From contig OZ223272.1 of the NCBI GenBank assembly GCA_965140585.1, positions 128,001-192,000 on the forward strand: a stretch of DNA of 64,000 nt, given 5' to 3'. The DNA is from Spirochaetia bacterium (GTDB taxonomy: Bacteria; Spirochaetota; Spirochaetia; UBA9216). Both the position numbers and the translations under genes were made by a program. Of this stretch, positions 1-64,000 are shown in pieces; within the stretch, counting starts at the first letter, position 1, and each line of letters begins with the position of its first letter. The notes beneath the pieces were generated by a model, which was given only the letters and a program-made list of their open reading frames with translations, was not told the DNA's origin and did not search any database.

Positions 1-1
1 A

Positions 2-211
2 ATTAACGCTGTTGAGGCTGTAAAAGATTATGCAGCTCTGAACAAGCCCGAAAAAAGAAGTATTATCCGCAATATTATTGAAAATACTGCAGAAATGTAT
101 TCAATACCCAGAAACACCTTTGCGGATGTATTTATTACAGCGGTTTACGGAAATCTCACCGTAAAGCCAAAGACCAAAAGAACATTCACCGGAAGAAAAC
201 GCGCTGCTTAA
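2..211 (+). CDS. 3' end of a hypothetical protein (truncated by window edge)
   Basis: Open frame from base 2 (INAVEAVKDY...GRKRAA) to TAA at 209-211; not in the ORF track because no start is present. Confidence 0.6.
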   Translation: MNAVEAVKDYAALNKPEKRSIIRNIIENTAEMYSIPRNTFADVFITAVYGNLTVKPKTKRTFTGRKRAA

Positions 212-273
212 TACTGACTACTTGAAAATATAAAGGGTGGTTCTAAGCTGAAGATTTATATTATATTTAAGCT

Positions 274-879
274 ATGAGCAATGAAAACGGAAACAGAAAG
301 ATTCTGACGGCAATCACAGGAGCCAGCGGCTCAATATATGCACTCAGACTTTTAGAGGAACTGTGGAAAGCCGGATGTGATATTCACCTCGTGTTCTCAG
401 AAACCGGAGCAGATGTCTTCAAGTTCGAAACAGATATTGATGCTGCAGATATAATCGGGTGGATTGAAAATATTAGTTCGCAGGGCTCTCCGGCCATATC
501 AGTGCACGATAATAAAAACCTCTTCGCAGGCCCTGCAAGCGGATCATTTGGAATAGAATCGATGGTGATAGTTCCATGCAGCATGTCCACACTCGGATCG
601 GTTGCAAACGGAACTCTTCAGACGCTTATCGGCAGGGCGGCAGATGTCTGCCTGAAGGAAAAACGGCAGCTCATCACCGTGCCGAGAGAAACTCCATACA
701 ACCGAATCCACATGAAGAATATGCTGGCACTCGATGAGGCCGGCGCAACTATTCTGCCTGCATCCCCCGGTTTCTACACCCAGCCCCGCACTCTCATTGA
801 TGCAGTCAATTTTGTAACAGCCAGAATCCTGGACCACCTAGGCATCGAAAACAGCCTGAGCAAACGCTGGGGAGAGTAA
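274..879 (+). CDS. ubiX: Flavin prenyltransferase UbiX
   Basis: ITGASGSIY, ASGSF, PCSMSTL, RAADVCLKE, PRETP, PASPGFY motifs. Confidence 0.93.
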   Translation: MSNENGNRKILTAITGASGSIYALRLLEELWKAGCDIHLVFSETGADVFKFETDIDAADIIGWIENISSQGSPAISVHDNKNLFAGPASGSFGIESMVIVPCSMSTLGSVANGTLQTLIGRAADVCLKEKRQLITVPRETPYNRIHMKNMLALDEAGATILPASPGFYTQPRTLIDAVNFVTARILDHLGIENSLSKRWGE

Positions 880-1150
880 CCGCCTGTTTTTCAGAGCACA
901 GATTTTTTTACTTGAATATGATTCTAACGGCATGAATTATCTCATGATGCGGCGGCACAGACTTAACCAATGTAACTTTCAATTCAGCTTCGAATGCCGG
1001 AAAGATTTCCGGACGGATAACTCAGAAAACTACGGAATCTAAAAGCTCAATCAGCGAACTCGATGCTGTGTAAGCAGTCTTGGAACAAGACTTACAGTTC
1101 TCACACCTATATCATTTACTCTGCCTCCGGGCTTCCCCCTTCTTGCAGGA

Positions 1151-1510
1151 ATGATAGGTACCGGAAAGGGTGAGAAATTATGGGATATTCCATTTCAGAC
1201 AGCCTATAATTACAATGATGCAGATAGTCTGGAAGACACAATGAATGTCGATTTTGTAGCTGATGTTCCATCTATGATTACAGCCGAGACCTGGCTTGGC
1301 GTCAATGATTCATTAGAATTGAAGATTGATCCAGGCGAGATTGAAACATCATCTTTTACAGGAATCGAGACATTTAACCTCACATTAGAACCCTATATTA
1401 CAGTGGATGTTCCAGGTTACACAGTCGACGAATGGTCGGATATTGAAGAAACAGATATCAGTACAGGAGACCCTACCGGTAGATATTCTATCCAATTGAT
1501 TCTGGGATAA
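1151..1510 (+). CDS. Acidic hypothetical protein, possibly a gene fragment
   Basis: 119-aa D/E/T-rich ORF; frame stays open upstream to ~1043; no recognisable family. Confidence 0.4.
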   Translation: MIGTGKGEKLWDIPFQTAYNYNDADSLEDTMNVDFVADVPSMITAETWLGVNDSLELKIDPGEIETSSFTGIETFNLTLEPYITVDVPGYTVDEWSDIEETDISTGDPTGRYSIQLILG

Positions 1511-1550
1511 ATTCAGTCTCACAGCAGAATAGATATCAGCCAATACATAC

Positions 1551-1574
1551 GGCCGGAAACATTCACTTCCGGCC
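1551..1574. terminator. Hairpin between convergent genes
   Basis: GGCCGGAA-N8-TTCCGGCC. Confidence 0.5.
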
Positions 1575-1583
1575 ATATTTACT

Positions 1584-2207
1584 CTATTTGCACTGAAACC
1601 TCAGAACCGTTTTAAGCTTGGCAGGCTCCGTCTTCCGTGCATCTGACAGATATATCTCACGGTGATTCTTTGACAGCCGTTCAACACCAATGCTTTCAGC
1701 ATACTCTTCCATCATAGCAAAGCTTTCCGGTTCATCATCATAGGGACCATTGTGCAGCATCTGAATGCATTGCCCTTCTGCCAGAGTTTGGAAATCTGCC
1801 TTATCCAGAAGTTCATGAGGCTTGTTTTTCTTTACACGTTCTATCGTTTCCAGAGCATACTCATCAGTCACAAAATCAGGTTGACGAATCATCAGGGTAA
1901 AAGCCAGCTGATCCTTATCCAGACTTCCGCTATAATCGGCAATGCCCTTCTCAGTCAGGCTCCACACCCCCTCAAGCGGATAAACTGTATATTCGAAATA
2001 TCCCTCCGGCGCTAACCCCTTCTTCGGACTCATCCGGACAGCATATGACAGCGAGTAAAGAACACCGATATATTCACCGAAAGCCGCATCATTGGGGTTT
2101 CCTTCCCCGCTGACAGTGAAAAATTTCATTTCGGGGATTTCAATAATTTCCGGTTTATTTTTAGGAAGGTAAAACTGCTTTTCCTGTTTTTTCCATTCAT
2201 GTTTCAT
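1584..2207 (-). CDS. GyrI-like small-molecule-binding protein
   Basis: GEGNPN, VYPLEGVW, MIRQPDFV, HNGPYDDEPES, HREIYLSD motifs; start placed at ATG 2207 behind AGGAG. Confidence 0.85.
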   Translation of the reverse strand: MKHEWKKQEKQFYLPKNKPEIIEIPEMKFFTVSGEGNPNDAAFGEYIGVLYSLSYAVRMSPKKGLAPEGYFEYTVYPLEGVWSLTEKGIADYSGSLDKDQLAFTLMIRQPDFVTDEYALETIERVKKNKPHELLDKADFQTLAEGQCIQMLHNGPYDDEPESFAMMEEYAESIGVERLSKNHREIYLSDARKTEPAKLKTVLRFQCK

Positions 2208-2286
2208 ATTTTTCACTCCTGTTAAAACGAGGATAATACAGTATATACGACAGCACTATGTCATAGTTAAAAATTATTATTGTTTT

Positions 2287-2946
2287 TTATAACTCATCAT
2301 GTTCGAGAAAGGAATAATAGCCCTTAGTATTAAAGATGATATGATCAAGAAAATTAAGCCTTAACATATCAGATGCATTCTGAAGCATTCTGGTGACTCT
2401 AAAATCTTCATCACTTGGTAAAATTTCACCTTGCGGATGATTATGTGCAACAATTATGGCAGAAGCCCTTTCAGATAAGACATCAGCAAAAACTTCCCTG
2501 GGATGTACTTGCGTTTTGTTAACAAGGCCAATGGTGACAACACGAATACTCATTACTTCATGAGCCCCATTTATGGAAACACAAAGAAAATGTTCCTGTT
2601 TTCTGTCGGAGTAATGCTGTATTAAAGGCAGAACATCTGCCGGGAACTTAATTTTCAAACCTTCAGGTTTAATTCGTCTTCTTACAAACTCAAAAGCTGC
2701 ATCTATTGTTGCAGCCTTCGCAGAACCAATACCATTAACATCAATTATATCATTAGCCGAAAAAGAAAGTCCTTTTTCATCGATAATTTTAACGATTTTA
2801 CTGGATAATGATAGAACATCCTCATTTTTCGATCCCTTACCAAGAATAATTGCAAGTAATTCCTGGTCTGATAATGATGATGAGCCGCTATGAAGAAGTT
2901 TTTCTCTGGGACGATCGGCAAGTGGAATATCTTTTATTCGTTTCAT
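2287..2946 (-). CDS. radC: RadC (JAB/MPN domain) protein
   Basis: RPREKL, LSDQELLAI, HPREVF, AHNHPQG...SDED, DHII motifs. Confidence 0.93.
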   Translation of the reverse strand: MKRIKDIPLADRPREKLLHSGSSSLSDQELLAIILGKGSKNEDVLSLSSKIVKIIDEKGLSFSANDIIDVNGIGSAKAATIDAAFEFVRRRIKPEGLKIKFPADVLPLIQHYSDRKQEHFLCVSINGAHEVMSIRVVTIGLVNKTQVHPREVFADVLSERASAIIVAHNHPQGEILPSDEDFRVTRMLQNASDMLRLNFLDHIIFNTKGYYSFLEHDEL

Positions 2947-2947
2947 T

Positions 2948-3967
2948 TCAGGAGGAGATTTTTTCAGGAATAAAGATTATATCTTTGCTGCTGTAGACTT
3001 CCACCACCTGTCCTGATAGATAGGAATCATCAAATATTACAAAATTATCACCTGAGCCAAGAGAACTTTTAAAGATAATCCCGTCATACCCGTTATCTTT
3101 GATTAATTCGCAGAGGTATTGTGTAGGTAAGTACTCAAAATCTTTCATATAAGGAAGAACCGGGATAGAAAGTGCTACACTAAGGTGATTAAGAAATGGA
3201 ATAAACTCAGTATAAATCATAGATAAATCATCATGCACGAATGGAGAAATGCTTTTTCCAGGGTTTCTTAAATCAATCATTTTTAAATTATTATCAAGAG
3301 AAAAAGAAGCTACATATACAATTTCGCTCTTATACGGTCTGGTCTCTGAAATAGCAGTAGTTACATCACTTGCACCATAGAAATATGAGATGCCCTTCGG
3401 GTTTGCCCTCCCATCTGGGGCTTTTCCTTCAGGAGGTTTTCCCATCTTATCTATCGAGTATGGACTACCATCGCCTTTCAACCTGGCTCTATAAATATAA
3501 TCAGGAATACAACTCTTATCTAATTCCAAATACCCGATAAGCAGTATTAATTGTTCCTGCTCTATTTTCTTCTGAGGGAAGAAGCGATTCCGATGCCGTA
3601 ATTCCCTGGAAAACTCTTCCCAATTTTTAATAAATTGACTTTCGACATTTTCAGGGGCTTTTACTTTCAATTGAATCAGGTTTTCATCATCCATTATACT
3701 GGTTAATAATTGCTCAACAACAGTACTATCTAAAGATTCATTAAAGATATGCCAGTCTTCCTGAAGTAAACCTGCAAGAGGAAGGCCGTCCTCTGAAACT
3801 TGATAAAAATCAATGACGGGTAGAAACAGATCCATCAATTCAACTGCATTTATAAATGAAACTGAGGCTGTACTATTGCAAAAAGAGCATGTGCCCCTGT
3901 TAGTCGAAAAGGTTTCGATATGTCTTTTGATAAAACTATCGTTAAAACAATCAGGACAGCATAACAC
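2948..3967 (-). CDS. RES-domain protein (NAD+-consuming ART fold) with N-terminal Cys-rich region
   Basis: CCPDC...CSFC at N-terminus; YRAR, GRANPKGISYFY, AISETRP, YLPTQYLCE, GYDGIIFKSS. Confidence 0.85.
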   Translation of the reverse strand: MLCCPDCFNDSFIKRHIETFSTNRGTCSFCNSTASVSFINAVELMDLFLPVIDFYQVSEDGLPLAGLLQEDWHIFNESLDSTVVEQLLTSIMDDENLIQLKVKAPENVESQFIKNWEEFSRELRHRNRFFPQKKIEQEQLILLIGYLELDKSCIPDYIYRARLKGDGSPYSIDKMGKPPEGKAPDGRANPKGISYFYGASDVTTAISETRPYKSEIVYVASFSLDNNLKMIDLRNPGKSISPFVHDDLSMIYTEFIPFLNHLSVALSIPVLPYMKDFEYLPTQYLCELIKDNGYDGIIFKSSLGSGDNFVIFDDSYLSGQVVEVYSSKDIIFIPEKISS

Positions 3968-3968
3968 C

Positions 3969-4922
3969 TTAGTTTATTCCCCTTAGATATTCAGCAACCA
4001 GTTCAACATGGTGCTGCATCGAAAGCTTTTTTACATATCCTAAACCTGGGAAATGTTTATGTTCGAAAAGTTTGAGATATTCACCAAGAGCCCTGGATTT
4101 AAAAATCTTTGAATCAGGTCTGTAAACTTCATCAACCAGTTTCTGCAGGGCTTCAAGAAACTTACCGCCGGGATTGGTGGGAGAATCGGTCTGATCTGAT
4201 ATGAAATGATAAATAAACATGTCATCATCCTTATCATCATCAATATAAGTCAGATGAATTGCCACAGCATAGGCGGGTCCTCCGGAATCACGGAATTCAT
4301 CTCCCACAATCAGAAAATCACCGAAGCCATCCATCCCTTCATCCGGAAAAGTAATGTGCAGATCAGAGAAATGCTCGAACGGAGGATACTGGGAGTTTTT
4401 CTTCTGTATACGAAACCCGTCCCGAATGAGAATTCGCTGTACACCTTCCTGTTTAAACTGTCTCTGATAAAGCTTGCTTGTCTGTTCCTCAATAAAAACA
4501 TGTCTCTTGATACTCATATTCCCATCAACGACTTTTACCAAATCCTTACCGTTGGTATAACCGTAATGGATTAATGATACATTGCGGTGCTGTTTACCCT
4601 CAAGAAATCCAGTTAGTTCATCTAATTCTGATCCGGCATGTAAAACAAAACCAAGTGATGTAACTTTATTATCCTTCATAATTTCATCAAGTAAATCATC
4701 GGGAATAATCTCATGGGAGCTGTAATCGCCAACCTGCGGATTAACTACAAGTGTATGCACAACTCCATTTTTTACCAACTCGGATACGGCTTTTAACAAG
4801 GCCGTCGAACTGAACTTTACAGGTTCGATTATGGGATGTATGTAATTTTCCTTAAAAAAAGCAGCATTACCCCGAAGCAGAATCAGCTCATTCTGCTTTC
4901 CTCTTAGAAACGGATAGTACAT
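3969..4922 (-). CDS. sce7725-family protein
   Basis: MYYPFLRGKQNEL start, PIIEPV, GFGDFLIVG, GGPAYAVAIHLTY, HFPGLGYVKKLSMQHH end. Confidence 0.85.
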   Translation of the reverse strand: MYYPFLRGKQNELILLRGNAAFFKENYIHPIIEPVKFSSTALLKAVSELVKNGVVHTLVVNPQVGDYSSHEIIPDDLLDEIMKDNKVTSLGFVLHAGSELDELTGFLEGKQHRNVSLIHYGYTNGKDLVKVVDGNMSIKRHVFIEEQTSKLYQRQFKQEGVQRILIRDGFRIQKKNSQYPPFEHFSDLHITFPDEGMDGFGDFLIVGDEFRDSGGPAYAVAIHLTYIDDDKDDDMFIYHFISDQTDSPTNPGGKFLEALQKLVDEVYRPDSKIFKSRALGEYLKLFEHKHFPGLGYVKKLSMQHHVELVAEYLRGIN

Positions 4923-4932
4923 TAATTACTCC

Positions 4933-5826
4933 CTATTCTGATATAACAATTTTTCTTACCTCTGCATCATATTTATCTGATAAAGCATTCAGCTTTTGTA
5001 AATTACCTGCATTATTAATAATATAAGCATACAAAGATTCCGGAGCTCTATTCAGTAAGGTTTCAATTGCAGATTTCTTATCACGATTTTTAAGAACATC
5101 AAAGGTTTTGTCATGGATGATTTCAGGATCCTGACGGCAGAACATTGCCCTGCATTCATCGAATATCCGGGTATTGGGAACATCAGGAACGTAGCCGTAA
5201 ATACTTTTTATAACTTCAAGATACTCATTCTTTCTTAAAGAATTGAACAGAAATTCGGGTCTAACATTATGTTTATTGGAGATAGATATTTTATGGATTT
5301 GAATCGTACAATCATCTGAAATACATAATATTCCAACATGAGCGGGCAATTTCCCATCCAGTTGCTCAGTCTGAGCCTGTGAGGTAACAACATATATATT
5401 ATCAAAAACATTACCATAGGCTTCAATCTGATCATCAAGCCGCCTGAAAGAATCAAACTGCGATTTAATTTCGTAGACAGTTGAAGTACCGTTTAAAATA
5501 ACAACATCAGCCCGGCGCTTTCCTACACGGAATTCGTTAAGCATCCAAGAGTTCTGAAGTGAATGTCTTTTTAATAGCAGTTCCCTGGTAATTTCATTTT
5601 TATAAAGATATTCATTTCGGTAATTCAATGAAAGAAGGCTATAAATATCGTTTAGAAATGAACGAAACGACTGTGAAAGATCGATTCTATTTATCAGATT
5701 GCTGTTTTGAAGCACTTCATACAGATAATCGGAGAATCCATTCTCAGCTATCTTATCAAGAACAAGGGGAGTAAAAATTCGGCTTAGCGGGTTTAAATAA
5801 CAGGGATCAACGACTAAATCAGACAA
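4933..5826 (-). CDS. sce7726-family protein (PD-(D/E)xK nuclease-like)
   Basis: YRNEYLYKN, EFRVGKRRAD, VYEIKSQFD, RLDDQIEAY; TTG start with AGGAGG SD. Confidence 0.85.
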   Translation of the reverse strand: MSDLVVDPCYLNPLSRIFTPLVLDKIAENGFSDYLYEVLQNSNLINRIDLSQSFRSFLNDIYSLLSLNYRNEYLYKNEITRELLLKRHSLQNSWMLNEFRVGKRRADVVILNGTSTVYEIKSQFDSFRRLDDQIEAYGNVFDNIYVVTSQAQTEQLDGKLPAHVGILCISDDCTIQIHKISISNKHNVRPEFLFNSLRKNEYLEVIKSIYGYVPDVPNTRIFDECRAMFCRQDPEIIHDKTFDVLKNRDKKSAIETLLNRAPESLYAYIINNAGNLQKLNALSDKYDAEVRKIVISE

Positions 5827-5877
5827 TTACCGGCCTCCTTTTGTTCAATGATAATTACGATGCTGTTCTTTATTTAA

Positions 5878-5886
5878 ATTATACCA
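5878..5886 (-). promoter_or_regulatory. Extended -10 promoter for the sce7726 operon
   Basis: TGGTATAAT on the minus strand in the gap between hsdS and sce7726. Confidence 0.55.
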
Positions 5887-5893
5887 TCACTAA

Positions 5894-7204
5894 TTACTTT
5901 TTCGATCTTTTAGTTGATTTCTTAACAGCCTTTAATTCTGCTTCCATCTTTGCCTTCTCTTCCATTATTCGTTCCAGCAGTCTCTCAGCGGGTTCATCAT
6001 TTGGATCCTGCGGCACAAGCTCGCCCCGAAAAGCCTTGGCAAGAACAGACTGAGAAAGCTTATCAACTCTTGACTTTGCTTCATTGTAATGAGCTTCGAC
6101 CTTATCCGCCAGAGCAAAGAGTTTATCAACCTGTTTCACGATTTCTTTTTGTTCCTCGAGGGGAGGGAGATAAATTGACGTATCCATTACTATTGCTTGA
6201 TTAATTTTTGGCATACTTCCAGCAGTGCCAGTAGCATTACTTCGAAAATAATCAAGAGTTTGATAACTTTGTAGCGACAAGACAAGAAAAGAAGGTAATA
6301 CTAATTCTTTATTAGCTTTAACTTTCATCATAAGATCAGGATATATAAATTCATAACTGTTTCCGTTATAGATTGCTGAAATACCCACATAATTAATTGA
6401 ATTACTTCGCTGTATTAAAATATCATCTTTTTCTAACCATAAATAAGAATCATTTTGTATATCTTCATCAATATATTTAAAACAAGAACTATCAAATGTT
6501 CCTGATGTTGTCGCAGTAAGGCTAAGTGATTTAACTGGAGTTTCATACTTCACTGCAGTTGGGGAATATCCATTTCTAGGTTTGCCAATGATGATATCAA
6601 TAAGTGGTACTACTTTAGATTCTACCTCGGTATGCTCTTCCCGCCACTTCTCAGTTAGCCTTCCAGTTACTGCTGCTGTCAAGACTGATTGCCGGTAGCG
6701 TTTCATAATAACAGGAACCTTCTCCAACCGCTCTTTCACTGTCTCAATCCGTGGCATAATAGAATCAAGCTTGGCTACAATACGTTTTTGCTCGTTAAGG
6801 GGAGGGAATAAAATCGAAAAACCTACTAAATTTTCAATTGTTACCTGTGGTTGTGCAGTGCCTGTAACAATAGTGCTTTTATCACTATTGTATAATGAAT
6901 AATACAAAAACTTATTACAATTATAATACTCAGCAGGTAATTCTATAATAAGAGAATTAGATGTTATGTAACACTTTGGAGGTGAAATATTTATAACACC
7001 ACTATTTGCTCCACGACAAGATATTAATACTTGGGGTTTTTCATATAGGTATTCATTATAATACCCAATAATCGAGTTGGCGCCAAAAACTGGATATTTA
7101 CCAATATCATATAGTTGATTTTTAGACAAACCTTTCCCGTAAGCAATATTTGCTATCTTAGTAATTGCGACTTCAACCCATCCGCTCGGAAGGCCCTCAC
7201 TCAT
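5894..7204 (-). CDS. hsdS: Type I RM specificity subunit
   Basis: Two TRDs, each followed by PPLxEQxxIV; C-terminal AFRGELVPQDPNDEPA. Confidence 0.93.
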   Translation of the reverse strand: MSEGLPSGWVEVAITKIANIAYGKGLSKNQLYDIGKYPVFGANSIIGYYNEYLYEKPQVLISCRGANSGVINISPPKCYITSNSLIIELPAEYYNCNKFLYYSLYNSDKSTIVTGTAQPQVTIENLVGFSILFPPLNEQKRIVAKLDSIMPRIETVKERLEKVPVIMKRYRQSVLTAAVTGRLTEKWREEHTEVESKVVPLIDIIIGKPRNGYSPTAVKYETPVKSLSLTATTSGTFDSSCFKYIDEDIQNDSYLWLEKDDILIQRSNSINYVGISAIYNGNSYEFIYPDLMMKVKANKELVLPSFLVLSLQSYQTLDYFRSNATGTAGSMPKINQAIVMDTSIYLPPLEEQKEIVKQVDKLFALADKVEAHYNEAKSRVDKLSQSVLAKAFRGELVPQDPNDEPAERLLERIMEEKAKMEAELKAVKKSTKRSKK

Positions 7205-8646
7205 TCAGTTTCCTCCGCCTCAATCTCATCCAGTATCAGCTGTAGCTCATCAACACAGGCGCTAAGTTCGGTAATGGCATCCGCAACCAATAGCTGCGGG
7301 TCGGGCAGTGAATTGGGATCTTCAAGGTTTTCATCCTTCAGCCAGCTAATATCGAGGTTGAAGTTACGATCTTTAATCTGTGAATAAGCAAATTTTCTGA
7401 ACCGGCCTTCTTCGCCAAGATCTTTACGCCTGGACTGCCCGTTTGGATCTTCGCCATAACAGACTTCAAAGTCCTCAAACATGGCCGGAGTAAGAGGTCT
7501 GTCCTTCTTTGTTACTCCGGGAATATTGGTGCGGCAGTCATATATCCAGGTTTCTTCTGTCTTAAGTCCTTTCTGAAAGAAGAGAACGTTTGCCTTTACT
7601 CCCTGACTGTATGGGGTGAATGTGCCATTGGGAAGACGCAGTACCGTATGTACATTGCAGTCTTCCATCAGGTACTTGATAACATCTCCTGCCTGGTCTG
7701 CAAAAAGAACGTTATCCGGTAAAACCATAGCAGCCCGTCCGCCGGGTTTTAGAATAGTAACAACATGCTGAATAAAATTAAGCTGCTTGTTACTGGTGCT
7801 CACTGTAAAATCATCACGGACCGGGGCCTGGTTTGCTCCCTTTGTTCCAAAAGGAGGATTAGTCAGAATACAGTCATAGCGTTCGCCTCGATCCGGCTCA
7901 TAGATGCTGTCTCCAAGATAGATCTGCGGTTCCAGCCCATGCAGAAAAAGATTCATTAGAGCAAGTCTCCGCGGTCTGGGAACCAGTTCCTGACCATAGT
8001 AGGTTTCTTTTTTTATTCTAAGCACGTCCTTACGTTCGAGAGCACCTTTGGTTATTTCCATAAGCCACTCATAAGCAGCCATCAAAAATCCTGATGTCCC
8101 GCAGGCTGGGTCACATATCTTGTAATCTTTGGCAGTTCTTGGGTCAGGCTGCATAACCTTTATAATAGATTGAATAAGAGGCCGCGGGGTAAAATACTGC
8201 CCTGCCCCCTTCTTGCCTTCTGCCGCGGACCTCTCAAGCAGGCCCTCAAAGGCTGCACCCTTTACATCAACATCCATTGAAGACCAGTCTTCTTCATCTA
8301 TCATATTGATAACGCGTTTAAGGTTTACCGGATTGGTAAAACGGGGCATAGCCTGTGTAAAAATATCTCCAAGAAGGCCGGATTGTCTGCTTAAAGCCCT
8401 TAGAATCTGAGAAAAGGCATCAAGCAGCTCGGTACCAGATTTTTCAGTAAAGGGTGTCCAGGAACAATCAAGAACTATTTTCTCTTTGTTCTCTTCATAT
8501 TCAACTTTAGATAGGTCAATTCCCTTCTCATGTGACATCTTTAGAAACATAAGATAGGTAAGCTGTTCGATATAATCACCGTAATCAATACCGTCATGGC
8601 GTAGGGTACTGCAGAACCCCCAGAGTTTATTTACTACATCCGACAT
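7201..8646 (-). CDS. hsdM: Type I RM N6-adenine methyltransferase
   Basis: GQYFTPR, DPACGTSGFL, NPPF motifs; 4-bp overlap with hsdS. Confidence 0.95.
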   Translation of the reverse strand: MSDVVNKLWGFCSTLRHDGIDYGDYIEQLTYLMFLKMSHEKGIDLSKVEYEENKEKIVLDCSWTPFTEKSGTELLDAFSQILRALSRQSGLLGDIFTQAMPRFTNPVNLKRVINMIDEEDWSSMDVDVKGAAFEGLLERSAAEGKKGAGQYFTPRPLIQSIIKVMQPDPRTAKDYKICDPACGTSGFLMAAYEWLMEITKGALERKDVLRIKKETYYGQELVPRPRRLALMNLFLHGLEPQIYLGDSIYEPDRGERYDCILTNPPFGTKGANQAPVRDDFTVSTSNKQLNFIQHVVTILKPGGRAAMVLPDNVLFADQAGDVIKYLMEDCNVHTVLRLPNGTFTPYSQGVKANVLFFQKGLKTEETWIYDCRTNIPGVTKKDRPLTPAMFEDFEVCYGEDPNGQSRRKDLGEEGRFRKFAYSQIKDRNFNLDISWLKDENLEDPNSLPDPQLLVADAITELSACVDELQLILDEIEAEETE

Positions 8647-8659
8647 GTTAATTCCTTAT

Positions 8660-11329
8660 TTAAGCTGCAAGAGTTGTGTTTATTTCATTGATCAATGATT
8701 CAAAATCAGTCCCAAAAATCTGTTTTGCCTTGGATAATCCGCCGTGACGTTCAAAAACCGGCATTATTTCAAAATCTTCACTTGAAATAGCAAGGTTTTC
8801 TATCAAGTGCTCTTTGATATAGGCAAGCCATTCAAGCTGTTCGTCATTAAAAGCATGGGCATTAACAATTTTACCGACAGCCTTTTCTACCCTTTCCTTT
8901 GCAGAAAACAACAGATCTTCCTCATTGGAGGCATGTTTTATCATTGATATGATATCGGCAAGTGGTTTTTTATAAACCAACTCATGCCCTCGCTGCAGAT
9001 CTCTTTCTGAAAAATCACTCTTTTTGAGCTTATCACGCAGCTCATCAAGAGCATCAGTATTCCATCCGGATGGTCTGGAAAGAAGGATCTCAATTGCGTC
9101 TATATGTTCCGGATTATTCCGTACAAACTCATCAAAGAGCTTCAGATAATCTTCAGGTTTTTGGTAATCTCCACCAACGCGGAATAAAACTTCATGCTCA
9201 ACTGTGTCTTTGATATCATATCCCTTTAAAAAGATCTTCCCCGGACGAGGATAATCTTCCAGCAGCTTCTGAAAATCCTTGTTCCTGAGAAGGTTCATGG
9301 TTTCAGTAAAGTTATTTTTAAGATTTTCTTTTAACCCATCGGCAAAAGCCTTTATATCACCGTCCGGAATATATTTCGAAAAAGCTTCCCGTGCTTCTGC
9401 ACCCATGTTGTTCTCAATCCGGCGCAGCCTTTTTATAAGCCTGCTGGTATTATAATCTCTGTCACGGTTATCATAGATACGTTCAATGATTTCGCTTATC
9501 GGAACTGTTTCACTCTGGATGTTGACCTTGAAATCGGTTGTGTTTTTAAAATATTCAATCAAACTGCCGTCAAAGCAATCGAAGATAGTAAACTTTTCCT
9601 TATGGATTTCAGGACATTTGCGGGTTCCCCGCCCCAGCATCTGAACCCACATGATACGTGATTTGACGACACGCATAAATACAACCATTTCTATAGCCGG
9701 AATATCGACACCTGTTGTAAGCATATCAACTGTTACGACAATCTTAGGTTCGGGACGGTTTCGGAACTGACGAATCTTCTGTAATGGACGGTCAACAGTA
9801 GGGCTGCCAGTTATCTTCATTACAAAATCATCACCCTTCCCAAAGATTTCTTTGCATGTATTCACTACTTCATCGGCATGCGAAACGTGCGGCAGGTCAT
9901 TTACAGCAAAGATCAGCATTTTAGGAAAGCGATGGTATTTTTGTTCATGCTCATCTGTATAGACTTTGATAGCAGTGATTATTTTTCTGATACTGTCAGG
10001 CGAGGTGATTTTCTGCTCTATCTCACCGGCACTGAATTCCCGTTCATCCTCCAGCTCATCAAGCTGTTCGGCACCAGTTACCGTATCAATTTCACCAACC
10101 AGTTCACCCTCTTTCAGAAAAGCACCGTTGATATGGATATCTGATTTAATCTTGACCGCATCGTAATCAACTAAATGCCCCTGAAGAACAGCCTGCTCAG
10201 TGCTGTATGTAAACACCTTGTTCTTAAACAAAGCCAGAGTATGAGTTGCAGGAGTAGCTGTAAGCCCAATCTTAACCGCATCAAAATAATCCATGACATA
10301 CTTCCAGCGCCCCGTCTCTTTAGCAGAATAGCCTCGGTGGCATTCATCGGCAATGATTATATCGAAAGTATTAATAGGTATATCCAGCTTGTTTGCTTCT
10401 ACATCATACTCAAAATCGCTTACGGCTTCTTTACCCAAAAGGTTTATAGACATCCTCTGAATTGTAGAGACGTAGATGAATGCATGCTTTTCCTGGGGAT
10501 TTGTTAGATAGGCTTCCGGTAAGACCTGCGGATCAAACTTTGTATCTTCATCAAGATCTTCACGTTTAAATTTCTGACTGTAAACCTCATAATCCTGATT
10601 TAATTTTAAGCCTTCCGGTGTTTCAAAGGCACAGATAGCCGAAACTGCCTGTGCCGCAAGGGCCCGCCTATCAACAAGAAAGAGAATACGCTTTGCATAA
10701 CCTGATTTAAGTAAACGGTAAATTGATGAGACCAGAGTGAATGTCTTACCTGTACCGGTAGCCATTGCGATTAGCATAGTTTTTTTGCCGTTGCAGATTG
10801 CATTTTCAATAGCCTCAACTGCCTCAATCTGGTAAGGACGCAGCCTGGATATTTCTGAAACCGGCCGTTCATCAAACCATTTTTCAGACTGTTCAATATC
10901 ACGGTTGTATTTATCAAGCAGCGCCTGCGGAGAATGAAAATCTGCTATCTGATAAGAGTTATTTTCTCTCTTTCTTACATCAAGATGAAAAATAAGCTCT
11001 CCGTTTGTTGAATATAAAAAAGGAACCTTATATTCCCTCCACTGACCGACTGTCTCAGGGACACCCTTAGAATAGCGCTTTGCCTGTTCAAGAACATTTT
11101 CAGCCCCGACAGATAATTTCTTCGCTTCTATAATTCCAAGCAGCTTTCCCTGCACAAAAAGCGCATAATCAGCAGGGCCAGTCTCAGTTGGATATTCTTC
11201 AACAGCATGGGCAGATAAAGCGGATATGTCCATTCCATTGAAGAATGGCACAATTTCCCAGTTAAGCAGTGGCGAAGTTAGTTTCGTATCTATTCTTTTC
11301 TTTCGGGTTTTAGCTTCTGATTCATTCAT
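8660..11329 (-). CDS. hsdR: Type I RM restriction subunit
   Basis: GPADY...IEAKK nuclease motif, MATGTGKT, DECHR, QMLGRGTR helicase motifs. Confidence 0.95.
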   Translation of the reverse strand: MNESEAKTRKKRIDTKLTSPLLNWEIVPFFNGMDISALSAHAVEEYPTETGPADYALFVQGKLLGIIEAKKLSVGAENVLEQAKRYSKGVPETVGQWREYKVPFLYSTNGELIFHLDVRKRENNSYQIADFHSPQALLDKYNRDIEQSEKWFDERPVSEISRLRPYQIEAVEAIENAICNGKKTMLIAMATGTGKTFTLVSSIYRLLKSGYAKRILFLVDRRALAAQAVSAICAFETPEGLKLNQDYEVYSQKFKREDLDEDTKFDPQVLPEAYLTNPQEKHAFIYVSTIQRMSINLLGKEAVSDFEYDVEANKLDIPINTFDIIIADECHRGYSAKETGRWKYVMDYFDAVKIGLTATPATHTLALFKNKVFTYSTEQAVLQGHLVDYDAVKIKSDIHINGAFLKEGELVGEIDTVTGAEQLDELEDEREFSAGEIEQKITSPDSIRKIITAIKVYTDEHEQKYHRFPKMLIFAVNDLPHVSHADEVVNTCKEIFGKGDDFVMKITGSPTVDRPLQKIRQFRNRPEPKIVVTVDMLTTGVDIPAIEMVVFMRVVKSRIMWVQMLGRGTRKCPEIHKEKFTIFDCFDGSLIEYFKNTTDFKVNIQSETVPISEIIERIYDNRDRDYNTSRLIKRLRRIENNMGAEAREAFSKYIPDGDIKAFADGLKENLKNNFTETMNLLRNKDFQKLLEDYPRPGKIFLKGYDIKDTVEHEVLFRVGGDYQKPEDYLKLFDEFVRNNPEHIDAIEILLSRPSGWNTDALDELRDKLKKSDFSERDLQRGHELVYKKPLADIISMIKHASNEEDLLFSAKERVEKAVGKIVNAHAFNDEQLEWLAYIKEHLIENLAISSEDFEIMPVFERHGGLSKAKQIFGTDFESLINEINTTLAA

Positions 11330-11371
11330 TTATAGACTTTTCCTATCTGGTTGAAATACAAACCAAAAAGA

Positions 11372-11400
11372 ATTATACCAAATATTCATCAGATATTGAA
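11372..11400 (-). promoter_or_regulatory. Sigma70-type promoter of hsdRMS
   Basis: TTCAAT-N17-TATAAT with TG extension. Confidence 0.5.
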
Positions 11401-11406
11401 ATCAAA

Positions 11407-11454
11407 AATCCTCTAAAATCGCTCCCCGCCCTTACCTGATATAATTCGTGGCCA
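11407..11454. repeat. 48-bp direct repeat, copy 1 (downstream of GxxExxY gene)
   Basis: AATCCTCTAAAATCGCTCCCCGCCCTTACCTGATATAATTCGTGGCCA; 46/48 identical to copy 2. Confidence 0.9.
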
Positions 11455-11476
11455 CCCCTCTCCCCCTATAAGAGGC

Positions 11477-11839
11477 CTAAACAACAAGACGCTTCCATTC
11501 AAGGCTTGAGACCTGAAAGTTTACAAGTAAACCAAGTTTGCAGCCTGAAATATGCAGATAATTGATAAGCTGGGCAGTGTGTTCAGGGGCCAACGTCTTT
11601 ACAGACTTGAGTTCTATAATTACTTTGTTTTCTACAACAAGATCAGCAAAATACTCACCTACCGTTTCCCCCCTGTATTTAACTGTAAACGGAACATTGT
11701 ACCCCGTACTTAAACCAGCAGCCTTTAGCTCATAATAAAGCGCATTATGATAGCACTGCTCAAGCAGCCCGGGGCCAAGCCCACTGTGAACTGCCATACA
11801 GCAGCCGATAATTTGAAAAGAAAGCTCTTTGTGAACCAT
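11477..11839 (-). CDS. GxxExxY protein (PD-(D/E)xK-like)
   Basis: LGPGLLEQCY, ADLVVE...IELKS, AQLINYL, GLLVNF; start placed at ATG 11839 after AGGAGG. Confidence 0.92.
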   Translation of the reverse strand: MVHKELSFQIIGCCMAVHSGLGPGLLEQCYHNALYYELKAAGLSTGYNVPFTVKYRGETVGEYFADLVVENKVIIELKSVKTLAPEHTAQLINYLHISGCKLGLLVNFQVSSLEWKRLVV

Positions 11840-11842
11840 ACC

Positions 11843-11973
11843 GGTCCTCCTTCGTTTTCTTTCCGTAAATACGAAGTTCACTTTTTCGGAGGTCAAGGAT
11901 TTGCCGAAGGCAAACTTGCTGCAGTCCTTGACCGGAGAAAAATGAACAGTAAAATTAAAAGAACGAAGGAACC
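11843..11973. other. Long imperfect inverted repeat (hairpin) upstream of GxxExxY
   Basis: Nested arms 11848-56/11962-70, 11876-87/11937-47, 11891-99/11925-33; inner TTTGCC-GAA-GGCAAA. Confidence 0.8.
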
Positions 11974-12010
11974 ATATTGAATAGCCTGGCCCTCCCTTCT
12001 CCCGCTCCTC

Positions 12011-12058
12011 AATCCTCTAAAATCGCTCCCCGCCCTTACCCGATAAAATTCGTGGCCA
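12011..12058. repeat. 48-bp direct repeat, copy 2 (upstream of GxxExxY gene)
   Basis: AATCCTCTAAAATCGCTCCCCGCCCTTACCCGATAAAATTCGTGGCCA. Confidence 0.9.
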
Positions 12059-12110
12059 AGGATTCTACAAATTAATCACCAAATACTACCCGCTATAGCC
12101 AGATACCTGC

Positions 12111-12149
12111 TTGCATCAACAATATTGTCTGACTAAAATCAGATAATAT
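12111..12149 (+). promoter_or_regulatory. Promoter with overlapping palindromic operator for the MarR-GNAT gene
   Basis: TTGCAT-N17-TAAAAT; ATATTGTCTGA-N6-TCAGATAATAT inverted repeat spans the -10. Confidence 0.6.
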
Positions 12150-12996
12150 GAATAATATTGAGATTATGCGGGAATTCAACCGCACCGTAACCCGAAGCAT
12201 TGGTATATTCAACGGACAGTATCTCGGCCGGCCAAGGCCTCTGGCTGCCTCGCGATTAATCTATGAAATAGGCACACAAGGGGCGGAGATACGCTCACTG
12301 AGGGACAGGCTCGGCGTTGATTCAGGCTACATGTCACGCCTGCTTCGTATGCTTGAAAAGGAATCACTGATTAATATTGAACCGTCTCCAAAGGATCGAA
12401 GAATTCGGCAGGTCCAGCTGACCGGAGCGGGAATTCTTGAACTGAAGGAACTGAACAGACTTTCAGATCTTGAGATGACAACATTACTGAAAAAACTGCC
12501 TGAAAAAAAACAGCAGCTTCTTACCGAAGCAATGAAAACAGTCGAACAGCTGCTTGAAACAGCTGCTGTTCAATTGATAAGAGTCGAAGAATCTGATACC
12601 CGGGCCCAGAAAGCTCTTGAATCGTACTATTCTGAACTTTCAGACAGATTCGGGAGGCACTTCGATCCGGGACAAATGGAGAACGGTATATTTTTTATTG
12701 TGGAGCTTCATGGAGAAACAGTCGGATGCGGAGCTGTGGTGATGTATCCTGATTTTGCCGAGGTGAAAAGAATGTGGGTAGCTCCGTCATGCAGAGGCCG
12801 GGGAATCGCTTCAAAAATACTTACACAGCTTGAAGAAGAAGCCCTCCGGGCCGGACAAAAAACCGTCCGGCTGGATACCAACGATAATCTGAACGAAGCA
12901 AAGGCTATGTATCGCAGATACGGTTATCATGAAATTAAAAGGTATAATGACAATCCATTCGCTCAGCATTTCTATGAAAAGGTTATTGCGCCCTGA
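12148..12996 (+). CDS. MarR-family wHTH fused to GNAT acetyltransferase
   Basis: DSGYMSRLL...DRR wHTH; EVKRMWV, RGRGIA, RLDTN, YNDNP GNAT motifs. Confidence 0.88.
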   Translation: MNNIEIMREFNRTVTRSIGIFNGQYLGRPRPLAASRLIYEIGTQGAEIRSLRDRLGVDSGYMSRLLRMLEKESLINIEPSPKDRRIRQVQLTGAGILELKELNRLSDLEMTTLLKKLPEKKQQLLTEAMKTVEQLLETAAVQLIRVEESDTRAQKALESYYSELSDRFGRHFDPGQMENGIFFIVELHGETVGCGAVVMYPDFAEVKRMWVAPSCRGRGIASKILTQLEEEALRAGQKTVRLDTNDNLNEAKAMYRRYGYHEIKRYNDNPFAQHFYEKVIAP

Positions 12997-12997
12997 A

Positions 12998-13540
12998 CTA
13001 TGCTAAAACTCTCTCCCGGTAGATAATATCCAGAGCTATTTCAATGGCCTTGGTTATCGCGACCCCGCAGGATGGATGTTTGATATTGTACTCATTTCCG
13101 TTTTCATTATCCATGCTAGGTACAAAATTCAGCTCCTCGGGCATATCCCAGCTGAAAGATTCAAGCTCAGACTCCAGTATGTCCTCACAGAGCGTAGTGC
13201 TCAGTAAATCCTTAAATCTTGCGACAAATTCCTCAGTAAGCTCCCCGAGCTTTTGATCACGGGCGGTTTCATCAGCATTCTTTTTCAAAGATTCCGCTCC
13301 GAATTCCAGCCCCAACGCTACTCCGGCGGCAGTAACAGCACCGCAAAGCTGCCCATGCCTCATCCCTCCGCCCATAGCGGCCATTATTTTAAGAGCCATA
13401 GACTCATCAAGACCGATATAAGGCGCTATCCCGCACAGACAGGCCTGTGAACAGTGATTATTAAGGCTCTTTGTCTGGAGCCCCAGGCTGCATGCCTTAT
13501 AAATTAATTCAGCTTTTTTACTCTCGACTAAATTTTCCAT
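12998..13540 (-). CDS. C-GCAxxG-C-C family putative redox protein
   Basis: CSQA, GGGM..GQLCGAVT, TTLC, C-terminal Cys. Confidence 0.8.
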   Translation of the reverse strand: MENLVESKKAELIYKACSLGLQTKSLNNHCSQACLCGIAPYIGLDESMALKIMAAMGGGMRHGQLCGAVTAAGVALGLEFGAESLKKNADETARDQKLGELTEEFVARFKDLLSTTLCEDILESELESFSWDMPEELNFVPSMDNENGNEYNIKHPSCGVAITKAIEIALDIIYRERVLA

Positions 13541-13545
13541 CTTAA

Positions 13546-13595
13546 AATCCTCTTAAATCTCTCCCAGCCCTTTCCAAATATACAATTCGTGGCTA
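13546..13595. repeat. Diverged third copy of the GxxExxY-flanking repeat
   Basis: AATCCTCTTAAATCTCTCCCAGCCCTTTCC...AATTCGTGGCTA, same orientation. Confidence 0.75.
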
Positions 13596-13600
13596 AACCA

Positions 13601-14011
13601 CTATTTCCCCATATTCTCAAGAAAAGCGTACAAATCAGGGGCACGTTTTTTAAGGTTGATCACATTAAGATTCGTATCTGTCCAGCCGTGCATGGTCTTA
13701 CCGGTGGCAAGCAGTTCACCGTCATCCTTGCGTCTAACCTCATAGGCCATGGCAAATCTTGCTATCGTAAGTTTTTCAACAATACACTTAACGATGATTC
13801 TTTCACTGTATTTTGCGCCAGCCATGTAATCGCATTCAAGATGCGAAAGTGGAGTCATAATTCCCTCAGATTCTATTCTCGTATACGGGTATCCGGCTTT
13901 CTCAAGCATATCAGTTCGGGCAGCTTCAAACCATATGGGATATACAGAATGGTGAACGACACCCATCTGATCAGTCTCAGCATATCTAACAATTATTTCA
14001 GTTTCTGTCAT
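13601..14011 (-). CDS. Acyl-CoA thioesterase (YbgC/4HBT hotdog family)
   Basis: VRYAETDQMGVVHHSVY..WFE.AR. Confidence 0.9.
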   Translation of the reverse strand: MTETEIIVRYAETDQMGVVHHSVYPIWFEAARTDMLEKAGYPYTRIESEGIMTPLSHLECDYMAGAKYSERIIVKCIVEKLTIARFAMAYEVRRKDDGELLATGKTMHGWTDTNLNVINLKKRAPDLYAFLENMGK

Positions 14012-14042
14012 GCGCTGAGATTATCACGATTTTATTTGCCAG

Positions 14043-14489
14043 TCAAACTTTCAAATCCATATTATGGCTTTCTTTATAATGCGATGATTTTATAAATCCC
14101 ATGTTCTCATACAAACATGATGCAGGTTCGCTGTCTGTATATAAACGAATCCGGTAAAAATTTTCTGAAGCATGTTCTATAATCCGGGTCAGCAGCAGCT
14201 TTCCAAAGCCCTGACGCCGGTATGCCTCACATACAAACAAATGCCTGACCCTCCCAAGATGCAAATCATCAGCATAGGGATCAATATTTAAGCCGCATAT
14301 TCCTACACAATTATCTCCTGCAAAAAGACCGAGAAGTAATTCACCTTTTCGGTTAAATCTGTTTTTTCCAGAAAACCATTCATCAATAGCTGATACAACA
14401 AATGGGAAATCTGCCGCAGTCCTGTCTTTCAACAGGCTTGATAAACAGGTATAATTCGCTTCCGTAATCTGCTTAATTTTGCAATCCAC
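14043..14489 (-). CDS. GNAT N-acetyltransferase
   Basis: GLNIDPY, RVRHLFV, RRQGFG, LYENMGF. Confidence 0.85.
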   Translation of the reverse strand: MDCKIKQITEANYTCLSSLLKDRTAADFPFVVSAIDEWFSGKNRFNRKGELLLGLFAGDNCVGICGLNIDPYADDLHLGRVRHLFVCEAYRRQGFGKLLLTRIIEHASENFYRIRLYTDSEPASCLYENMGFIKSSHYKESHNMDLKV

Positions 14490-14592
14490 GGTTATATAAT
14501 ATACCCTTAAAGAATATGGGTTAAGCCCGGACTGAGGGGCTTGAACTATTTATTATTTATTTTGTAATAATTACTAATCAACATTTTCTAAC

Positions 14593-15561
14593 ATGGAGAT
14601 TCGAATGTATAAAAAATTTCTTTTGGTACTTCTGATGCTTATGCTCACAGTATTTGCTTTTTCAGCAGGAAATTCAGAAAAAAGTACAGATATCAATAAA
14701 GTTGAACAGATAACTCACATTCGTCTTGGAGTTCTTCCGGACGTTGATTCAATACCATTTGTTATAGCCGATCTTAACGGCTACTATGCAGAAGAAGGAA
14801 TTGAAGTTGAAATAATGCAGTTCAAAAACCCCAACGACAGGGATGCAGCCTTTCAGGCAGGAGAAATAGATCTGGTGATTTCGGATCTGCTTGCCGCTGC
14901 ATTTTCTGTGAACGGAGGCTTTGACGTCCGGGCCGTTGCGGCTACAAACGGTTCATATAAACTGCTCACATCAGCAGAATCGGGAATTACATCCATAAGC
15001 GATCTTACCGGTAAAAGCATAGGTATCTCAAAGAATACAATAATCGAATATGCAACCGATAAAATGCTCAAAGCGGGCGGATTATCCGATTCAGTTATTG
15101 TTAAGGAAATTATCCCCCAGATTCCCGTCAGACTTGAACTTCTTTCAAACAGCAAGATTGACGGAGCAACCCTCGCAGAACCGCTTGCGACTGTATCGGT
15201 AACTTCCGGAGCAAATGTGCTCACATCTACCGATAAACTCGGTATCAATCCGGGAATTCTGCTTGCGGGAACCGACTACGCAGCCGAAAACAGCGAGGCA
15301 TTAACTGCTCTTTTTACAGCCTACAACAAGGCGGTTGATTATCTCATCGAAACAGATAAAAATGAGTACATCGACAGCATTATAATCGAGATGGGATTTC
15401 CTCCGGCAGCAAAGGAAGTCATGGAACTTCCGGCATACACAAAGGCAGCAGCCCCTCCGGAGAAGGAAGTAAAAGAGGTAATCGAATGGCTGAGCTCAAG
15501 ACAGCTTATCAAAAAAGAATACTCATACGGGGAGCTGGTAGATACATCCTACCTGCCCTGA
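14593..15561 (+). CDS. NitT/TauT-family ABC substrate-binding protein
   Basis: Signal peptide (AFSAGNSE); GVLPDVDSIP, GYYAEEG, AFQAGEID, DLTGKSIG. Confidence 0.85.
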   Translation: MEIRMYKKFLLVLLMLMLTVFAFSAGNSEKSTDINKVEQITHIRLGVLPDVDSIPFVIADLNGYYAEEGIEVEIMQFKNPNDRDAAFQAGEIDLVISDLLAAAFSVNGGFDVRAVAATNGSYKLLTSAESGITSISDLTGKSIGISKNTIIEYATDKMLKAGGLSDSVIVKEIIPQIPVRLELLSNSKIDGATLAEPLATVSVTSGANVLTSTDKLGINPGILLAGTDYAAENSEALTALFTAYNKAVDYLIETDKNEYIDSIIIEMGFPPAAKEVMELPAYTKAAAPPEKEVKEVIEWLSSRQLIKKEYSYGELVDTSYLP

Positions 15562-16304
15562 TTTTATCCTCATTTTTCTTCCTTTGGGAAACAGCGGCAG
15601 TACTGGCAGATACGCCCTTGCTGCCGCGATTCTCTGACAGCATCTACAATATTCCATTCAGCCCCGGACTTATCAAGCACATGCTTTACAGTCTCTGCAG
15701 AATAGCCGCCGGCAGCCTGATAGCAGCACTGATTGGGATACCTGCAGGTATTGCTGCCGGTATCCGCGGCCGCAGGCTTAGCAGACCTTCAGGAAAAGGC
15801 TTCATAAGCATTGCCTCCTACCTGCTCTACCCCCTTCCCAAAACGGCCCTGATTCCGATATTCGTACTGGCCTTCGGGATAGGAGAGTTTTCAAAAGTAC
15901 TTCTTATCACCTTTTCGCTTGTCTTCCAGATTATCATCAGCGTCAGGGACAGCACCGCCGGGATTGATGAAAGCTACTATAAATCCCTGCAGGCTTCCGG
16001 AGGTGGTAAAACGGATGAGTTGAGGTATCTGATCATGCCGGCAGTGCTTCCGGGGCTGTTTTCAACATTACGGATTTCAGCAGGAATCTCAGTGGCAGTA
16101 CTTTTTTTCTCTGAATATTTCGGAACAACCTATGGTATGGGCTTCTATATAATGGACTCACGGGTACGGATGAATTACACGGATCTATACAGCGGTATCC
16201 TGGTACTAACTTTTATTAGCGGAGTAATTTTTGGAACAATCAGGCTGGCAGAGGGACTGATGTGCAGATGGAATACTCGAAAGGACTCAGGCCTTCCACT
16301 TTAA
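15486..16304 (+). CDS. NitT/TauT-family ABC permease
   Basis: SLCRI, YPLPKTALIP, EAA-like loop, PAVLP, SEYFG. Confidence 0.85.
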   Translation: MAELKTAYQKRILIRGAGRYILPALILSSFFFLWETAAVLADTPLLPRFSDSIYNIPFSPGLIKHMLYSLCRIAAGSLIAALIGIPAGIAAGIRGRRLSRPSGKGFISIASYLLYPLPKTALIPIFVLAFGIGEFSKVLLITFSLVFQIIISVRDSTAGIDESYYKSLQASGGGKTDELRYLIMPAVLPGLFSTLRISAGISVAVLFFSEYFGTTYGMGFYIMDSRVRMNYTDLYSGILVLTFISGVIFGTIRLAEGLMCRWNTRKDSGLPL

Positions 16305-16910
16305 TAGCCGTTTTTCAGCTAAATCAATAATTATAAAAAGTGCCAATCCCGATACGGCAGACAGCAAAATCGCCAGAGCCATCGCCCTATAATCGAGCCT
16401 GGACCAGCTTTCAATTACCAGTCTGCCGAGTCCGTAGCCTCTGGTGATAGAAGCTTCTGTAAAAAAAAGCACCGCAAAAGCAGCCCCTACTCCGATCCTC
16501 AACGAGGTGAATATTGACGGCAGAGCTGCCGGCAGATAAAGGAATATGAATCTCTGAAAACGACCGGCACCGGCTGAATCAATGGAAACCCTGTATTCAT
16601 ACGGAAGCCCTCGAATGCTGTCAATTACAGTAATTAGGGTCTGAAAAAAAACAACAAGGGCTGCAGTCATTATTCTGGCAGCATCATTAAGTCCGAAAAC
16701 AAGCAGTGCAAGCGGGAAAAGCGCTATTTTTGGGATGGAGTACAGAAACATGATAAGCGGTGAAAACAGTCTACATAGAAAAGGTTTTGTTCCGGTAAAC
16801 ACCGCTGCCGGAACTGCTGCTGCAACTGCAATTAACAAAGAAACTAATATTCTTCCCAGAGAGAAGGCCACAGCTGAGACAATTTCAGAAAAAGCAGGAA
16901 GATCACCCAT
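16287..16910 (-). CDS. NitT/TauT-family ABC permease (second, opposite strand)
   Basis: SLGRI, YSIPKIALFP, LPAALPSIFTSLRI, FTEA. Confidence 0.85.
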   Translation of the reverse strand: MGDLPAFSEIVSAVAFSLGRILVSLLIAVAAAVPAAVFTGTKPFLCRLFSPLIMFLYSIPKIALFPLALLVFGLNDAARIMTAALVVFFQTLITVIDSIRGLPYEYRVSIDSAGAGRFQRFIFLYLPAALPSIFTSLRIGVGAAFAVLFFTEASITRGYGLGRLVIESWSRLDYRAMALAILLSAVSGLALFIIIDLAEKRLLKWKA

Positions 16911-17652
16911 ACTTCAGCCTTTTTCTGAGCTCCTTCACAGTCGAAAAGTACTGATCATCAAGGCGGACATCAGGCCTGCCCCATGAAGGATTGGGCAGCT
17001 CGTCAAAGACTGCACCATTATCAGTTTTTTTCATAATCATCAGACGGGAGCCCATGTAAACGGCTTCCTCGACACTGTGCGTCACCATTATCATCATCAG
17101 CTTATGCTGCATGATTACATCCTTCACCATATCCTGCAGATGCTCCCTGCTTATAGCGTCGAGAGCCGAAAATGGCTCATCCATCAGAAGAACCTCCGGT
17201 TTGGCTACTATTGCTCTTGCGATTGCCACCCGCTGCTGTTCGCCGCCGCTGAGGTTCGACGGATACTCCTTTTCCTTTAGTTCAAGCCCGAGCTCCCTAA
17301 GTATATCCATAACCCGGCCCCGGGAATCGGCAGATGCAGCCCTGCCTCTGAAACCGCCTTTTATTCTGAGACTCAGAGACGCATTTTCAAAAACAGTCAT
17401 CCATGGAAAAAGTCCGTAATTCTGAAGTATAAGCCCAACCCTGGAATCCCCGCGCTGAAGCGGCATTCCATCCAGTCTTACACTGCCGACAGAGGGACTG
17501 AGCAATCCCGAGGCTGTCAGGACCAGAGTAGACTTCCCGCAGCCGGAAGCTCCCACTATGCTAACCGAATCTCCCGGAACAAAGGAATATGAGAGGTCAT
17601 CAAAAATAATATTGTCACCATATGCAGCTCTGCAGCCGCTTATTTCAAGCAT
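16903..17652 (-). CDS. NitT/TauT-family ABC ATPase
   Basis: GASGCGKS, LFPWMTV, LSGGEQQR, MDEPFSALD, VTHSVEEA. Confidence 0.92.
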   Translation of the reverse strand: MLEISGCRAAYGDNIIFDDLSYSFVPGDSVSIVGASGCGKSTLVLTASGLLSPSVGSVRLDGMPLQRGDSRVGLILQNYGLFPWMTVFENASLSLRIKGGFRGRAASADSRGRVMDILRELGLELKEKEYPSNLSGGEQQRVAIARAIVAKPEVLLMDEPFSALDAISREHLQDMVKDVIMQHKLMMIMVTHSVEEAVYMGSRLMIMKKTDNGAVFDELPNPSWGRPDVRLDDQYFSTVKELRKRLKYG

Positions 17653-17737
17653 TTTCCACCCGAATTTAAAAGTTTTTTCGATAAATTATTACCTAAAAGC
17701 TTACCTTTTTCAATATTTATTATATAGTATACCGCAC

Positions 17738-18115
17738 ATGTTTAAAGGCCAATTGAAACCATTTGACTATATTATTGCCGCGGTTTCTGTTCTTGCTATC
17801 GTACTTCTTTCGATTATGATCTACACGGACAACTCCTCGGCAGCCAGACTCATTATTGACAGTGATGAAGGTCAGTATATCTACCCCCTTGATAGGGATG
17901 CGGAATTTGATATTGAAGGACCGATCGGGCATTCGCACATTGTGATAAAAGACGGTAAAGCCAGTATTTCAGACTCGCCGTGTGAAGATAAGCTCTGTGT
18001 ACTCATGGGTGATATTTCCAAGCCGGGACACTGGGCAGCATGCCTGCCCAACAGAATATTCATTTCGATTGAAGGAGGTTCTCAGGATGAAGAAATCGAC
18101 GATCTCAGTTACTGA
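17738..18115 (+). CDS. NusG domain II (DUF1312 / EetA-like) membrane protein
   Basis: N-terminal TM; GPIG, SPCEDKLCV..G.I, ACLPNR; start placed at ATG 17738. Confidence 0.85.
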   Translation: MFKGQLKPFDYIIAAVSVLAIVLLSIMIYTDNSSAARLIIDSDEGQYIYPLDRDAEFDIEGPIGHSHIVIKDGKASISDSPCEDKLCVLMGDISKPGHWAACLPNRIFISIEGGSQDEEIDDLSY

Positions 18116-19232
18116 TACTGCCATCCTTGCAGCCTTCTGCATGTTTCTCTCTGTTATTGAATACTTGATCCCCAAACCAATGCCCTTCATGCGGCTTGGA
18201 CTTGCAAATCTGCCGATTCTGATTTCACTTGGAGTTTTCCCGGTTTCGGGAGTTTTTCTTCTGGCCCTGCTGAAGATTCTCGGGCAGGGACTGATAAACG
18301 GGACACTTTTTTCATATATCTTTCTGTTCTCAGCAGCCGGAACATTTGCCAGCACAGCAGTCATGCTTATAGTTTTCTATGTACTGAAAAAGCGGGTTTC
18401 CTATGTAGGTATAAGCATTGCAGGGGCAATGGCTTCAAATGCAGTACAGCTGCTGTTTGCACGGGCCGTCATTTTCGGACAGGCTGCTGTACTTATTGCG
18501 CCGCCCTTTCTTGCGGTGGGCCTTGCTACATCGATACTGCTTGGACTGTTCACAGCCAGGTTTACAGCTGTATCGGAGTGGTATGCCGGTTTTTCTGCCG
18601 GAAGCCTGAAAGCAGCTGATATTGAAATATCTGTTAATAAATCACATTATCCGAAGTTCAAATTCATCTGCGGGCTTATAATGATCCCGGCTTTTGTTTT
18701 TCAGCCGAATCTGCTGCTGATCACTTTCGAGGCTGTATTATTCATGATTCTTTCAGGTATATCTGGAAAAAGGATACGTCTTCTGCCGAATATTATCATG
18801 CTGGCAGGTATTACTGCGGCAAACCTTATAACGCCTATCGGTTATGTACTGGCCGAAATAGGTCCTGTAAAAATCACAGCGGGAGCACTGGCATCGGGGC
18901 TGCAGAAATCCTTCATGCTGATCGGACTCATATACATCTCACGGTACTCAATCAGGCAGGGGCTGAGCTTTCCCGGACGGATAGGCAGCCTTGTCTCTCT
19001 TGTATTCTACTATTTTGAACGGATTACCGAGGGCGAAAGGCTTGGAAAGGAAGGTCTTTTCTCAAAACTTGATCAGAAGATCCTGGCACTCTACAGCGCC
19101 GGAAACAAGACTGGAGCCTCAGATACAAAAAAACCGGGAGCAAAAGCCCCCGGATATATATTTTCAATTATTCTGATACTGATTATATGGTTCCTGCTGT
19201 TTGCAGGTGTAATCATCAATAGCGGTATCTGA
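18087..19232 (+). CDS. Gx transporter (HepS/EetB-like) with C-terminal EcfT-like TM extension
   Basis: IEYLIPKPMPFMRLGLAN, SIAGAMASNAVQL; extra ~190 aa TM region with ITAGALASG; ATG 18087 after AAGGAGG. Confidence 0.8.
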   Translation: MKKSTISVTDTAILAAFCMFLSVIEYLIPKPMPFMRLGLANLPILISLGVFPVSGVFLLALLKILGQGLINGTLFSYIFLFSAAGTFASTAVMLIVFYVLKKRVSYVGISIAGAMASNAVQLLFARAVIFGQAAVLIAPPFLAVGLATSILLGLFTARFTAVSEWYAGFSAGSLKAADIEISVNKSHYPKFKFICGLIMIPAFVFQPNLLLITFEAVLFMILSGISGKRIRLLPNIIMLAGITAANLITPIGYVLAEIGPVKITAGALASGLQKSFMLIGLIYISRYSIRQGLSFPGRIGSLVSLVFYYFERITEGERLGKEGLFSKLDQKILALYSAGNKTGASDTKKPGAKAPGYIFSIILILIIWFLLFAGVIINSGI

Positions 19233-19842
19233 ATCCGCCTCCGCCCATAAAGCCGCCGCTTACCGGAATCACAGAGTCAAATTCCCATGCTCCGCCGTAA
19301 CCGATTTCAACAGGAATTGAAAAGTGATCAAAAAGTACCACCTCAAAACCCACGCCAACGGCAAGAGCCGCACCGGGCATAAATGTCGGAGAGGATTCCC
19401 CGCTGTACTTGTATGCAGTAAATGTTTCAGTACTGTTGGCAGGGTCTTCCACAAAGGATATTTCTGCACCAACTGTTCCTATATGAGTCAGGTTTCCGAA
19501 AAGATAAAGCGCTCCGGCAAGCCAGTCGTCATATGAATCTTCATAAAGCATGTAGAACACTTCAGCACCGAGATTATATGTCAGTATATCTGCAGTAGTT
19601 GAAGAGCCGTCATCTGAATATGCATTATCAGCATATCCGTCATAATACATAAATCCGCCTGTAATCTGGTAGCCTAGGCGTCCATTCCAGTCCTGAAAGC
19701 TTATCCCCATCATTCCAATAGAATTTGCGTAAAACCCCAGTGACTGATCGTATTTATCAAACACATTTTCTTCTTCAGCGAACACAAAGACTCCGCTTAT
19801 CAGCAGCAGAACAAGAAGTAAGGCCAATTTTTTAACTTTCAT
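19216..19842 (-). CDS. Secreted protein, probable small outer-membrane beta-barrel
   Basis: Signal peptide, alternating G/aromatic strands, C-terminal GGFRYRY. Confidence 0.55.
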   Translation of the reverse strand: MKVKKLALLLVLLLISGVFVFAEEENVFDKYDQSLGFYANSIGMMGISFQDWNGRLGYQITGGFMYYDGYADNAYSDDGSSTTADILTYNLGAEVFYMLYEDSYDDWLAGALYLFGNLTHIGTVGAEISFVEDPANSTETFTAYKYSGESSPTFMPGAALAVGVGFEVVLFDHFSIPVEIGYGGAWEFDSVIPVSGGFMGGGGFRYRY

Positions 19843-19877
19843 CTCTGTCTTTCTCCATATTTTTTATACTAAGTGTC

Positions 19878-20222
19878 TTACGGCGCCAGCTCATCGGGGC
19901 GCCGCTCCGGAATACTGCCCGGTTCAGCTCCGCTTTTTATAAAATCTTCAGACATGTAAAGTGCGCAGTAACAGTGCCCGTACTCTTTAATATCGTCGGC
20001 ACAATACGAACATGGGCAGATTACATCCCTGTCTTTTTCTCTCTCACCCCAGGCCTCTCGGCAGGGGCACTGAAAATATCCGTAACGGTTATAATTAACC
20101 AGCAGCCCCTCTGCAATAGACAGGTGAAAATCCTCTTCAGGATTCACTGCCCAGCCGTGCATGGAGGCAGCATTACGGGTAAACTTAACAACATCATCGA
20201 GATTCATTTCCTTTTTAGCCAT
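19878..20222 (-). CDS. Ferredoxin:thioredoxin reductase catalytic-subunit homologue
   Basis: CPCR, ICPC, HCYCALY motifs. Confidence 0.9.
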   Translation of the reverse strand: MAKKEMNLDDVVKFTRNAASMHGWAVNPEEDFHLSIAEGLLVNYNRYGYFQCPCREAWGEREKDRDVICPCSYCADDIKEYGHCYCALYMSEDFIKSGAEPGSIPERRPDELAP

Positions 20223-20521
20223 CAGGCGCCCAGCTCCTTTTCCCAGTCGGCCTGTTTGAAACCCGAAATGTAATGATCATCGTTAACTATAAGAAAAGGA
20301 TAGAGAATATCAGGTGTAAATCTCTTTTTAATCTCATTCTTAATCTTCATTCTCTCATCCCTGTCCAGTTTATCCACATCCACAAAATGATAGGCATAAT
20401 TCCCTTCATTCAGAAAAGTCTTCGCCTTTCTGCAGAATCCGCATGTTGAGAGCCCCAGGAAAACAAGCTCCTTATCATTCTTCTCACCTTCAACTCTTGT
20501 AAAATCATTCAAATCCATCAT
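20222..20521 (-). CDS. Glutaredoxin-like protein
   Basis: LSTCGFCRKAK, YP..IV...ISGF; TGATG coupling to the FTR gene. Confidence 0.88.
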   Translation of the reverse strand: MMDLNDFTRVEGEKNDKELVFLGLSTCGFCRKAKTFLNEGNYAYHFVDVDKLDRDERMKIKNEIKKRFTPDILYPFLIVNDDHYISGFKQADWEKELGA

Positions 20522-20619
20522 TGATGTAATATACCTCTCTTTATTATTATTTCAAAACCGCTGAAGCATTTTTATGGATATCCCATTAAGCATATCATGC
20601 TATCCACCCAAAAAATACT

Positions 20620-22095
20620 TTAGTTTACATTATCTGAAATAATATTCAGAGTATCAAGGCTCGAATCTGCCGGACCGTGAAAGTGTCTTTTTCCAGCCTT
20701 AAGCTGCTTTATAAACTCAAAGATCTCATCTGTCATCACCTCACCCGGATAAATCACAGGAATTCCCGGCGGATAGGGAGCTATCATCTCTCCCAAAACA
20801 GCACCCCTCGCCTGCTCAAATGAAACCTGCTTTTTCGGAGAAAACCAGGCCTTTCGCGGAGTAAGAACTGCTTCCGGGATTTCGGGCACAACAGTCTTTT
20901 CTGCACTGCCCTTCTGCCTTTTTATCTGCGGATCAGATGCAATATTTTTTAATGCACCTACAAAAACCTCAGCCTCCTTCCTGCTGCTATAAGGGCTCAC
21001 TATGGCCAGAATATTTGCATCATCAGCGTATTCAACATCTATCCGGTAATCATCCCAGAGGATTCTGCGCATATCATATCCGTTTATTCCGGAAGCAGCT
21101 GTATTGATGATTACCCTGCATGGATCCATAGCAGTAATCCCCCTGCTGCCTGTCATCTCCATAGATATAAACTTGAACACACCAGAGCTTTTAATCTGTT
21201 CCTTAATAAATTCAGAATTTTCACAGGCAAAATCCCAATCCGCTTCGCCTGAATGCTGCAGCTGCCAACGGGCGGCATCGATACTGATCATAAGAGGGTA
21301 CGATGGGCTTGTGCTCTGAGTCATTCGAAGAGCTGAGTTCAGCCGTTCATATGATAGATTGGAATTTTCTGCAAGATGAAGTATAGAAGCCTGAGTCATG
21401 GCTCCCGCAGTCTTGTGAATGCTCTGGACACATGCGTCTGAGCCTAGCTCAAGGGCTCCGGCGGGCATTCTGCTGCTGAAGTAATAATGAACCCCGTGAG
21501 CCTCATCTACAAGCACAGGAATGCCTTTTTTATGGACAATATCTGTAATACCCTTTAAATCACTGCAGAAGCCGTGGTAGGTGGGACTTAGGGCAAATAC
21601 GGCCTTAGAGTCAGGATTGGCATCAAGTGCGGTCTTTACCGTCTGCGGAAGCATTCCGCAGTAGAGACTGAACTCTGCATCATATTCAGGCTTCACATAT
21701 ACCGGCTCAGCTCCGGAGAATATCAGCCCGTACATCACAGATTTATGAGAGTTTCGGGGGATGATGATTTTCTCACCTTCACCGGCGGCAGCCATAATCA
21801 TCGATTCGTTTCCGCAGCTTGAACCGTTAATCAGAAAAAAACTGTGTCCGGCTCTGAAGGCTTCCGCGGCAAGTCTCTGAGCTTCCGCTATAGCAGCTTC
21901 AGGACTGTGCAGGTCATCTGTCAGCGGGGTTTCTGTAAGGTCAAGCCTGAAAAACCCTGCTTCTGCAGCCCTGCTGAAGGGTTCAGGGATACCTCTTTCC
22001 GCCCGGTGCCCGGGAATACGGAAACTTGCCTTAACTTCACTGGAATATCTGTCTGCAGCCCGGAGGACCGGAATATCTTTATAATCATCAGCCAT
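20620..22095 (-). CDS. PLP-dependent Orn/Lys/Arg decarboxylase
   Basis: PGH, NGSS, RNSHKS, DEAHG, QSIHKT, STSPSYP, PYPPGIP. Confidence 0.9.
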   Translation of the reverse strand: MADDYKDIPVLRAADRYSSEVKASFRIPGHRAERGIPEPFSRAAEAGFFRLDLTETPLTDDLHSPEAAIAEAQRLAAEAFRAGHSFFLINGSSCGNESMIMAAAGEGEKIIIPRNSHKSVMYGLIFSGAEPVYVKPEYDAEFSLYCGMLPQTVKTALDANPDSKAVFALSPTYHGFCSDLKGITDIVHKKGIPVLVDEAHGVHYYFSSRMPAGALELGSDACVQSIHKTAGAMTQASILHLAENSNLSYERLNSALRMTQSTSPSYPLMISIDAARWQLQHSGEADWDFACENSEFIKEQIKSSGVFKFISMEMTGSRGITAMDPCRVIINTAASGINGYDMRRILWDDYRIDVEYADDANILAIVSPYSSRKEAEVFVGALKNIASDPQIKRQKGSAEKTVVPEIPEAVLTPRKAWFSPKKQVSFEQARGAVLGEMIAPYPPGIPVIYPGEVMTDEIFEFIKQLKAGKRHFHGPADSSLDTLNIISDNVN

Positions 22096-22163
22096 ATTGT
22101 CACCTCAGGCGTATTCTGCATTTTATTGGATGTTTTGTACATTATTGCATCAGGCATGCTTAT

Positions 22164-22207
22164 AAAAAAGAGACCGGCGGAAGAACAAAACTTGCTCATC
22201 CGCCGGT
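22164..22207 (-). terminator. Intrinsic terminator downstream of degP
   Basis: ACCGGCGGA...TCCGCCGGT stem with a U-tract on the minus strand. Confidence 0.6.
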
Positions 22208-22319
22208 ATATTTAGAAGGAGAATTAATGAAACCCGGGCGCCCCGTTAAGGAGAAAACTGTATGGAGGGGGACGGGCCGCCCGAAAAAACTATATAAAAC
22301 ACTGTCCTTGTGTGTTTTC

Positions 22320-23783
22320 CTAATCCTTGACTATCCCGATGATAGCCTCTCTGTTACCGCGGTAAACTCTCAGCATTACTTCAGAATCTTCAGAATCATT
22401 CATTTTGCTGTAGAACTCGCCAAGGTCCTTAATCCGGTCATTGTCAACTCGGAGTATAATATCCCCTGTCCTGAGTCCGGCTGTTTCTGCAGGGCTTCCC
22501 TTTGTAACATTGGCAACAACGACGCTTCCCTTTTTGGTATCAAGATTCAGTGACTGTCTGACTTCATCTGTTGCTTCAACTACTGTCAGTCCGGGCCACA
22601 CATTTATGCTTCCATCATCCGCAATGTTCTTCTCATCATCACGTCTGCCGATCTTAAGACTGACATTCTGTTTCTTGCCGTCCCTGTAAAGTTCGAAAGT
22701 AGTCCATCTGTCGGGTTCAAGGTTTCCGATAATCTTTACAAGGTCGTTCCTGTTGCTTACTTCTCTGTTGTTTACCTTTGTTATAAAATCGCCTGGAAGA
22801 AGACCGCCATCCTCAGCAGGGGAATTAATAAATACATCATTTATGAAGGCTCCGTCTATTCCTTTGAGGTCAAGACTGTTCTTGCTGTCGTCGCTAATAT
22901 CTCTTACATTTACACCGAGCCATCCGTAGGTCACGCTGCCTGATTCAATGAAATCATTGATAGCCTTCTTGGCGTTATTGATAGGTATTGCGAATCCAAG
23001 CCCCTGGCTTCCGCCGGACTGGGTAGCAATCCATGAATTGACGCCGATAACCTCACCTTTCAGGTTTACAAGCGCTCCGCCGCTGTTGCCCGGGTTGATA
23101 GCTGCATCAGTCTGGATATAGTCTGTAAAGCTTCCGCCCTGAATTATCTCATCAGACTCCCGGCCTACAGCGCTGACGATGCCCGCGGTAAATGTAGATT
23201 CAAAACCCATGGGATTTCCGACCGCAAACACCCAGTCACCTACATAGAGTTCATCTGAATCTCCGAGGACTGCGACAGGAAGGTCTTCCCTGGTTTCAAT
23301 TTTAATAAGAGCAAGGTCCCGTCTCGGATCACTTCCGACAAGTTCCGCGTCGTATTCACGGCCGTCATATAGAGTGACCTGAATCTCATCCGCACCGTTG
23401 ACAACATGGTGATTTGTAAGAATATATCCCTTGCTGCCGTCATGCCGTACAATTACACCGGACCCCAGGCCCTGCTGTCTGTATTCACGTGGCTGAATGT
23501 TCTGATTGTTCTGGTCCTGATTACCGAAGAAAAAATTAAAGGCATCAGGAAGAGCCTGAGTCTTAACGACATTTACAACATTCACTTCCACGACTACCGG
23601 CAGAGTCTCACTCGCAACGTCTCTGAAACTCTGCTGATAGGCCGCAGCCACATCATAACTGGAAGTTGAACTGCTGCCGACCGAGCCGGTTCTCTGTGCA
23701 AAGACTGTTCCAGCAGAAACCAGACTTATAAGTATCACTGCTGAAACAATAAAAAGTTTTTTGTTTCCTTTTCTGTTTTCCAT
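22320..23783 (-). CDS. degP: DegP/HtrA periplasmic serine protease with 2 PDZ domains
   Basis: GSGVI, LTNHHV, DLAL, QTDAAINPGNSGG; start placed at ATG 23783 after AGGAG. Confidence 0.92.
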   Translation of the reverse strand: MENRKGNKKLFIVSAVILISLVSAGTVFAQRTGSVGSSSTSSYDVAAAYQQSFRDVASETLPVVVEVNVVNVVKTQALPDAFNFFFGNQDQNNQNIQPREYRQQGLGSGVIVRHDGSKGYILTNHHVVNGADEIQVTLYDGREYDAELVGSDPRRDLALIKIETREDLPVAVLGDSDELYVGDWVFAVGNPMGFESTFTAGIVSAVGRESDEIIQGGSFTDYIQTDAAINPGNSGGALVNLKGEVIGVNSWIATQSGGSQGLGFAIPINNAKKAINDFIESGSVTYGWLGVNVRDISDDSKNSLDLKGIDGAFINDVFINSPAEDGGLLPGDFITKVNNREVSNRNDLVKIIGNLEPDRWTTFELYRDGKKQNVSLKIGRRDDEKNIADDGSINVWPGLTVVEATDEVRQSLNLDTKKGSVVVANVTKGSPAETAGLRTGDIILRVDNDRIKDLGEFYSKMNDSEDSEVMLRVYRGNREAIIGIVKD

Positions 23784-23878
23784 TTTTCGCTCCTGTTTAT
23801 TGGCTGACATTTCAGAAGTTCGCTGCTTCAACATCAACCTGCAGTGTTAATTTCTGATGATAAGTTATAACAGTAACC

Positions 23879-23915
23879 TTACACCAGCATTGCAGAAACA
23901 TTACAATTTAGTAAT
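23879..23915. promoter_or_regulatory. Putative OmpR-family response-regulator box upstream of degP
   Basis: TTACA-N6-TTGCA-N6-TTACA (11-bp period) plus ATTAC-N6-GTAAT. Confidence 0.55.
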
Positions 23916-23926
23916 AATCAGGGAAT

Positions 23927-25243
23927 ATGAATCAGAATAAATTGAATCTTGCACAAAAAGTACCTTTCTATTACGGCTGGATAGTAGTTCCGGTAGCAGT
24001 TATAGGTGTAATAATGACACTTCCCGGCCAGACCGCCGGATTCAGCGCATTTACTGAGCCTGTTCTGGCTCTATCGGGACTGGGACGAACCCAGCTTTCC
24101 TTCACATATATGGCCGGAACCATAACAAGCGGCTTCATACTTCCCTTTATGGGACCGCTGCTGGACCGTTTCGGAGCCCGATATTTCATGGGTTTTGCGA
24201 CGATAGGGCTCGGACTGGTGCTCTTTCTTTTAAGCCGTATTGATGTAAACGCAGCATGGCTCATGGGAGTCTTCCCTGATGCGCCTTCAGCTCTAATCTA
24301 TATTATCCTCCTTGTCCCCGGACTTTTCGGTATAAGATTCTTCGGACAGGGCCTTATGAGTATGACCTCAAATACAATGGTATCAAGATGGTTCAGCAGA
24401 TCCAGAGGAAAGGCAATTGCGGTTGTAGGCGTATTCAACAGCCTGGCCTTCGCCTCTGCTCCGGCAGTGCTAAATTCGATAGTTAATGCAGCAGGCTGGA
24501 AAAACGCATGGATGCTTCTTGCAATAACAGTCGGACTGGGAATGACAATGCTTGCTCTGCTTTTCTACCGGGACAGTCCGGAAGCCTGCGGGATACATGT
24601 TGAGGGTTCAAGCGACAGTAACCCGCTTGTGATTGACGGAACACCGCTTAAGCAGGCTCTCCGGACAAGAGCTTTCTGGGTGATTGCTGCTGCAGTGTCA
24701 ATCCATTCCTTTGTCTTCACCGGAATAACCTTTCATATTCAGGCTCTGGGAATTCAGTCGGGCTTATCCATTGAAAAAACAGTTTCCATATTTCTGCCTA
24801 TTTCATTCATCTCAATTCCGCTGAGTTTTCTGGGCTCATGGCTCAGCGACAGAATAAAGATCAAATATATTGTATTTTTTATGCTTGCAGGACAGATAAT
24901 CGGATTTGTATCGCTTTTCTTTTTCAATACATCCGCAGGATTTATTATGGCTATTGTCGGGCTTGGAATCGGTTCATCCATGTTCGGCCCTGTTAATGCA
25001 ACTGCCATGCCCGCCTATTTCGGAAGAAAGCATCTGGGCTCTATTAACGGAGTGCTGGTATCGGCCGGTGTTATTGCAAGCTCGCTGGGGCCGGTTTTTA
25101 TGTCTTTTATCAACGATATGACCGGAGCGCTCAGATACGGAGCTGTTATTGCCTCAGTGCTGCCTGTAATAGTGCTGTTTCTTGCGCTCGGGATGGAAAA
25201 TCAGCCTCGTTCAGATGCTCCGCTCAGACAGGGAGACCGGTAA
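23927..25243 (+). CDS. MFS transporter (OFA-like)
   Basis: FYYGW, GPLLDRFGAR, RWFSRSRG, YFGRKHLG; about 12 TMs. Confidence 0.88.
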   Translation: MNQNKLNLAQKVPFYYGWIVVPVAVIGVIMTLPGQTAGFSAFTEPVLALSGLGRTQLSFTYMAGTITSGFILPFMGPLLDRFGARYFMGFATIGLGLVLFLLSRIDVNAAWLMGVFPDAPSALIYIILLVPGLFGIRFFGQGLMSMTSNTMVSRWFSRSRGKAIAVVGVFNSLAFASAPAVLNSIVNAAGWKNAWMLLAITVGLGMTMLALLFYRDSPEACGIHVEGSSDSNPLVIDGTPLKQALRTRAFWVIAAAVSIHSFVFTGITFHIQALGIQSGLSIEKTVSIFLPISFISIPLSFLGSWLSDRIKIKYIVFFMLAGQIIGFVSLFFFNTSAGFIMAIVGLGIGSSMFGPVNATAMPAYFGRKHLGSINGVLVSAGVIASSLGPVFMSFINDMTGALRYGAVIASVLPVIVLFLALGMENQPRSDAPLRQGDR

Positions 25244-28079
25244 TTTCGACTGTATACTCGCGGCCCAGAAAAACACTGGTTCCGTCGCTGGTGGCTGAAA
25301 TACGGTTTTCAACACTCCAATTAATCCCGGTTTCAGCAGTCCCGGCGGCAGCAGCATCTGTTCTTATGACTTCAGCCAGTTTTTCCTCCAGATAGTCACA
25401 AGCCTCGTCATAGTCATCAAACTGTTTCAGCTCGCCGGTTCCGTTCACAAGAAAGCCTCCTCCAGAGGCAGGGGAGACCGAAGCATCCCTGCGGACTGTA
25501 ACCATACTGCACACAGCTCCTACGGCGTTTGCGACATCCGCATCTTCGGGAATAACAAGATGGGAACCCAGCAGTTCTGACAAACCTTTTAAAAGCCATC
25601 CTGCCGCGGCACCTACACCAATCAGGTCGGTATTAAGGGACGGAGTCAGCGCGAGGGCTCTTGAGCCGCCTTTAAGCCTAGAGAGGAGGTTCCTGAATGT
25701 AGCGTTACCGGAGAGGTTTTCAGCCTCATCGCCGGGTATATCAAGTTCCTGAATTACAAGAGTACGCAGAAGGTTATCGGTTACAGATTTAAATACATCT
25801 GCAGTGAAAACCTCAGACTCGGTTCCCCATATTTCAGAATACAGCTCAAGCACCTGCTTCGATATTTCAGACGGCCATAAACTTACCTCACCGGAGGCAG
25901 TCAGCAGATCAGTCGGAGTCAGCCCGTAGCGCAGAATAACCGCCGAAGTCTCCAATCTTGCAGTATTAAGGATTTTCCACAACCCGTGGTTTATCCGGTG
26001 AGAAAGTTCCATTACCGAAAACGGACGTTCTGAAAGAATATCAATCATAGCGGTTTCTTCTTTTGTAAGTTCAAATTCCGGTTTTCTGCCGGTCAGGGCA
26101 AGGATTTCCATCGGTACAGTATTTACAAAGTAGTCGTACTGAAGACTGCTGATATATTCCACAGCATCCTCATGACCGGAAATTTCAAAAAGCCTCCCGA
26201 CAGGAGCAACGCGCCTTGGACCGGTTTTAAGTTCCCTGCTGTCGATGACAATACGACTGTCTCCGCCGGTACCAAGGGTAGCCATGTCTACTGCCTTGAT
26301 ATGCGTTTTCCACCTGCCAACTCTGGCGCCCTCTTCGGTCAGTCTTATCACGCCGTTTTTGATAAGTCCGATGTCAGAGGTTGTTCCGCCGACATCAATT
26401 ACAAGGGCGTCGGCACTTCCGGAGAGAAATCTTGCACCGGCAATACTTGCGGCAGGGCCTGAAAGCGTAGTTTCAATAGGGTGCTCAACCGCCCGTGCGC
26501 AGCTCATAAGCGAACCGTCGCCGCGGACTATCATTACCGAGCCTGATATCTGAAGCTCCGTCAGGGCTGCCTGCAGCTCCTTGATAAACTGTTCAAGAAG
26601 GGGAATAATTCCGGCGTTGAGAACCGCAGTATTTGCCCGCACAAAGAAATTAAGCGTGCTCGACAGTTCATGGCCGCAGCAGACGCCCAGCCCTGTTTCA
26701 TCCTCTATTATCTTCTTAATCTGCAGCTCATGGGCCGGGTTAACAGTGCTCCCGTAGCCGGAAACAGCAAAGGCACCGACCTGATCATTTTTAACAAGCT
26801 CAGAGGCAGCCGCCCTGATCTGCTGTGCATCAACTTTTTCAAGTTCATCACCCTGTATCGACAGCCTTCCCTTTACTTTTCTGTACGGAGAGTGTGAGAT
26901 CTGTTTTGCTGTAGCATCCCCCAGAGGCATAAGAAGCAGTCCTACTTTCTGGCCGGCATTTTCAACTATTGCGTTTGTAGCCAGAGTGGTTGAAACAACA
27001 GTTATTATTATCTGCGGCAGGAGTTCCGGCGGGAGCTTCTTAACCGCCTCAACGATTCCGAGGGTGTAGTTCCATCTTGTTGTAGGAGACTTTGCCCGGG
27101 CAATAACCTTACGGCTTTCGAAATCATATATGACAGCATCGGTATAGGTTCCGCCGGCGTCAATGCCGAGGCCTATCCCCTGGACTCTGGATTTAACACC
27201 ATCGACGGCATCGCCCGCACTGTACTCAGTGTCTCTGTTCTCAGTTCCGCTGTTCAAAGGTGCGCCTTTGCCAGGAACCGGACGGTCCCAGAGCTTTTTA
27301 CTGCCGCTGCCCGGGTCATAGGAATAGAGTCCGTATTTTAGCGGATCAAAGGCGGTGATGTGTCCAGGAGGAACTACAAGAATCTCATCATCGGTTGACT
27401 CGGTCTTCAGCATACGCAGAAAGAGATGGTCGCTGCCCTTTACCCTTTCAAACTTCCAGCCAAGTTCATCCGCAAGGTCTCTGGTATAATCCTCATATTC
27501 GCTGCTTTTCTCGGTTCCGGTCTCGATAAAAACCGACCGGGTGTAGTTCTTTTTCCATGAATTGAGAAATGAGTATATTTCCTCGGCATTATCCCTGCCG
27601 TATTTTCTCTTTATTGAATCAAATCCAGCGCTTATGTCCCAGTTGCCTTCAACAGGTCGGTCTCCGCGTTTTTTAACCGCCATGGGCTGGGTTTTATAAT
27701 CATACCAGCCCCGGGTCATATAAAAAGTTCCGGGATTCCCGGCAAACTGCTTACGGTATCTCTTATCTGAACCCAGAAACATGGCAATACAGTCATGAAC
27801 CCTCGGAATGATAAGCGGTATGCTGCCTGCAGTAATTCCGGTCGTTCCCCGGCCGCAGAGTCCGTAGCCTATGACAAGCGCATCATAATTACGGCCCTCA
27901 TTTTTCAGCTCTTCTGCACGGTCAATTGCCGCCTGAAGCTCAGAGTGCAGCACATGAGGCTGCTCATGCAATCCCGCTTCAAGGTATTCTTCATCTATCG
28001 TAACGCCTGCTCTTTCGGCTGCAGCCTTAAGCTCACTGTCCAGTACACTGCAGGCAATAATTCGTATATATCTTCCCAT
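25224..28079 (-). CDS. DUF1638 domain fused to hydantoinase/oxoprolinase-like ATP-dependent domain
   Basis: GLH..P, GYGLCG, HDCI..FLGS, GTFYMTRGW; then GIDAGGTYTDAV, STTLATNA, SGPAAS, DVGGTTSD. Confidence 0.8.
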   Translation of the reverse strand: MGRYIRIIACSVLDSELKAAAERAGVTIDEEYLEAGLHEQPHVLHSELQAAIDRAEELKNEGRNYDALVIGYGLCGRGTTGITAGSIPLIIPRVHDCIAMFLGSDKRYRKQFAGNPGTFYMTRGWYDYKTQPMAVKKRGDRPVEGNWDISAGFDSIKRKYGRDNAEEIYSFLNSWKKNYTRSVFIETGTEKSSEYEDYTRDLADELGWKFERVKGSDHLFLRMLKTESTDDEILVVPPGHITAFDPLKYGLYSYDPGSGSKKLWDRPVPGKGAPLNSGTENRDTEYSAGDAVDGVKSRVQGIGLGIDAGGTYTDAVIYDFESRKVIARAKSPTTRWNYTLGIVEAVKKLPPELLPQIIITVVSTTLATNAIVENAGQKVGLLLMPLGDATAKQISHSPYRKVKGRLSIQGDELEKVDAQQIRAAASELVKNDQVGAFAVSGYGSTVNPAHELQIKKIIEDETGLGVCCGHELSSTLNFFVRANTAVLNAGIIPLLEQFIKELQAALTELQISGSVMIVRGDGSLMSCARAVEHPIETTLSGPAASIAGARFLSGSADALVIDVGGTTSDIGLIKNGVIRLTEEGARVGRWKTHIKAVDMATLGTGGDSRIVIDSRELKTGPRRVAPVGRLFEISGHEDAVEYISSLQYDYFVNTVPMEILALTGRKPEFELTKEETAMIDILSERPFSVMELSHRINHGLWKILNTARLETSAVILRYGLTPTDLLTASGEVSLWPSEISKQVLELYSEIWGTESEVFTADVFKSVTDNLLRTLVIQELDIPGDEAENLSGNATFRNLLSRLKGGSRALALTPSLNTDLIGVGAAAGWLLKGLSELLGSHLVIPEDADVANAVGAVCSMVTVRRDASVSPASGGGFLVNGTGELKQFDDYDEACDYLEEKLAEVIRTDAAAAGTAETGINWSVENRISATSDGTSVFLGREYTVEITGLPV

Positions 28080-28121
28080 GAGAAAATTATAATACGAGCT
28101 TTGTCAATTGGATTGGATTAT

Positions 28122-29552
28122 TCAGTCAGTATCTTGTAAATTATTGTCCGTTGTTATAAGCGGGAATATCACCCTGAAATCTGAACCCTGCCCCGGAGTA
28201 CTGAAGACCTCTGCCCGGCCGTCGTGTGCGGTGACTATAGCGTTTACAAGGCTAAGGCCCAGACCGAGACCGTTCATGGAGGATTTCCCCCTGTACAGGC
28301 GTTCCCATATTCTCGAAACATCCTCTTCGGCAATTCCTTCACCGTCATCTTTAACTGAAATAACAGCTTCATCAGAAACAGCGGAGACCGACACCATAAC
28401 TTCACCGCCGGATTTTCCGTATTTTACCGCATTATCAAGCAGATTGCCCGTAACCTGCCTGAAACGATCCTGATCTGCTGTAATCTCTCCGTCCCAGCTG
28501 TCATCTGAAATTGTTATCCGCATCCCGCGATCCTCGGCCAGGATGGAATAGACATCACTTGCCTCGCGGATAACATCAAGAGGTGCAAATCGGCTGAGAT
28601 TAAGACGCAGGGTTCCGGTTTCCGCCTCGGATATATCCATCAGCATGCTCATCATCCGAAGCAGGGTGTCGGATTCTTCGACCGCTTTTTCAAGTGCTGT
28701 CTGAAGCATTTCCGGATCGGCGGAGTGTCCGCCCGATAAGCTTAAAGCCTGTTCCGCAATCATCCTGAACCTTGTGATCGGCGTCCGCAAATCATGGGCA
28801 ACGGTATCAAGAGCACCCTTCATCCCGTTCACAAGGTTTTCTATTCTTTCAAGCATCCGGTTGAATGACAGAGACAGTTCATTCAGCTCGCTGCCGTTTG
28901 TTTCGATTTCAATACGCCGCTGGATTTTTCCGGTCATGATGATATCGGCCACTGTCGATTCAAGCCGCCGAACCGGTTTGAGGTATCGATATGAAATGAG
29001 AAATCCTGCTGCAAAGCTTACAAAAATCAGCACCAGAAAGGCGGCGACAAAGCTTTTTGACAGCATCTCCATAATCCGTCGCCGGGTTTCATCGCTTATA
29101 CCGACCTGAAGGAAATATCCGTCGGAAAGCCTTATGGTGCCTGTCTCCAGGATATACTTGTGTGAAGGTGAGCGCAGAACCTTGAAACTTCCCGGATCGG
29201 GCGGATCGCTTTCCAGTGTACTGAAGTTGAAACTCTCCCAGCGCTGAGGAGTTTCAAGAAGATAGGTGCTGTTAAACTCATCAGATATACGCACAAAAAA
29301 AGGCGCTTCTCCGGGAAGTATAGTATTAACATCAACACTCTCTGCAAGAAGATCCAGACCGCCGGACCGCTCAATAGCCCAGTATCCAAGAAGCCGGACC
29401 TGTAGACTTGTGCGGTCCTCCTGACGGAGTGTTGTGTAGATATAAATGAAAACAAAAAGATAGAGAACTATAGCGGTCAGCCAGAAAACCGCACCGAAGA
29501 TAGCGGTTAATTTGAGATTGCCGCGGAGGCTTTTATTTATCGCGGAAAACAT
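28122..29552 (-). CDS. Sensor histidine kinase (2 TM, HAMP, HisKA, HATPase)
   Basis: AHDLRTP, NLLDNAVKY, DDGEGI, GLGLGL. Confidence 0.92.
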   Translation of the reverse strand: MFSAINKSLRGNLKLTAIFGAVFWLTAIVLYLFVFIYIYTTLRQEDRTSLQVRLLGYWAIERSGGLDLLAESVDVNTILPGEAPFFVRISDEFNSTYLLETPQRWESFNFSTLESDPPDPGSFKVLRSPSHKYILETGTIRLSDGYFLQVGISDETRRRIMEMLSKSFVAAFLVLIFVSFAAGFLISYRYLKPVRRLESTVADIIMTGKIQRRIEIETNGSELNELSLSFNRMLERIENLVNGMKGALDTVAHDLRTPITRFRMIAEQALSLSGGHSADPEMLQTALEKAVEESDTLLRMMSMLMDISEAETGTLRLNLSRFAPLDVIREASDVYSILAEDRGMRITISDDSWDGEITADQDRFRQVTGNLLDNAVKYGKSGGEVMVSVSAVSDEAVISVKDDGEGIAEEDVSRIWERLYRGKSSMNGLGLGLSLVNAIVTAHDGRAEVFSTPGQGSDFRVIFPLITTDNNLQDTD

Positions 29553-30207
29553 AACCTACGCCGCGAATTGTATGAATGAGTTTCTTTTCTGATTCCCGGT
29601 CAACCTTGCTTCGAAGCCTTGAAACAAGAACATCAACAACATTGGTCTGGGGATCAAAGTCATAGTTCCAGATGTGCTCCATAATCATGGTTTTTGACAG
29701 TACCACATCCTTGTTGCGCATGAAATATTCAAGAAGCGAAAATTCTTTCGGATTGAGATCAAGATGTTCCCCATCCCGGATAACCTCTCTGGTAACTATA
29801 TTCAGCGACAGACCCGATGATTCAAGCAGGGTGGCTTCCGGCTTAATAGCTGAGCGTCTAAGCAGCGCCTGAAGGCGGGCAAGAAGTTCTGAAAAGGAAA
29901 ACGGCTTTACCAGATAGTCATCGCCGCCCTTCTGAAGACCGAGAACCCTGTCATCAACGGAACGTTTGGCGCTTAAAACCATGATGGGCAGATGATTTCC
30001 CGTACCGCGGAGCTGCTCGATGACAGAAATTCCGTCGATCCCCGGAAGCATGATATCAATTACAGCTGCATCAAACTCGCTGTTCTGCAGCATTGACAGG
30101 CCTTCCTCTCCGGTAAGCGAATGCTCAACTGTGTATCCGGCTTCCTTCAGTCCTTTTTTCAGGAAATCGGCTATAGTTTGGTCGTCTTCAATGATCATTA
30201 TACGCAT
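29533..30207 (-). CDS. OmpR/CusR-type response regulator
   Basis: IIEDD, DIMLP, GGDDYLVKPF, FDPQTNVVDV, TIRGVGY. Confidence 0.95.
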   Translation of the reverse strand: MRIMIIEDDQTIADFLKKGLKEAGYTVEHSLTGEEGLSMLQNSEFDAAVIDIMLPGIDGISVIEQLRGTGNHLPIMVLSAKRSVDDRVLGLQKGGDDYLVKPFSFSELLARLQALLRRSAIKPEATLLESSGLSLNIVTREVIRDGEHLDLNPKEFSLLEYFMRNKDVVLSKTMIMEHIWNYDFDPQTNVVDVLVSRLRSKVDRESEKKLIHTIRGVGYVFRDK

Positions 30208-30272
30208 GAACTAAAGATATCATGAGAATCCTATTCTTTAAATATGACAATTAAACGAATATAGTTTATATT

Positions 30273-31385
30273 ATGATAATGCAGATAGTAGATTTGGCTC
30301 TGGATTTGGTTCTGACCCTTATTCCTTTTCTCATATGGTATTACAGGGGTCAGAGCAGGGATTTTTTCCCTTCGATGGAGGATGCGCCTCCTGAAAACAT
30401 ACTGCCTTCGGAAATAGGCTACCTCCTTACAGGTAAAACCTCGGACATGGAAATAGCAGTAATAATTCTGAACTGGGCGGAAAACGGTTACATCCGCATT
30501 CACAGCGGAGTTGATTTTCACATTCAGAAACTTAAAGACCTCCCCTACAATGCCCGGCAGTATGAAATTTATCTTTTTGACAACCTTTTCAACCGCTACG
30601 GCGACGGAGAGATTTTCAGAAGAGTTAACATCATCTCGGCAATCTACGGGCGGATACGCAGGACAAGGGGAAAGCTTGTCAAACATTTCACATCAAACCC
30701 CGAGTTCAGACTTTACTCTGCCGACAGTGCTAAAAACATTGTCCTGGTCGGATTTTTTGCACTTCTGCCGGTTGCAAAGCTGCTTATCATCGAGATGGTT
30801 CTGCTGCGCAATACATTCAGATTCGGCCCCGGAATAACAATATCCATAAGCGCCTTCATCCTTGTTGCGCTTTATTTTATCAGTTTTCTGCTTGCAAGAC
30901 CCAAACAGCTGCGTACAGATAAAGCCTGGCTTTTTATCATGTTTGCACTGATACTCAGTACAGGTCTTGCGATACTTCTAACTGCCTTCATGATCATCGG
31001 AGGCGGCACAAGCGGTTTCAGATATGTATTTTCTGTAATAACAGCGTTTATCATCACCATTGTAATGAACATGATGACCAGGATGACATCATACGGAGAG
31101 CAGCAGTACGAACATGCCCTGGGTTTCAGAAACTATATCCTGAACGCCAACGATGATGCGCTTAAGCAGTCATCTGAAAAAGACAGCAGTCTTTTCTTCA
31201 GGTTGATGCCCTACGCCGTTTCAATGAAAATTTCCAGGCAGTGGGCGAGACATTTTGATCCGATTGAACTGAAAGTACCGGACTGGATTGTGATACCCGG
31301 AAAAACATCGTTGACAGCAACTGATTTTGATCGTGAAATCATCAATCTGCTGCGCGGAATAAGAAAATCCTTCTTCAGGAAGTAA
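30273..31385 (+). CDS. DUF2207-like membrane protein (C-terminal part only)
   Basis: PP...PSEIGYL, WAENGYIRI, GFRNYI, LMPYA, PDW. Confidence 0.65.
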   Translation: MIMQIVDLALDLVLTLIPFLIWYYRGQSRDFFPSMEDAPPENILPSEIGYLLTGKTSDMEIAVIILNWAENGYIRIHSGVDFHIQKLKDLPYNARQYEIYLFDNLFNRYGDGEIFRRVNIISAIYGRIRRTRGKLVKHFTSNPEFRLYSADSAKNIVLVGFFALLPVAKLLIIEMVLLRNTFRFGPGITISISAFILVALYFISFLLARPKQLRTDKAWLFIMFALILSTGLAILLTAFMIIGGGTSGFRYVFSVITAFIITIVMNMMTRMTSYGEQQYEHALGFRNYILNANDDALKQSSEKDSSLFFRLMPYAVSMKISRQWARHFDPIELKVPDWIVIPGKTSLTATDFDREIINLLRGIRKSFFRK

Positions 31386-31386
31386 T

Positions 31387-34185
31387 ATGAAAAAGTTTAC
31401 AGCATTTCTTCTCATTTCGGCCGTAACAGTTTTATCTTTAGCGGCACAGACAAACCAGTTCCCCCCGGGAATGGACTGGAAAAAGATTGAAGCCGATAAT
31501 TTCACACTGATCTTTCCAGCTGATATGACTGATACGGCCATGGAAACAGCCCAATTATTCGACTACATATACGATACGGACGCTTACAGCCTCAAAACGA
31601 AACCCGGACGCTGGCAGGTTGTGCTGAACAATACCTACACGATAAGCAACGGCTATGTAGCATCCGCCCCCGAGCACTCAATGCTGTACAGTCTTCCGCC
31701 GCAGGGTTCAACACTCAGCGGAACATCAGACTGGCTTGAGTTTGTGTGGATTCATGAACTGCGGCATATTGTTCAGAATGAAAAACTCAACCGGGGGTTC
31801 ACAGCCTTTGCAGCCTTCCTCTTCGGGGAATACGGCTCAGCAGCCATGTCACATTTTGCAATACCCTCCTGGGTATGGGAGGGAGATGCCGTTATCACAG
31901 AAACCCTTCTCACGGACTCCGGACGTGGCAGGCTCCCAGGATTTGAACGCGGGCTGCGGACCCAGGTCTTAAGCGGCGAGGCTCCTGATTATTCACAGGC
32001 GATGCTTGGTTCATCGGGCAGCTACTTTCCAAATTATTATGTAAACGGCTACCATCTGGCCGCCTACATCCGTGATAAATACGGGATTGAAAAGTTCAAC
32101 CTTATTCTTGAAACTGCAGCCGATTTCTCCTTTGTACCGACAATTCTCAACCTGTCGGTAAAGAAATACACAGGAAAGAGTATAAACACGCTGTGGAAGG
32201 CCTGCCTTTCTGATCTTGAAGAAAAATGGACGAAGCAGAAATTTAATTATCAAAGATCACCGCTACAGGAAGTTTACAGGCCTGAGAAAGACAGCTATCA
32301 GAATATATATCCTGTTGGAACAGGCGAAACAGGTGAAGTTTACACCTACAACACTTCATACTCACGCCGGCCCTGGCTTGGCGTAATAGGGGCGGACGGC
32401 AAAAACACAAGGCTTAAAACAATAAATCCCGCCGACCGGAACATTTCATTTCAAAACGGAGTATTCTGCTGGAGCGAGGTGACCGGTGATCTGCGCTGGG
32501 GGAACCTGAGTTACGGTGAAATAAGGCGCTATGTACCTGCAACCGGTGAATACAGACTCATAACTGACAAAACAAGGTATTTCTCTCCTTCGCTTTCCCC
32601 GGATACCCAAAAAATTGCGGTTGTGGAAATACTTGAAGACTGCTCAGAAAACCTTGTGATTTTGGATTCTGACAGCGGAGAATTGATTAAAAAATACAGC
32701 CTTCCGGAAGGAAGCTCCAATTTCCAGACATGCTGGAGCACCGACGGAAGATCTGTTATCCTTTTAAGGCAGCAGGACTGGAGAAAATCCATAGTCCAGA
32801 TTTATGCAGAGACAGGAAAGTCCCGGATTCTGCTTAACGACGCTGATTATGACATCTCCGGCCCGGCAGCATCCAAAGATTACCTGTATTTTATTTCGAC
32901 TGCAGCCGGAATAGAGGAGGTGCATGCGGTAGACCTCGTTACCGGTGAGCTGTACAGGGCGGCAGGAAGCAGCTTCGGACTGTCAAATCCGGTTCCTGCG
33001 GCAAACGGGCTTATTGCGGCTGATTATACTCTCGGAGGCTATCGTCCGGTGATGCTTGATTCAGCAGAAATTGAACTTATACCCGCTTCCGGCATTGAGA
33101 ATCACCATGTCGATTACTTTACCGGGCTTGTAGAGCAGGAAAACGGGACAAAATATCCCGAAAATCTGGGTGAGGCAAAGGCTCAGAGCTCTGATTACAC
33201 TGTCAGCGATTACAGCCCCTTCCTTGGAGCCTTCAATTTTCACAGCCGCGGACTCGCTACTTCAACCTTCACAGGAGCGATCCTGGCCTACATGCAGGCC
33301 GATGATATCCTGGGGTATACATCGACTATGCTCGGCGCAGGTTATAACCCGGAATCAGCCGAACTTGCCGCATCATTATCAGGATGGTACGGCGGACTGT
33401 GGCCGGTTCTGGTCTACGGTATTGAAACCGGGACTCCGGCCTTATCACCGGGAAGTTATTTTAATACAACAGCCTATACAGGAGTAATGCTTCCCTTTAA
33501 TTTTTCCTCAGGAAATATACTGAGATCTCTTTATACGCAGACAACCCTGCTTGCAAATCTAAATGACAGTTACAGTCCCGACCTGCTGACAGTGCTTCAG
33601 AACAACCTGTCGCTTTCTGTCTATGAATATCAGGCAGTGAAAGATCTGATTCCACGGACAGGATTTACACTTGATGCAACATGGTATTTAAGCCTGGATC
33701 CGGCCTACTACAATTACATTTTCAGCAGGCTGGAAACCTATCTGCCTTCCATATTTGAAAATCACGGCATAATGGCAGGAATCGAAGCCGGTCTGAACCT
33801 CGATTCGGAGCGTTATAATTTAGCATCATGGACGGCGCCCAGAGCTATCACTGCATCAGATTACGGCTACACGGCAATGTATACAGCAACACTCGACTAT
33901 ATGTTCCCGCTGGCCTATCCTGATTTCTCACTGGGCAGCCTCTTCTATCTTCAGAGAATTTGGACTGATATTTTTCTTGATACAAGTTTCTGCTATAGCA
34001 GCATGACTCCAACTTCCTTCACTCCCGATGAACTGCTTCAGACAACGGGAATAGAGCTGTGGTTTGATTACAATATTCTGTTCACGGAAGTTGAACTTAG
34101 CTCAGGCATCAGATTTGCATACAACACGCAGAACGGGACATTCACCCTTCAGGACACCGTTCTGCTTTTGGGATTCAGCTGGTAG
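31387..34185 (+). CDS. Secreted protein: HExxH metalloprotease + beta-propeller + probable Omp85-like barrel
   Basis: Signal peptide, HELRH...WVWEGDAV, SPSLSPD propeller repeats, PRTGF, C-terminal Trp. Confidence 0.65.
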   Translation: MKKFTAFLLISAVTVLSLAAQTNQFPPGMDWKKIEADNFTLIFPADMTDTAMETAQLFDYIYDTDAYSLKTKPGRWQVVLNNTYTISNGYVASAPEHSMLYSLPPQGSTLSGTSDWLEFVWIHELRHIVQNEKLNRGFTAFAAFLFGEYGSAAMSHFAIPSWVWEGDAVITETLLTDSGRGRLPGFERGLRTQVLSGEAPDYSQAMLGSSGSYFPNYYVNGYHLAAYIRDKYGIEKFNLILETAADFSFVPTILNLSVKKYTGKSINTLWKACLSDLEEKWTKQKFNYQRSPLQEVYRPEKDSYQNIYPVGTGETGEVYTYNTSYSRRPWLGVIGADGKNTRLKTINPADRNISFQNGVFCWSEVTGDLRWGNLSYGEIRRYVPATGEYRLITDKTRYFSPSLSPDTQKIAVVEILEDCSENLVILDSDSGELIKKYSLPEGSSNFQTCWSTDGRSVILLRQQDWRKSIVQIYAETGKSRILLNDADYDISGPAASKDYLYFISTAAGIEEVHAVDLVTGELYRAAGSSFGLSNPVPAANGLIAADYTLGGYRPVMLDSAEIELIPASGIENHHVDYFTGLVEQENGTKYPENLGEAKAQSSDYTVSDYSPFLGAFNFHSRGLATSTFTGAILAYMQADDILGYTSTMLGAGYNPESAELAASLSGWYGGLWPVLVYGIETGTPALSPGSYFNTTAYTGVMLPFNFSSGNILRSLYTQTTLLANLNDSYSPDLLTVLQNNLSLSVYEYQAVKDLIPRTGFTLDATWYLSLDPAYYNYIFSRLETYLPSIFENHGIMAGIEAGLNLDSERYNLASWTAPRAITASDYGYTAMYTATLDYMFPLAYPDFSLGSLFYLQRIWTDIFLDTSFCYSSMTPTSFTPDELLQTTGIELWFDYNILFTEVELSSGIRFAYNTQNGTFTLQDTVLLLGFSW

Positions 34186-34194
34186 GAAGGATTG

Positions 34195-34247
34195 GAACTG
34201 CCTAAGCTTCCGCTATGAAAGAAGCTTAGGCGTTGACAGTTCTTTTT
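34195..34247. terminator. Terminator between convergent genes
   Basis: GCCTAAGCTTC-N10-GAAGCTTAGGC followed by a T-run. Confidence 0.65.
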
Positions 34248-34265
34248 AAAGGCTGCAGCAGCCCT

Positions 34266-37229
34266 TTACAGAGGTAACTGCTGACGGTTTTCCTTTATCT
34301 CATCACCGAACTCGGCAGCAAGTTCATTTATTACAGAATCAGGACCCATCACTACTGTAACCGAACCCTTCATATTTTCTTTCAGCCTGATAGCGGCATC
34401 CATAATATCCTCGGTAGTGGTACCAAGCATGGCCTCTCTCTTCTGCTGACGCAGTTCGTCGGTTATGCTATAGAGTTCCCGCCTGAAACCGATGAGGCTC
34501 TGCTCTCCCGGGCTCAGGGGTTTTGCATCCTTACCGACGACTGTAATGATAGCTTTCTTCAGGTCTTTGTACTTGTACCGTCCGGAAATTGCCGAATCAA
34601 AGGCTGCCCTGGTTGCATTGATATTCTTTCCGGGGGCAGGGTCCCTGTAAGTAGACAGGGTAAACAGACCTTCGGTTCCGTTTACCGCGGCATATACACC
34701 GTAAGCGCCGTTTTTCATCCGTACCTCTTCCCAGAGATAGTTTGTTTTAAGTAGATGTCCGAGCAGGGTTTCGTGGGAATGTTCTTCGGTTCCAAGCTTT
34801 GAGCACGGAAAGGCCGCCGCTGTGTAGCAGATTGATGAAGGAACCGCAAGTGAAGCCATAGAAAAAGCCGGTTCATTTTTAAGCGGGGTTCCGGCAGCCT
34901 TACGCTGACGGACAGATTCACGGCCGTCAATTTTCTTCAGAAAATCAACTATCCCATCTTTTACCATGCCGACGGAACCCTCTTCACAGGTAATATTGAA
35001 TGAGATTCTTCCCGGAGCAAAGAGTTCATCTCTGATTTCAAGCAGTTTTTTACCTATCTGGGGAATCGATTTTTCAAGATCTGCGGCCAGACCGTTTATG
35101 TAGAGATACTGCCTTGTTCCACGCCATTCATCCTCACGTTCAAGAACCCGGTCAAACTCGGCGCCTGCTTTAACAGCACAGAATGAATGCCCGGCAGGAA
35201 TAATGCTTGATTTGAAATCGTTCTTCATCTCAAGCAGCAGGTCTTTAATCCTGGTTTCATCTCCGATGAGGGATTTCAGAAAAAGATCAGATGTAAGTTT
35301 CATTGCCTCATCAAAATCAGATTCAAGAGCTTTCAGCCTGAAAAAGAGGTAATCTTTTCTTTTCGGATCTTTCCCTGCTGTCCGGCTTGACTCCAGGAAG
35401 GTATACAGCCCCCCGGTAATCATTGAAAGCTTGACAGCGACCTCGTCATAGGTCATATCAGGCAGCGCCGATGAGCATATCATCCTGCTGAAGAAGGGTA
35501 GAAGCATTCCGTCTTCGTCCTCGATATCCCGTACATCAATTGCCAGATCGAGGTAGACAATTCCGTTTGTAAAAAGCTTATGGGAATAAAGCGGAACTCC
35601 GCTGAAGGTCTCCTGATCGGTTTTTATTTTCCGTATTTCAAGCGGAAGGTCTTCGAGATCGAGGGTGGGAATCAGATCCGCATTTTTATCATCAGGCTGT
35701 TCCTGAAAGTTCTGAAATGATTCAAGTTTTTCATCCTGGGAGGAGGCTTCTTCAGCAGTATAGGAGCCTCTCCGCTTCTCAACAGCTGCCTCGATATCAC
35801 TGTCCATACGGCTGTTATGTCCGGCATCCGGAACAACTGAAAGAGTAATTCTGTTGGGATTGTCGATGAACCAGGTCTTGAGCATCCTGCTGAAATAGGC
35901 GCTGTCATCAGCTATTCTTCGCTTAAGTTCCTCCATACTCGATTCATAAACCATTGTATGTGAGGGAGAAGCCTCATGAAGCCAGCCCTTAAGCGAACGG
36001 CCCATCAGTCTGAGGCCGAAAGGGGCTCCGCCCTTTATCTCGCGGTTTCTGAACTCAACCTTGTGAATTGCTCCAGTGAGCGAATCAGCGGGAATACCGT
36101 TTGCGGCCATGTCCTCAAGCAGATCCATGATCAGCTTTTCAAAATCCTCCCTTGATTCGGCTTTTGCACCGCGTATTCCTATGGAAAAAACTATCTCGCG
36201 CAGATCGGTTTCAATTCCGCTCACTGGGCTAAGATCCTCTCCGAGTCCGGATTCAACAACGGCCTTGTAGACCGGAGCTCCCATGTTTCCAAGAAGCGCT
36301 TCGGCAAGGACCTCAAAGGCAAGGATGTTTATGGGTTCACCCACACCCGCTGTTTTCCAGTTCATGGTTATTGTGGCAAGATCGTCACCTTCACCCTCCT
36401 CATCAAAAGGACAGGTGATTGTTTCAACCACAGGAGCGGACCAGCCCGGCTGCAGATTAAGCTCCTCTGCCGGTTCCGCCTTTGCTGTGAAATCACTGAG
36501 AAAGTTTTCTTCAATGAAAGCCAGCTGCTTGTCGGTATCTATATCGCCGTAAAGGAAGATCCGGCAGTTTGAAGGATGATAGTAACGTTTGTGAAAGGCG
36601 ACAAAGGCCTCATATGTAAGCGATGGTATAGCCGATGGCTCTCCGCCGCTGTCGAAGCGGTAGGGAGTATCGGGGAAAAGCTTCCGGTATGAATACTCGG
36701 AAGCAATTGAGTCATGGTTTGAGTAAGCGCCCTTCATCTCGTTGAATACAACGCCCTGCGGCAGTATGCCTCCGTTTCCGTCCTTTTCAAAGCGGATCCC
36801 TTCCTGCATAAAAATTTCCTCTTTCAGCAGCGGAAAGAAAACGGCGTCTCCGTAGACACTCATCAAGTTGAAGTAGTCGCGTTCAACAGTTGATGCCGCC
36901 GGGAAGACAGTCTTATCGGGATAAGTCATCGCGTTGAGAAAGGTGTTCATGCTTCCGTTCATCATCGCAAGGAAGGGGTCCTTTATCGGATACTTCCTAG
37001 AGCCGCTTAGAACACAGTGCTCAAGAATGTGGGGAAGCCCGGTATCATCATAGGGCGGAGTCTTGAAAATGAAGGAGAAAAGATTCTCCTTATCGTCATT
37101 CATTACATGGTACAGGTCCAGGCCTGTCTTTTCATGTGTGAAGCGGAAACCTTTACCTTTGTATTCAGGAAGGTCATCAATCTCTGTTGATATAAATCCG
37201 TGGTGTTTTTCTCCGATTCTGTACATCAA
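34266..37229 (-). CDS. M16C presequence-protease-like peptidase (insulinase family)
   Basis: HILEH, FLNAMT, VFNEMKG, YYHPSN, GAYG, YRDP. Confidence 0.93.
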   Translation of the reverse strand: MMYRIGEKHHGFISTEIDDLPEYKGKGFRFTHEKTGLDLYHVMNDDKENLFSFIFKTPPYDDTGLPHILEHCVLSGSRKYPIKDPFLAMMNGSMNTFLNAMTYPDKTVFPAASTVERDYFNLMSVYGDAVFFPLLKEEIFMQEGIRFEKDGNGGILPQGVVFNEMKGAYSNHDSIASEYSYRKLFPDTPYRFDSGGEPSAIPSLTYEAFVAFHKRYYHPSNCRIFLYGDIDTDKQLAFIEENFLSDFTAKAEPAEELNLQPGWSAPVVETITCPFDEEGEGDDLATITMNWKTAGVGEPINILAFEVLAEALLGNMGAPVYKAVVESGLGEDLSPVSGIETDLREIVFSIGIRGAKAESREDFEKLIMDLLEDMAANGIPADSLTGAIHKVEFRNREIKGGAPFGLRLMGRSLKGWLHEASPSHTMVYESSMEELKRRIADDSAYFSRMLKTWFIDNPNRITLSVVPDAGHNSRMDSDIEAAVEKRRGSYTAEEASSQDEKLESFQNFQEQPDDKNADLIPTLDLEDLPLEIRKIKTDQETFSGVPLYSHKLFTNGIVYLDLAIDVRDIEDEDGMLLPFFSRMICSSALPDMTYDEVAVKLSMITGGLYTFLESSRTAGKDPKRKDYLFFRLKALESDFDEAMKLTSDLFLKSLIGDETRIKDLLLEMKNDFKSSIIPAGHSFCAVKAGAEFDRVLEREDEWRGTRQYLYINGLAADLEKSIPQIGKKLLEIRDELFAPGRISFNITCEEGSVGMVKDGIVDFLKKIDGRESVRQRKAAGTPLKNEPAFSMASLAVPSSICYTAAAFPCSKLGTEEHSHETLLGHLLKTNYLWEEVRMKNGAYGVYAAVNGTEGLFTLSTYRDPAPGKNINATRAAFDSAISGRYKYKDLKKAIITVVGKDAKPLSPGEQSLIGFRRELYSITDELRQQKREAMLGTTTEDIMDAAIRLKENMKGSVTVVMGPDSVINELAAEFGDEIKENRQQLPL

Positions 37230-37236
37230 TATCTGT

Positions 37237-38169
37237 CTAACCTTTCTGTCCTATGTATTTTATCCGCTTCAGAAGAGCAGAGAACTTGTCTATATCGCAT
37301 TTTGTAATCACATCGGCATGACCGCCGAATTTTTCATCCTTTACTGAGGCTCCACGCCTCACATCGCTCTGATCGAGTATTATTCCAAGATTCATTTTTT
37401 CTGATTCTGTAACCGATGAAGGATCTATAACACAGGCCATGGCGAGCGGATCAGGAAAGGAGATAAGCCTCTTTCCGTAAACGCTTTCCTTGTAATCCAT
37501 GTAGAAGCTCTGGAGATCGAGAAAAAGCTGTCCTGCAGCGGATCCGCCCATATCAAGGGCATCAAATTCCTCTTCGGTGTAAATCATATCCATAACAGCA
37601 TCCCAGGTAAGGATGCTGACCGGAAGACCGGCAGAGAGACAGAAGGCGATTGCCTCCGGATCATAGGCGAAGTTAAACTCGGCATGGGGTGTCACATTCC
37701 CCGGACCGACGGCACCGCCCATCATCACTATTTCTCCAAGAAGGTCCTTCAGCTGCGGGTACAGATTAAGCGCTATGGCAATATTTGTAAGCGGCCCGAG
37801 GGTCACCAGGGTCATTCCCCTGTTTTCCTCCGCGGTTTTAAGCAGTCCTTCAACAGCATTCAGTGCATCAATGCTTTTTGCCGAAGCATCAAGCTTGACA
37901 TTACCAAGGCCGCTGGCTCCGTGTATATTATCTGATCGGATTTCGTTTCTGACAAATGGAAACGCAGCCCCTCTGAATACCGGAACATCGGTCCGGCCGG
38001 AAAACGAAAGAAGCCCGCATACGTTATTTACAACATTATCAAGGCTTGTATTGCCTGCAACACAGCTTATTCCGGCAACTTCAAGTTCCGGAGCCGCAAG
38101 AGCCATCATAATGGCTACAGCATCATCGATACCGCAATCGGTGTCTATAAAAACAGTTTTTTTCTGCAT
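37237..38169 (-). CDS. Nucleoside hydrolase (IU-NH family)
   Basis: DTDCGIDDA, HGASGLG, GPLTNIA, AEFNF..DPE. Confidence 0.92.
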   Translation of the reverse strand: MQKKTVFIDTDCGIDDAVAIMMALAAPELEVAGISCVAGNTSLDNVVNNVCGLLSFSGRTDVPVFRGAAFPFVRNEIRSDNIHGASGLGNVKLDASAKSIDALNAVEGLLKTAEENRGMTLVTLGPLTNIAIALNLYPQLKDLLGEIVMMGGAVGPGNVTPHAEFNFAYDPEAIAFCLSAGLPVSILTWDAVMDMIYTEEEFDALDMGGSAAGQLFLDLQSFYMDYKESVYGKRLISFPDPLAMACVIDPSSVTESEKMNLGIILDQSDVRRGASVKDEKFGGHADVITKCDIDKFSALLKRIKYIGQKG

Positions 38170-38172
38170 AAT

Positions 38173-40335
38173 CTATCCCTGGGGAACGCCCTTCATTGAA
38201 AGGGAGATCCTTTTCCTCTTTTCATCTACGGCAAGAACCTTAACCTGAACGTACTGGCCGACCTTTAGAATATCGGACGGGTTTTTTATAAAATGCTCCG
38301 ATATTTCACTGATGTGAACCAGTCCGTCCTGATGAACTCCGGTATCAACAAAGGCACCGAAGGCCGCAACGTTTGTAACTATACCGTTAACAACTATTCC
38401 CACCTTCAGATCGGACATCGTTTCAATACCCTCGCTGAAGCTGAAAAACCTGTATTCATCCCGCGGATCCCGTCCCGGCTTTTTAAGCTCGGCAATAATA
38501 TCGTTCACAGTGGGCAGACCGGCGCTTTCACTAATATAATCACGCGGTACAAGGGAATCAATTTTTTTAGGATCGTTCATAAGCTCTGCCACAGAACAGC
38601 CGCTGTTTTTAGCCATCTTCTCTACAATCGGGTAGCTTTCAGGGTGGACACCGCTTGAATCAAGTGGATTCTTACCATTGTTGATGCGCAGGAAGCCTGC
38701 CGCCTGCTGATAGACCTTATCGCCTACCCCGCCTACCTTCAGAAGCTGTTCACGTTCTTTAAAGCTTCCGGTCTTTTCACGGTTCTTTACGATTGCATCA
38801 GCAGTCTTTCTGCTGAGTCCGGAAACATACGAAAGCAGTTCGCTGCTGGCGGTATTCAGTTCAACACCAACGGAGTTAACGCATGATACAACTACATCAT
38901 CAAGCCCCTTCTTAAGAAGCTTTGAATCTACATCGTGCTGATACTGGCCGACCCCGATTGAACCCGGGTCGATCTTTACAAGCTCGGCAAGCGGATCCAT
39001 CAGGCGCCGCCCGATTGAGACGGCTCCCCGGACTGTAACGTCCTGGTCAGGAAACTCACGCCGTGCAGCCTCGGAGGCGGAATAAACAGAAGCGCCGCTT
39101 TCATTAACCGATTCTATAATCACCGTCGACCCGGCGAATACCGAGCGCAGAAAAGCCTCCGTCTCTCTTCCGCCTGTTCCGTTGCCGACAGCAACGACCT
39201 CAGTCTTATACTTTGAGGCCATGGACAGCAGCTTGCACTCGGCATCCGCTGTTTTATTGTGGGGCGGAAGGGGGTAAATGACATCATGCTCCAGAAGGGC
39301 TCCCTCTGCGCCGAGAACTACAACCTTGCAGCCTGTCCGAAGCCCCGGGTCGACAGCAATCATTCTCCTGGCCCCCAGTGGGGCTGCCATAAGAAGATTG
39401 CGCACGTTCTCGGCAAAGACCGAAACAGCCTCGGTATCGGCGCTCAGTTTGGCCGCTTTCTTTGTTTCAGTTTCAAGTGAGGGGGCAATAAGCCTGCCGT
39501 AGGCATCAGCCGAAGCCGCCCTGATAAAATCCGAACAGGCTGGGTTCTTACTCCCGTTCTGCTTTTGGATCGAGTCATGAAACTCACGGTTAATAATCTT
39601 CAGGGCGGGCTCTTCATCAGGCAGGATGTGCCATCGTAGAAAGCCCTCATCAGCCCCGCGCATTACAGCCAGAAAGCGGTGTGAAGGGATGCCTGAAACA
39701 CGCTGGGAAAAATCAAAATAGTCCTGGTATTTGGCCGCCTCTTCCTTTTTTTTCACTACAACCTGTGAACTTAGAACAGCATCGCGTTCAAAGAGTTCCC
39801 GAAGCTTTCCGCGGACGGCGCTGCTCTCGGATACTTTCTCGGCAATGATGTCGGATGCACCTGCAAGGGCCTCGTCTGCAGATTCAACCCCCTTTTCAGG
39901 GTTGATGAAAGCTTCAGCGTCCTTCGGCAGGCTGCAGCTGAATGACAGGATTGCCTCGGCAAGAGGAGTAAGCCCCTTCTCCGCCGCAACAGAGGCTCTG
40001 GTTTTCTTTTTCGGGCGGTAGGGAAGGTATAGATCTTCCAGTTCATTCAGAGTCATTACAGCATCAATGGCGGCGGCAAGCTCATCAGTCAGAAGCTCCC
40101 GTTCTTTCAGGGAGGAAAGAATTGCTTCACGTCTTTTTTCAAAGGCGGCAATTTCCTCAAGCCTGTCCCTGACCGCTATTATCTGAACCTCATCGAGGTT
40201 TCCTGTAGCCTCTTTTCTGTATCGTGCAATAAAGGGAACAGTCGCCCCCTCTTCAAGAAGTCCCGAAACTGCAATAACGCCCCTGACGGGGACGCCGGTA
40301 TCGGCCGAAGCCTGCTTAAAATATCTGTCATCCAT
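38173..40335 (-). CDS. tex: Tex transcription accessory protein
   Basis: TVPFIARYRKE, DPGLRTGCK, GASVYSAS, IGVGQYQHD, C-terminal S1 domain. Confidence 0.95.
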   Translation of the reverse strand: MDDRYFKQASADTGVPVRGVIAVSGLLEEGATVPFIARYRKEATGNLDEVQIIAVRDRLEEIAAFEKRREAILSSLKERELLTDELAAAIDAVMTLNELEDLYLPYRPKKKTRASVAAEKGLTPLAEAILSFSCSLPKDAEAFINPEKGVESADEALAGASDIIAEKVSESSAVRGKLRELFERDAVLSSQVVVKKKEEAAKYQDYFDFSQRVSGIPSHRFLAVMRGADEGFLRWHILPDEEPALKIINREFHDSIQKQNGSKNPACSDFIRAASADAYGRLIAPSLETETKKAAKLSADTEAVSVFAENVRNLLMAAPLGARRMIAVDPGLRTGCKVVVLGAEGALLEHDVIYPLPPHNKTADAECKLLSMASKYKTEVVAVGNGTGGRETEAFLRSVFAGSTVIIESVNESGASVYSASEAARREFPDQDVTVRGAVSIGRRLMDPLAELVKIDPGSIGVGQYQHDVDSKLLKKGLDDVVVSCVNSVGVELNTASSELLSYVSGLSRKTADAIVKNREKTGSFKEREQLLKVGGVGDKVYQQAAGFLRINNGKNPLDSSGVHPESYPIVEKMAKNSGCSVAELMNDPKKIDSLVPRDYISESAGLPTVNDIIAELKKPGRDPRDEYRFFSFSEGIETMSDLKVGIVVNGIVTNVAAFGAFVDTGVHQDGLVHISEISEHFIKNPSDILKVGQYVQVKVLAVDEKRKRISLSMKGVPQG

Positions 40336-40383
40336 AGAGCAACATTAAAGCGCAGATGGTTGGAATTTGCAATAAGCGGGATT

Positions 40384-40434
40384 AAGAAGAAAAGCCTCTC
40401 TGACAGTCTGAATTTGAGCTTATCAGAGAGGCTT
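40384..40434 (-). terminator. Terminator of the nfeD-flotillin operon
   Basis: AAGCCTCTCTGA...TCAGAGAGGCTT with a U-rich tail on the minus strand. Confidence 0.6.
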
Positions 40435-40439
40435 GAAAT

Positions 40440-41729
40440 TTATTTTTTAATAGAAGAAACAGAAACGGAATTCTTACCGGTCAGTAATTCAGGTGATACC
40501 CCGAGACTGTCTCCCATAAGGTTTTTGATCAGTTCATTTTTTGTCATATCAACAGCATGGGGATGAATAGCGCTGATAGGCTGATGCCCGCCTTCCATTC
40601 CTGTAACGACAGATACATTATCAACATTAAAGAGAGTGAGAGTCTCGGCAAATGGCTGAATAAGCTTGCTGAAGTTCTCAATAAGATAGGCTGTAGCACC
40701 CTTTTCACCCTGTGAGGCAATAATATCTATAGTCTCTTTCAGCTGATCGATGACAGCCTGCTCTTCACCTCTAATTTCTGCAGACTTGATTTTTGCCTCA
40801 AGAATCATCTTTTCCTTCTCTGCAAGAGCAGGAGTAACAACCTCGGCCTCAAGCTTCTTTCTAAGCATCACTACACGCTCTTTTTCAGATTCGATCTTAG
40901 TTTTAAGACCGGCAACCTCCGCATCTGCGGCTTTCTGAACACCCTCGATACCGACCAGCCCGCGCTGTTCCTCCTCGGCAACCGCAACACGTGTTTCGGC
41001 AACCATGTTCTCATACATATTTGTGTATTTCCGGACTTCTATTTCAGTCCGGCGCTTTTCCTCTTCTTCAACCGATTTGGCCTGAGATTCAGCCTTTGCA
41101 ATTCTGGCCTGGCATTCGGCATATACAGTCTGGATACGTTTAAGAAGTGCAATGTAGAGTTCAGGATCTTCAACACCTTCAAGGCGGTGATCATCAACAT
41201 CTGCTATATTCATCGTTGCAATTTCAAGACCGATGTTTTCAAGATCAGTCTTACAGACATTTATCATGTTGGAAACAAGCTGATCCTTATCCTGCATAAC
41301 CTGTTCAGGGGTCATGGATGCAATTACATCCCTGAGGTGTCCCTCGATGATATCACTTGCAACCTCTTTAAGATTATCGGGATGATCTATCATTGAAAGC
41401 AGGCGTGTAACAGCCTTGTCCCGGCCCTGGGCGGATGATGCAATTGAAAAACTTACTGTAGCCTTAACATTCAACGGAACTACTCCGTCGGCAATAGAGG
41501 ACTTCACAACAACATCTATTGTATAAGGCATTAGATTTACAGTGGTATAGCGGTGAAAAAGCGGTATTATAAATGCCCGTCCACCCGAAAGAGTGGTAAA
41601 TCCGGCCTTGCCGCCCTTACCTGCAATAATACCAAGTTTATTTCCCCCGATGATCTTCATCCGTGTTATCAGCTGGATAAAAAGAGTGATAAGAATAAGT
41701 AATATCAGTGTAACGGTAAACAGCATCAT
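40440..41729 (-). CDS. Flotillin/SPFH-domain protein
   Basis: N-terminal TM, GG..F..P, EGHLRDVIASMTPE, AE-rich coiled coil. Confidence 0.85.
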   Translation of the reverse strand: MMLFTVTLILLILITLFIQLITRMKIIGGNKLGIIAGKGGKAGFTTLSGGRAFIIPLFHRYTTVNLMPYTIDVVVKSSIADGVVPLNVKATVSFSIASSAQGRDKAVTRLLSMIDHPDNLKEVASDIIEGHLRDVIASMTPEQVMQDKDQLVSNMINVCKTDLENIGLEIATMNIADVDDHRLEGVEDPELYIALLKRIQTVYAECQARIAKAESQAKSVEEEEKRRTEIEVRKYTNMYENMVAETRVAVAEEEQRGLVGIEGVQKAADAEVAGLKTKIESEKERVVMLRKKLEAEVVTPALAEKEKMILEAKIKSAEIRGEEQAVIDQLKETIDIIASQGEKGATAYLIENFSKLIQPFAETLTLFNVDNVSVVTGMEGGHQPISAIHPHAVDMTKNELIKNLMGDSLGVSPELLTGKNSVSVSSIKK

Positions 41730-43042
41730 TTTGCAGCCTCCTTTTTACCCATAAGTTCAGGTATATTGATTCCCATTCCCTCCTGAAAGTGTTTCAGAAA
41801 GGTAACAAAGGCGGCAGGACCGCGGTTAACTGCACCTGAAAATCCGGTTTTTTCATCCATAACCAGAAAATTGTTCACACCGGCTTTTCCTGCAGACTGC
41901 TTGTAGGCATCATAAAGAAAGGGAAGCTGATTCATGAACAGAACCATGTTTCCAACATCTCCGGCCTTCTTCAGCAGTTCAGTCTTCTGGCGCAGCATGG
42001 AGTTTCGGGTTCCCTCAACAATTCGAATTGCCTCGTTTTCTCCCTCAGCCAGGATTTCTGAGGCTTGACTCTTGGCTTCAGCATCAAGAACCACCTCGGT
42101 CTGGTTCCGCAGTTTCCTAAGCTCGACATGCTCGGACTGAACACGGGTCTGGCCCTCATTCTGGGCCTTCTCTATGCCGTTATCTGCAAGCAGCTTTTTC
42201 TCGACTATCAGGTTTTCACTCTCCTTCCTGTAGAGCTCAACCTTCTGCCGGGCCGCTATTATTGCTTCCTCTGCCTTTTTTCTGGCCAGGGTAATAATTC
42301 TGTTACTGTCCGATTCCGCCTGCTCAGCCTCGGCCTTCAGACGGGCTTCCTCTATAGCAACCTCTTTCTGCTTTGACGAAAGAGTTTTCTGAGCAAGGTT
42401 TGCTATATAGTTGGAGGTGTCCCAGATATTCTGAAAGGACACTGAAACGACCTTCATTCCGAAGGTTGACAGATCGCTGTCGATATCCCGCACAAGCTCT
42501 TCGCGGAACTCGGCTCTTGATCCCTCGGTATCGCTTGATTCGGGATCAGCATTCTTCATACCTATGGCCTCCTGCGGAGTTGCCTTGTTAAGCGCGCCAC
42601 GGAAATTTCCTATCAGGGTCCGCTGGATCTGTTCCTGAATCTCCTCACGGCTTTTACCCAGCAGTTTTTCGACAGCAGTGTAAACCATTGCACTGTCGTC
42701 GGTGTCAATACAGACACAAGCTGTCGCATCGGCGCCTACCGTAATACCGTTGGCGGAATTAACGCCCTCCACCCGTACGTTGATCGGGTAAATTCCCAAA
42801 TCAAGCTGTCTTGCCTCCTGAAAATACGGGACCACTGTGGTTCTTCCGCGGACAACGGAGAACCCGTAGGTCTTGCCGTCACGTCTACTTTTCCGCCCGT
42901 TGACTACAATCAGGATATGGGGCAGCGCCACCTTGATAAATGCCTTTAAGATCAGGATGAGCAGAAAAAATACAACAATCGCCGCTATTGCCGGAAATAT
43001 CGAACCGCCCCCCTGTCCAAGTAATTCAGTGATAATATCCAC
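41726..43042 (-). CDS. Flotillin/SPFH-domain protein (paralogue)
   Basis: N-terminal TM, LIGNFRGAL, IQ/QNIWD, AEAEQAE coiled coil. Confidence 0.85.
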   Translation of the reverse strand: MDIITELLGQGGGSIFPAIAAIVVFFLLILILKAFIKVALPHILIVVNGRKSRRDGKTYGFSVVRGRTTVVPYFQEARQLDLGIYPINVRVEGVNSANGITVGADATACVCIDTDDSAMVYTAVEKLLGKSREEIQEQIQRTLIGNFRGALNKATPQEAIGMKNADPESSDTEGSRAEFREELVRDIDSDLSTFGMKVVSVSFQNIWDTSNYIANLAQKTLSSKQKEVAIEEARLKAEAEQAESDSNRIITLARKKAEEAIIAARQKVELYRKESENLIVEKKLLADNGIEKAQNEGQTRVQSEHVELRKLRNQTEVVLDAEAKSQASEILAEGENEAIRIVEGTRNSMLRQKTELLKKAGDVGNMVLFMNQLPFLYDAYKQSAGKAGVNNFLVMDEKTGFSGAVNRGPAAFVTFLKHFQEGMGINIPELMGKKEAAK

Positions 43043-43063
43043 TTTTTGCCTCCTAAAGCTTCT

Positions 43064-43771
43064 TTATTCCTTCGCTGTATGAACGATAAGATCATCACCC
43101 GAAGAATCAACAACATAAACTATAGTCCCGGCCGGATAAACTGTTCCGGGATCCTTTCCGCGTGCGTAAAGGTCATGATAGCTGCCGCCGCTTTTTACAC
43201 GTATTCGGCCGAGCTTTCCCCTTGGTATGGTTACCAGCACTTCAGCCTGAGCCAGCATCAGCTCACCGGCCTTTACCTGTGAATCAAGGACATTCCGCTG
43301 AAGCCGCATCACAAACTTTACAATAATCAGTATTACGATTCCCGCGCCTGCACTCCAGAGGATTGTGCTTATAAAAGAGTGCCCCGTCAGGCTTCCGAAA
43401 ACTCCGACAGCCCCGAAACCGAGTGCGAAATATACAACGGATCTCAGAAAATTCAGAGCACTGTAAACCCACCTTCCGCTGCGGAGATCAGGCAGAAGAA
43501 CTCCGTCATCACTTGCGTCCAGGTCGCTGGAGTCATCATCGCCGGCATTGTATCCAATGCCTTCATCAGCACTTATATCGCCAATATCATCGCCGCTGTC
43601 GGCTGAAATATCTCCAGAATCATCCCCCGTAAAATCACTATCAGCACCGTCATCAGAGATGATATCGGAGATATCATCTCCGCTTCCATGATCCGAACCG
43701 ATAAGACCGAGCATATCAATTAAAATAACACCGAAACCGAAGATTAGCGCAAACAGATAAATACCGAACAT
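43064..43771 (-). CDS. NfeD/YqiJ-like membrane protein with acidic loop
   Basis: TMs, FGAVG, C-terminal OB fold (IP.G..G.I...G...YA), D/G/S-rich insert. Confidence 0.8.
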   Translation of the reverse strand: MFGIYLFALIFGFGVILIDMLGLIGSDHGSGDDISDIISDDGADSDFTGDDSGDISADSGDDIGDISADEGIGYNAGDDDSSDLDASDDGVLLPDLRSGRWVYSALNFLRSVVYFALGFGAVGVFGSLTGHSFISTILWSAGAGIVILIIVKFVMRLQRNVLDSQVKAGELMLAQAEVLVTIPRGKLGRIRVKSGGSYHDLYARGKDPGTVYPAGTIVYVVDSSGDDLIVHTAKE

Positions 43772-43804
43772 TTTTCAAACTCCTGCCAATTTTAATATTA
43801 ATAC

Positions 43805-43833
43805 ATGATATGAAATGAATTATTCACCGTCAA
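43805..43833 (-). promoter_or_regulatory. Sigma70-type promoter for the nfeD-flotillin operon
   Basis: TTGACG-N17-TATCAT. Confidence 0.55.
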
Positions 43834-43887
43834 TTGTATTTATTTATAGAGTATACAAGGACAGGAGAATTTTATTACAATTGATAT

Positions 43888-44949
43888 ATGGCCGGATTAG
43901 AAAAAAACATCAGCAGATATGAGCTTTTCAGACGACGTTCACAGCTCATCACAGCCATTAGAAATTTTTTAACAGAATCAGGCTATCTGGAGGCTGAAGT
44001 ACCTATCCTCGCCCCGTCCGTCATCCCGGAAGGTCCTATTGAACTTTTTAAAACGGAATACCGGAACCCATACGGAGTATCGAAGGATATGTACCTGCTT
44101 CCATCGCCTGAATACTATCTGAAACAGCTGATAGCCGACGGATGCGGTGACATTTTTAATATTTCAAAGTGTTTCAGAAACAGCGAACAGATAGGCCGCA
44201 TACACAATCCCGAGTTCTCTATGCTTGAGTACTACACTATGGAAGCTGATGCCGAAGATTCGATAAGAATTACCGAAAAGCTTTTTTCGAGGCTGCTTGA
44301 TTTTGTACAGGAGCAGTGGCCGGAGACTGTAAAAAAATCAGAATGGCTCCGTCCGCCCTTCACTAGAATTTCAATGACTGAAGCTTTTGAAAAACATGCG
44401 GCTCTTGATATAAGTGATTTCTGTACCGGAAAAATGAGTAAAGAAGAAGAGATTGCCGCCATGATTAGGGCTGCAGAAGGACTCGGCCTGAGCTGCAGCG
44501 GAGCTGGAAGTTCTGCTGAAAACTCTGATTACAGCTGGGAAGAGCTATTCAACCTGATATTTGTTCATTCTGTAGAGCCAAATCTTGATTCAGAAAGACC
44601 GCTTGTTCTTTATGACTACCCTTCAGGGATCCCGACACTTGCAAAACCATCTAAAATCCCCGGCCGCCTTCAGAGATGGGAACTCTATGCAGGAGGGGTC
44701 GAGCTTGCCAACTGCTACTCGGAAGAGACTGACTATGAGCGTGCTGTTGATTTTTTCAGAAAGGAAAACGAGGAGAAGCAGGCGGCTCTTGTATCGCTTA
44801 AAGCAGATGAATCATGGTGTGAAATCTTTAAAAAAGGGTTTCCCGACTGTTCAGGAGTGGCTCTTGGAATAGACCGCCTTATGATGCTTATACTTGATTC
44901 TTCATCGCTTGAGGGGGTGATTTTGTTCCCCTTTTCTGCTATAATTTAG
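43888..44949 (+). CDS. epmA: EF-P beta-lysine ligase
   Basis: LysRS catalytic domain without anticodon domain: SPEYYLK, FRNSE, HNPEFSMLE, ELAN, GVALGIDRL; adjacent to efp. Confidence 0.9.
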   Translation: MAGLEKNISRYELFRRRSQLITAIRNFLTESGYLEAEVPILAPSVIPEGPIELFKTEYRNPYGVSKDMYLLPSPEYYLKQLIADGCGDIFNISKCFRNSEQIGRIHNPEFSMLEYYTMEADAEDSIRITEKLFSRLLDFVQEQWPETVKKSEWLRPPFTRISMTEAFEKHAALDISDFCTGKMSKEEEIAAMIRAAEGLGLSCSGAGSSAENSDYSWEELFNLIFVHSVEPNLDSERPLVLYDYPSGIPTLAKPSKIPGRLQRWELYAGGVELANCYSEETDYERAVDFFRKENEEKQAALVSLKADESWCEIFKKGFPDCSGVALGIDRLMMLILDSSSLEGVILFPFSAII

Positions 44950-45018
44950 TTTACGGACATCGTTACAGCCTTATCTAACAGGCCTGCGCGGTGTCCTCTT
45001 AATTCTCTGAAAGGACAT

Positions 45019-45585
45019 ATGATGATAAAAGCAGGACAAATTGATAAAGGAACCTTTCTCCTTCTGAAAGGATACCCCTACCTCGTTGCAGAGAGGGAAT
45101 TTGTAAACCCCGGTAAGGGCTCAGCCTTCGTCAGGCTGAAACTGAAGAACCTGATTGACGGTTCTGTTCTCAAAGAAACAATGAAAAGCCAGGACAACGT
45201 TGAAGATATTACAGTCGAAGACAAAGACTGTCAGTACCTCTACTCGGACGGTGAAAACTACCACTTCATGGACAATGAGACCTTCGAGCAGTTCGAAATA
45301 CCCGTCGTTACAATGCAGGAACAGGGCCTCTACATGAAAGACGGCGAAACTTACAAGGTAATCATCTACGATGGAAAACCGATTGATATCAAGATTCCAT
45401 ACAAAGTCGTATATGAAGTAACCGAGGCTGCTGAAGCACTCAAGGGCGATACTGTAACAGGTGCAACCAAGGTTGTAACAGTTGAAACAGGCCTTAAAGT
45501 AAAAGTACCCATCTTCATCAAACAGGGCGAAAGAATCCTTGTTAACACCGAAACCGGGGAGTATGTAGAACGGGTAAACAACTAA
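45019..45585 (+). CDS. efp: Elongation factor P
   Basis: PGKGSAFVR, YLY, FMD, GDT, ETG, VPIFI, GEYVER. Confidence 0.97.
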   Translation: MMIKAGQIDKGTFLLLKGYPYLVAEREFVNPGKGSAFVRLKLKNLIDGSVLKETMKSQDNVEDITVEDKDCQYLYSDGENYHFMDNETFEQFEIPVVTMQEQGLYMKDGETYKVIIYDGKPIDIKIPYKVVYEVTEAAEALKGDTVTGATKVVTVETGLKVKVPIFIKQGERILVNTETGEYVERVNN

Positions 45586-45629
45586 AGTTCGACAACAAAT
45601 ACATTAACCGGATAGCTGAATCAAAGTTT

Positions 45630-46787
45630 ATGGGAGAGAAGCTGCGTTTTTATCTCTCTCATGGACTGTTCAGCAGCTTCAGTATCGATGCCGGAACAAT
45701 GCTGCTTTTAAAAACTGTAGCCCAGCATCTGAATCCTGAAAATTATACTTCCATACTTGATTCCGGCTGCGGCACCGGAGTCATTGCAATAAGTCTTAAA
45801 AAGAAATTTCCCCTTCTTCAGGTTACAGCATCCGATCGCGATGCTCTTGCCCTGCAGTTTACATCAATGAACACAAAACTCAACGGCATGCCTGCAGACA
45901 GTATCAGCATAATTCCCGGTCTTCTTCCAGGCAGCCTTGAATCTGAAGAGAAACAGGACGGCAGATACGATCTTATTCTATCCAATATTCCTGCGAAGGC
46001 CGGAAATCCGGTTATTGCCGATTTCATTCAGAACTGCGGCTATCACCTTAATAATGACGGAATTGCAGCAGTTGTAATAGTTGAGCCGCTGAGTGATTTT
46101 ACAGAGAATGAAATCAAGGCTTGCGGAGCCGAACTGCTCTACAGCGAAAAAACTCCTCAATATACGGTATTTCATTTCAAACCTGCAGATCTATACCGTA
46201 ACAGAACCAGGACGCTTTCCTTTGAAAAACTTTACGGCCGAACTGTTTCAGGCAGCGGATTCACGGGTTTCTACGGACTTCCCGAATTCGACTCGGTTTC
46301 CTATGCTTCGGAACTCCTTATTGATACATTAAAGGATTCAGCAAGGGCAGGTAAAATCCTGTTCTGGAACCCCGGTCAGGGTCATATTACATCAGCTTAT
46401 TCAGCCCTGAACGGTACGGAGAACGCCGAAATTATACTTGCCGGAAACGATCTTCTCCAGTTAAAGGCAGCTGCTTTTAATCTTGGAGAACGTAAATCAT
46501 CAAACCTTCATCTTCCTGTATACTCTGAACTTTCAATGCACCCGGGGTTTGAAGGCAGCATAAAGGAAATCGCTGCTGTTCCGCTATTTGTACCAGGAGC
46601 AGATGCGGAAGCTGAAATAATTGAAACATCCTTAAAAATACTTTCTCCGGGCGGAAAATTGATCATCGCCGGCAAAAGCTCAGATATGGCAAAAATTGAA
46701 AGGGTGAAAGGCAGTTTCAGCATTATTTTCAGCAGAAAATACCGCGGATTCAGAGTAATGGTGCTAAAATCCCGACCAAACCGATAA
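45630..46787 (+). CDS. Class I SAM methyltransferase, RsmC-like tandem domains
   Basis: GLFSS...DAGT.LLL, LDSGCGTG, DRDALAL, SNIP; degenerate second domain; true start may lie upstream. Confidence 0.75.
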   Translation: MGEKLRFYLSHGLFSSFSIDAGTMLLLKTVAQHLNPENYTSILDSGCGTGVIAISLKKKFPLLQVTASDRDALALQFTSMNTKLNGMPADSISIIPGLLPGSLESEEKQDGRYDLILSNIPAKAGNPVIADFIQNCGYHLNNDGIAAVVIVEPLSDFTENEIKACGAELLYSEKTPQYTVFHFKPADLYRNRTRTLSFEKLYGRTVSGSGFTGFYGLPEFDSVSYASELLIDTLKDSARAGKILFWNPGQGHITSAYSALNGTENAEIILAGNDLLQLKAAAFNLGERKSSNLHLPVYSELSMHPGFEGSIKEIAAVPLFVPGADAEAEIIETSLKILSPGGKLIIAGKSSDMAKIERVKGSFSIIFSRKYRGFRVMVLKSRPNR

Positions 46788-46865
46788 ATAATACCTTTAT
46801 TATTTGGACTTATTACCTTATAATTTTTCATAATCTAAAAAGGTCAGGCTAAGGAGACTTTTCAA

Positions 46866-47288
46866 ATGAGAATAACAACTAAGGGAAGATACGGATTACG
46901 GGCAATCCTGAAACTGGCGGAGCAGGAAGACGGAAAACCTGTTTCAATCAGCTCAATTGCCGCCGAAGAAGATATTTCACCGGAGTTCCTTGAGCAGATT
47001 TTTTATAAAATGAAAAAATCAGGAATAATAAAATCTACCAGAGGCCCCGGAGGCGGATTCAGTCTTTCAAGACCGGTAGATCAGATTACAATTGAAGATT
47101 TACTTATTTCGGTCGGAGAACCTGTCATGCTGACACCCTGCTCAACAGATGACTGTAAAAAAGACTGTGACAGAACCGAAAATTGTAAGGCCTACACAAT
47201 ATGGAATGATATAAGCGATCATATCAATGAATATTTCAGAACACTTACAATAAAAGATATAATCGAAAAAAACCTTGCTAAAGTCTAA
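46866..47288 (+). CDS. Rrf2-family transcriptional regulator (IscR/CymR-like)
   Basis: ITTKGRYGLR, FLEQI, STRGPGGGF, Cys cluster PC...C...C.....C. Confidence 0.9.
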   Translation: MRITTKGRYGLRAILKLAEQEDGKPVSISSIAAEEDISPEFLEQIFYKMKKSGIIKSTRGPGGGFSLSRPVDQITIEDLLISVGEPVMLTPCSTDDCKKDCDRTENCKAYTIWNDISDHINEYFRTLTIKDIIEKNLAKV

Positions 47289-47337
47289 GCCGGATTTTTT
47301 TTGTTGATATAAATCGATATCGTATTAAAATTAAGTT

Positions 47338-48441
47338 ATGAGCTTCCTAATAGGGATTGAGATTGATAATAGTCATGTAGCCTGGATGCACTCGCCTGAC
47401 GGAAAGGGTAAATCCAGACTCAATCTCACAACACTTTCAGATTATCAGCATACCGCGATTCTGAATTTCTATGTGAAAACCGACTCCAGAAAAATCAGAC
47501 TCATTTCTGAAACTATAAATAATATTCCGCCGGCAAAGGCAGGTGATCCCCTTATAACTGTAGAATCCGAACTTGTTAAGAGACGGATGAACTACAGCAT
47601 TTATCTGAACAACAGGTTTATCCGCAAATCAACAGTAAAAATCCCAAAGGAAGCAGTAAAAAAAGACAGATCGGTCATTATTCCGGTATCTATTGCTGCA
47701 GTTATCATTCTGCTTCTATTTGCACTTTTTTTACTTCCTGTAAGCCCATTAAGTATTTTTTCTTCCGACAGTATATTTTCTGCAGGAAGAAACCGCAGTT
47801 CAGTATCTGAAACCAGAAAGCAGGCTCAAACTTCTATTCCTGACCGGAAAATTGAGGATACAACACCAGCGACAGCTAAGCCGGCAGTTACAAAACCTGA
47901 AATATCAAGAACTGCAGAGGAAAAAACTGCCGAAGCAGAGCAGCTGGGCCGGCAGCAGACTTCTCCTGAAAAAACTGAAGAAGCTCCAGTGATTACACAG
48001 GAGAAACCGACGGAAGAACCCGCAACAGCTCCGGAACCGGCCCCGCCCGTCCCTGTAACAATAGTAATTGACAAGCAGCTCACCGTAAATTTCCTGCCGG
48101 ATAATGCAGATTTGACAGCAGAGGCCAGGAATAAGATAATTGAATTTGTAAAGCAGTTACCTACCGGGGACAATACCGACCTTGATATGATTCAGATTGA
48201 TATTACAGGACATTGCGCAAGGTTTGGAACAGAAAGCGGGCGAGTTGAGCTCAGTGAAGCAAGAGCCGCCAACACAAGAGAATTCCTGCTTTCAATATGG
48301 AAGGTTCCAACCGATGCAAAGATCGAAGGATATGGAGCAGCACGGCCTGTGACCATGGAAAAGGATAAACAGTATCTGAACCGACGGGCCGAAATACACA
48401 TTACCGGGAGCGTGACTGAAGAACCAATAAAACAAGACTAA
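47338..48441 (+). CDS. Membrane protein: Hsp70-SBD-like N-terminus, TM, P/T/E linker, OmpA-like peptidoglycan-binding domain
   Basis: NF.PD.A.L, ITGH, LSEARA, GYGA..P, NRRAEI; N-terminal TTLSDYQ and IPPAKAGDP. Confidence 0.75.
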   Translation: MSFLIGIEIDNSHVAWMHSPDGKGKSRLNLTTLSDYQHTAILNFYVKTDSRKIRLISETINNIPPAKAGDPLITVESELVKRRMNYSIYLNNRFIRKSTVKIPKEAVKKDRSVIIPVSIAAVIILLLFALFLLPVSPLSIFSSDSIFSAGRNRSSVSETRKQAQTSIPDRKIEDTTPATAKPAVTKPEISRTAEEKTAEAEQLGRQQTSPEKTEEAPVITQEKPTEEPATAPEPAPPVPVTIVIDKQLTVNFLPDNADLTAEARNKIIEFVKQLPTGDNTDLDMIQIDITGHCARFGTESGRVELSEARAANTREFLLSIWKVPTDAKIEGYGAARPVTMEKDKQYLNRRAEIHITGSVTEEPIKQD

Positions 48442-48451
48442 GGAGTTTTTT

Positions 48452-49735
48452 ATGCAGAAGAATGTGGGATTTGTTTCTTTCCGGATAGCAGGAACAGATG
48501 GAGTAAGCCTGGAAATTGCAAAATGGGCTGATGTTTTTGAGAGAAACGGCTGGACCTGTTATTACTTTGCGGAAGAACTGGACACACCTGCCGAAAGATC
48601 CTTCGTATCCAAATACGCACATTTCAAAAATCCTGTTATAGACGAAATCAACAAGAAGATATACGGACGCTCAGTAAGAGATCCGGAACTTACAGCAAAG
48701 ATACATCATTACCGAAAACGTATCAAAGAAGAACTCTATCAGTTTGTAGAAAAATTCAATATTGATCTTCTTATTCCCCAGAATGCGGTTACCATACCGC
48801 TGAATATCTCACTTGCTCTGGCTATTACCGAAATGATCGGTGAAACCGGAATAAAAACAATTGCCCATCATCATGACTTCTTCTGGGAAAGAAAAAGATT
48901 CCTTCGAAACTGTGTCTGGGATTACTTCAATATGGCTTTTCCTCCGCATCTGCCTTCAATTGAGCATGTCGTTATCAATACATCCGGCCAGAACCAGCTG
49001 GCACTACGTACCGGAATTTCATCAACCCTGATTCCTAATGTCATGGATTTCAACAAGCCTGCACCGGGAATTGATGACTATAATAAGGATATGAGGGAGG
49101 CTCTGGGGATAAGTGATGATGAGATACTTATTCTGCAGCCAACCAGGGTAGTTCAGCGAAAGGGTATTGAGCATGCTATAGAACTGGTAAGCAGGCTGGG
49201 TGAAAAAGCGGTATTCGTAATCTCACACGCATCAGGTGATGAAGGCCATGAATATGAAAACCGGGTCAGGGAATACGCGAACCTGATGAAAATCAAAGCC
49301 ATATTTGTTTCCGATCTCATTGCTGAAAAACGAGAAATAAAAGATGGTAAAAAGATCTACACCCTGCAGGATATTTATCCGCATGCCGATTTTGTAACCT
49401 ACCCCTCACTTATCGAAGGATTTGGAAATGCATTCCTTGAAACCCTTTACTTTAAGAAACCTATTCTTGTTAACAATTATTCTATCTACTTCACTGATAT
49501 AAAGCCCAAGGGATTCGATGTCATAGAAATGGATGACTTTATAACAGACGAAACAGTAAAACGGGTTAAGGAAATCCTGACAGATGAAGAAAAACGGAAA
49601 ACGATGGTCGAAACCAACTTTGATCTTGCAAGATGCTTCTATTCATATGAGGTGCTCGAGGAGAAGCTTTTGGATCTGATCACAAGGTTCTGGGGCGCAA
49701 ATCAGGCATGTTCCTGCAGCGATAATAATTCTTGA
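48452..49735 (+). CDS. GT4 glycosyltransferase, mannosylglucosylglycerate synthase (MggS)-like
   Basis: RIAGTDGVSLE..KW, HHHDFFWER, IPNVMDF, QPTRVVQRKGIE, EGFGNAFLE. Confidence 0.75.
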   Translation: MQKNVGFVSFRIAGTDGVSLEIAKWADVFERNGWTCYYFAEELDTPAERSFVSKYAHFKNPVIDEINKKIYGRSVRDPELTAKIHHYRKRIKEELYQFVEKFNIDLLIPQNAVTIPLNISLALAITEMIGETGIKTIAHHHDFFWERKRFLRNCVWDYFNMAFPPHLPSIEHVVINTSGQNQLALRTGISSTLIPNVMDFNKPAPGIDDYNKDMREALGISDDEILILQPTRVVQRKGIEHAIELVSRLGEKAVFVISHASGDEGHEYENRVREYANLMKIKAIFVSDLIAEKREIKDGKKIYTLQDIYPHADFVTYPSLIEGFGNAFLETLYFKKPILVNNYSIYFTDIKPKGFDVIEMDDFITDETVKRVKEILTDEEKRKTMVETNFDLARCFYSYEVLEEKLLDLITRFWGANQACSCSDNNS

Positions 49736-49755
49736 CAATTTTTGTAAGTTTTTTC

Positions 49756-49784
49756 TTGACATATTAGCCATAACTAACTATATT
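49756..49784 (+). promoter_or_regulatory. Near-consensus sigma70 promoter
   Basis: TTGACA-N17-TATATT. Confidence 0.7.
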
Positions 49785-49818
49785 ATACATATAGAAATCA
49801 GGTATACGGAGGTTAGTT

Positions 49819-49983
49819 ATGACTGATAAAGATAGAATGAAAGAACTTCTTGAACACAGCTTGTTAATGCCTTTCGTTGGTAGTTCACCATTTCATGGTG
49901 AGCCTGAGAAATATCGAAAATTTAAAAGTTCTAAAGAAGGAATTCCTGAATACCCTGCCATGGGATTTACACTTTACGGGTAG
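49819..49983 (+). CDS. Small 54-aa protein missed by the ORF track
   Basis: GGAGG SD at 49808-12; MTDKDRMKELLEHSLLMPFVGSSPFHGEPEKYRKFKSSKEGIPEYPAMGFTLYG; own promoter and terminator. Confidence 0.65.
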   Translation: MTDKDRMKELLEHSLLMPFVGSSPFHGEPEKYRKFKSSKEGIPEYPAMGFTLYG

Positions 49984-50021
49984 GAATTCTAATTGAGTCC
50001 ATCCGACCCTCTCTCCTCCTG

Positions 50022-50056
50022 AGACAGGCTGTTGTCAGCAGCCTGTCTTTTCTTTT
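50022..50056 (+). terminator. Intrinsic terminator
   Basis: AGACAGGCTG-N7-CAGCCTGTCT followed by TTTCTTTT. Confidence 0.75.
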
Positions 50057-50066
50057 ATACAGACAT

Positions 50067-52355
50067 TTATTTGAAGAGAGCCTCGGCTTCTTTAACGGTT
50101 TTTGCATAGAGGGCCTGTGACATGAAGGCGTTACAGTCATCGAGAGTCCAGCCTGAAATCATATTTTTCAGTTCAGGAATGCGCAGCGGGTCGACGCTTA
50201 CTTTTCTGATCCCCAAGCCTATTAGATATTTTAATATTCCCGGTTCACCGGCAGCCTCGCCGCATACTGAAAGTTCTGTACCGGCAGCAAGAGCACCCTC
50301 GGTTATTCTTTTCAGTGAGCGTAGAATTGCAGGGTGGCAGGGCTTGAACATTCCTCTGACCATTTCATTTGTACGGTCTACTGCCAGAGTATACATAATA
50401 AGGTCATTGGTACCTATGCTCAAAAAATCCGCAGCTTCGGCAAGATCGTCAATAGCCTCAACGGCAGCCGGGAGCTCAACCATCGCGCCCAGTTCCGGAC
50501 TTAGGTTTGCGGGAGCTCCATCATTTTTAAGAAGATCGATGCACTTTTCGACAAGCCCCTTGGCCTCCAGAAATTCGTCAACACTTGAAACCATGGGAAA
50601 CATAATCTTAAGTTTGAACCCCTCTCCGGCCCTGAGCATTGCGCGAATCTGGTCCTGAAACAGTTCAGGATGGCCGAGTGAAAAACGTATTCCGCGAAAG
50701 CCAAGAAAGGGGTTGGCTTCGGAAGTGTTGGATGCATATCCGGGAATCTTATCGCCTCCGATATCAAGTGTCCGAAGAATGCACTCACGGCCTTCGGCAC
50801 GCTGGAGTATTTTACGGTAAATACGGCACTGTTCTTCTTCTGAAGGAAATTCATTTCTAATTATAAAGGGAAATTCACTTCTGTAGAGACCGACTCCTTC
50901 AGCCTTAACATTGACTGCGGTTTTTATATCATGAGTTATATTTATATTTGCAAAAACCTTAATTCGCTCACCATCAGCAGTAAAGGTCTGCTCAGGTATT
51001 GCAGAGAAATCTTCAAAAGCCTTTTTACCAAGCCTTGTCGCATAACTTTCCACAATGTCTCTGGACGGATTAACGTGTAGAAGCCCCATTCGGGTATCCA
51101 TAAAAAGCTCGGAACCTCCCGGAATGGATAGTACACGTCGGTCTCCGGTAATAAGCATGGGAAAACCCAAAGATCTTGCAAGAATGGAAATATGAGCTGT
51201 AATACCCATTCCGTAGAGAACAAGGCCCTGTGAACGCTGAAGCCAGATCTTCACCAGTTCGGAAGGGAAAATATCTTCGGCTATTACTATATTGTGAGAA
51301 TAATCCGCGTGATCCAGTGATTCTCCGTAAAGGTTAGCCAGAAGCCGGTGTTCAAGATCACGGAGATCCTGAACCTTTTCCTGAATACCGGGCAGGTCGG
51401 ACTTCTCAAATATATCGGAATACTGTGAAACAATCCTGCGCACGGATTCATCAGCCTTGAAACCAGCTTCAATAAGCTGTCTCATCTGGCCTGTAAAATT
51501 ATCGTCACGGAGCATCAGAAAGTGTGCAGTAAAGATCATTCCCGCCACATCTGCAAGAGATTCATCTATCGAAGACTGCAGCTCTTCAAGCTGGTTCATT
51601 GACAGCTCAAGGGCTCTGTCAAAGGCTGTAAGATTTACATCTGTACAGCAGGTGTCATCTTCACTGTCCCTGCAGCTCTGCAGTTTATCACCGGGAACAA
51701 GTGATTGATAACTCACATTACTCTGGGCCCTTCTGACATTCAGCAGAAAGGCTTCTCCCCGGACGGTTCCCGTTGAAGCTCCGGTTCCCCTTATACTCAG
51801 ATTGTAAAATTCACTTGAAAGATCTTTTTTTGCCGCAGAAAGACTCATCAGCCATTCTGAGTTTTCAATTGAAGCAGCAAGCTGTGAGGCGATAGCTTTC
51901 AGAGCGGCAGTATCACGCCGGCTGAAGTAGTTAGGTTCACGGTGCTGAATTGTAATCACACCGATCCTGTTAAGACCTTTTCGTATGGGTACAGCAAGAA
52001 AGGCTTCAAACTGTTCCTCATATATATCCTGAAAGAATTTAAAGTTCGGATTTTTTGACGCGCTGGCTTCCCTGATTGGTCTCAGTTCCTGAAGGGCAGT
52101 TCCGGTTATCCCCTCACCCATCTTGAGCCTTACAGCCCCGATCGATGAGGGAGACAGGCCTACTGTTGCACGCAGTACGAGTTCTTCAGACTTATTATCA
52201 TACAAATAAATGGAGCATACGTCAGCGCTCATATGCTCCGCAACCATCTCTACAATATCCTGCAGGAGGTTTGAAAGACTGCTTTTTTTATCAAAAACCG
52301 AGGCAAGCTCAGCTGTACTTACAATAAGATCAATATTATCTCTTCTTCCATTCAT
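50067..52355 (-). CDS. ptsP: GAF-domain PEP-protein phosphotransferase (EI-Ntr type)
   Basis: N-terminal GAF (VCSIYL, GEGITG); TAHISILAR phospho-His; GVGLYRSE, RTLDIGGDK, SIGTNDL, VCGE. Confidence 0.92.
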   Translation of the reverse strand: MNGRRDNIDLIVSTAELASVFDKKSSLSNLLQDIVEMVAEHMSADVCSIYLYDNKSEELVLRATVGLSPSSIGAVRLKMGEGITGTALQELRPIREASASKNPNFKFFQDIYEEQFEAFLAVPIRKGLNRIGVITIQHREPNYFSRRDTAALKAIASQLAASIENSEWLMSLSAAKKDLSSEFYNLSIRGTGASTGTVRGEAFLLNVRRAQSNVSYQSLVPGDKLQSCRDSEDDTCCTDVNLTAFDRALELSMNQLEELQSSIDESLADVAGMIFTAHFLMLRDDNFTGQMRQLIEAGFKADESVRRIVSQYSDIFEKSDLPGIQEKVQDLRDLEHRLLANLYGESLDHADYSHNIVIAEDIFPSELVKIWLQRSQGLVLYGMGITAHISILARSLGFPMLITGDRRVLSIPGGSELFMDTRMGLLHVNPSRDIVESYATRLGKKAFEDFSAIPEQTFTADGERIKVFANINITHDIKTAVNVKAEGVGLYRSEFPFIIRNEFPSEEEQCRIYRKILQRAEGRECILRTLDIGGDKIPGYASNTSEANPFLGFRGIRFSLGHPELFQDQIRAMLRAGEGFKLKIMFPMVSSVDEFLEAKGLVEKCIDLLKNDGAPANLSPELGAMVELPAAVEAIDDLAEAADFLSIGTNDLIMYTLAVDRTNEMVRGMFKPCHPAILRSLKRITEGALAAGTELSVCGEAAGEPGILKYLIGLGIRKVSVDPLRIPELKNMISGWTLDDCNAFMSQALYAKTVKEAEALFK

Positions 52356-52375
52356 ACGGAAGATATAATATCAGA

Positions 52376-54094
52376 TTATTCACGAATCAGCCACAAAACT
52401 TCCCATGGTTCAAGTAAAATATTTTCACCGTTAAACCTGCTGCTTCCCGGCAGAAAAGCCGTATCGGTAATTATATCACGCATAGCAGAGTGCCCAATCT
52501 TCTGCTCCTGCTGCTTTGATGAAAGGTTTACAAGACAGAGAACCTTTTCACCTTTTTCATCAGATTCCCGCTCAAAAGCGAGTACAGATTCGGCTGAACT
52601 TACAATATTGAAGGCTGATGATGGATGAAAGGCCATATTCTGACGTCTGGCCGCAAGCATTCTCCGGTATCCGCTGAAAACAAGGGCTCTGAAAGATGCA
52701 GGATCGGCAAGCTCTGCAGTAACTTCATCAAAATCAAGCTTCTGCCTGTTTATGGTCCGGTTCATTCCGGTTACAGACACGCCTTCTTTCCAGTTGCCTG
52801 ATCCTATCAGACTATGTACATAGATTCCGGGAACTCCCGGAAATCCGAGAAGGATTGACTGTGAAGCAAGAAATTTCCGGGAACGTGAGTCTGCAGGAAG
52901 ATTTTTTTCCGCAACCGCGTCACAGTAGTTTACATTCATTTCATAGGGAATATCCCCGGTAGCTGTAGCTTTGTAAGAAATAAGGCCGCCCCTGTTTTTA
53001 ACACTGGCGATCAGCCCGTCAAGTTCATCCTCAGTCAGTATGCCCCTGGCAGGAAGAACCCCTACTCCGTCATGAGAAGCAAGAAAGTTGAAATAGGTAG
53101 TTCTGCCGTCAGGCGGCGGAAGCTCAGAAGCCCAGGCCTTCAGATGACCAGAGTCCTCCCTTAGAAAGGCGTCAAGAACCATCGGCGGAAGGGCAAACTG
53201 GTAGATCATCTGGGCTTCGTCGGTGCCGTTACCGAAATATGAGATGTTTTCCTTGTGGGGAACATTGGTTTCAGTAATAATTACAACCCAGGGTACAAAC
53301 TCATCAACAACAGCCCTGAAAAGCTGTACAGCTGCGTGCGTTTTAGGATGGTGCAGACATGAGTGGCCAAGTTCCTTCCACAGATAGGCGATAGCATCGA
53401 GTCTGATAACCTGAATGCCCTTCTGAACGTGAAACAGAAAAACGTCAATCATCTCAAGCATGATATCGGGATTTCCGAAATTCAAATCGACCTGATCGGC
53501 ACTGAAGGTTGTCCATACATGCTTTTTACCCTCTGCGGTGTCGAAGGCCGTCAGCAGAGGCAAAGCCCTCGGACGGAAAACCATCGACACATCAGTATCT
53601 TCCGGGACATCAATAAAGTACTCTTTGTATTTGCCATCACAGGCCAGGTAGGACTTAAACCATTCAGAGCTTGCAGAGCAGTGGTTAAGCACCAGATCGC
53701 TCATCAGTTTAAAGTTTTTACCGATCCCTTCCACGTCATCCCAGTCTCCCCAGTCAGGATTAACTTCCATATAGTCGACTATTGAAAATCCGTCATCAGA
53801 TGTATACGGAAAAAATGGCAGTATATGAACACCGGAAAGAAAGTCGGAAGTTTCCTGTTTAAAAAACTCACCCAGAGTCTTCATATGCGACTGGCCTTTC
53901 TTCTGAAACTGGTCCCCGTAGGTAATTACAAAAGCATCCTTCTCATCAAGCGGCAGAAGTCCCGTACCACAGTTGGAAGGTTTTTCGATGTTTGTCATTC
54001 GACGGGACACAAGAGCTTCAAGGCGGTTTTCTGTTTCTTTCCCGACATCTTCACCATAGATAAATGTTAAAAGTTCTCTTATCTTTGTATTCAT
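52376..54094 (-). CDS. GH13_18 sugar phosphorylase, glucosylglycerate-phosphorylase-like
   Basis: ITYGD, SDDGF, WTTFS.DQ, RLDA, ITETNVP, SHDGVG, PYEMN, R.INR. Confidence 0.85.
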   Translation of the reverse strand: MNTKIRELLTFIYGEDVGKETENRLEALVSRRMTNIEKPSNCGTGLLPLDEKDAFVITYGDQFQKKGQSHMKTLGEFFKQETSDFLSGVHILPFFPYTSDDGFSIVDYMEVNPDWGDWDDVEGIGKNFKLMSDLVLNHCSASSEWFKSYLACDGKYKEYFIDVPEDTDVSMVFRPRALPLLTAFDTAEGKKHVWTTFSADQVDLNFGNPDIMLEMIDVFLFHVQKGIQVIRLDAIAYLWKELGHSCLHHPKTHAAVQLFRAVVDEFVPWVVIITETNVPHKENISYFGNGTDEAQMIYQFALPPMVLDAFLREDSGHLKAWASELPPPDGRTTYFNFLASHDGVGVLPARGILTEDELDGLIASVKNRGGLISYKATATGDIPYEMNVNYCDAVAEKNLPADSRSRKFLASQSILLGFPGVPGIYVHSLIGSGNWKEGVSVTGMNRTINRQKLDFDEVTAELADPASFRALVFSGYRRMLAARRQNMAFHPSSAFNIVSSAESVLAFERESDEKGEKVLCLVNLSSKQQEQKIGHSAMRDIITDTAFLPGSSRFNGENILLEPWEVLWLIRE

Positions 54095-54204
54095 ATTTAA
54101 AGTTTAACGGATACGGGTAGAAAATCAACTCATTATTGCAGCCTGTGCATAAACAGCTTGTAATTTAACCTGATATTAATTTAGAATCGGAAGCGGAGGA
54201 GCTT

Positions 54205-55755
54205 CTGAACGGCTTTACTGTTTTTCATTACCATCTTCTTCCCGGCGGCGTAACAAGTGTAATAATGCTCGGAATAAACTCCCTTCTAAAATACTATCCC
54301 GAACCGGTGAAGATCAGCATCGCAACCGGAATTGAAGAAAATACCGAAAAGGTAAAAAACGGCCTGCACAGGCCTGATGATGTTAATATCAAGGTAATAC
54401 CGGAAATCTATTATCGTGACTCCAGCCTCAGCTTCGGCAAAAAAGAGGTAAAGGCTCTTTCAGAAAAACTGCTTAAAAACTTCAGCGGCACGGTCTGGTG
54501 GATTCATAATTTCCAACTTGGAAAGAACCCGCTTTTTACTGCTGCAGTACTGTATACTATTAGAAATTATCCTCATCAGAAGTTCATACTGCACATTCAC
54601 GACTTTCCCGAATGCGCCCGGTACGATAACCTTGAAGCCATCAGCATTCCGCTGATTGGAGATCCCTACCCTGTACTACCCAACGTGGTCTACTGCCTTA
54701 TCAACAGCAGAGACAGGGACAAGCTGATTGCTGCGGGTATTCCTGAAAAACAGGTATTGCTGCTGAATAACCCTGTGGAAAGCACAGAACCTGTAGAGAA
54801 ACCTTCTGAACAGCAAAGGCTGAAACTTAGAAATGATCTGTTTGCCTACTTTAGAAAGGATTTCCCGGGACTTTCTGAAGATGGAAAGATCCTCTTCTAC
54901 CCGGTAAGATCGATACGGAGGAAGAATATTCTTGAGGCTGGTCTTATTGCCTCGGCATCAGAAGCTGATGTAAATCTGATAGTAAGCCTTCCCGGCGTCT
55001 CATCCCAGGAAAGGCAGTATTCTGATTTGTGCGCTGAAAGTTTCTCAAACGGACTTATTCCCGGTATTTTCGGAACAGGACTCGTAAGAGATAACAGCAT
55101 CCCCTCATATGAACAGATGCCTGGAATATCAGACTTGATTGTTTCCACATCAGTTCAGGAAGGCTTCGGTTACCTTTTTATTAATTCAGTCCAGTGGCAG
55201 ATTCCGCTGTTTGCAAGAAGTCTTGAGACCATGGGCGGACTTGAACCTCTGTTAAGAAATCATGAAAACTGTTTTTATGACAGGTTTGATGTTCCAGTTG
55301 ATGGTGAAACGATCCAGGCACTTAAAGCGATGTACTTGAAAAAACTAGAAGGTATTTCAGGATACCTCACAGATTCAAGAATTTCCGCACTAAAAGAAAA
55401 TATTGAATCTGAGTTCACAGCTGAAACAACTGATTTTGCATATCTTTCGGTTGAAGAACAGTTGAACTGCCTTAAAAAGGCTGCCGGCTCTGCTGATTAT
55501 CGAAAGACTCTAAATGAACTGAACAGAAAAACTTTCAGTGAACTTTACAGGCTCCTGAATACGGATGATGCCGGAATTTTTCCCGATACAAACGGCTTCA
55601 GCCCGGAGAACCACGCATTGACTATTAAAAAGGCTGCGGATATTCTAAACGCAGACTACGAGGCATCCCGAACCGGAAAACCGGCGCAGGTACAGAAAAA
55701 TCTTATTGACGGATTTACCGGACTGGACAACATGAGGCTCTTATATGACTATTAA
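54205..55755 (+). CDS. GT4-like glycosyltransferase (probable CTG start)
   Basis: HYHLLPGGVTSVI upstream of the first ATG; HN..LGKN, HIHDFPE, YPVRSIRRKN, QEGFG. Confidence 0.75.
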   Translation: MNGFTVFHYHLLPGGVTSVIMLGINSLLKYYPEPVKISIATGIEENTEKVKNGLHRPDDVNIKVIPEIYYRDSSLSFGKKEVKALSEKLLKNFSGTVWWIHNFQLGKNPLFTAAVLYTIRNYPHQKFILHIHDFPECARYDNLEAISIPLIGDPYPVLPNVVYCLINSRDRDKLIAAGIPEKQVLLLNNPVESTEPVEKPSEQQRLKLRNDLFAYFRKDFPGLSEDGKILFYPVRSIRRKNILEAGLIASASEADVNLIVSLPGVSSQERQYSDLCAESFSNGLIPGIFGTGLVRDNSIPSYEQMPGISDLIVSTSVQEGFGYLFINSVQWQIPLFARSLETMGGLEPLLRNHENCFYDRFDVPVDGETIQALKAMYLKKLEGISGYLTDSRISALKENIESEFTAETTDFAYLSVEEQLNCLKKAAGSADYRKTLNELNRKTFSELYRLLNTDDAGIFPDTNGFSPENHALTIKKAADILNADYEASRTGKPAQVQKNLIDGFTGLDNMRLLYDY

Positions 55756-56962
55756 AAAAACTCTGGTTTTAATATTTTCCCTTTTTATTTCCACACAGGC
55801 ATTCGCCGCATCTCAGGACAATCTGAAGGTCAGCCTTGTATTCAACGGTCCGGCCGATGAGCTGTATTCCTGGTGGGGGCATGTAGCAATAGTAATTGAA
55901 GATGTTTCAAACGGACATGCCCGCTACTACGACTACGGCAACTTCAGTTTTGATCAGGACTCTTTTGTAAGAAACTTTGTTATGGGCCGACTTTTTTTTC
56001 TTAAAATGGCATCAAATCCCGGAGGCCAGTACAGATACGGTATAATGCTTAACCGTGATATTACCCGGTATGAGCTGAACCTGAGCAGGGAACAGGCCTC
56101 AGCCCTCAGGGATTTTCTTGAGGAGGAAATCAAGCCCGATAACCGGATCTATCTGTATGATCACTTCTATGATAACTGCTCAACAAGAATCCGTGATGCA
56201 ATAGATATGGTTCTCGACGGAGAACTGCACGCTGCCTCGCTTGATAAATCAGAGTATACAATAAGAGAGGACTTCAGACGCTTTACCACCGGAAGCCCCT
56301 ATATGGACTGGCTGCTGAATTTTGCCATCAACGGTTCAATAGACCGCGAAATCCTTGTATGGGATGAAATGTACCTTCCGGCGGAGCTGGAGAAAAACAT
56401 TAAAACCCTGGTGATCACAGATTCAAAGGGAGAATCAGTTCCCCTGGTAGCCAGCAGGGAAGTTCTTAACGAAGCCCAGGGCAGAGTTGAAATACCCGAA
56501 CATGCCAAGGCAGCCTGGCCGCTGGGTCTGCTTTCCGGAATTATGGGCGCCGTAATTTCTGCTGTGCTTCTTCTTGCCGGACGAAGAAACAACCTGTTCA
56601 ACAGATTATTCGGTATTTTCAGCGCCATGCTTTCACTTGCCCTGGCGCTTACAGGCTCACTGCTTTTATTTATGGCTCTGTTTACAGACCATGCTTTTTC
56701 ATACTGGAATCAGAACCTGCTTTTCATTAACCCGTTTCTGTTCGTAACACTCATCCATTCAATCAGGGTTGCGGCAGGTAAAAAGTCTGCGTATATAAGC
56801 CTTCGCAGGTGCTGGAACGTCACTGCAGCATGTACAATTATTGCACTGCTTCTAAAAATCATTCCTGCAATATATCAGGCTAATATGACCAGTATCATAT
56901 TCATGATTCTTCCTGCAGTAACAATTTCTGCACTAATGTCAAGAAAAAAATCCTTTGTCTGA
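55745..56962 (+). CDS. DUF4105 / Lnb-like lipoprotein N-acyltransferase candidate
   Basis: ELYSWWGH, YDYGNFSF, YLYDHFYDNCSTRIRD, MYLP, four C-terminal TMs. Confidence 0.75.
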   Translation: MTIKKTLVLIFSLFISTQAFAASQDNLKVSLVFNGPADELYSWWGHVAIVIEDVSNGHARYYDYGNFSFDQDSFVRNFVMGRLFFLKMASNPGGQYRYGIMLNRDITRYELNLSREQASALRDFLEEEIKPDNRIYLYDHFYDNCSTRIRDAIDMVLDGELHAASLDKSEYTIREDFRRFTTGSPYMDWLLNFAINGSIDREILVWDEMYLPAELEKNIKTLVITDSKGESVPLVASREVLNEAQGRVEIPEHAKAAWPLGLLSGIMGAVISAVLLLAGRRNNLFNRLFGIFSAMLSLALALTGSLLLFMALFTDHAFSYWNQNLLFINPFLFVTLIHSIRVAAGKKSAYISLRRCWNVTAACTIIALLLKIIPAIYQANMTSIIFMILPAVTISALMSRKKSFV

Positions 56963-57057
56963 TATTTAGCTCAGATGTGCCTCGATCCTTGTATCTTTTA
57001 CCTCAAACCACTATAATAATTGAACAACAATAAATTTAATTTTTGGAAGGGATACAA

Positions 57058-60000
57058 ATGGCTGATAAGAAAATGGTTACCATTGACGGTAATAGTGCAG
57101 CTGCGCATGTGGCCTATGCTTTCAGCGAAGTTGCTGCTATTTACCCGATTACACCATCGTCTCCTATGGGAGAATACGCTGATTCCTGGGCATCCACAGG
57201 AAGAGAAAACGTTTACGGAAAAATTGTAGACGTTATGGAAATGCAGTCCGAGGCCGGAGCAGCAGGTGCTGTTCACGGAGCACTTAGCGGTGGCGCTCTT
57301 ACCACTACTTTTACTGCATCTCAGGGTCTGCTTCTGATGATTCCGAATATGCATAAGATTGCCGGAGAAATGCTTCCGACAGTTTTCCATGTTTCTGCAA
57401 GATCACTTGCTGCACAGTCACTCTCAATCTTCGGAGATCACTCCGACGTAATGTCAACAAGAAACACCGGTTTCGCAATGACTGCTGCATCAAACATCCA
57501 GGAAACAATGGATATGGCTCTTGTTGCTCATCTTGCAACACTTAAATCAGAGATACCATTCCTTGCATTTTTCGACGGATTCAGAACTTCACACGAGATC
57601 ATGAAGGTTGAAGAGATATCATACGCTGATATCAAATCACTGATTGAACCCAAATACATCGAGAAGTTCCGCTCAAGAGCAATGAAACCTGAAGCACCTA
57701 TTGTTAAGGTTGCTGCTCAGAACCCTGATGTTTACTTCCAGGGTCGCGAAACTTCAAACAACTACTACGACGCTGTTCCTGGAATTGTACAGGAATACAT
57801 GGACAAGGTTGCCAAAATTACCGGCCGCCAGTATCACCTTTTTGATTATGTCGGAGCTCCTGATGCTGAAAAAATCATCATCGCTATGGGAAGCGCCTGC
57901 GATACTATCGAATTAACTGTTAATGCCCTTGTTGCAAAGGGTGAAAAAGTCGGAGCCATCAAGGTAAGACTTTATCGACCATTCTCTGTGGAAGCATTTG
58001 TTGATGCTATTCCTGCAAGTGTTAAGAAAATCGCTGTTCTTGACCGAACTAAAGAGCCCGGATCACTTGGTGAACCACTCTTCCTCGATGTTGCTGCTGT
58101 TCTTGCAGGAAAAGACATCAAGGTAGTCGGCGGACGCTACGGTCTTTCTTCAAAAGAATTCACACCGTCTCATGTTAAAGCCGTTCTTGATCACCTTGAC
58201 GGAGCAGCTTTCAACGGATTCACAGTCGGAATCAAAGACGATGTAAGCAATAAATCAATCGACGTTAAGGAAGAAATTGATGCAATTCCTTCAGACGTTG
58301 TTTCCTGTATGTTCTGGGGTCTGGGTTCAGACGGTACAGTAGGTGCGAACAAAAACTCAATCAAAATCATCGGTGACAACACTGATATGAACGCACAGGG
58401 ATACTTTGACTATGACTCAAAGAAGTCAGGAGGTATCACAGTTTCTCACCTTAGATTCGGAAAGAGCAAGGTTAACTTTCCATGGCTCATTACAAAGGCA
58501 GACTTTGTTGCATGTTCAAACCCCGCTTATATCGGACGATACGACATGCTCGGGCCTCTCAAGGAAGGCGGAGTATTCCTCCTGAACGCATTGGTTCCTG
58601 CAGATGAGGTATTCTACACCCTCACTGAAGAAGAACAGCAGATAATGATCGATAAAAAGATCAACTTCTACTGCATGAACGCGTATGACGTTGCTGAAGA
58701 AGTAGGTCTAGGTAACAGAACAAATACTGTAATGCAGGCTGCGTTCTTCAAGATTTCAGGTATTCTTCCTGAAAAAGAAGCAATTGACCTGATGAAGGCT
58801 GCTGCAAAGAAAACTTTCGCAAAGAAGGGTGACGATATCGTTAAGATGAACTGGAACGCTATTGATCAGTCAGCTGCAGCTCTCAAGAAAGTTGAAGTTC
58901 CTGCATCATTACCCGGAAAGTGCTATACAGCACCCAAGCTGATTAAAGACGATGCGGATGATTTTGCAAAGAACATTGTTGAAAAAATAATGCACCTCAA
59001 GGGCAATGACATCCCTGTTTCACAGATGTCATACGATGGTACACTTCCTACCGGAACAACTAAGCTTGAAAAGCGCGGTGTTGCACCACGTGTTCCGAAC
59101 TGGCTTGGTGAAAACTGTATTCAGTGTAACCAGTGTGTTCAGTCATGTCCCCATGCTGCAATAAGAACAAAGATGATCGAAACTGATAAAATGGCAGGGG
59201 CTCCTGATACTTTTGATGCTGTTAAATACAAGGCATCCAAAGACAAGGAATACATGTACAAGATTCAGATGTTCATCGAAGACTGTCAGGGATGCGGTGT
59301 ATGTATTGAAACATGTCCTGCAAAGACAAAGGCTCTTGAATGGAGTACCCTTGAAGTTGAAAGAGCTGCAGGCGAAACTGCAAACGAAGCTTTCTTTGAG
59401 ACACTACCCTACGGTGCACTTGACGGATCATCAGAAGAAAATGTTAAGGGAATGCAGTTCAGACAGCCTCTGTTCGAGTTCTCCGGAGCATGTGCCGGTT
59501 GTGGAGAGACTCCGTATGTTAAACTTGTAACTCAGGTCTGCGGAGACAGAATGGTTGTTGCAAATGCAACAGGATGTTCTTCAATTTACGGCGGAACTTT
59601 CCCGACTATTCCTTACACAAAGAAACCCAACGGACGCGGTCCTGCATGGGGCAACTCACTTTTCGAAGACAATGCTGAATATGGTTTCGGTATGAGACTC
59701 GCTGTAGACTCAAACAGGGACCTCCTTAAACTCAAAGCAGAAAAAGCTCTCCAGCTTGGACTTAAGGGTGCTGCAGCAGATGCTCTTAAAAAACAGCTGG
59801 AAATGTGGACGTCTGTAGAACAGACTGCAATTGACGGTCAGGATGCTCTTGGTGTACTTCTTGAAGCTGAGGCTGCAAAGGCTTCAGGAGAGATGAAAGA
59901 AACTCTCGACAAGATGGTTGAACTTAAAGACTATTTTGTTGACAAGAGTGTATGGATTCTCGGCGGTGACGGATGGGCATATGACATCGGTTACGGCGGT

Positions 60001-60582
60001 GTTGACCACGTAGTAGCCATGGGCAAGAATGTCAACATCCTTGTTATGGATACAGAGGTTTACTCAAACACCGGTGGACAGGCATCAAAGGCCACTCCGA
60101 TTGCCGCAGTTGCAAAGTTTGCTAATGCAGGTATGCAGCTTACAAAGAAGAACATGGGCTTCATGTGTATGAGCTACGGCTATGTATATGTTGCATCCAT
60201 TTCAATGGGAGCAAACAGGGCACAGGCTCAGAAAGCGATCATGGAAGCTGAAGCATATGATGGACCTTCAATCATCTTCGCATACGCACCATGTATCAAC
60301 CACGGTATCGATATGTCAAAGTCACAGGCTGAAGCAAAACGTGCTGTTGAAGCAGGCTACTGGCCGCTTTACAGATACAACCCTGCACTTGAAGAAGGCA
60401 AGAGGTTCAACTGGGAAACAAAAGATCCTACAGCTTCATTTCAGGACTTCATCAGAAGTGAAAGAAGGTACACAGCTCTTCAGGCAACCAACCCCGACCA
60501 TGCAGAGGAACTCTTTGCACTGGCAGAAGAGGATGCAAAGAAGAGAATGGACTTCTACAAAAAGCTTGGCGAAATAATGTAA
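57058..60582 (+). CDS. nifJ: Pyruvate:ferredoxin (flavodoxin) oxidoreductase
   Basis: YPITPSS, MQSEAGA, DGFRTSHE, two CxxCxxCxxxCP motifs, GACAGCGE, GGDGWAYDIG; start ATG 57058. Confidence 0.97.
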   Translation: MADKKMVTIDGNSAAAHVAYAFSEVAAIYPITPSSPMGEYADSWASTGRENVYGKIVDVMEMQSEAGAAGAVHGALSGGALTTTFTASQGLLLMIPNMHKIAGEMLPTVFHVSARSLAAQSLSIFGDHSDVMSTRNTGFAMTAASNIQETMDMALVAHLATLKSEIPFLAFFDGFRTSHEIMKVEEISYADIKSLIEPKYIEKFRSRAMKPEAPIVKVAAQNPDVYFQGRETSNNYYDAVPGIVQEYMDKVAKITGRQYHLFDYVGAPDAEKIIIAMGSACDTIELTVNALVAKGEKVGAIKVRLYRPFSVEAFVDAIPASVKKIAVLDRTKEPGSLGEPLFLDVAAVLAGKDIKVVGGRYGLSSKEFTPSHVKAVLDHLDGAAFNGFTVGIKDDVSNKSIDVKEEIDAIPSDVVSCMFWGLGSDGTVGANKNSIKIIGDNTDMNAQGYFDYDSKKSGGITVSHLRFGKSKVNFPWLITKADFVACSNPAYIGRYDMLGPLKEGGVFLLNALVPADEVFYTLTEEEQQIMIDKKINFYCMNAYDVAEEVGLGNRTNTVMQAAFFKISGILPEKEAIDLMKAAAKKTFAKKGDDIVKMNWNAIDQSAAALKKVEVPASLPGKCYTAPKLIKDDADDFAKNIVEKIMHLKGNDIPVSQMSYDGTLPTGTTKLEKRGVAPRVPNWLGENCIQCNQCVQSCPHAAIRTKMIETDKMAGAPDTFDAVKYKASKDKEYMYKIQMFIEDCQGCGVCIETCPAKTKALEWSTLEVERAAGETANEAFFETLPYGALDGSSEENVKGMQFRQPLFEFSGACAGCGETPYVKLVTQVCGDRMVVANATGCSSIYGGTFPTIPYTKKPNGRGPAWGNSLFEDNAEYGFGMRLAVDSNRDLLKLKAEKALQLGLKGAAADALKKQLEMWTSVEQTAIDGQDALGVLLEAEAAKASGEMKETLDKMVELKDYFVDKSVWILGGDGWAYDIGYGGVDHVVAMGKNVNILVMDTEVYSNTGGQASKATPIAAVAKFANAGMQLTKKNMGFMCMSYGYVYVASISMGANRAQAQKAIMEAEAYDGPSIIFAYAPCINHGIDMSKSQAEAKRAVEAGYWPLYRYNPALEEGKRFNWETKDPTASFQDFIRSERRYTALQATNPDHAEELFALAEEDAKKRMDFYKKLGEIM

Positions 60583-60654
60583 TCGAAGCTTCGCTTCAAT
60601 TACATTCAGAAGTTTCGGTACTACCGAAACTTCACTACATCAAGCAATCATTAC

Positions 60655-60686
60655 AGCCGCAGACTTTATGGTTTGCGGCTTTTTTT
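60655..60686 (+). terminator. Intrinsic terminator of the PFOR gene
   Basis: AGCCGCAGAC-N6-GTTTGCGGCT-T6. Confidence 0.8.
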
Positions 60687-60809
60687 AGTTTTTTTCATTT
60701 TACTTATATTAATTTTGTAATACTTCGTTATTGACTGTATTCCTTACTTTACCTATCATTCTGCAGAAACAAAATCTTTCGACCTTTCATATTCAGAAGG
60801 ATTACTCAC

Positions 60810-61736
60810 ATGCTGTTACAACTGCTTAACATATTCGGTAAAATACTGCTGCTGCTCGCATTCGGATTCGTTCTTTCAAAAAAAGGGATAATGAAGATAA
60901 AAATGAGGGACAGCCTCTCTGAACTGCTGGTAAAGATTATTCTACCGGTAAACATCATACATGCTTCCGGACAGATATTTTCAAAAGAAAATGCCATGGG
61001 CATGCTTTTAGTTTTTCTGATAAGTTCAGCCTATTTTTTATTATTTCTAGTAACCCTGAGCATTGTCACCAGAAAGCTGAAGGTAAATAAAAGGTTTAGA
61101 AGTGTTTTTATAAATGTAATGGTATTCGCCAATGTCGGATTCATAGGGTTCCCTCTTCTTGGAGAGATGTTCGGAAAAACAGGAACTCTCTATACGGTTG
61201 CCTATAATATGAGTTTTCAACTGTTTTTCTTTTCCTACGGACTGATGCTTTTGACAGGAAAAGAAAAGATAAGTATAAGAAATCTGTTCAGCAATAAAAC
61301 ATTGTATGTATCAATATTCTCTATAATAATTTACTTATCAGGATTAAGATTTCCCGATTTCATACAGTATACACTGGGTTCAATCGGCGGTATGATGGTT
61401 CCGCTGTCCATGATGCTCATCGGCTGGGAAATAGCAAACTCCAATTTTAAGGAAATCCTCTGTGATCGCTATGCTTATATAGTTTCTGCAATGAGGCTTA
61501 TCTTCATTCCCCTGACACTTGCAGTAATCCTGAAATTACTGAATATTGATCCGATCACTGCCTCTTCAGCAGTAATACTATCTGCCCTGCCCTCCGGCTC
61601 ACTTACGGTAATAATGTCTCAGGCGGAGAATAACGACTCGGCCTTCTCGACCTGGGCAGTTGCCTAGAGCACTATACTGATGCTTCCAACACTGCCGCTA
61701 ATTTTCCTCTTTGTTCAGTATTTTTTTACAGAATAA
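60810..61736 (+). pseudogene. AEC-family transporter with an internal TAG near the 3' end
   Basis: FANVGFIGFP, PLSMMLIG, LP motifs; TAG at 61665-67 interrupts AVA*STILMLPTLP; frame continues to TAA at 61734-36. Confidence 0.75.
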
Positions 61737-61744
61737 AAATGGAA

Positions 61745-62883
61745 TCAGCTGCCTATAATAACCTCATCTCCGTCCCAGCTGAACTTAGAGTTAAGTCCTG
61801 CTTTTTCGGTTATCTTCTTCACATAGTCAAAAACTATTTCACCCCATTCATCCTTTTTAACAACCATGGGGACGCCCTCCTTGTTCACGACCATCGGTAT
61901 ATACCCCGTTTCTGCTATGGCTCCATCTTTGATAGTACATTTAGCTGTAATGCAGAGCTTGGCCTCGGGGTGAAAATGATAGGTTGGATACTCGGGATCC
62001 GGAACAAAACCAAAGCGCTCACTCCGTGTCCGTGCCAACTCTTCAGGATCAAAAAACTTGTTTTTATTTCCGTTTTTTGCCTTGAAATCGGGCATTAGTG
62101 AGGGCACCCATGCAATGAAATTTCCAAGACTGTGAAAGATTGTCTTTCCTTTGTAGATTTCATTTCCGTGAAGGATATGCTGATGGCTTGAGAAGATAAC
62201 ATCAGCACCTGCATCAATTGCCGCATAGCAGATAATCTGCTCATAATCGGCTAGTTTTACGGGTTTGTGAACAAGCCCCTTGTGAAGATAAAGACATAGA
62301 ACATCACACTTTTTTTCAGATCAGATATTTCCGCAAGCATAAGGCTGAAACTTTTAGGCTCAGGCCATGAATTGATTATGGATGGTGTACCGCCAGGATT
62401 GGCTACATCACCAAGTTCGTAATGTGTTATTATATCAAGCTTCGCACAGCCGGCCTTCTCAGGACCGGCAGTCATGATTTTCGGTCCTGTGCAGTTGTAA
62501 CTCAGAAACCCGACCCTTGTCCCCTCCTTATCAATTATCACCGGGCGCCTGGCTTCAACAATATTTCTTCCTCCGCCGAAATACGGAACAGAGTTGTAAT
62601 CAAGCCAGTTTACAGTTTCATAAACTCCAGTCTCTTTTGCATCATAGATATGATTTCCTGCAAGTGAAATAAGATCAAAATATTTAGCAATAGGTTTAAG
62701 GTTGTCAGTCTCAAGGTTAAGATCAGCCAGTTCAGGAGCACTATTACTGTACGGGACTTCAAGCTGTCCTACCCTGATATCAGCAGTATCAAGTACCGGT
62801 CCGACAGATGAAAAAAACTTTTCGGGGTCCTCCCCAAGAATTATGTCTCCCGCTGCAAGCGTGGTTATTGATTTGTTGACCAT
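61745..62883 (-). pseudogene. CapA/PGA_cap-family metallophosphoesterase, frameshifted at an A7 run
   Basis: AAGDI, QLE, SLAGNH..D in frame 1; LHKG, IDAGAD, SHQH, HSLGNF in the -1 frame after 62310-62316. Confidence 0.85.
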
Positions 62884-63039
62884 ATTTCATTCTCTCTCCA
62901 CAGTGATAGGCTTGTAATCTATAATTATTTCAATGCTAAAACAGTTTAGCATAACTATAAACAGATTAAACGAAGATTTTACATCCTGTCAAATTATTTT
63001 TGAAATTCTGTATGACCTGACAGCAATTAAGCTGATTAT

Positions 63040-63999
63040 TCACATTTCTGGACAGCTATCCCTGAAAAACACATGTGTATCGATGATTTTTGTCTTTGGT
63101 TTGGCCATGGAATCAACTAGAAGTTCGGCCATCATCTTTAAAGCCTCTGAATTGATTAGCTCATAATCATGATGAATAGTAGTAATAGTTGGAGAACTGA
63201 TTTCTGCAATCATGGCAGATCCATAGGCAATTACTTCCATATCAGACGGAATATCAATTCCTGTATCTTTTAAAGCACTGATCAGATTGTAGGCTATAAG
63301 ATCGTTCTGAACAAAGATCCCTTTTGAACGATTGCCGAGTTCAAGAATTTTTTCAGAACACCATTTACCTACATCAGGATTTAGAACGTTCTTCAGCTTA
63401 AGATTAAGATTTTCCGGAATCTCTAATTCAATTACAGAAATTCCCTTTTGTTCACAGGTTTCTGAAAAACTGTCCTTCCTGCGGGCAATATTGGTATGTA
63501 TGTTGGAACGCTTCTCAGTAATCAACACAGCACTGCTCATACCTTTTTTAGAAAAAACTTCAGCTGCAAGATTACCCGCTTTCGCGTTATCTACCTTAAT
63601 CACCGAATGTTTATCAGAATCACCATAAAGCAGAATAAGCGGTGTTGAGATATTGAGGTCATTCAGAAAAGCCAAGTCATCAGCAGAAATAGGGGGTACA
63701 AGAATGCCATTATAACCTGTATTAAAAAAAACACTGGAATATTTACTCAATGCGCCTTCTTCAAAAGGAATAATAGAAAACCTCATTTCCGGGATTTTTC
63801 CGCTACTAATCAGCGTTTGCGCCTTATCAATAAAATTATTCAGAAATGAAAAATGCTGATAGGGAGACCAGAGTATAGCTATTTCAGGAGAAGAGATGAG
63901 AGCTGTTTTACTGGTCAGCTTCCTCGCGGCTACATTTGGTATATAGCCCAGAGCACTAGCTGTCTTTCTGATATTATCAATGGTTTTTTTTGCGATTCG
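63040..63999 (-). CDS. LacI-family transcriptional regulator (5' end beyond window)
   Basis: Frame open to the window edge with LGYIPNVAARKL; VDN..AG, ND.IA, IPSDM, PTITTI. Confidence 0.88.
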   Translation of the reverse strand, partial: RIAKKTIDNIRKTASALGYIPNVAARKLTSKTALISSPEIAILWSPYQHFSFLNNFIDKAQTLISSGKIPEMRFSIIPFEEGALSKYSSVFFNTGYNGILVPPISADDLAFLNDLNISTPLILLYGDSDKHSVIKVDNAKAGNLAAEVFSKKGMSSAVLITEKRSNIHTNIARRKDSFSETCEQKGISVIELEIPENLNLKLKNVLNPDVGKWCSEKILELGNRSKGIFVQNDLIAYNLISALKDTGIDIPSDMEVIAYGSAMIAEISSPTITTIHHDYELINSEALKMMAELLVDSMAKPKTKIIDTHVFFRDSCPEM

Positions 64000-64000
64000 C

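Follow-up and report, generated by a model that had tools for sequence, protein, structure and literature searches.

A candidate NAD+-depleting defence cassette in the hsdS–radC slot of a spirochaete type I restriction–modification operon

As far as the available parts of its descriptions go (Ghisotti 1990; Rousset 2022, PMC9122126), the gop-beta-cII system of the satellite phage P4 protects against lambda and P1, and its gop gene is toxic without beta. Its cell-death activity is triggered by a phage gene. A preprint of October 2026 (bioRxiv 10.64898/2026.10.19.760177) proposes, in its accessible text, that TIM-B proteins are negative regulators. There TIM-B is defined by PF14350 and comprises a barrel extended at its C terminus by a hairpin and helices; its swappable effectors include RES, GNAT and cII-type REase proteins, the REase gene being convergent as in P4. 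The accessible part of a further preprint (Osterman et al., bioRxiv 10.64898/2026.01.28.702374) presents aRES proteins as experimentally validated NAD+ phosphorylases that deplete NAD+, yielding nicotinamide and ADPR-1P, and that defend against phages. They stand alone, "not operonically associated" in the words of that text. RES-domain NAD+-degrading toxins held by a protein partner also occur in RES-Xre and MbcTA. Finally, defence genes can be nested in hsd operons (PrrC in EcoprrI; Payne et al., bioRxiv 10.1101/2024.01.29.577857), where PrrC, in the text available, is a precedent for guarding an RM system.

Here we describe a locus in a 64,000-nt stretch of DNA from a Spirochaetia bacterium (the window; contig OZ223272.1) that holds sce7726, sce7725 and RES genes, hereafter called the trio. 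The trio is a widespread cassette assembled from known anti-phage parts. Like gop-beta-cII, it has a nuclease-fold protein of the cII/sce7726 family, a TIM-barrel partner that agrees with Beta in N-terminal motif, topology and top structural neighbour and, as we propose, a toxic third gene adjoining the barrel gene; both systems are found on mobile elements. However, P4 has Gop (133 aa) where the trio has a dissimilar 339-aa RES enzyme, sce7725 is missed by the "beta" and PF14350 models, and cII is convergent whereas the trio genes are all co-directional with the nuclease gene first. This last feature also sets the trio apart from the TIM-B systems in the preprint's text, as does the failure of PF14350, by which TIM-B is defined, to detect sce7725. 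The trio otherwise matches the TIM-B layout, with a barrel, a C-terminal beta-hairpin and helices in an AlphaFold2 (AF2) model, and an adjacent RES gene; the RES/GNAT swap is also seen downstream of sce7725.

The trio RES protein shares the two-domain architecture (PF18870 plus RES) and size range given for aRES in the accessible text, and the same chemistry would be expected by analogy. Unlike aRES, it lies in an operon with two partners. Unlike RES-Xre and MbcTA, the trio has no Xre or MbcA-type antitoxin (sce7725 and RadC lack an HTH family match), and its RES protein carries an additional N-terminal Zn-ribbon domain and is partnered by a TIM barrel and a nuclease-fold protein. As with the RM-embedded defence genes, the trio is cargo in an hsd operon whose relatives fill the corresponding slot with other genes, and it might serve as a backup; its slot, between hsdS and a conserved radC, differs from those in the literature available. 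The original prediction had asked whether the system was already catalogued. PADLOC v2 picks up the cII-like gene only, while the parts and the TIM-B/RES pairing are already in print, and the exact trio may already appear in figures or supplements of the preprints. A literature search by title and abstract returned no functional study of sce7725 or sce7726.

Genes, signals and island

Four genes lie on the minus strand: sce7726 (4933-5826, 297 aa), sce7725 (3969-4922, 317 aa), the RES gene (2948-3967, 339 aa) and a terminal radC (2287-2946, 219 aa). As originally described, they are co-oriented, with spacings of 10, 1 and 1 nt by ORF coordinates, AT-rich (GC 0.35-0.41, against 0.42-0.49 outside the island) and placed right behind hsdS, whose stop at 5894-5896 is 67 nt upstream of sce7726. 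Profile matches confirm all four predicted family assignments. The host type I RM operon (5894-11329, minus strand) comprises hsdR (8660-11329), hsdM (7201-8646) and hsdS (5894-7204), each identified by Pfam matches.

The signals proposed to give this gene group its own expression are present as sequences. An AGGAGG ribosome-binding site (5834-5839, minus strand) stands 7 nt ahead of the TTG start of sce7726 at 5826, and this start is supported by homologue alignments that begin at residue 1. A promoter-like site, a consensus match only, lies in the hsdS–sce7726 spacer and overlaps the 3' end of hsdS (5878-5905, minus strand). It reads TCGAAA, 16 nt, TG-TATAAT, with TGGTATAAT at 5886-5878, and its 10/12 match is the top-scoring one on the minus strand. 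However, the AT-rich stretch holds 22 promoter-like sites against 18.5 +/- 5.1 in shuffles, which is no excess. We found no terminator-like site between hsdS and sce7726; transcription reading through from hsdRMS is therefore just as possible.

The whole assembly sits in an island of ~9.85 kb (2270-12120) that contains a PDDEXK_3 gene, hsdRMS, the trio and radC. The island is absent from a genome of the same genus (G001), in which the flanks 1479-2269 and 12121-14000 are just 38 nt apart. We noticed neither direct repeats nor an integrase at the island ends, 2270 and 12120, and the window contains no tRNA.

Three conserved proteins and their predicted contacts

The first trio protein, with a PD-(D/E)xK (REase) fold, belongs by sequence to the P4 cII family. 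It matches NF033832 at 2.7e-51 (174.1 bits against a curated cut-off of 70), and P4 cII itself matches this profile at 2.5e-44. BLASTP aligns the two proteins directly (34% over 88 aa, 1e-15), and the PADLOC "cll" model gives a partial match (8.4e-23, profile positions 16-146 of 265). The E...AD...EIK motif that had been read from the sequence holds up among 68 homologues, with conservation of at least 97% at E98, D107, E119 and K121. An E. faecium upstream protein has no significant similarity to sce7726 (E 1.0).

The adjacent sce7725 likewise scores above its curated NCBIfam cut-off (NF033831, 3.3e-92; 309.5 bits against 60). The protein is a TIM barrel, probably a divergent form of P4 Beta/TIM-B, and distant homology between sce7725 and Beta is likely. 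Both carry an N-terminal YYPxLRxxxxE motif. The AF2 model of sce7725 places strands at 221-228 and 234-241 ahead of three helices, a layout shared with the Beta model, in which the secondary-structure elements come in the same order, among them the [FY]GD strand, a low-confidence GG loop, a beta-hairpin and three helices. The two also have the same top BFVD neighbour, A0A5J6TRS2 (2.2e-7 and 1.7e-11), far ahead of others. In the Atlas, the closest Pfam-bearing cluster to sce7725 is Beta_protein (0.76), a lead only. Profile comparison with hhalign gave E 2.3e-4 and a probability of 44% over 131 columns with a distant-member profile, and 2.4% (24 vs 22 rows) and 5.9% (191 vs 118 rows) with other alignments. 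BLASTP found no match between the two proteins, and sce7725 was unmatched by PADLOC "beta" (E up to 10), PD-Lambda-2_C and Pfam PF14350 (0.01); as a control, P4 Beta scores 8.2e-188 on PADLOC "beta". Foldseek searches of the PDB and VIA wide returned generic, unrelated TIM barrels in a flat ranking, and we therefore draw no function for sce7725 from them.

The RES protein combines a Zn-ribbon HEPN/RES-NTD1 domain (PF18870, 1.4e-6; 29.2 bits, cut-off 27.4) with a RES domain (PF08808, 9.4e-15; 55.4 bits) and is a predicted NAD+-degrading effector. Both domains within 339 aa place it inside the computational definition of aRES, namely a RES domain and a PF18870 N-terminal domain in a protein of 300-600 aa (the accessible text prints the RES accession as PF00808). 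Conservation of at least 97% is seen at C3/C4, C7, C27 and C30 and at R160, R162, R187, N189, Y197, E208, R210, S241, Y279, Y284, E287, S301 and N308, and the putative active-site residues are conserved. A search of PDB sequences with the RES profile yielded no significant solved RES toxin (ParT, E 0.9). The protein has no similarity to Gop, and PADLOC "gop" did not match.

Structure prediction suggests that sce7725 binds the RES protein. The predicted complex scored 0.63 (runs 0.49, 0.67 and 0.63), and the best of three controls scored 0.00. Of 80 solved complexes, 58 reach the score mark, as do 2 of 110 mismatched pairs; these counts are approximate with the custom alignments used. Contact agreement among the runs was at least 66% and partner pLDDT at least 83. 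The predicted interface includes invariant sce7725 residues 214-218 and 290-298.

These three genes are conserved as a unit. The trio is kept in 77 of 80 related loci, the remaining three being interrupted by contig ends, with constant order and strand across many phyla and intergenic gaps of a few nucleotides. It is also borne on Moraxella and Shinella plasmids. In two loci (L088 and L170), a GNAT gene replaces RES 3' of a bona fide sce7725. We took a census of the nearest ORF on each side of the trio (126 ORFs from 75 loci, leaving out 5 ORFs from the near-duplicate loci L030, L033 and L064). Neighbours were heterogeneous, including 5 HsdS, 5 integrases, 3 ResIII and 3 N6_N4 methylases; the census had no control set, so these counts neither show nor deny defence-island enrichment. 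Most trios are not RM-linked (HsdS being the nearest neighbour in 5 of the 126), which makes an obligate guard role unlikely.

Proposed mechanism

We judge it moderately probable that 2948-5826 is a three-gene defence cassette in the hsdS–radC slot, in which the TIM barrel restrains the RES enzyme and loss of NAD+ aborts infection. In an uninfected cell, the barrel protein would be bound to the RES enzyme and hold it in an inactive state, as Beta does with Gop in P4. Upon infection the enzyme would be freed and, by analogy to aRES, would cleave NAD+ to nicotinamide and ADPR-1''-phosphate, stopping growth. Set against this model is that aRES proteins act without partners. The trio would thus probably act through abortive infection by NAD+ depletion. 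The nuclease-fold protein could be a sensor, a regulator or a second effector. The cassette would occupy a cargo slot of a mobile hsdR-hsdM-hsdS-radC operon, and radC would be co-transcribed with it here solely through the insertion point of the trio. The conservation of the trio, the aRES architecture and the cII family membership support the original proposal of a candidate abortive-infection system in which two partners accompany an NAD-targeting RES effector, set within a type I RM operon.

Should the predicted defence role hold, the trio would place a stand-alone NAD+-depleting aRES effector under the control of a P4-type Beta/cII module. Its 5484 protein clusters would then turn the sce7725/sce7726 families, annotated by name only, into a large group of defence proteins with a broad phylogenetic range. 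The trio would also offer a tractable system for finding the role of Beta/TIM-B proteins.

Alternative readings and the hsdS–radC slot

The original prediction drew the system as a self-contained operon of four genes with RadC as a co-expressed component, a grouping that the comparative data break up. RadC is a genuine family member (PF04002, 2.8e-35; PRK00024, 2.9e-56, 190.5 bits, cut-off 180) and carries an HxH...S..D metal motif, HNHPQGEILPSDED, which we take to be of the JAMM type. Its start lies 1 nt from the RES stop, and RadC proteins of 68-78% identity follow RES in six loci (L009, L012, L023, L051, L105 and L108), both as expected of a single functional system. However, RadC is found 3' of the trio in just 6-7 of 80 loci and is absent there in 73, and in L008 and L018 it has shrunk to a 43-aa stub beside an intact trio. 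It is instead a terminal RM gene with or without the trio. RM relatives were found with HsdM 80-89% identical; among 19 informative close ones, radC lies directly behind hsdS in 8 trio-less loci (RadC identity 61-75%), after a 275-nt gap in 1, after other cargo in 3 and after the trio in 2, while in 1 the contig ends within the trio and 4 lack radC. The hsdS/radC overlap in trio-less operons is often 4 nt. In 7 more distant relatives, radC is 24-33 nt upstream of hsdR. We conclude that radC belongs to an hsdR-hsdM-hsdS-radC operon lineage and lies outside the trio core, and we regard a four-gene functional system as very improbable.

Two other readings keep the trio and change its purpose or its chemistry. 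A role mainly as an addiction (toxin–antitoxin) module that stabilises a mobile island or plasmid appears unlikely. In its favour, RES proteins are classical toxins of TA systems, plasmids as well as an island carry the trio, and the predicted sce7725–RES binding looks like that of a toxin–antitoxin pair. Yet phage protection is provided by both the related P4 system and aRES proteins, the RM slot also holds defence-type cargo, and sce7725, a TIM barrel of 317 aa in which 71 columns are near-invariant, does not resemble a labile antitoxin. Those columns include many His, Asp and Lys residues, so sce7725 may have catalytic activity instead of being a simple inhibitor. There is a small but real chance that it is an active transglycosylase-like barrel that governs the system through its product or a covalent mark, or that sce7725 and the sce7726 nuclease together make up a modification-dependent restriction pair, with RES as a second arm. 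Against this, structure matches to deazaguanine transglycosylase (TGT) tie with unrelated TIM barrels, no deazapurine synthesis genes were noticed in the island, and the predicted direct binding of sce7725 to RES equally fits regulation by contact. A broader variant, which we consider quite improbable, makes the barrel an enzyme that holds the RES NADase latent through a nucleobase-type modification or a small product, the cassette a second line of defence set off once a phage has disabled the type I enzyme, and RadC an undescribed RM accessory subunit that processes DNA or protein.

Our preferred reading, a restrained RES effector carried as RM cargo, leaves radC with its host operon, and the locus documents a recurrent radC–type I RM linkage, for which we found no literature by title or abstract. 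Comparison of the hsdS/radC and RES/radC junctions revealed no duplicated sequence, only the 5' coding region of radC being shared. The locus also shows that the hsdS–radC interval serves as a cargo slot, which in relatives holds a Schlafen/AlbA_2 protein, AAA_21 with RloB, or an IS200 transposase.

A trio of sce7726, sce7725 and RES probably akin to the P4 Beta/cII core

The window carries sce7726 (4933–5826; NF033832, 2.7e-51), sce7725 (3969–4922; NF033831, 3.3e-92), RES (2948–3967; HEPN_RES_NTD1, 1.4e-6, and RES, 9.4e-15) and radC (2287–2946; RadC, 2.8e-35; PRK00024 equivalog, 2.9e-56). All four lie on the minus strand with intergenic gaps of 10, 1 and 1 nt, and profile matches bear out every family label of the original prediction, as GC content does its AT-rich make-up (0.35–0.41 over the four genes versus 0.42–0.49 beyond the island). 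Upstream of the trio come the type I restriction-modification (RM) genes hsdS (5894–7204; stop codon 5894–5896), hsdM (7201–8646) and hsdR (8660–11329), then a PDDEXK_3 gene. The predicted promoter and Shine-Dalgarno motifs are both present: TGGTATAAT (5886–5878, minus strand) is the top promoter match on that strand, and AGGAGG (5839–5834, minus strand) sits 7 nt ahead of the TTG start. Since promoter-like sites show no enrichment (22 versus 18.5 ± 5.1 in shuffles) and no terminator-like site was seen between hsdS and the trio, a promoter of the trio's own is plausible rather than proven.

An sce7725 alignment searched against one genome per species yielded 80 loci from many phyla. sce7726, sce7725 and RES keep a common order and strand in 77 of these, the three exceptions (L025, L034, L067) ending at contig ends, and gene spacing is tight throughout. 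The radC gene follows RES in three loci (L009, L012, L023), lies 478 nt after it in L051, is left as stubs of 43 aa in L008 and L018, and is missing from the remaining trio loci; one Moraxella and one Shinella plasmid carry the RadC-less trio. The proposed four-gene unit thus does not hold, and the trio, not the quartet, is the conserved unit; this fixed, co-directional arrangement is modestly new. Decayed copies occur, with RES broken into 87-aa and 244-aa ORFs at L023:6876–7892 and sce7725 reduced to a 37-aa ORF at L034:71–184.

PADLOC returned a single match, of sce7726 to 'cll', the cII gene of gop-beta-cII, a three-gene anti-phage system of satellite phage P4. P4 cII is itself an sce7726-family protein according to RefSeq and passes NF033832 at 2.5e-44. 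The nuclease motif of sce7726 (E98, D107, E119, K121) is conserved, in keeping with the PD-(D/E)xK core originally proposed.

The sce7725 family comprises 5484 clusters, with 55–60% identity across phyla, and its predicted structure is a TIM barrel. Sequence evidence gives weak to moderate indications of kinship with P4 Beta, the TIM-B barrel (PF14350) of gop-beta-cII. Three structural comparisons are consistent with this kinship: AlphaFold models of sce7725 and Beta share an order of elements, their BFVD searches have one common, clearly separated top neighbour, and the closest named Atlas cluster to sce7725 is Beta_protein, a lead only. That BFVD neighbour, A0A5J6TRS2, is an uncharacterised 379-aa protein of Gordonia phage Powerball, which suggests phage-borne members of the barrel family. 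P4 Beta additionally matches PD-Lambda-2_C. Conservation in sce7725 peaks from N176 to Y218 (within residues 169–219), the part that AlphaFold models at pLDDT <50.

We found no functional study of sce7725 or sce7726 by title or abstract. The gop-beta-cII system is reported to protect against lambda and P1 (Rousset 2022, PMC9122126), and the phage gene orf184 to set off its cell-death activity (Silas 2023). An October 2026 preprint defines 'TIM-B systems' around PF14350 and suggests that TIM-B, a relative of deazaguanine transglycosylases in its proposal, acts constitutively as a negative regulator (bioRxiv 10.64898/2026.10.19.760177). We regard the trio, a combination foreshadowed in print, as a probable variant of known systems that joins a P4 Beta/cII core to an aRES-type effector, with a candidate defence function. 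The idea of a defence system is largely sound for these three genes and wrong for RadC.

A restriction operon with radC and cargo slots

Near-identical RM operons (HsdM 80–89%, HsdR 69–79%) lie upstream of the trio in four loci (L009, L012, L018, L023), all among those with radC or a radC stub. An HsdM metagenome search gave 80 loci, the closest 31 being L090–L120, of which 19 were informative. Here radC immediately follows hsdS in 8 (gap −4 to 78 nt), follows it after 275 nt in one, after 1.3–2.1 kb of other cargo in three and after the trio in two; in one the trio after hsdS is truncated by the contig end, and four are radC-less. In operons without the trio, the end of hsdS, stop codon included, and the start of radC share 4 nt. 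More distant RM relatives carry a 34–38% identical radC 24–33 nt upstream of hsdR (7 loci), and a RadC-like JAB gene recurs with this RM lineage (L091, L095, L098, L102, L113, L114, L119–L137). Gene neighbourhoods make radC part of the restriction operon and a conserved gene of this type I RM lineage, a modestly new observation; a literature search gave no description of a radC-hsd operon. Elsewhere the genome has another radC-like stretch (G000:C2:254232–254345; 69% DNA identity over 114 nt), so the island radC is probably an extra copy.

The hsdS-radC interval is a cargo slot in an RM operon, a type of location already known: RM operons with embedded defence genes are described, with PrrC/EcoprrI as a backup precedent (Payne 2024, bioRxiv 10.1101/2024.01.29.577857). 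Its other cargos are a Schlafen/AlbA_2 protein, an AAA_21 and RloB pair, and an IS200-type transposase. In relatives (L093, L096, L097, L101, L110 and L108:8701–9744) a second slot, between hsdM and hsdS, is occupied by YhcG/DUF1016 nucleases of the PD-(D/E)xK type or by a RhuM-family gene; in the window operon it is empty.

On the HsdM tree (31 rows), trio presence takes 4 changes, 2 of them forced by well-supported branches, and the window groups with four trio-less operons in one 98%-supported clade. On the concatenated-trio tree (68 rows, with 16 of 83 loci dropped as incomplete), L003, a locus without an RM system, is closest to the window, and five of six RM-linked trios fall within one 8-row clade, L009 being placed elsewhere. 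By these trees the trio was gained or lost in the hsdS-radC slot more than once.

In a same-genus genome the flanks 1479–2269 and 12121–14000 are just 38 nt apart, so 2270–12120 (PDDEXK_3, hsdRMS, trio and radC; ~9.85 kb) is a single acquired block. A stretch of 17 nt separates the radC stop from the island edge. The PDDEXK_3 gene (11477–11896) marks the far end; several 67–72% identical DNA copies occur on contigs C1, C5 and C7 of its own genome, and others in relatives.

The candidate RES effector and its predicted contact

The RES protein falls under the computational definition of aRES; its near-invariant positions include four cysteines and a number of Arg, Asn, Tyr, Glu and Ser residues. 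Proteins of the aRES type reportedly deplete NAD+ in E. coli, with nicotinamide and ADPR-1P as products, and confer protection against phage; they are described as stand-alone (Osterman 2026, bioRxiv 10.64898/2026.01.28.702374), whereas RES here belongs to the trio in 77 of 80 loci.

Structure prediction supports a putative binding of RES by sce7725. The predicted complex scored 0.63 (runs 0.49, 0.67 and 0.63), and none of the three controls scored above 0.00. Among solved complexes 58 of 80 reach that mark, and among mismatched pairs 2 of 110, counts that hold only roughly because our own alignments were used. The three runs agreed on at least 66% of contacts, with partner pLDDT of at least 83. 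The interface would join invariant sce7725 residues 214–218 and 290–298 to invariant RES F243 and its neighbours 244–246, and this predicted barrel-RES contact is modestly new.

GNAT replaces RES after sce7725 on an E. faecium plasmid (L088:4306–6513) and in a record filed as Listeria phage (L170:3108–5513), in what looks like an effector-swapped version. In both, an sce7725-family protein (~1e-101) precedes a 170-aa GNAT acetyltransferase, and the gene before sce7725 encodes a protein not recognised as sce7726. A 31%-identical sce7725 member (L171) retains the full trio.

Follow-up and report, generated by a model that had tools for sequence, protein, structure and literature searches.

A GxxExxY nuclease-family gene between direct repeat modules at the edge of a spirochaete restriction island: a conserved cassette and a candidate mobile unit

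The GxxExxY gene, its leader and its modules

The window, by which we mean the whole stretch of 64,000 nt that was analysed, carries on its minus strand, between 2287 and 11839, a run of genes for RadC, a RES-domain protein, an sce7725/sce7726 pair, HsdS, HsdM, HsdR and a GxxExxY protein. HsdR, HsdM and HsdS fit the type I models of PADLOC-DB, and the GxxExxY gene lies upstream of this restriction operon, between two close direct repeats of 48 nt (Table 1). Taking copy 1 as reference, copy 2 is 96% identical to it (46/48), and a third copy further along, 67% identical when compared ungapped, aligns over its full length with a 2-nt indel and is matched by a three-copy profile with an nhmmer E-value of 4.7e-14. 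The start-to-start distances between successive copies are 604 and 1535 nt. A 10-mer at the outer end is common to the repeats and occurs three times in the window against an expectation of 0.13, a count that none of 100 shuffles reached, and similarity is lost abruptly at both borders of the 48-nt repeat.

Table 1. Features of the repeat-flanked unit and its surroundings, in window coordinates
Feature	Position	Strand	Evidence or remark
Upstream flank module (repeat copy 2)	12011..12058	-	~48 nt, 171 nt ahead of the gene's ATG
Conserved leader with long imperfect hairpin, then GGAGG ribosome-binding site	11863..11965	-	covariance, fold z-score
GxxExxY / PDDEXK_3 gene, 120 aa	11477..11839 (incl. 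stop)	-	PF13366, TIGR04256, AF2, Foldseek
Downstream flank module (repeat copy 1)	11407..11454	-	22 nt past the gene's stop, 77 nt ahead of the hsdR start
Solo module (diverged copy 3)	13546..13593	-	within the 60-nt thioesterase / C_GCAxxG_C_C spacer
hsdR, first gene of the type I restriction operon downstream of the cassette	8660..11329	-	
hsdM	7201-8646	-	
hsdS	5894-7204	-	
Island absent from same-genus G001	2270..12120	.	9.85 kb; cassette at its right (upstream) edge

The two close repeats enclose a single 120-aa minus-strand ORF and a long hairpin; the plus-strand ORFs within the 604-bp unit overlap the GxxExxY gene and appear spurious. The original prediction, made from the letters of the window, had described the repeats as 46/48 identical and as enclosing nothing but the gene and a hairpin leader, and our repeat search, ORF and fold results agree with it. 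The solo copy that it had placed about 1.5 kb away corresponds to the diverged copy 3, which is lineage-specific.

Read on the minus strand, the 48-nt module starts with the word GCCACGAAT and ends with AGAGGATT. In relatives the corresponding positions carry similar words, two or three of them at intervals of about 10 nt, and each module is a block of short, degenerate words in phase. Their DNA folds (−1.3, −4.6 and 0 kcal/mol) are no better than those of shuffled sequences and the modules are thus unstructured, while a comparison of the upstream with the downstream flank of the gene scores 43 in direct and 8.5 in inverted orientation. A promoter and terminator scan detected no sigma-70-like promoter and no terminator-like site inside the modules, and no Rfam family matched between 11200 and 13800 at E-values up to 1. 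A sigma-54 or sigma-70 reading of the module was dropped by eye, the spacing appearing unsuitable.

Because the repeat belongs to a conserved sequence family with members at other loci and in other genera, a 48-bp target-site duplication is ruled out, and the same evidence speaks against a transposon whose flanks are copies of a unique target.

Upstream of the gene, the leader folds as RNA into a hairpin of −34.3 kcal/mol (z −4.38; none of 200 shuffles as good), and 16 of its 22 predicted pairs show compensatory changes among 12 sequences. No T-run follows it. The hairpin may act as the protein's own control or processing site. Its wobble cells, 4 GU/UG against 5 CA/AC, are too few for a strand bias to separate RNA from DNA. 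A covariance model, R1, matches the window hairpin (at C9:139863-139965 of the contig) and found five strong sites in the window's genome (G000), each directly upstream of a PF13366 gene, besides one weak match at a gene fragment and reverse-strand echoes. Scoring with R1 covered the best 150 candidates per genome, and among those of G000 there was no hairpin without a gene. Across the spirochaete family we obtained 26 distinct sites in 8 of 11 genomes, all 26 directly upstream of a same-strand PF13366 match according to a manual cross-match of the R1 sites with the PF13366 table, and several of them fronting broken GxxExxY genes. Since these R1 sites stand at GxxExxY genes, the hairpin is a gene-tied leader and not a dispersed repeat.

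The 120-aa protein matches PF13366 (PDDEXK_3) with an E-value of 5.5e-40 and 136.8 bits (cut-off 22) and TIGR04256 with 146.5 bits (cut-off 35); Pfam and NCBIfam return only PDDEXK_3 / GxxExxY, and Pfam detects no DNA-binding regulator domain. Both the N-terminal G-x-x-E-x-x-Y motif and the D...E-x-K catalytic residues are present: G24, E27, Y30, D66 and K78 do not vary among 44 sequences, and E76 reaches a conservation of at least 90%. The AlphaFold (AF2) model has a pLDDT of 96.5, and Foldseek aligned it with Cas4 SSO0001 (4ic1_B, E 2.8e-5, TM 0.64), lambda exonuclease (3slp_A, E 4.6e-4) and the archaeal Hjc resolvase (2wiw_A, E 6.7e-3). The model thus gives the protein a PD-(D/E)xK nuclease fold, with an alpha-beta core like that of solved nucleases. 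It shares this core with all three enzymes and is near Hjc in size, but is about 80 residues shorter than Cas4, with which only the core aligns. At the sequence level no solved structure matches, a search of the PDB returning a chance-level match only (E 0.018), and PF13366/TIGR04256 stands as a family of its own. In PADLOC-DB no defence family matched the protein at an E-value of 1e-5. A table in the survey PMC3424549 gives the function of PDDEXK_3 / PF13366 / TIGR04256 as unknown, and in a passage of PMC8934634 the term GxxExxY merely names a domain beside a reverse transcriptase.

The gene had been expected to be multi-copy, and it is so to a modest degree: the 4.85-Mb genome G000 contains six PF13366 matches, four of them full length. 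The paralogues are 44-71% identical to the window protein, and three of the GxxExxY loci lie at positions common to G000 and the sister species G001. Given that the paralogues are old and three loci positionally shared, spread must be slow at best. Searching G000 with the 48-mer by BLAST yielded the two close copies only, and the three-copy profile recovered the window copies only, the next match having an E-value of 0.18. An iterated profile brought the total to six modules, the three additional ones being diverged and located on contig C1, where one lies upstream of the C1 GxxExxY gene and another just upstream of a second C_GCAxxG_C_C gene. The window repeat, the third copy and the C1 modules have coinciding borders. 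With these few copies, the count of filled against solo sites that the original prediction had looked to cannot be drawn up in G000. In this genome long direct repeats flank the window gene alone; each of the other four GxxExxY loci has diverged modules of another kind in place of the window repeat.

Conservation of the cassette and its relatives in other phyla

The GxxExxY genes of the spirochaete family are preceded by the same series of elements: a word block of the CCAC-G/T-GA type, a variable spacer, a conserved stretch, the long hairpin, GGAGG and the ATG. The forward word occurs within 400 nt upstream of the gene in 25/29 family loci; across the genome, a near-identical word pattern would be expected about 0.13 times per 330 nt. 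The association of repeat and gene proposed earlier therefore exists at the level of this word, but not at the level of the window repeat, which the other four loci of G000 lack. Several of the family's GxxExxY copies are broken. Module, covarying hairpin leader, ribosome-binding site and 120-aa PD-(D/E)xK gene together are a conserved cassette.

A second module downstream is not a fixed part of this cassette. The forward word was found within 70 nt past the stop codon in five of the 29 loci (the window, L015, L016, L137 and L126), and the downstream module is absent in the remaining 24. The closest homologue, L015, is 83% identical in protein sequence and belongs to a CRISPR locus of another genus; its unit runs colinear with that of the window from one module to the other, has a period of about 597 nt where the window has 604 nt, and is placed between a WCX/HTH regulator gene and cas3. 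In L016, of the same subclade, the GxxExxY gene stands between a WCX/HTH-type regulator gene and cas1. By sequence comparison, then, the layout module-gene-module recurs in another genus ahead of another defence operon.

The word comes in two types, with G or T at its fifth position, and paralogues within one genome differ in type. Mapped onto a tree of the 29 proteins, word type changes four times, compared with a mean of 7.05 changes when the labels are shuffled (four or fewer in 6/500 shuffles). The test shows the module to be passed on along with the gene; it is inflated by kinship among the loci and silent on whether the protein reads the module.

A peptide-pattern search of a genome collection gave 598 matches, of which 524 encode relatives and 80 were kept. 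Their flanks are rich in CGCAAAG and related 7-mers, the enrichment reaching 25-fold and extending to 50 of the 80 loci, and a flanking 7-mer is present at least four times in 47/70 loci compared with 2/64 control windows from the same loci. In these other phyla the word arrays flank the gene on both sides and are often inverted. The spirochaete loci are word-poor, with at most three repeats, except for L033 and L034 (four each). When upstream and downstream flanks of 73 loci were compared with each other, 11 were direct and 5 inverted at the 99th percentile, and 14 direct and 31 inverted, the inverted ones from other lineages, at the 95th (manual count), the null being inflated by words that the loci have in common. 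Ten loci with direct flank repeats of 35-176 nt have periods of 444-673 nt, a range that includes the window's 604. One cyanobacterial genome, with two full GxxExxY genes, contains an exact two-word pattern at six places, one beside a GxxExxY gene and five elsewhere, against none for a control pattern. Viral contigs contributed one distant locus, found through a single peptide pattern and not informative.

Modules at segments that differ between sister species

Alignment with G001 breaks off after window position 2269 and picks up at 12121, 38 nt separating the two blocks, and the intervening 2270-12120 therefore represent a 9.85-kb type I restriction island. Both close repeats are inside the island and the third is in DNA common to G001, where it occupies the spacer between the thioesterase and C_GCAxxG_C_C genes. 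The orthologous spacer of G001 is also 60 nt long, yet only about 38% identical (manual count) and without a module match, although the coding sequence to either side is well conserved; the window's solo module, in turn, is 82% like the module copies of the island. Hence the solo module was acquired, or its spacer overwritten, in the window's lineage. The restriction island probably brought the cassette into this genome, where at present it probably does not spread.

An empty allele of the 604-bp unit was not found, since the sister species lacks the whole island. A metagenome search for relatives of hsdR produced two loci, neither of which we accept as a true empty site: L122 has an intact hsdR start, an opposite-orientation module-like stretch upstream and no GxxExxY gene but a different context, and in L123 the hsdR start is missing. 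Nor did the public contigs (three runs from one study), which are blind to rare variants, contain a joint expected from excision of the unit, so that they speak neither for nor against the 604-bp circle envisaged in the original prediction. One of the three runs contains the entire window and may be its source, in another the contig fragments end at the repeats, and no RNA run is listed. Overall G000 shows no sign of present mobility, having few module copies, no empty allele and no joint in the public contigs.

Changes at modules were seen elsewhere. L033 consists of tandem units of about 245-290 nt whose ends are inverted module copies; five singly captured junctions measure 19-20 nt and one measures 504 nt and includes the GxxExxY gene, the junctions being paralogous sites and not alleles. 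A reading of these units as MITEs is weakened by genome G006, in which L033-type units form a few tandem arrays and are not dispersed. At the C5 locus of G000 the module upstream of the gene has an inverted copy 2.9 kb off (84% over 37 nt). Between 3761 and 6593 there is no homology to G001, and with modules at 3714-3750 and 6595-6631 the inverted pair brackets exactly the segment unshared with G001, which has both modules with different content between them.

Similarity to G001 at C1 breaks off where the gene ends, and beyond it come a G000-specific CcdAB pair and a NERD gene; C6 has a segment of 4 kb, bearing the gene, that G001 lacks; and at C7 the gene is present in both species but rearranged into two fragments in G000. 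Cassettes and modules thus border segments that differ between the sister species. The fact that four of the five GxxExxY loci of G000 adjoin or lie in DNA unshared with G001 is suggestive, as a count taken without a genome baseline. Of the minimal mobile cassette first proposed, the discrete cassette is supported and the mobility is plausible only; the layout of L015 and the filled and empty junctions of L033 also agree with the proposal.

Readings of the unit

The analysis suggests that the window unit is the spirochaete variant of a widespread, apparently unpublished gene-plus-repeat unit, whose mobility is plausible and unproven. Full-text searches, with subscription journals and supplements outside their scope, returned no description of a repeat-flanked GxxExxY unit, and to this extent the earlier suggestion of an undescribed class holds.

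What follows steps past a conserved cassette with a co-inherited module, and we infer it. We are evenly divided over whether the 604-bp unit is one representative of an unpublished class of nuclease cassette, built of a GxxExxY gene with repeat flanks and spread by way of its modules. The nuclease would bind words of its own flanks and cut or nick gene-less modules; a filled copy would then serve as repair template, through gene conversion or recombination between modules, so that the cassette would be copied in with a module on each side; and recombination of two direct modules would delete the cassette and leave a solo module like copy 3.

A broader proposal is more tentative, and we lean against it somewhat: GxxExxY proteins may be the enzymes of a widespread class of selfish DNA, in which a minimal PD-(D/E)xK nuclease reads phased flank words and break-induced copying into gene-less word blocks drives the exchange of cassettes at defence islands (type I restriction here, CRISPR-Cas in the sister genus). 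The spirochaetes would then have a version whose modules are direct and word-poor and whose structured leader is dedicated to it. As a large orphan family of bacteria and archaea, PF13366/TIGR04256 would gain a testable function if the gene and its flanking words were self-recognising. Many odd intergenic repeats and spurious small ORFs would be explained for annotators, and there would be a candidate agent for swaps of restriction and CRISPR operons between relatives. The spirochaete cassette, which comes down to a 48-nt module, a hairpin and a 120-aa protein, is a handy form for such tests.

The main rival, which we consider unlikely yet deserving of serious weight, holds that the module is a cis-regulatory element, an operator or 5′-leader signal, whose duplication gives GxxExxY and the hsdR operon the same site; GxxExxY would be accessory to defence islands, or itself the module-binding factor, comparable to the controller of a restriction system, and nothing would be mobile. 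Six of the seven modules unlinked to GxxExxY are indeed upstream of, and co-oriented with, a gene (hsdR, two C_GCAxxG_C_C genes, an XRE-type gene at C5 and, in L015, the WCX regulator gene and cas3), but module C1:401630-401701 is oriented against both adjacent genes. The two C_GCAxxG_C_C paralogues are 26% identical and nevertheless both have a module just upstream, the last bases of the solo module form the ribosome-binding site of the gene at 13540, as a module end also does for the cas3 of L015, and the order of L015, with modules ahead of the regulator gene, the cassette and cas3, resembles a regulon. Against a regulatory role, the modules contain no sigma-70-like promoter and match no Rfam family, and the protein has invariant or nearly invariant nuclease residues and no regulator domain in Pfam. 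Word types that are specific to paralogues and follow lineages would be unexpected for the site of one host factor, and the long, two-sided and often inverted word arrays of other phyla are unlike an operator.

We think it improbable that the arrangement is a neutral by-product, in which an accident of recombination or replication in the island's previous host duplicated 48 nt as GxxExxY joined the restriction operon, and module similarity reflects shared defence-island ancestry. Such an accident would suit a genome with only two near-identical copies, a cassette within horizontally acquired DNA and a family in which 24/29 loci have no downstream module. It fits poorly with repeat ends shared by the third copy and the C1 modules, with the two-sided layout of L015 at a near-equal period among different neighbours, and with the enrichment of words beside the gene across phyla.

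An integron-like cassette, excised as a 604-bp circle and reinserted by a site-specific recombinase encoded elsewhere for which the modules would be sites, is very improbable: the alternation of modules and genes in the window and L015 and the swapped content between the C5 modules would agree with it, but the module has no fold and lacks the palindrome of an attC-type site, and no recombinase or integrase gene was found in the island.

The closest described system is REPIN-RAYT (PMC3116915), which resembles module-directed spread of a nuclease cassette in having a small enzyme gene beside short repeats that also occur without the gene, and in its lineage-specific repeats, low gene copy number and suspected selfish or domesticated nature. 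Its enzyme is an HUH Y1 transposase and its repeats are palindromic inverted doublets, dispersed in the hundreds. The cassette differs in all these respects, with a PD-(D/E)xK fold, direct and unstructured modules in the window, six modules in G000 and a hairpin tied to the gene.

Free-standing homing endonuclease genes are small nuclease genes between other genes, whose products cut the empty site, which is then repaired from the filled copy. The cassette is similar in its intergenic nuclease gene, its proposed spread and its degraded copies, but its proposed target is a repeated module and not a unique allele, and no empty orthologous site was found. The GxxExxY family is not known to be one of the classical homing-endonuclease families. 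Integron gene cassettes are single-gene units with a repeated site between them and a content that varies among relatives; the site of our cassette differs in being unstructured and at the 5′ side of the unit, with no integrase gene nearby.

The ORF-bearing intervening sequences of 23S rRNA genes contain a small ORF and bracketing sequences able to pair. They share with the cassette a small ORF of a multi-copy orphan family, an analogy suggesting that pairing or RNA processing might render an insertion harmless. They differ from it in their surroundings and architecture: the cassette sits between protein genes and has direct-repeat flanks, and its hairpin lies upstream of the ORF, not around it.

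Restriction island that includes the cassette

A 9.85-kb restriction island, covering the nuclease cassette, has no counterpart in G001, the same-genus sister-species genome, and joins type I restriction genes to the further genes listed in the table. Its left border coincides with the stop codon of RadC. Within the island we saw no integrase gene, and at its borders we saw no repeats.

By eye, two features can be read in the spacer between the downstream module (the flank repeat of about 48 nt) and hsdR: an extended -10 sequence of the TGnTATAAT type, and an ORF of 19 codons with a stop codon that overlaps the start codon of hsdR (TAAATG). Divergent from the cassette lies a gene, kept in G001, for a 282-aa fusion protein that combines a winged-helix domain of the MarR type with a GNAT acetyltransferase domain.

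Locations of the features discussed (window positions unless a contig or locus is named; G000 is the genome holding the window)
Feature	Location	Content
Restriction island	2270-12120	type I restriction hsdS, hsdM, hsdR; sce7725/sce7726 pair; HEPN/RES-NTD1 plus RES-domain protein; RadC
Cassette-hsdR spacer	11330-11406	
MarR-GNAT fusion gene	12148-12996	
Modules before C_GCAxxG_C_C genes	13546-13593; G000 C1:434508-434589	
Rearranged GxxExxY gene	G000 C7:465948-467460 (L109)	two partial copies
Inverted module pair	G000 C5 (L106 3714-3750 and 6595-6631)	
Tandem-unit array	L033 1-6360; G006 C17:100141-109200	
PF13366 group	G007 C1:9753-29049	four PF13366 matches

Modules and rearrangements in G000

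Both C_GCAxxG_C_C paralogues, which share only 26% identity, are directly preceded by a module, an arrangement that may reflect either shared regulation or a favoured insertion site.

Two further G000 loci differ from their G001 equivalents. The GxxExxY gene on C7 is rearranged: two pieces, of 98 and 145 nt, are duplicated, and a unique stretch of about 780 nt separates the partial copies; G001 carries a single intact gene at this site. On C5, two modules in inverted orientation mark the exact limits of a 2.8-kb stretch of DNA unlike that of G001; in G001 the same modules enclose about 10 kb of other DNA. As judged by eye, the right module of this pair abuts the 3' end of a candidate tRNA gene.

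Arrays and clusters in relatives

In relatives, units of 245-290 nt, each with inverted module copies at its end, are repeated in tandem over about 9 kb, and one junction of this array carries one inserted GxxExxY gene. Smaller arrays occur on two further contigs. The four PF13366 matches in G007 lie within 20 kb, three with a hairpin leader, and form a single-region cluster of cassettes, which a type I hsdR gene adjoins.
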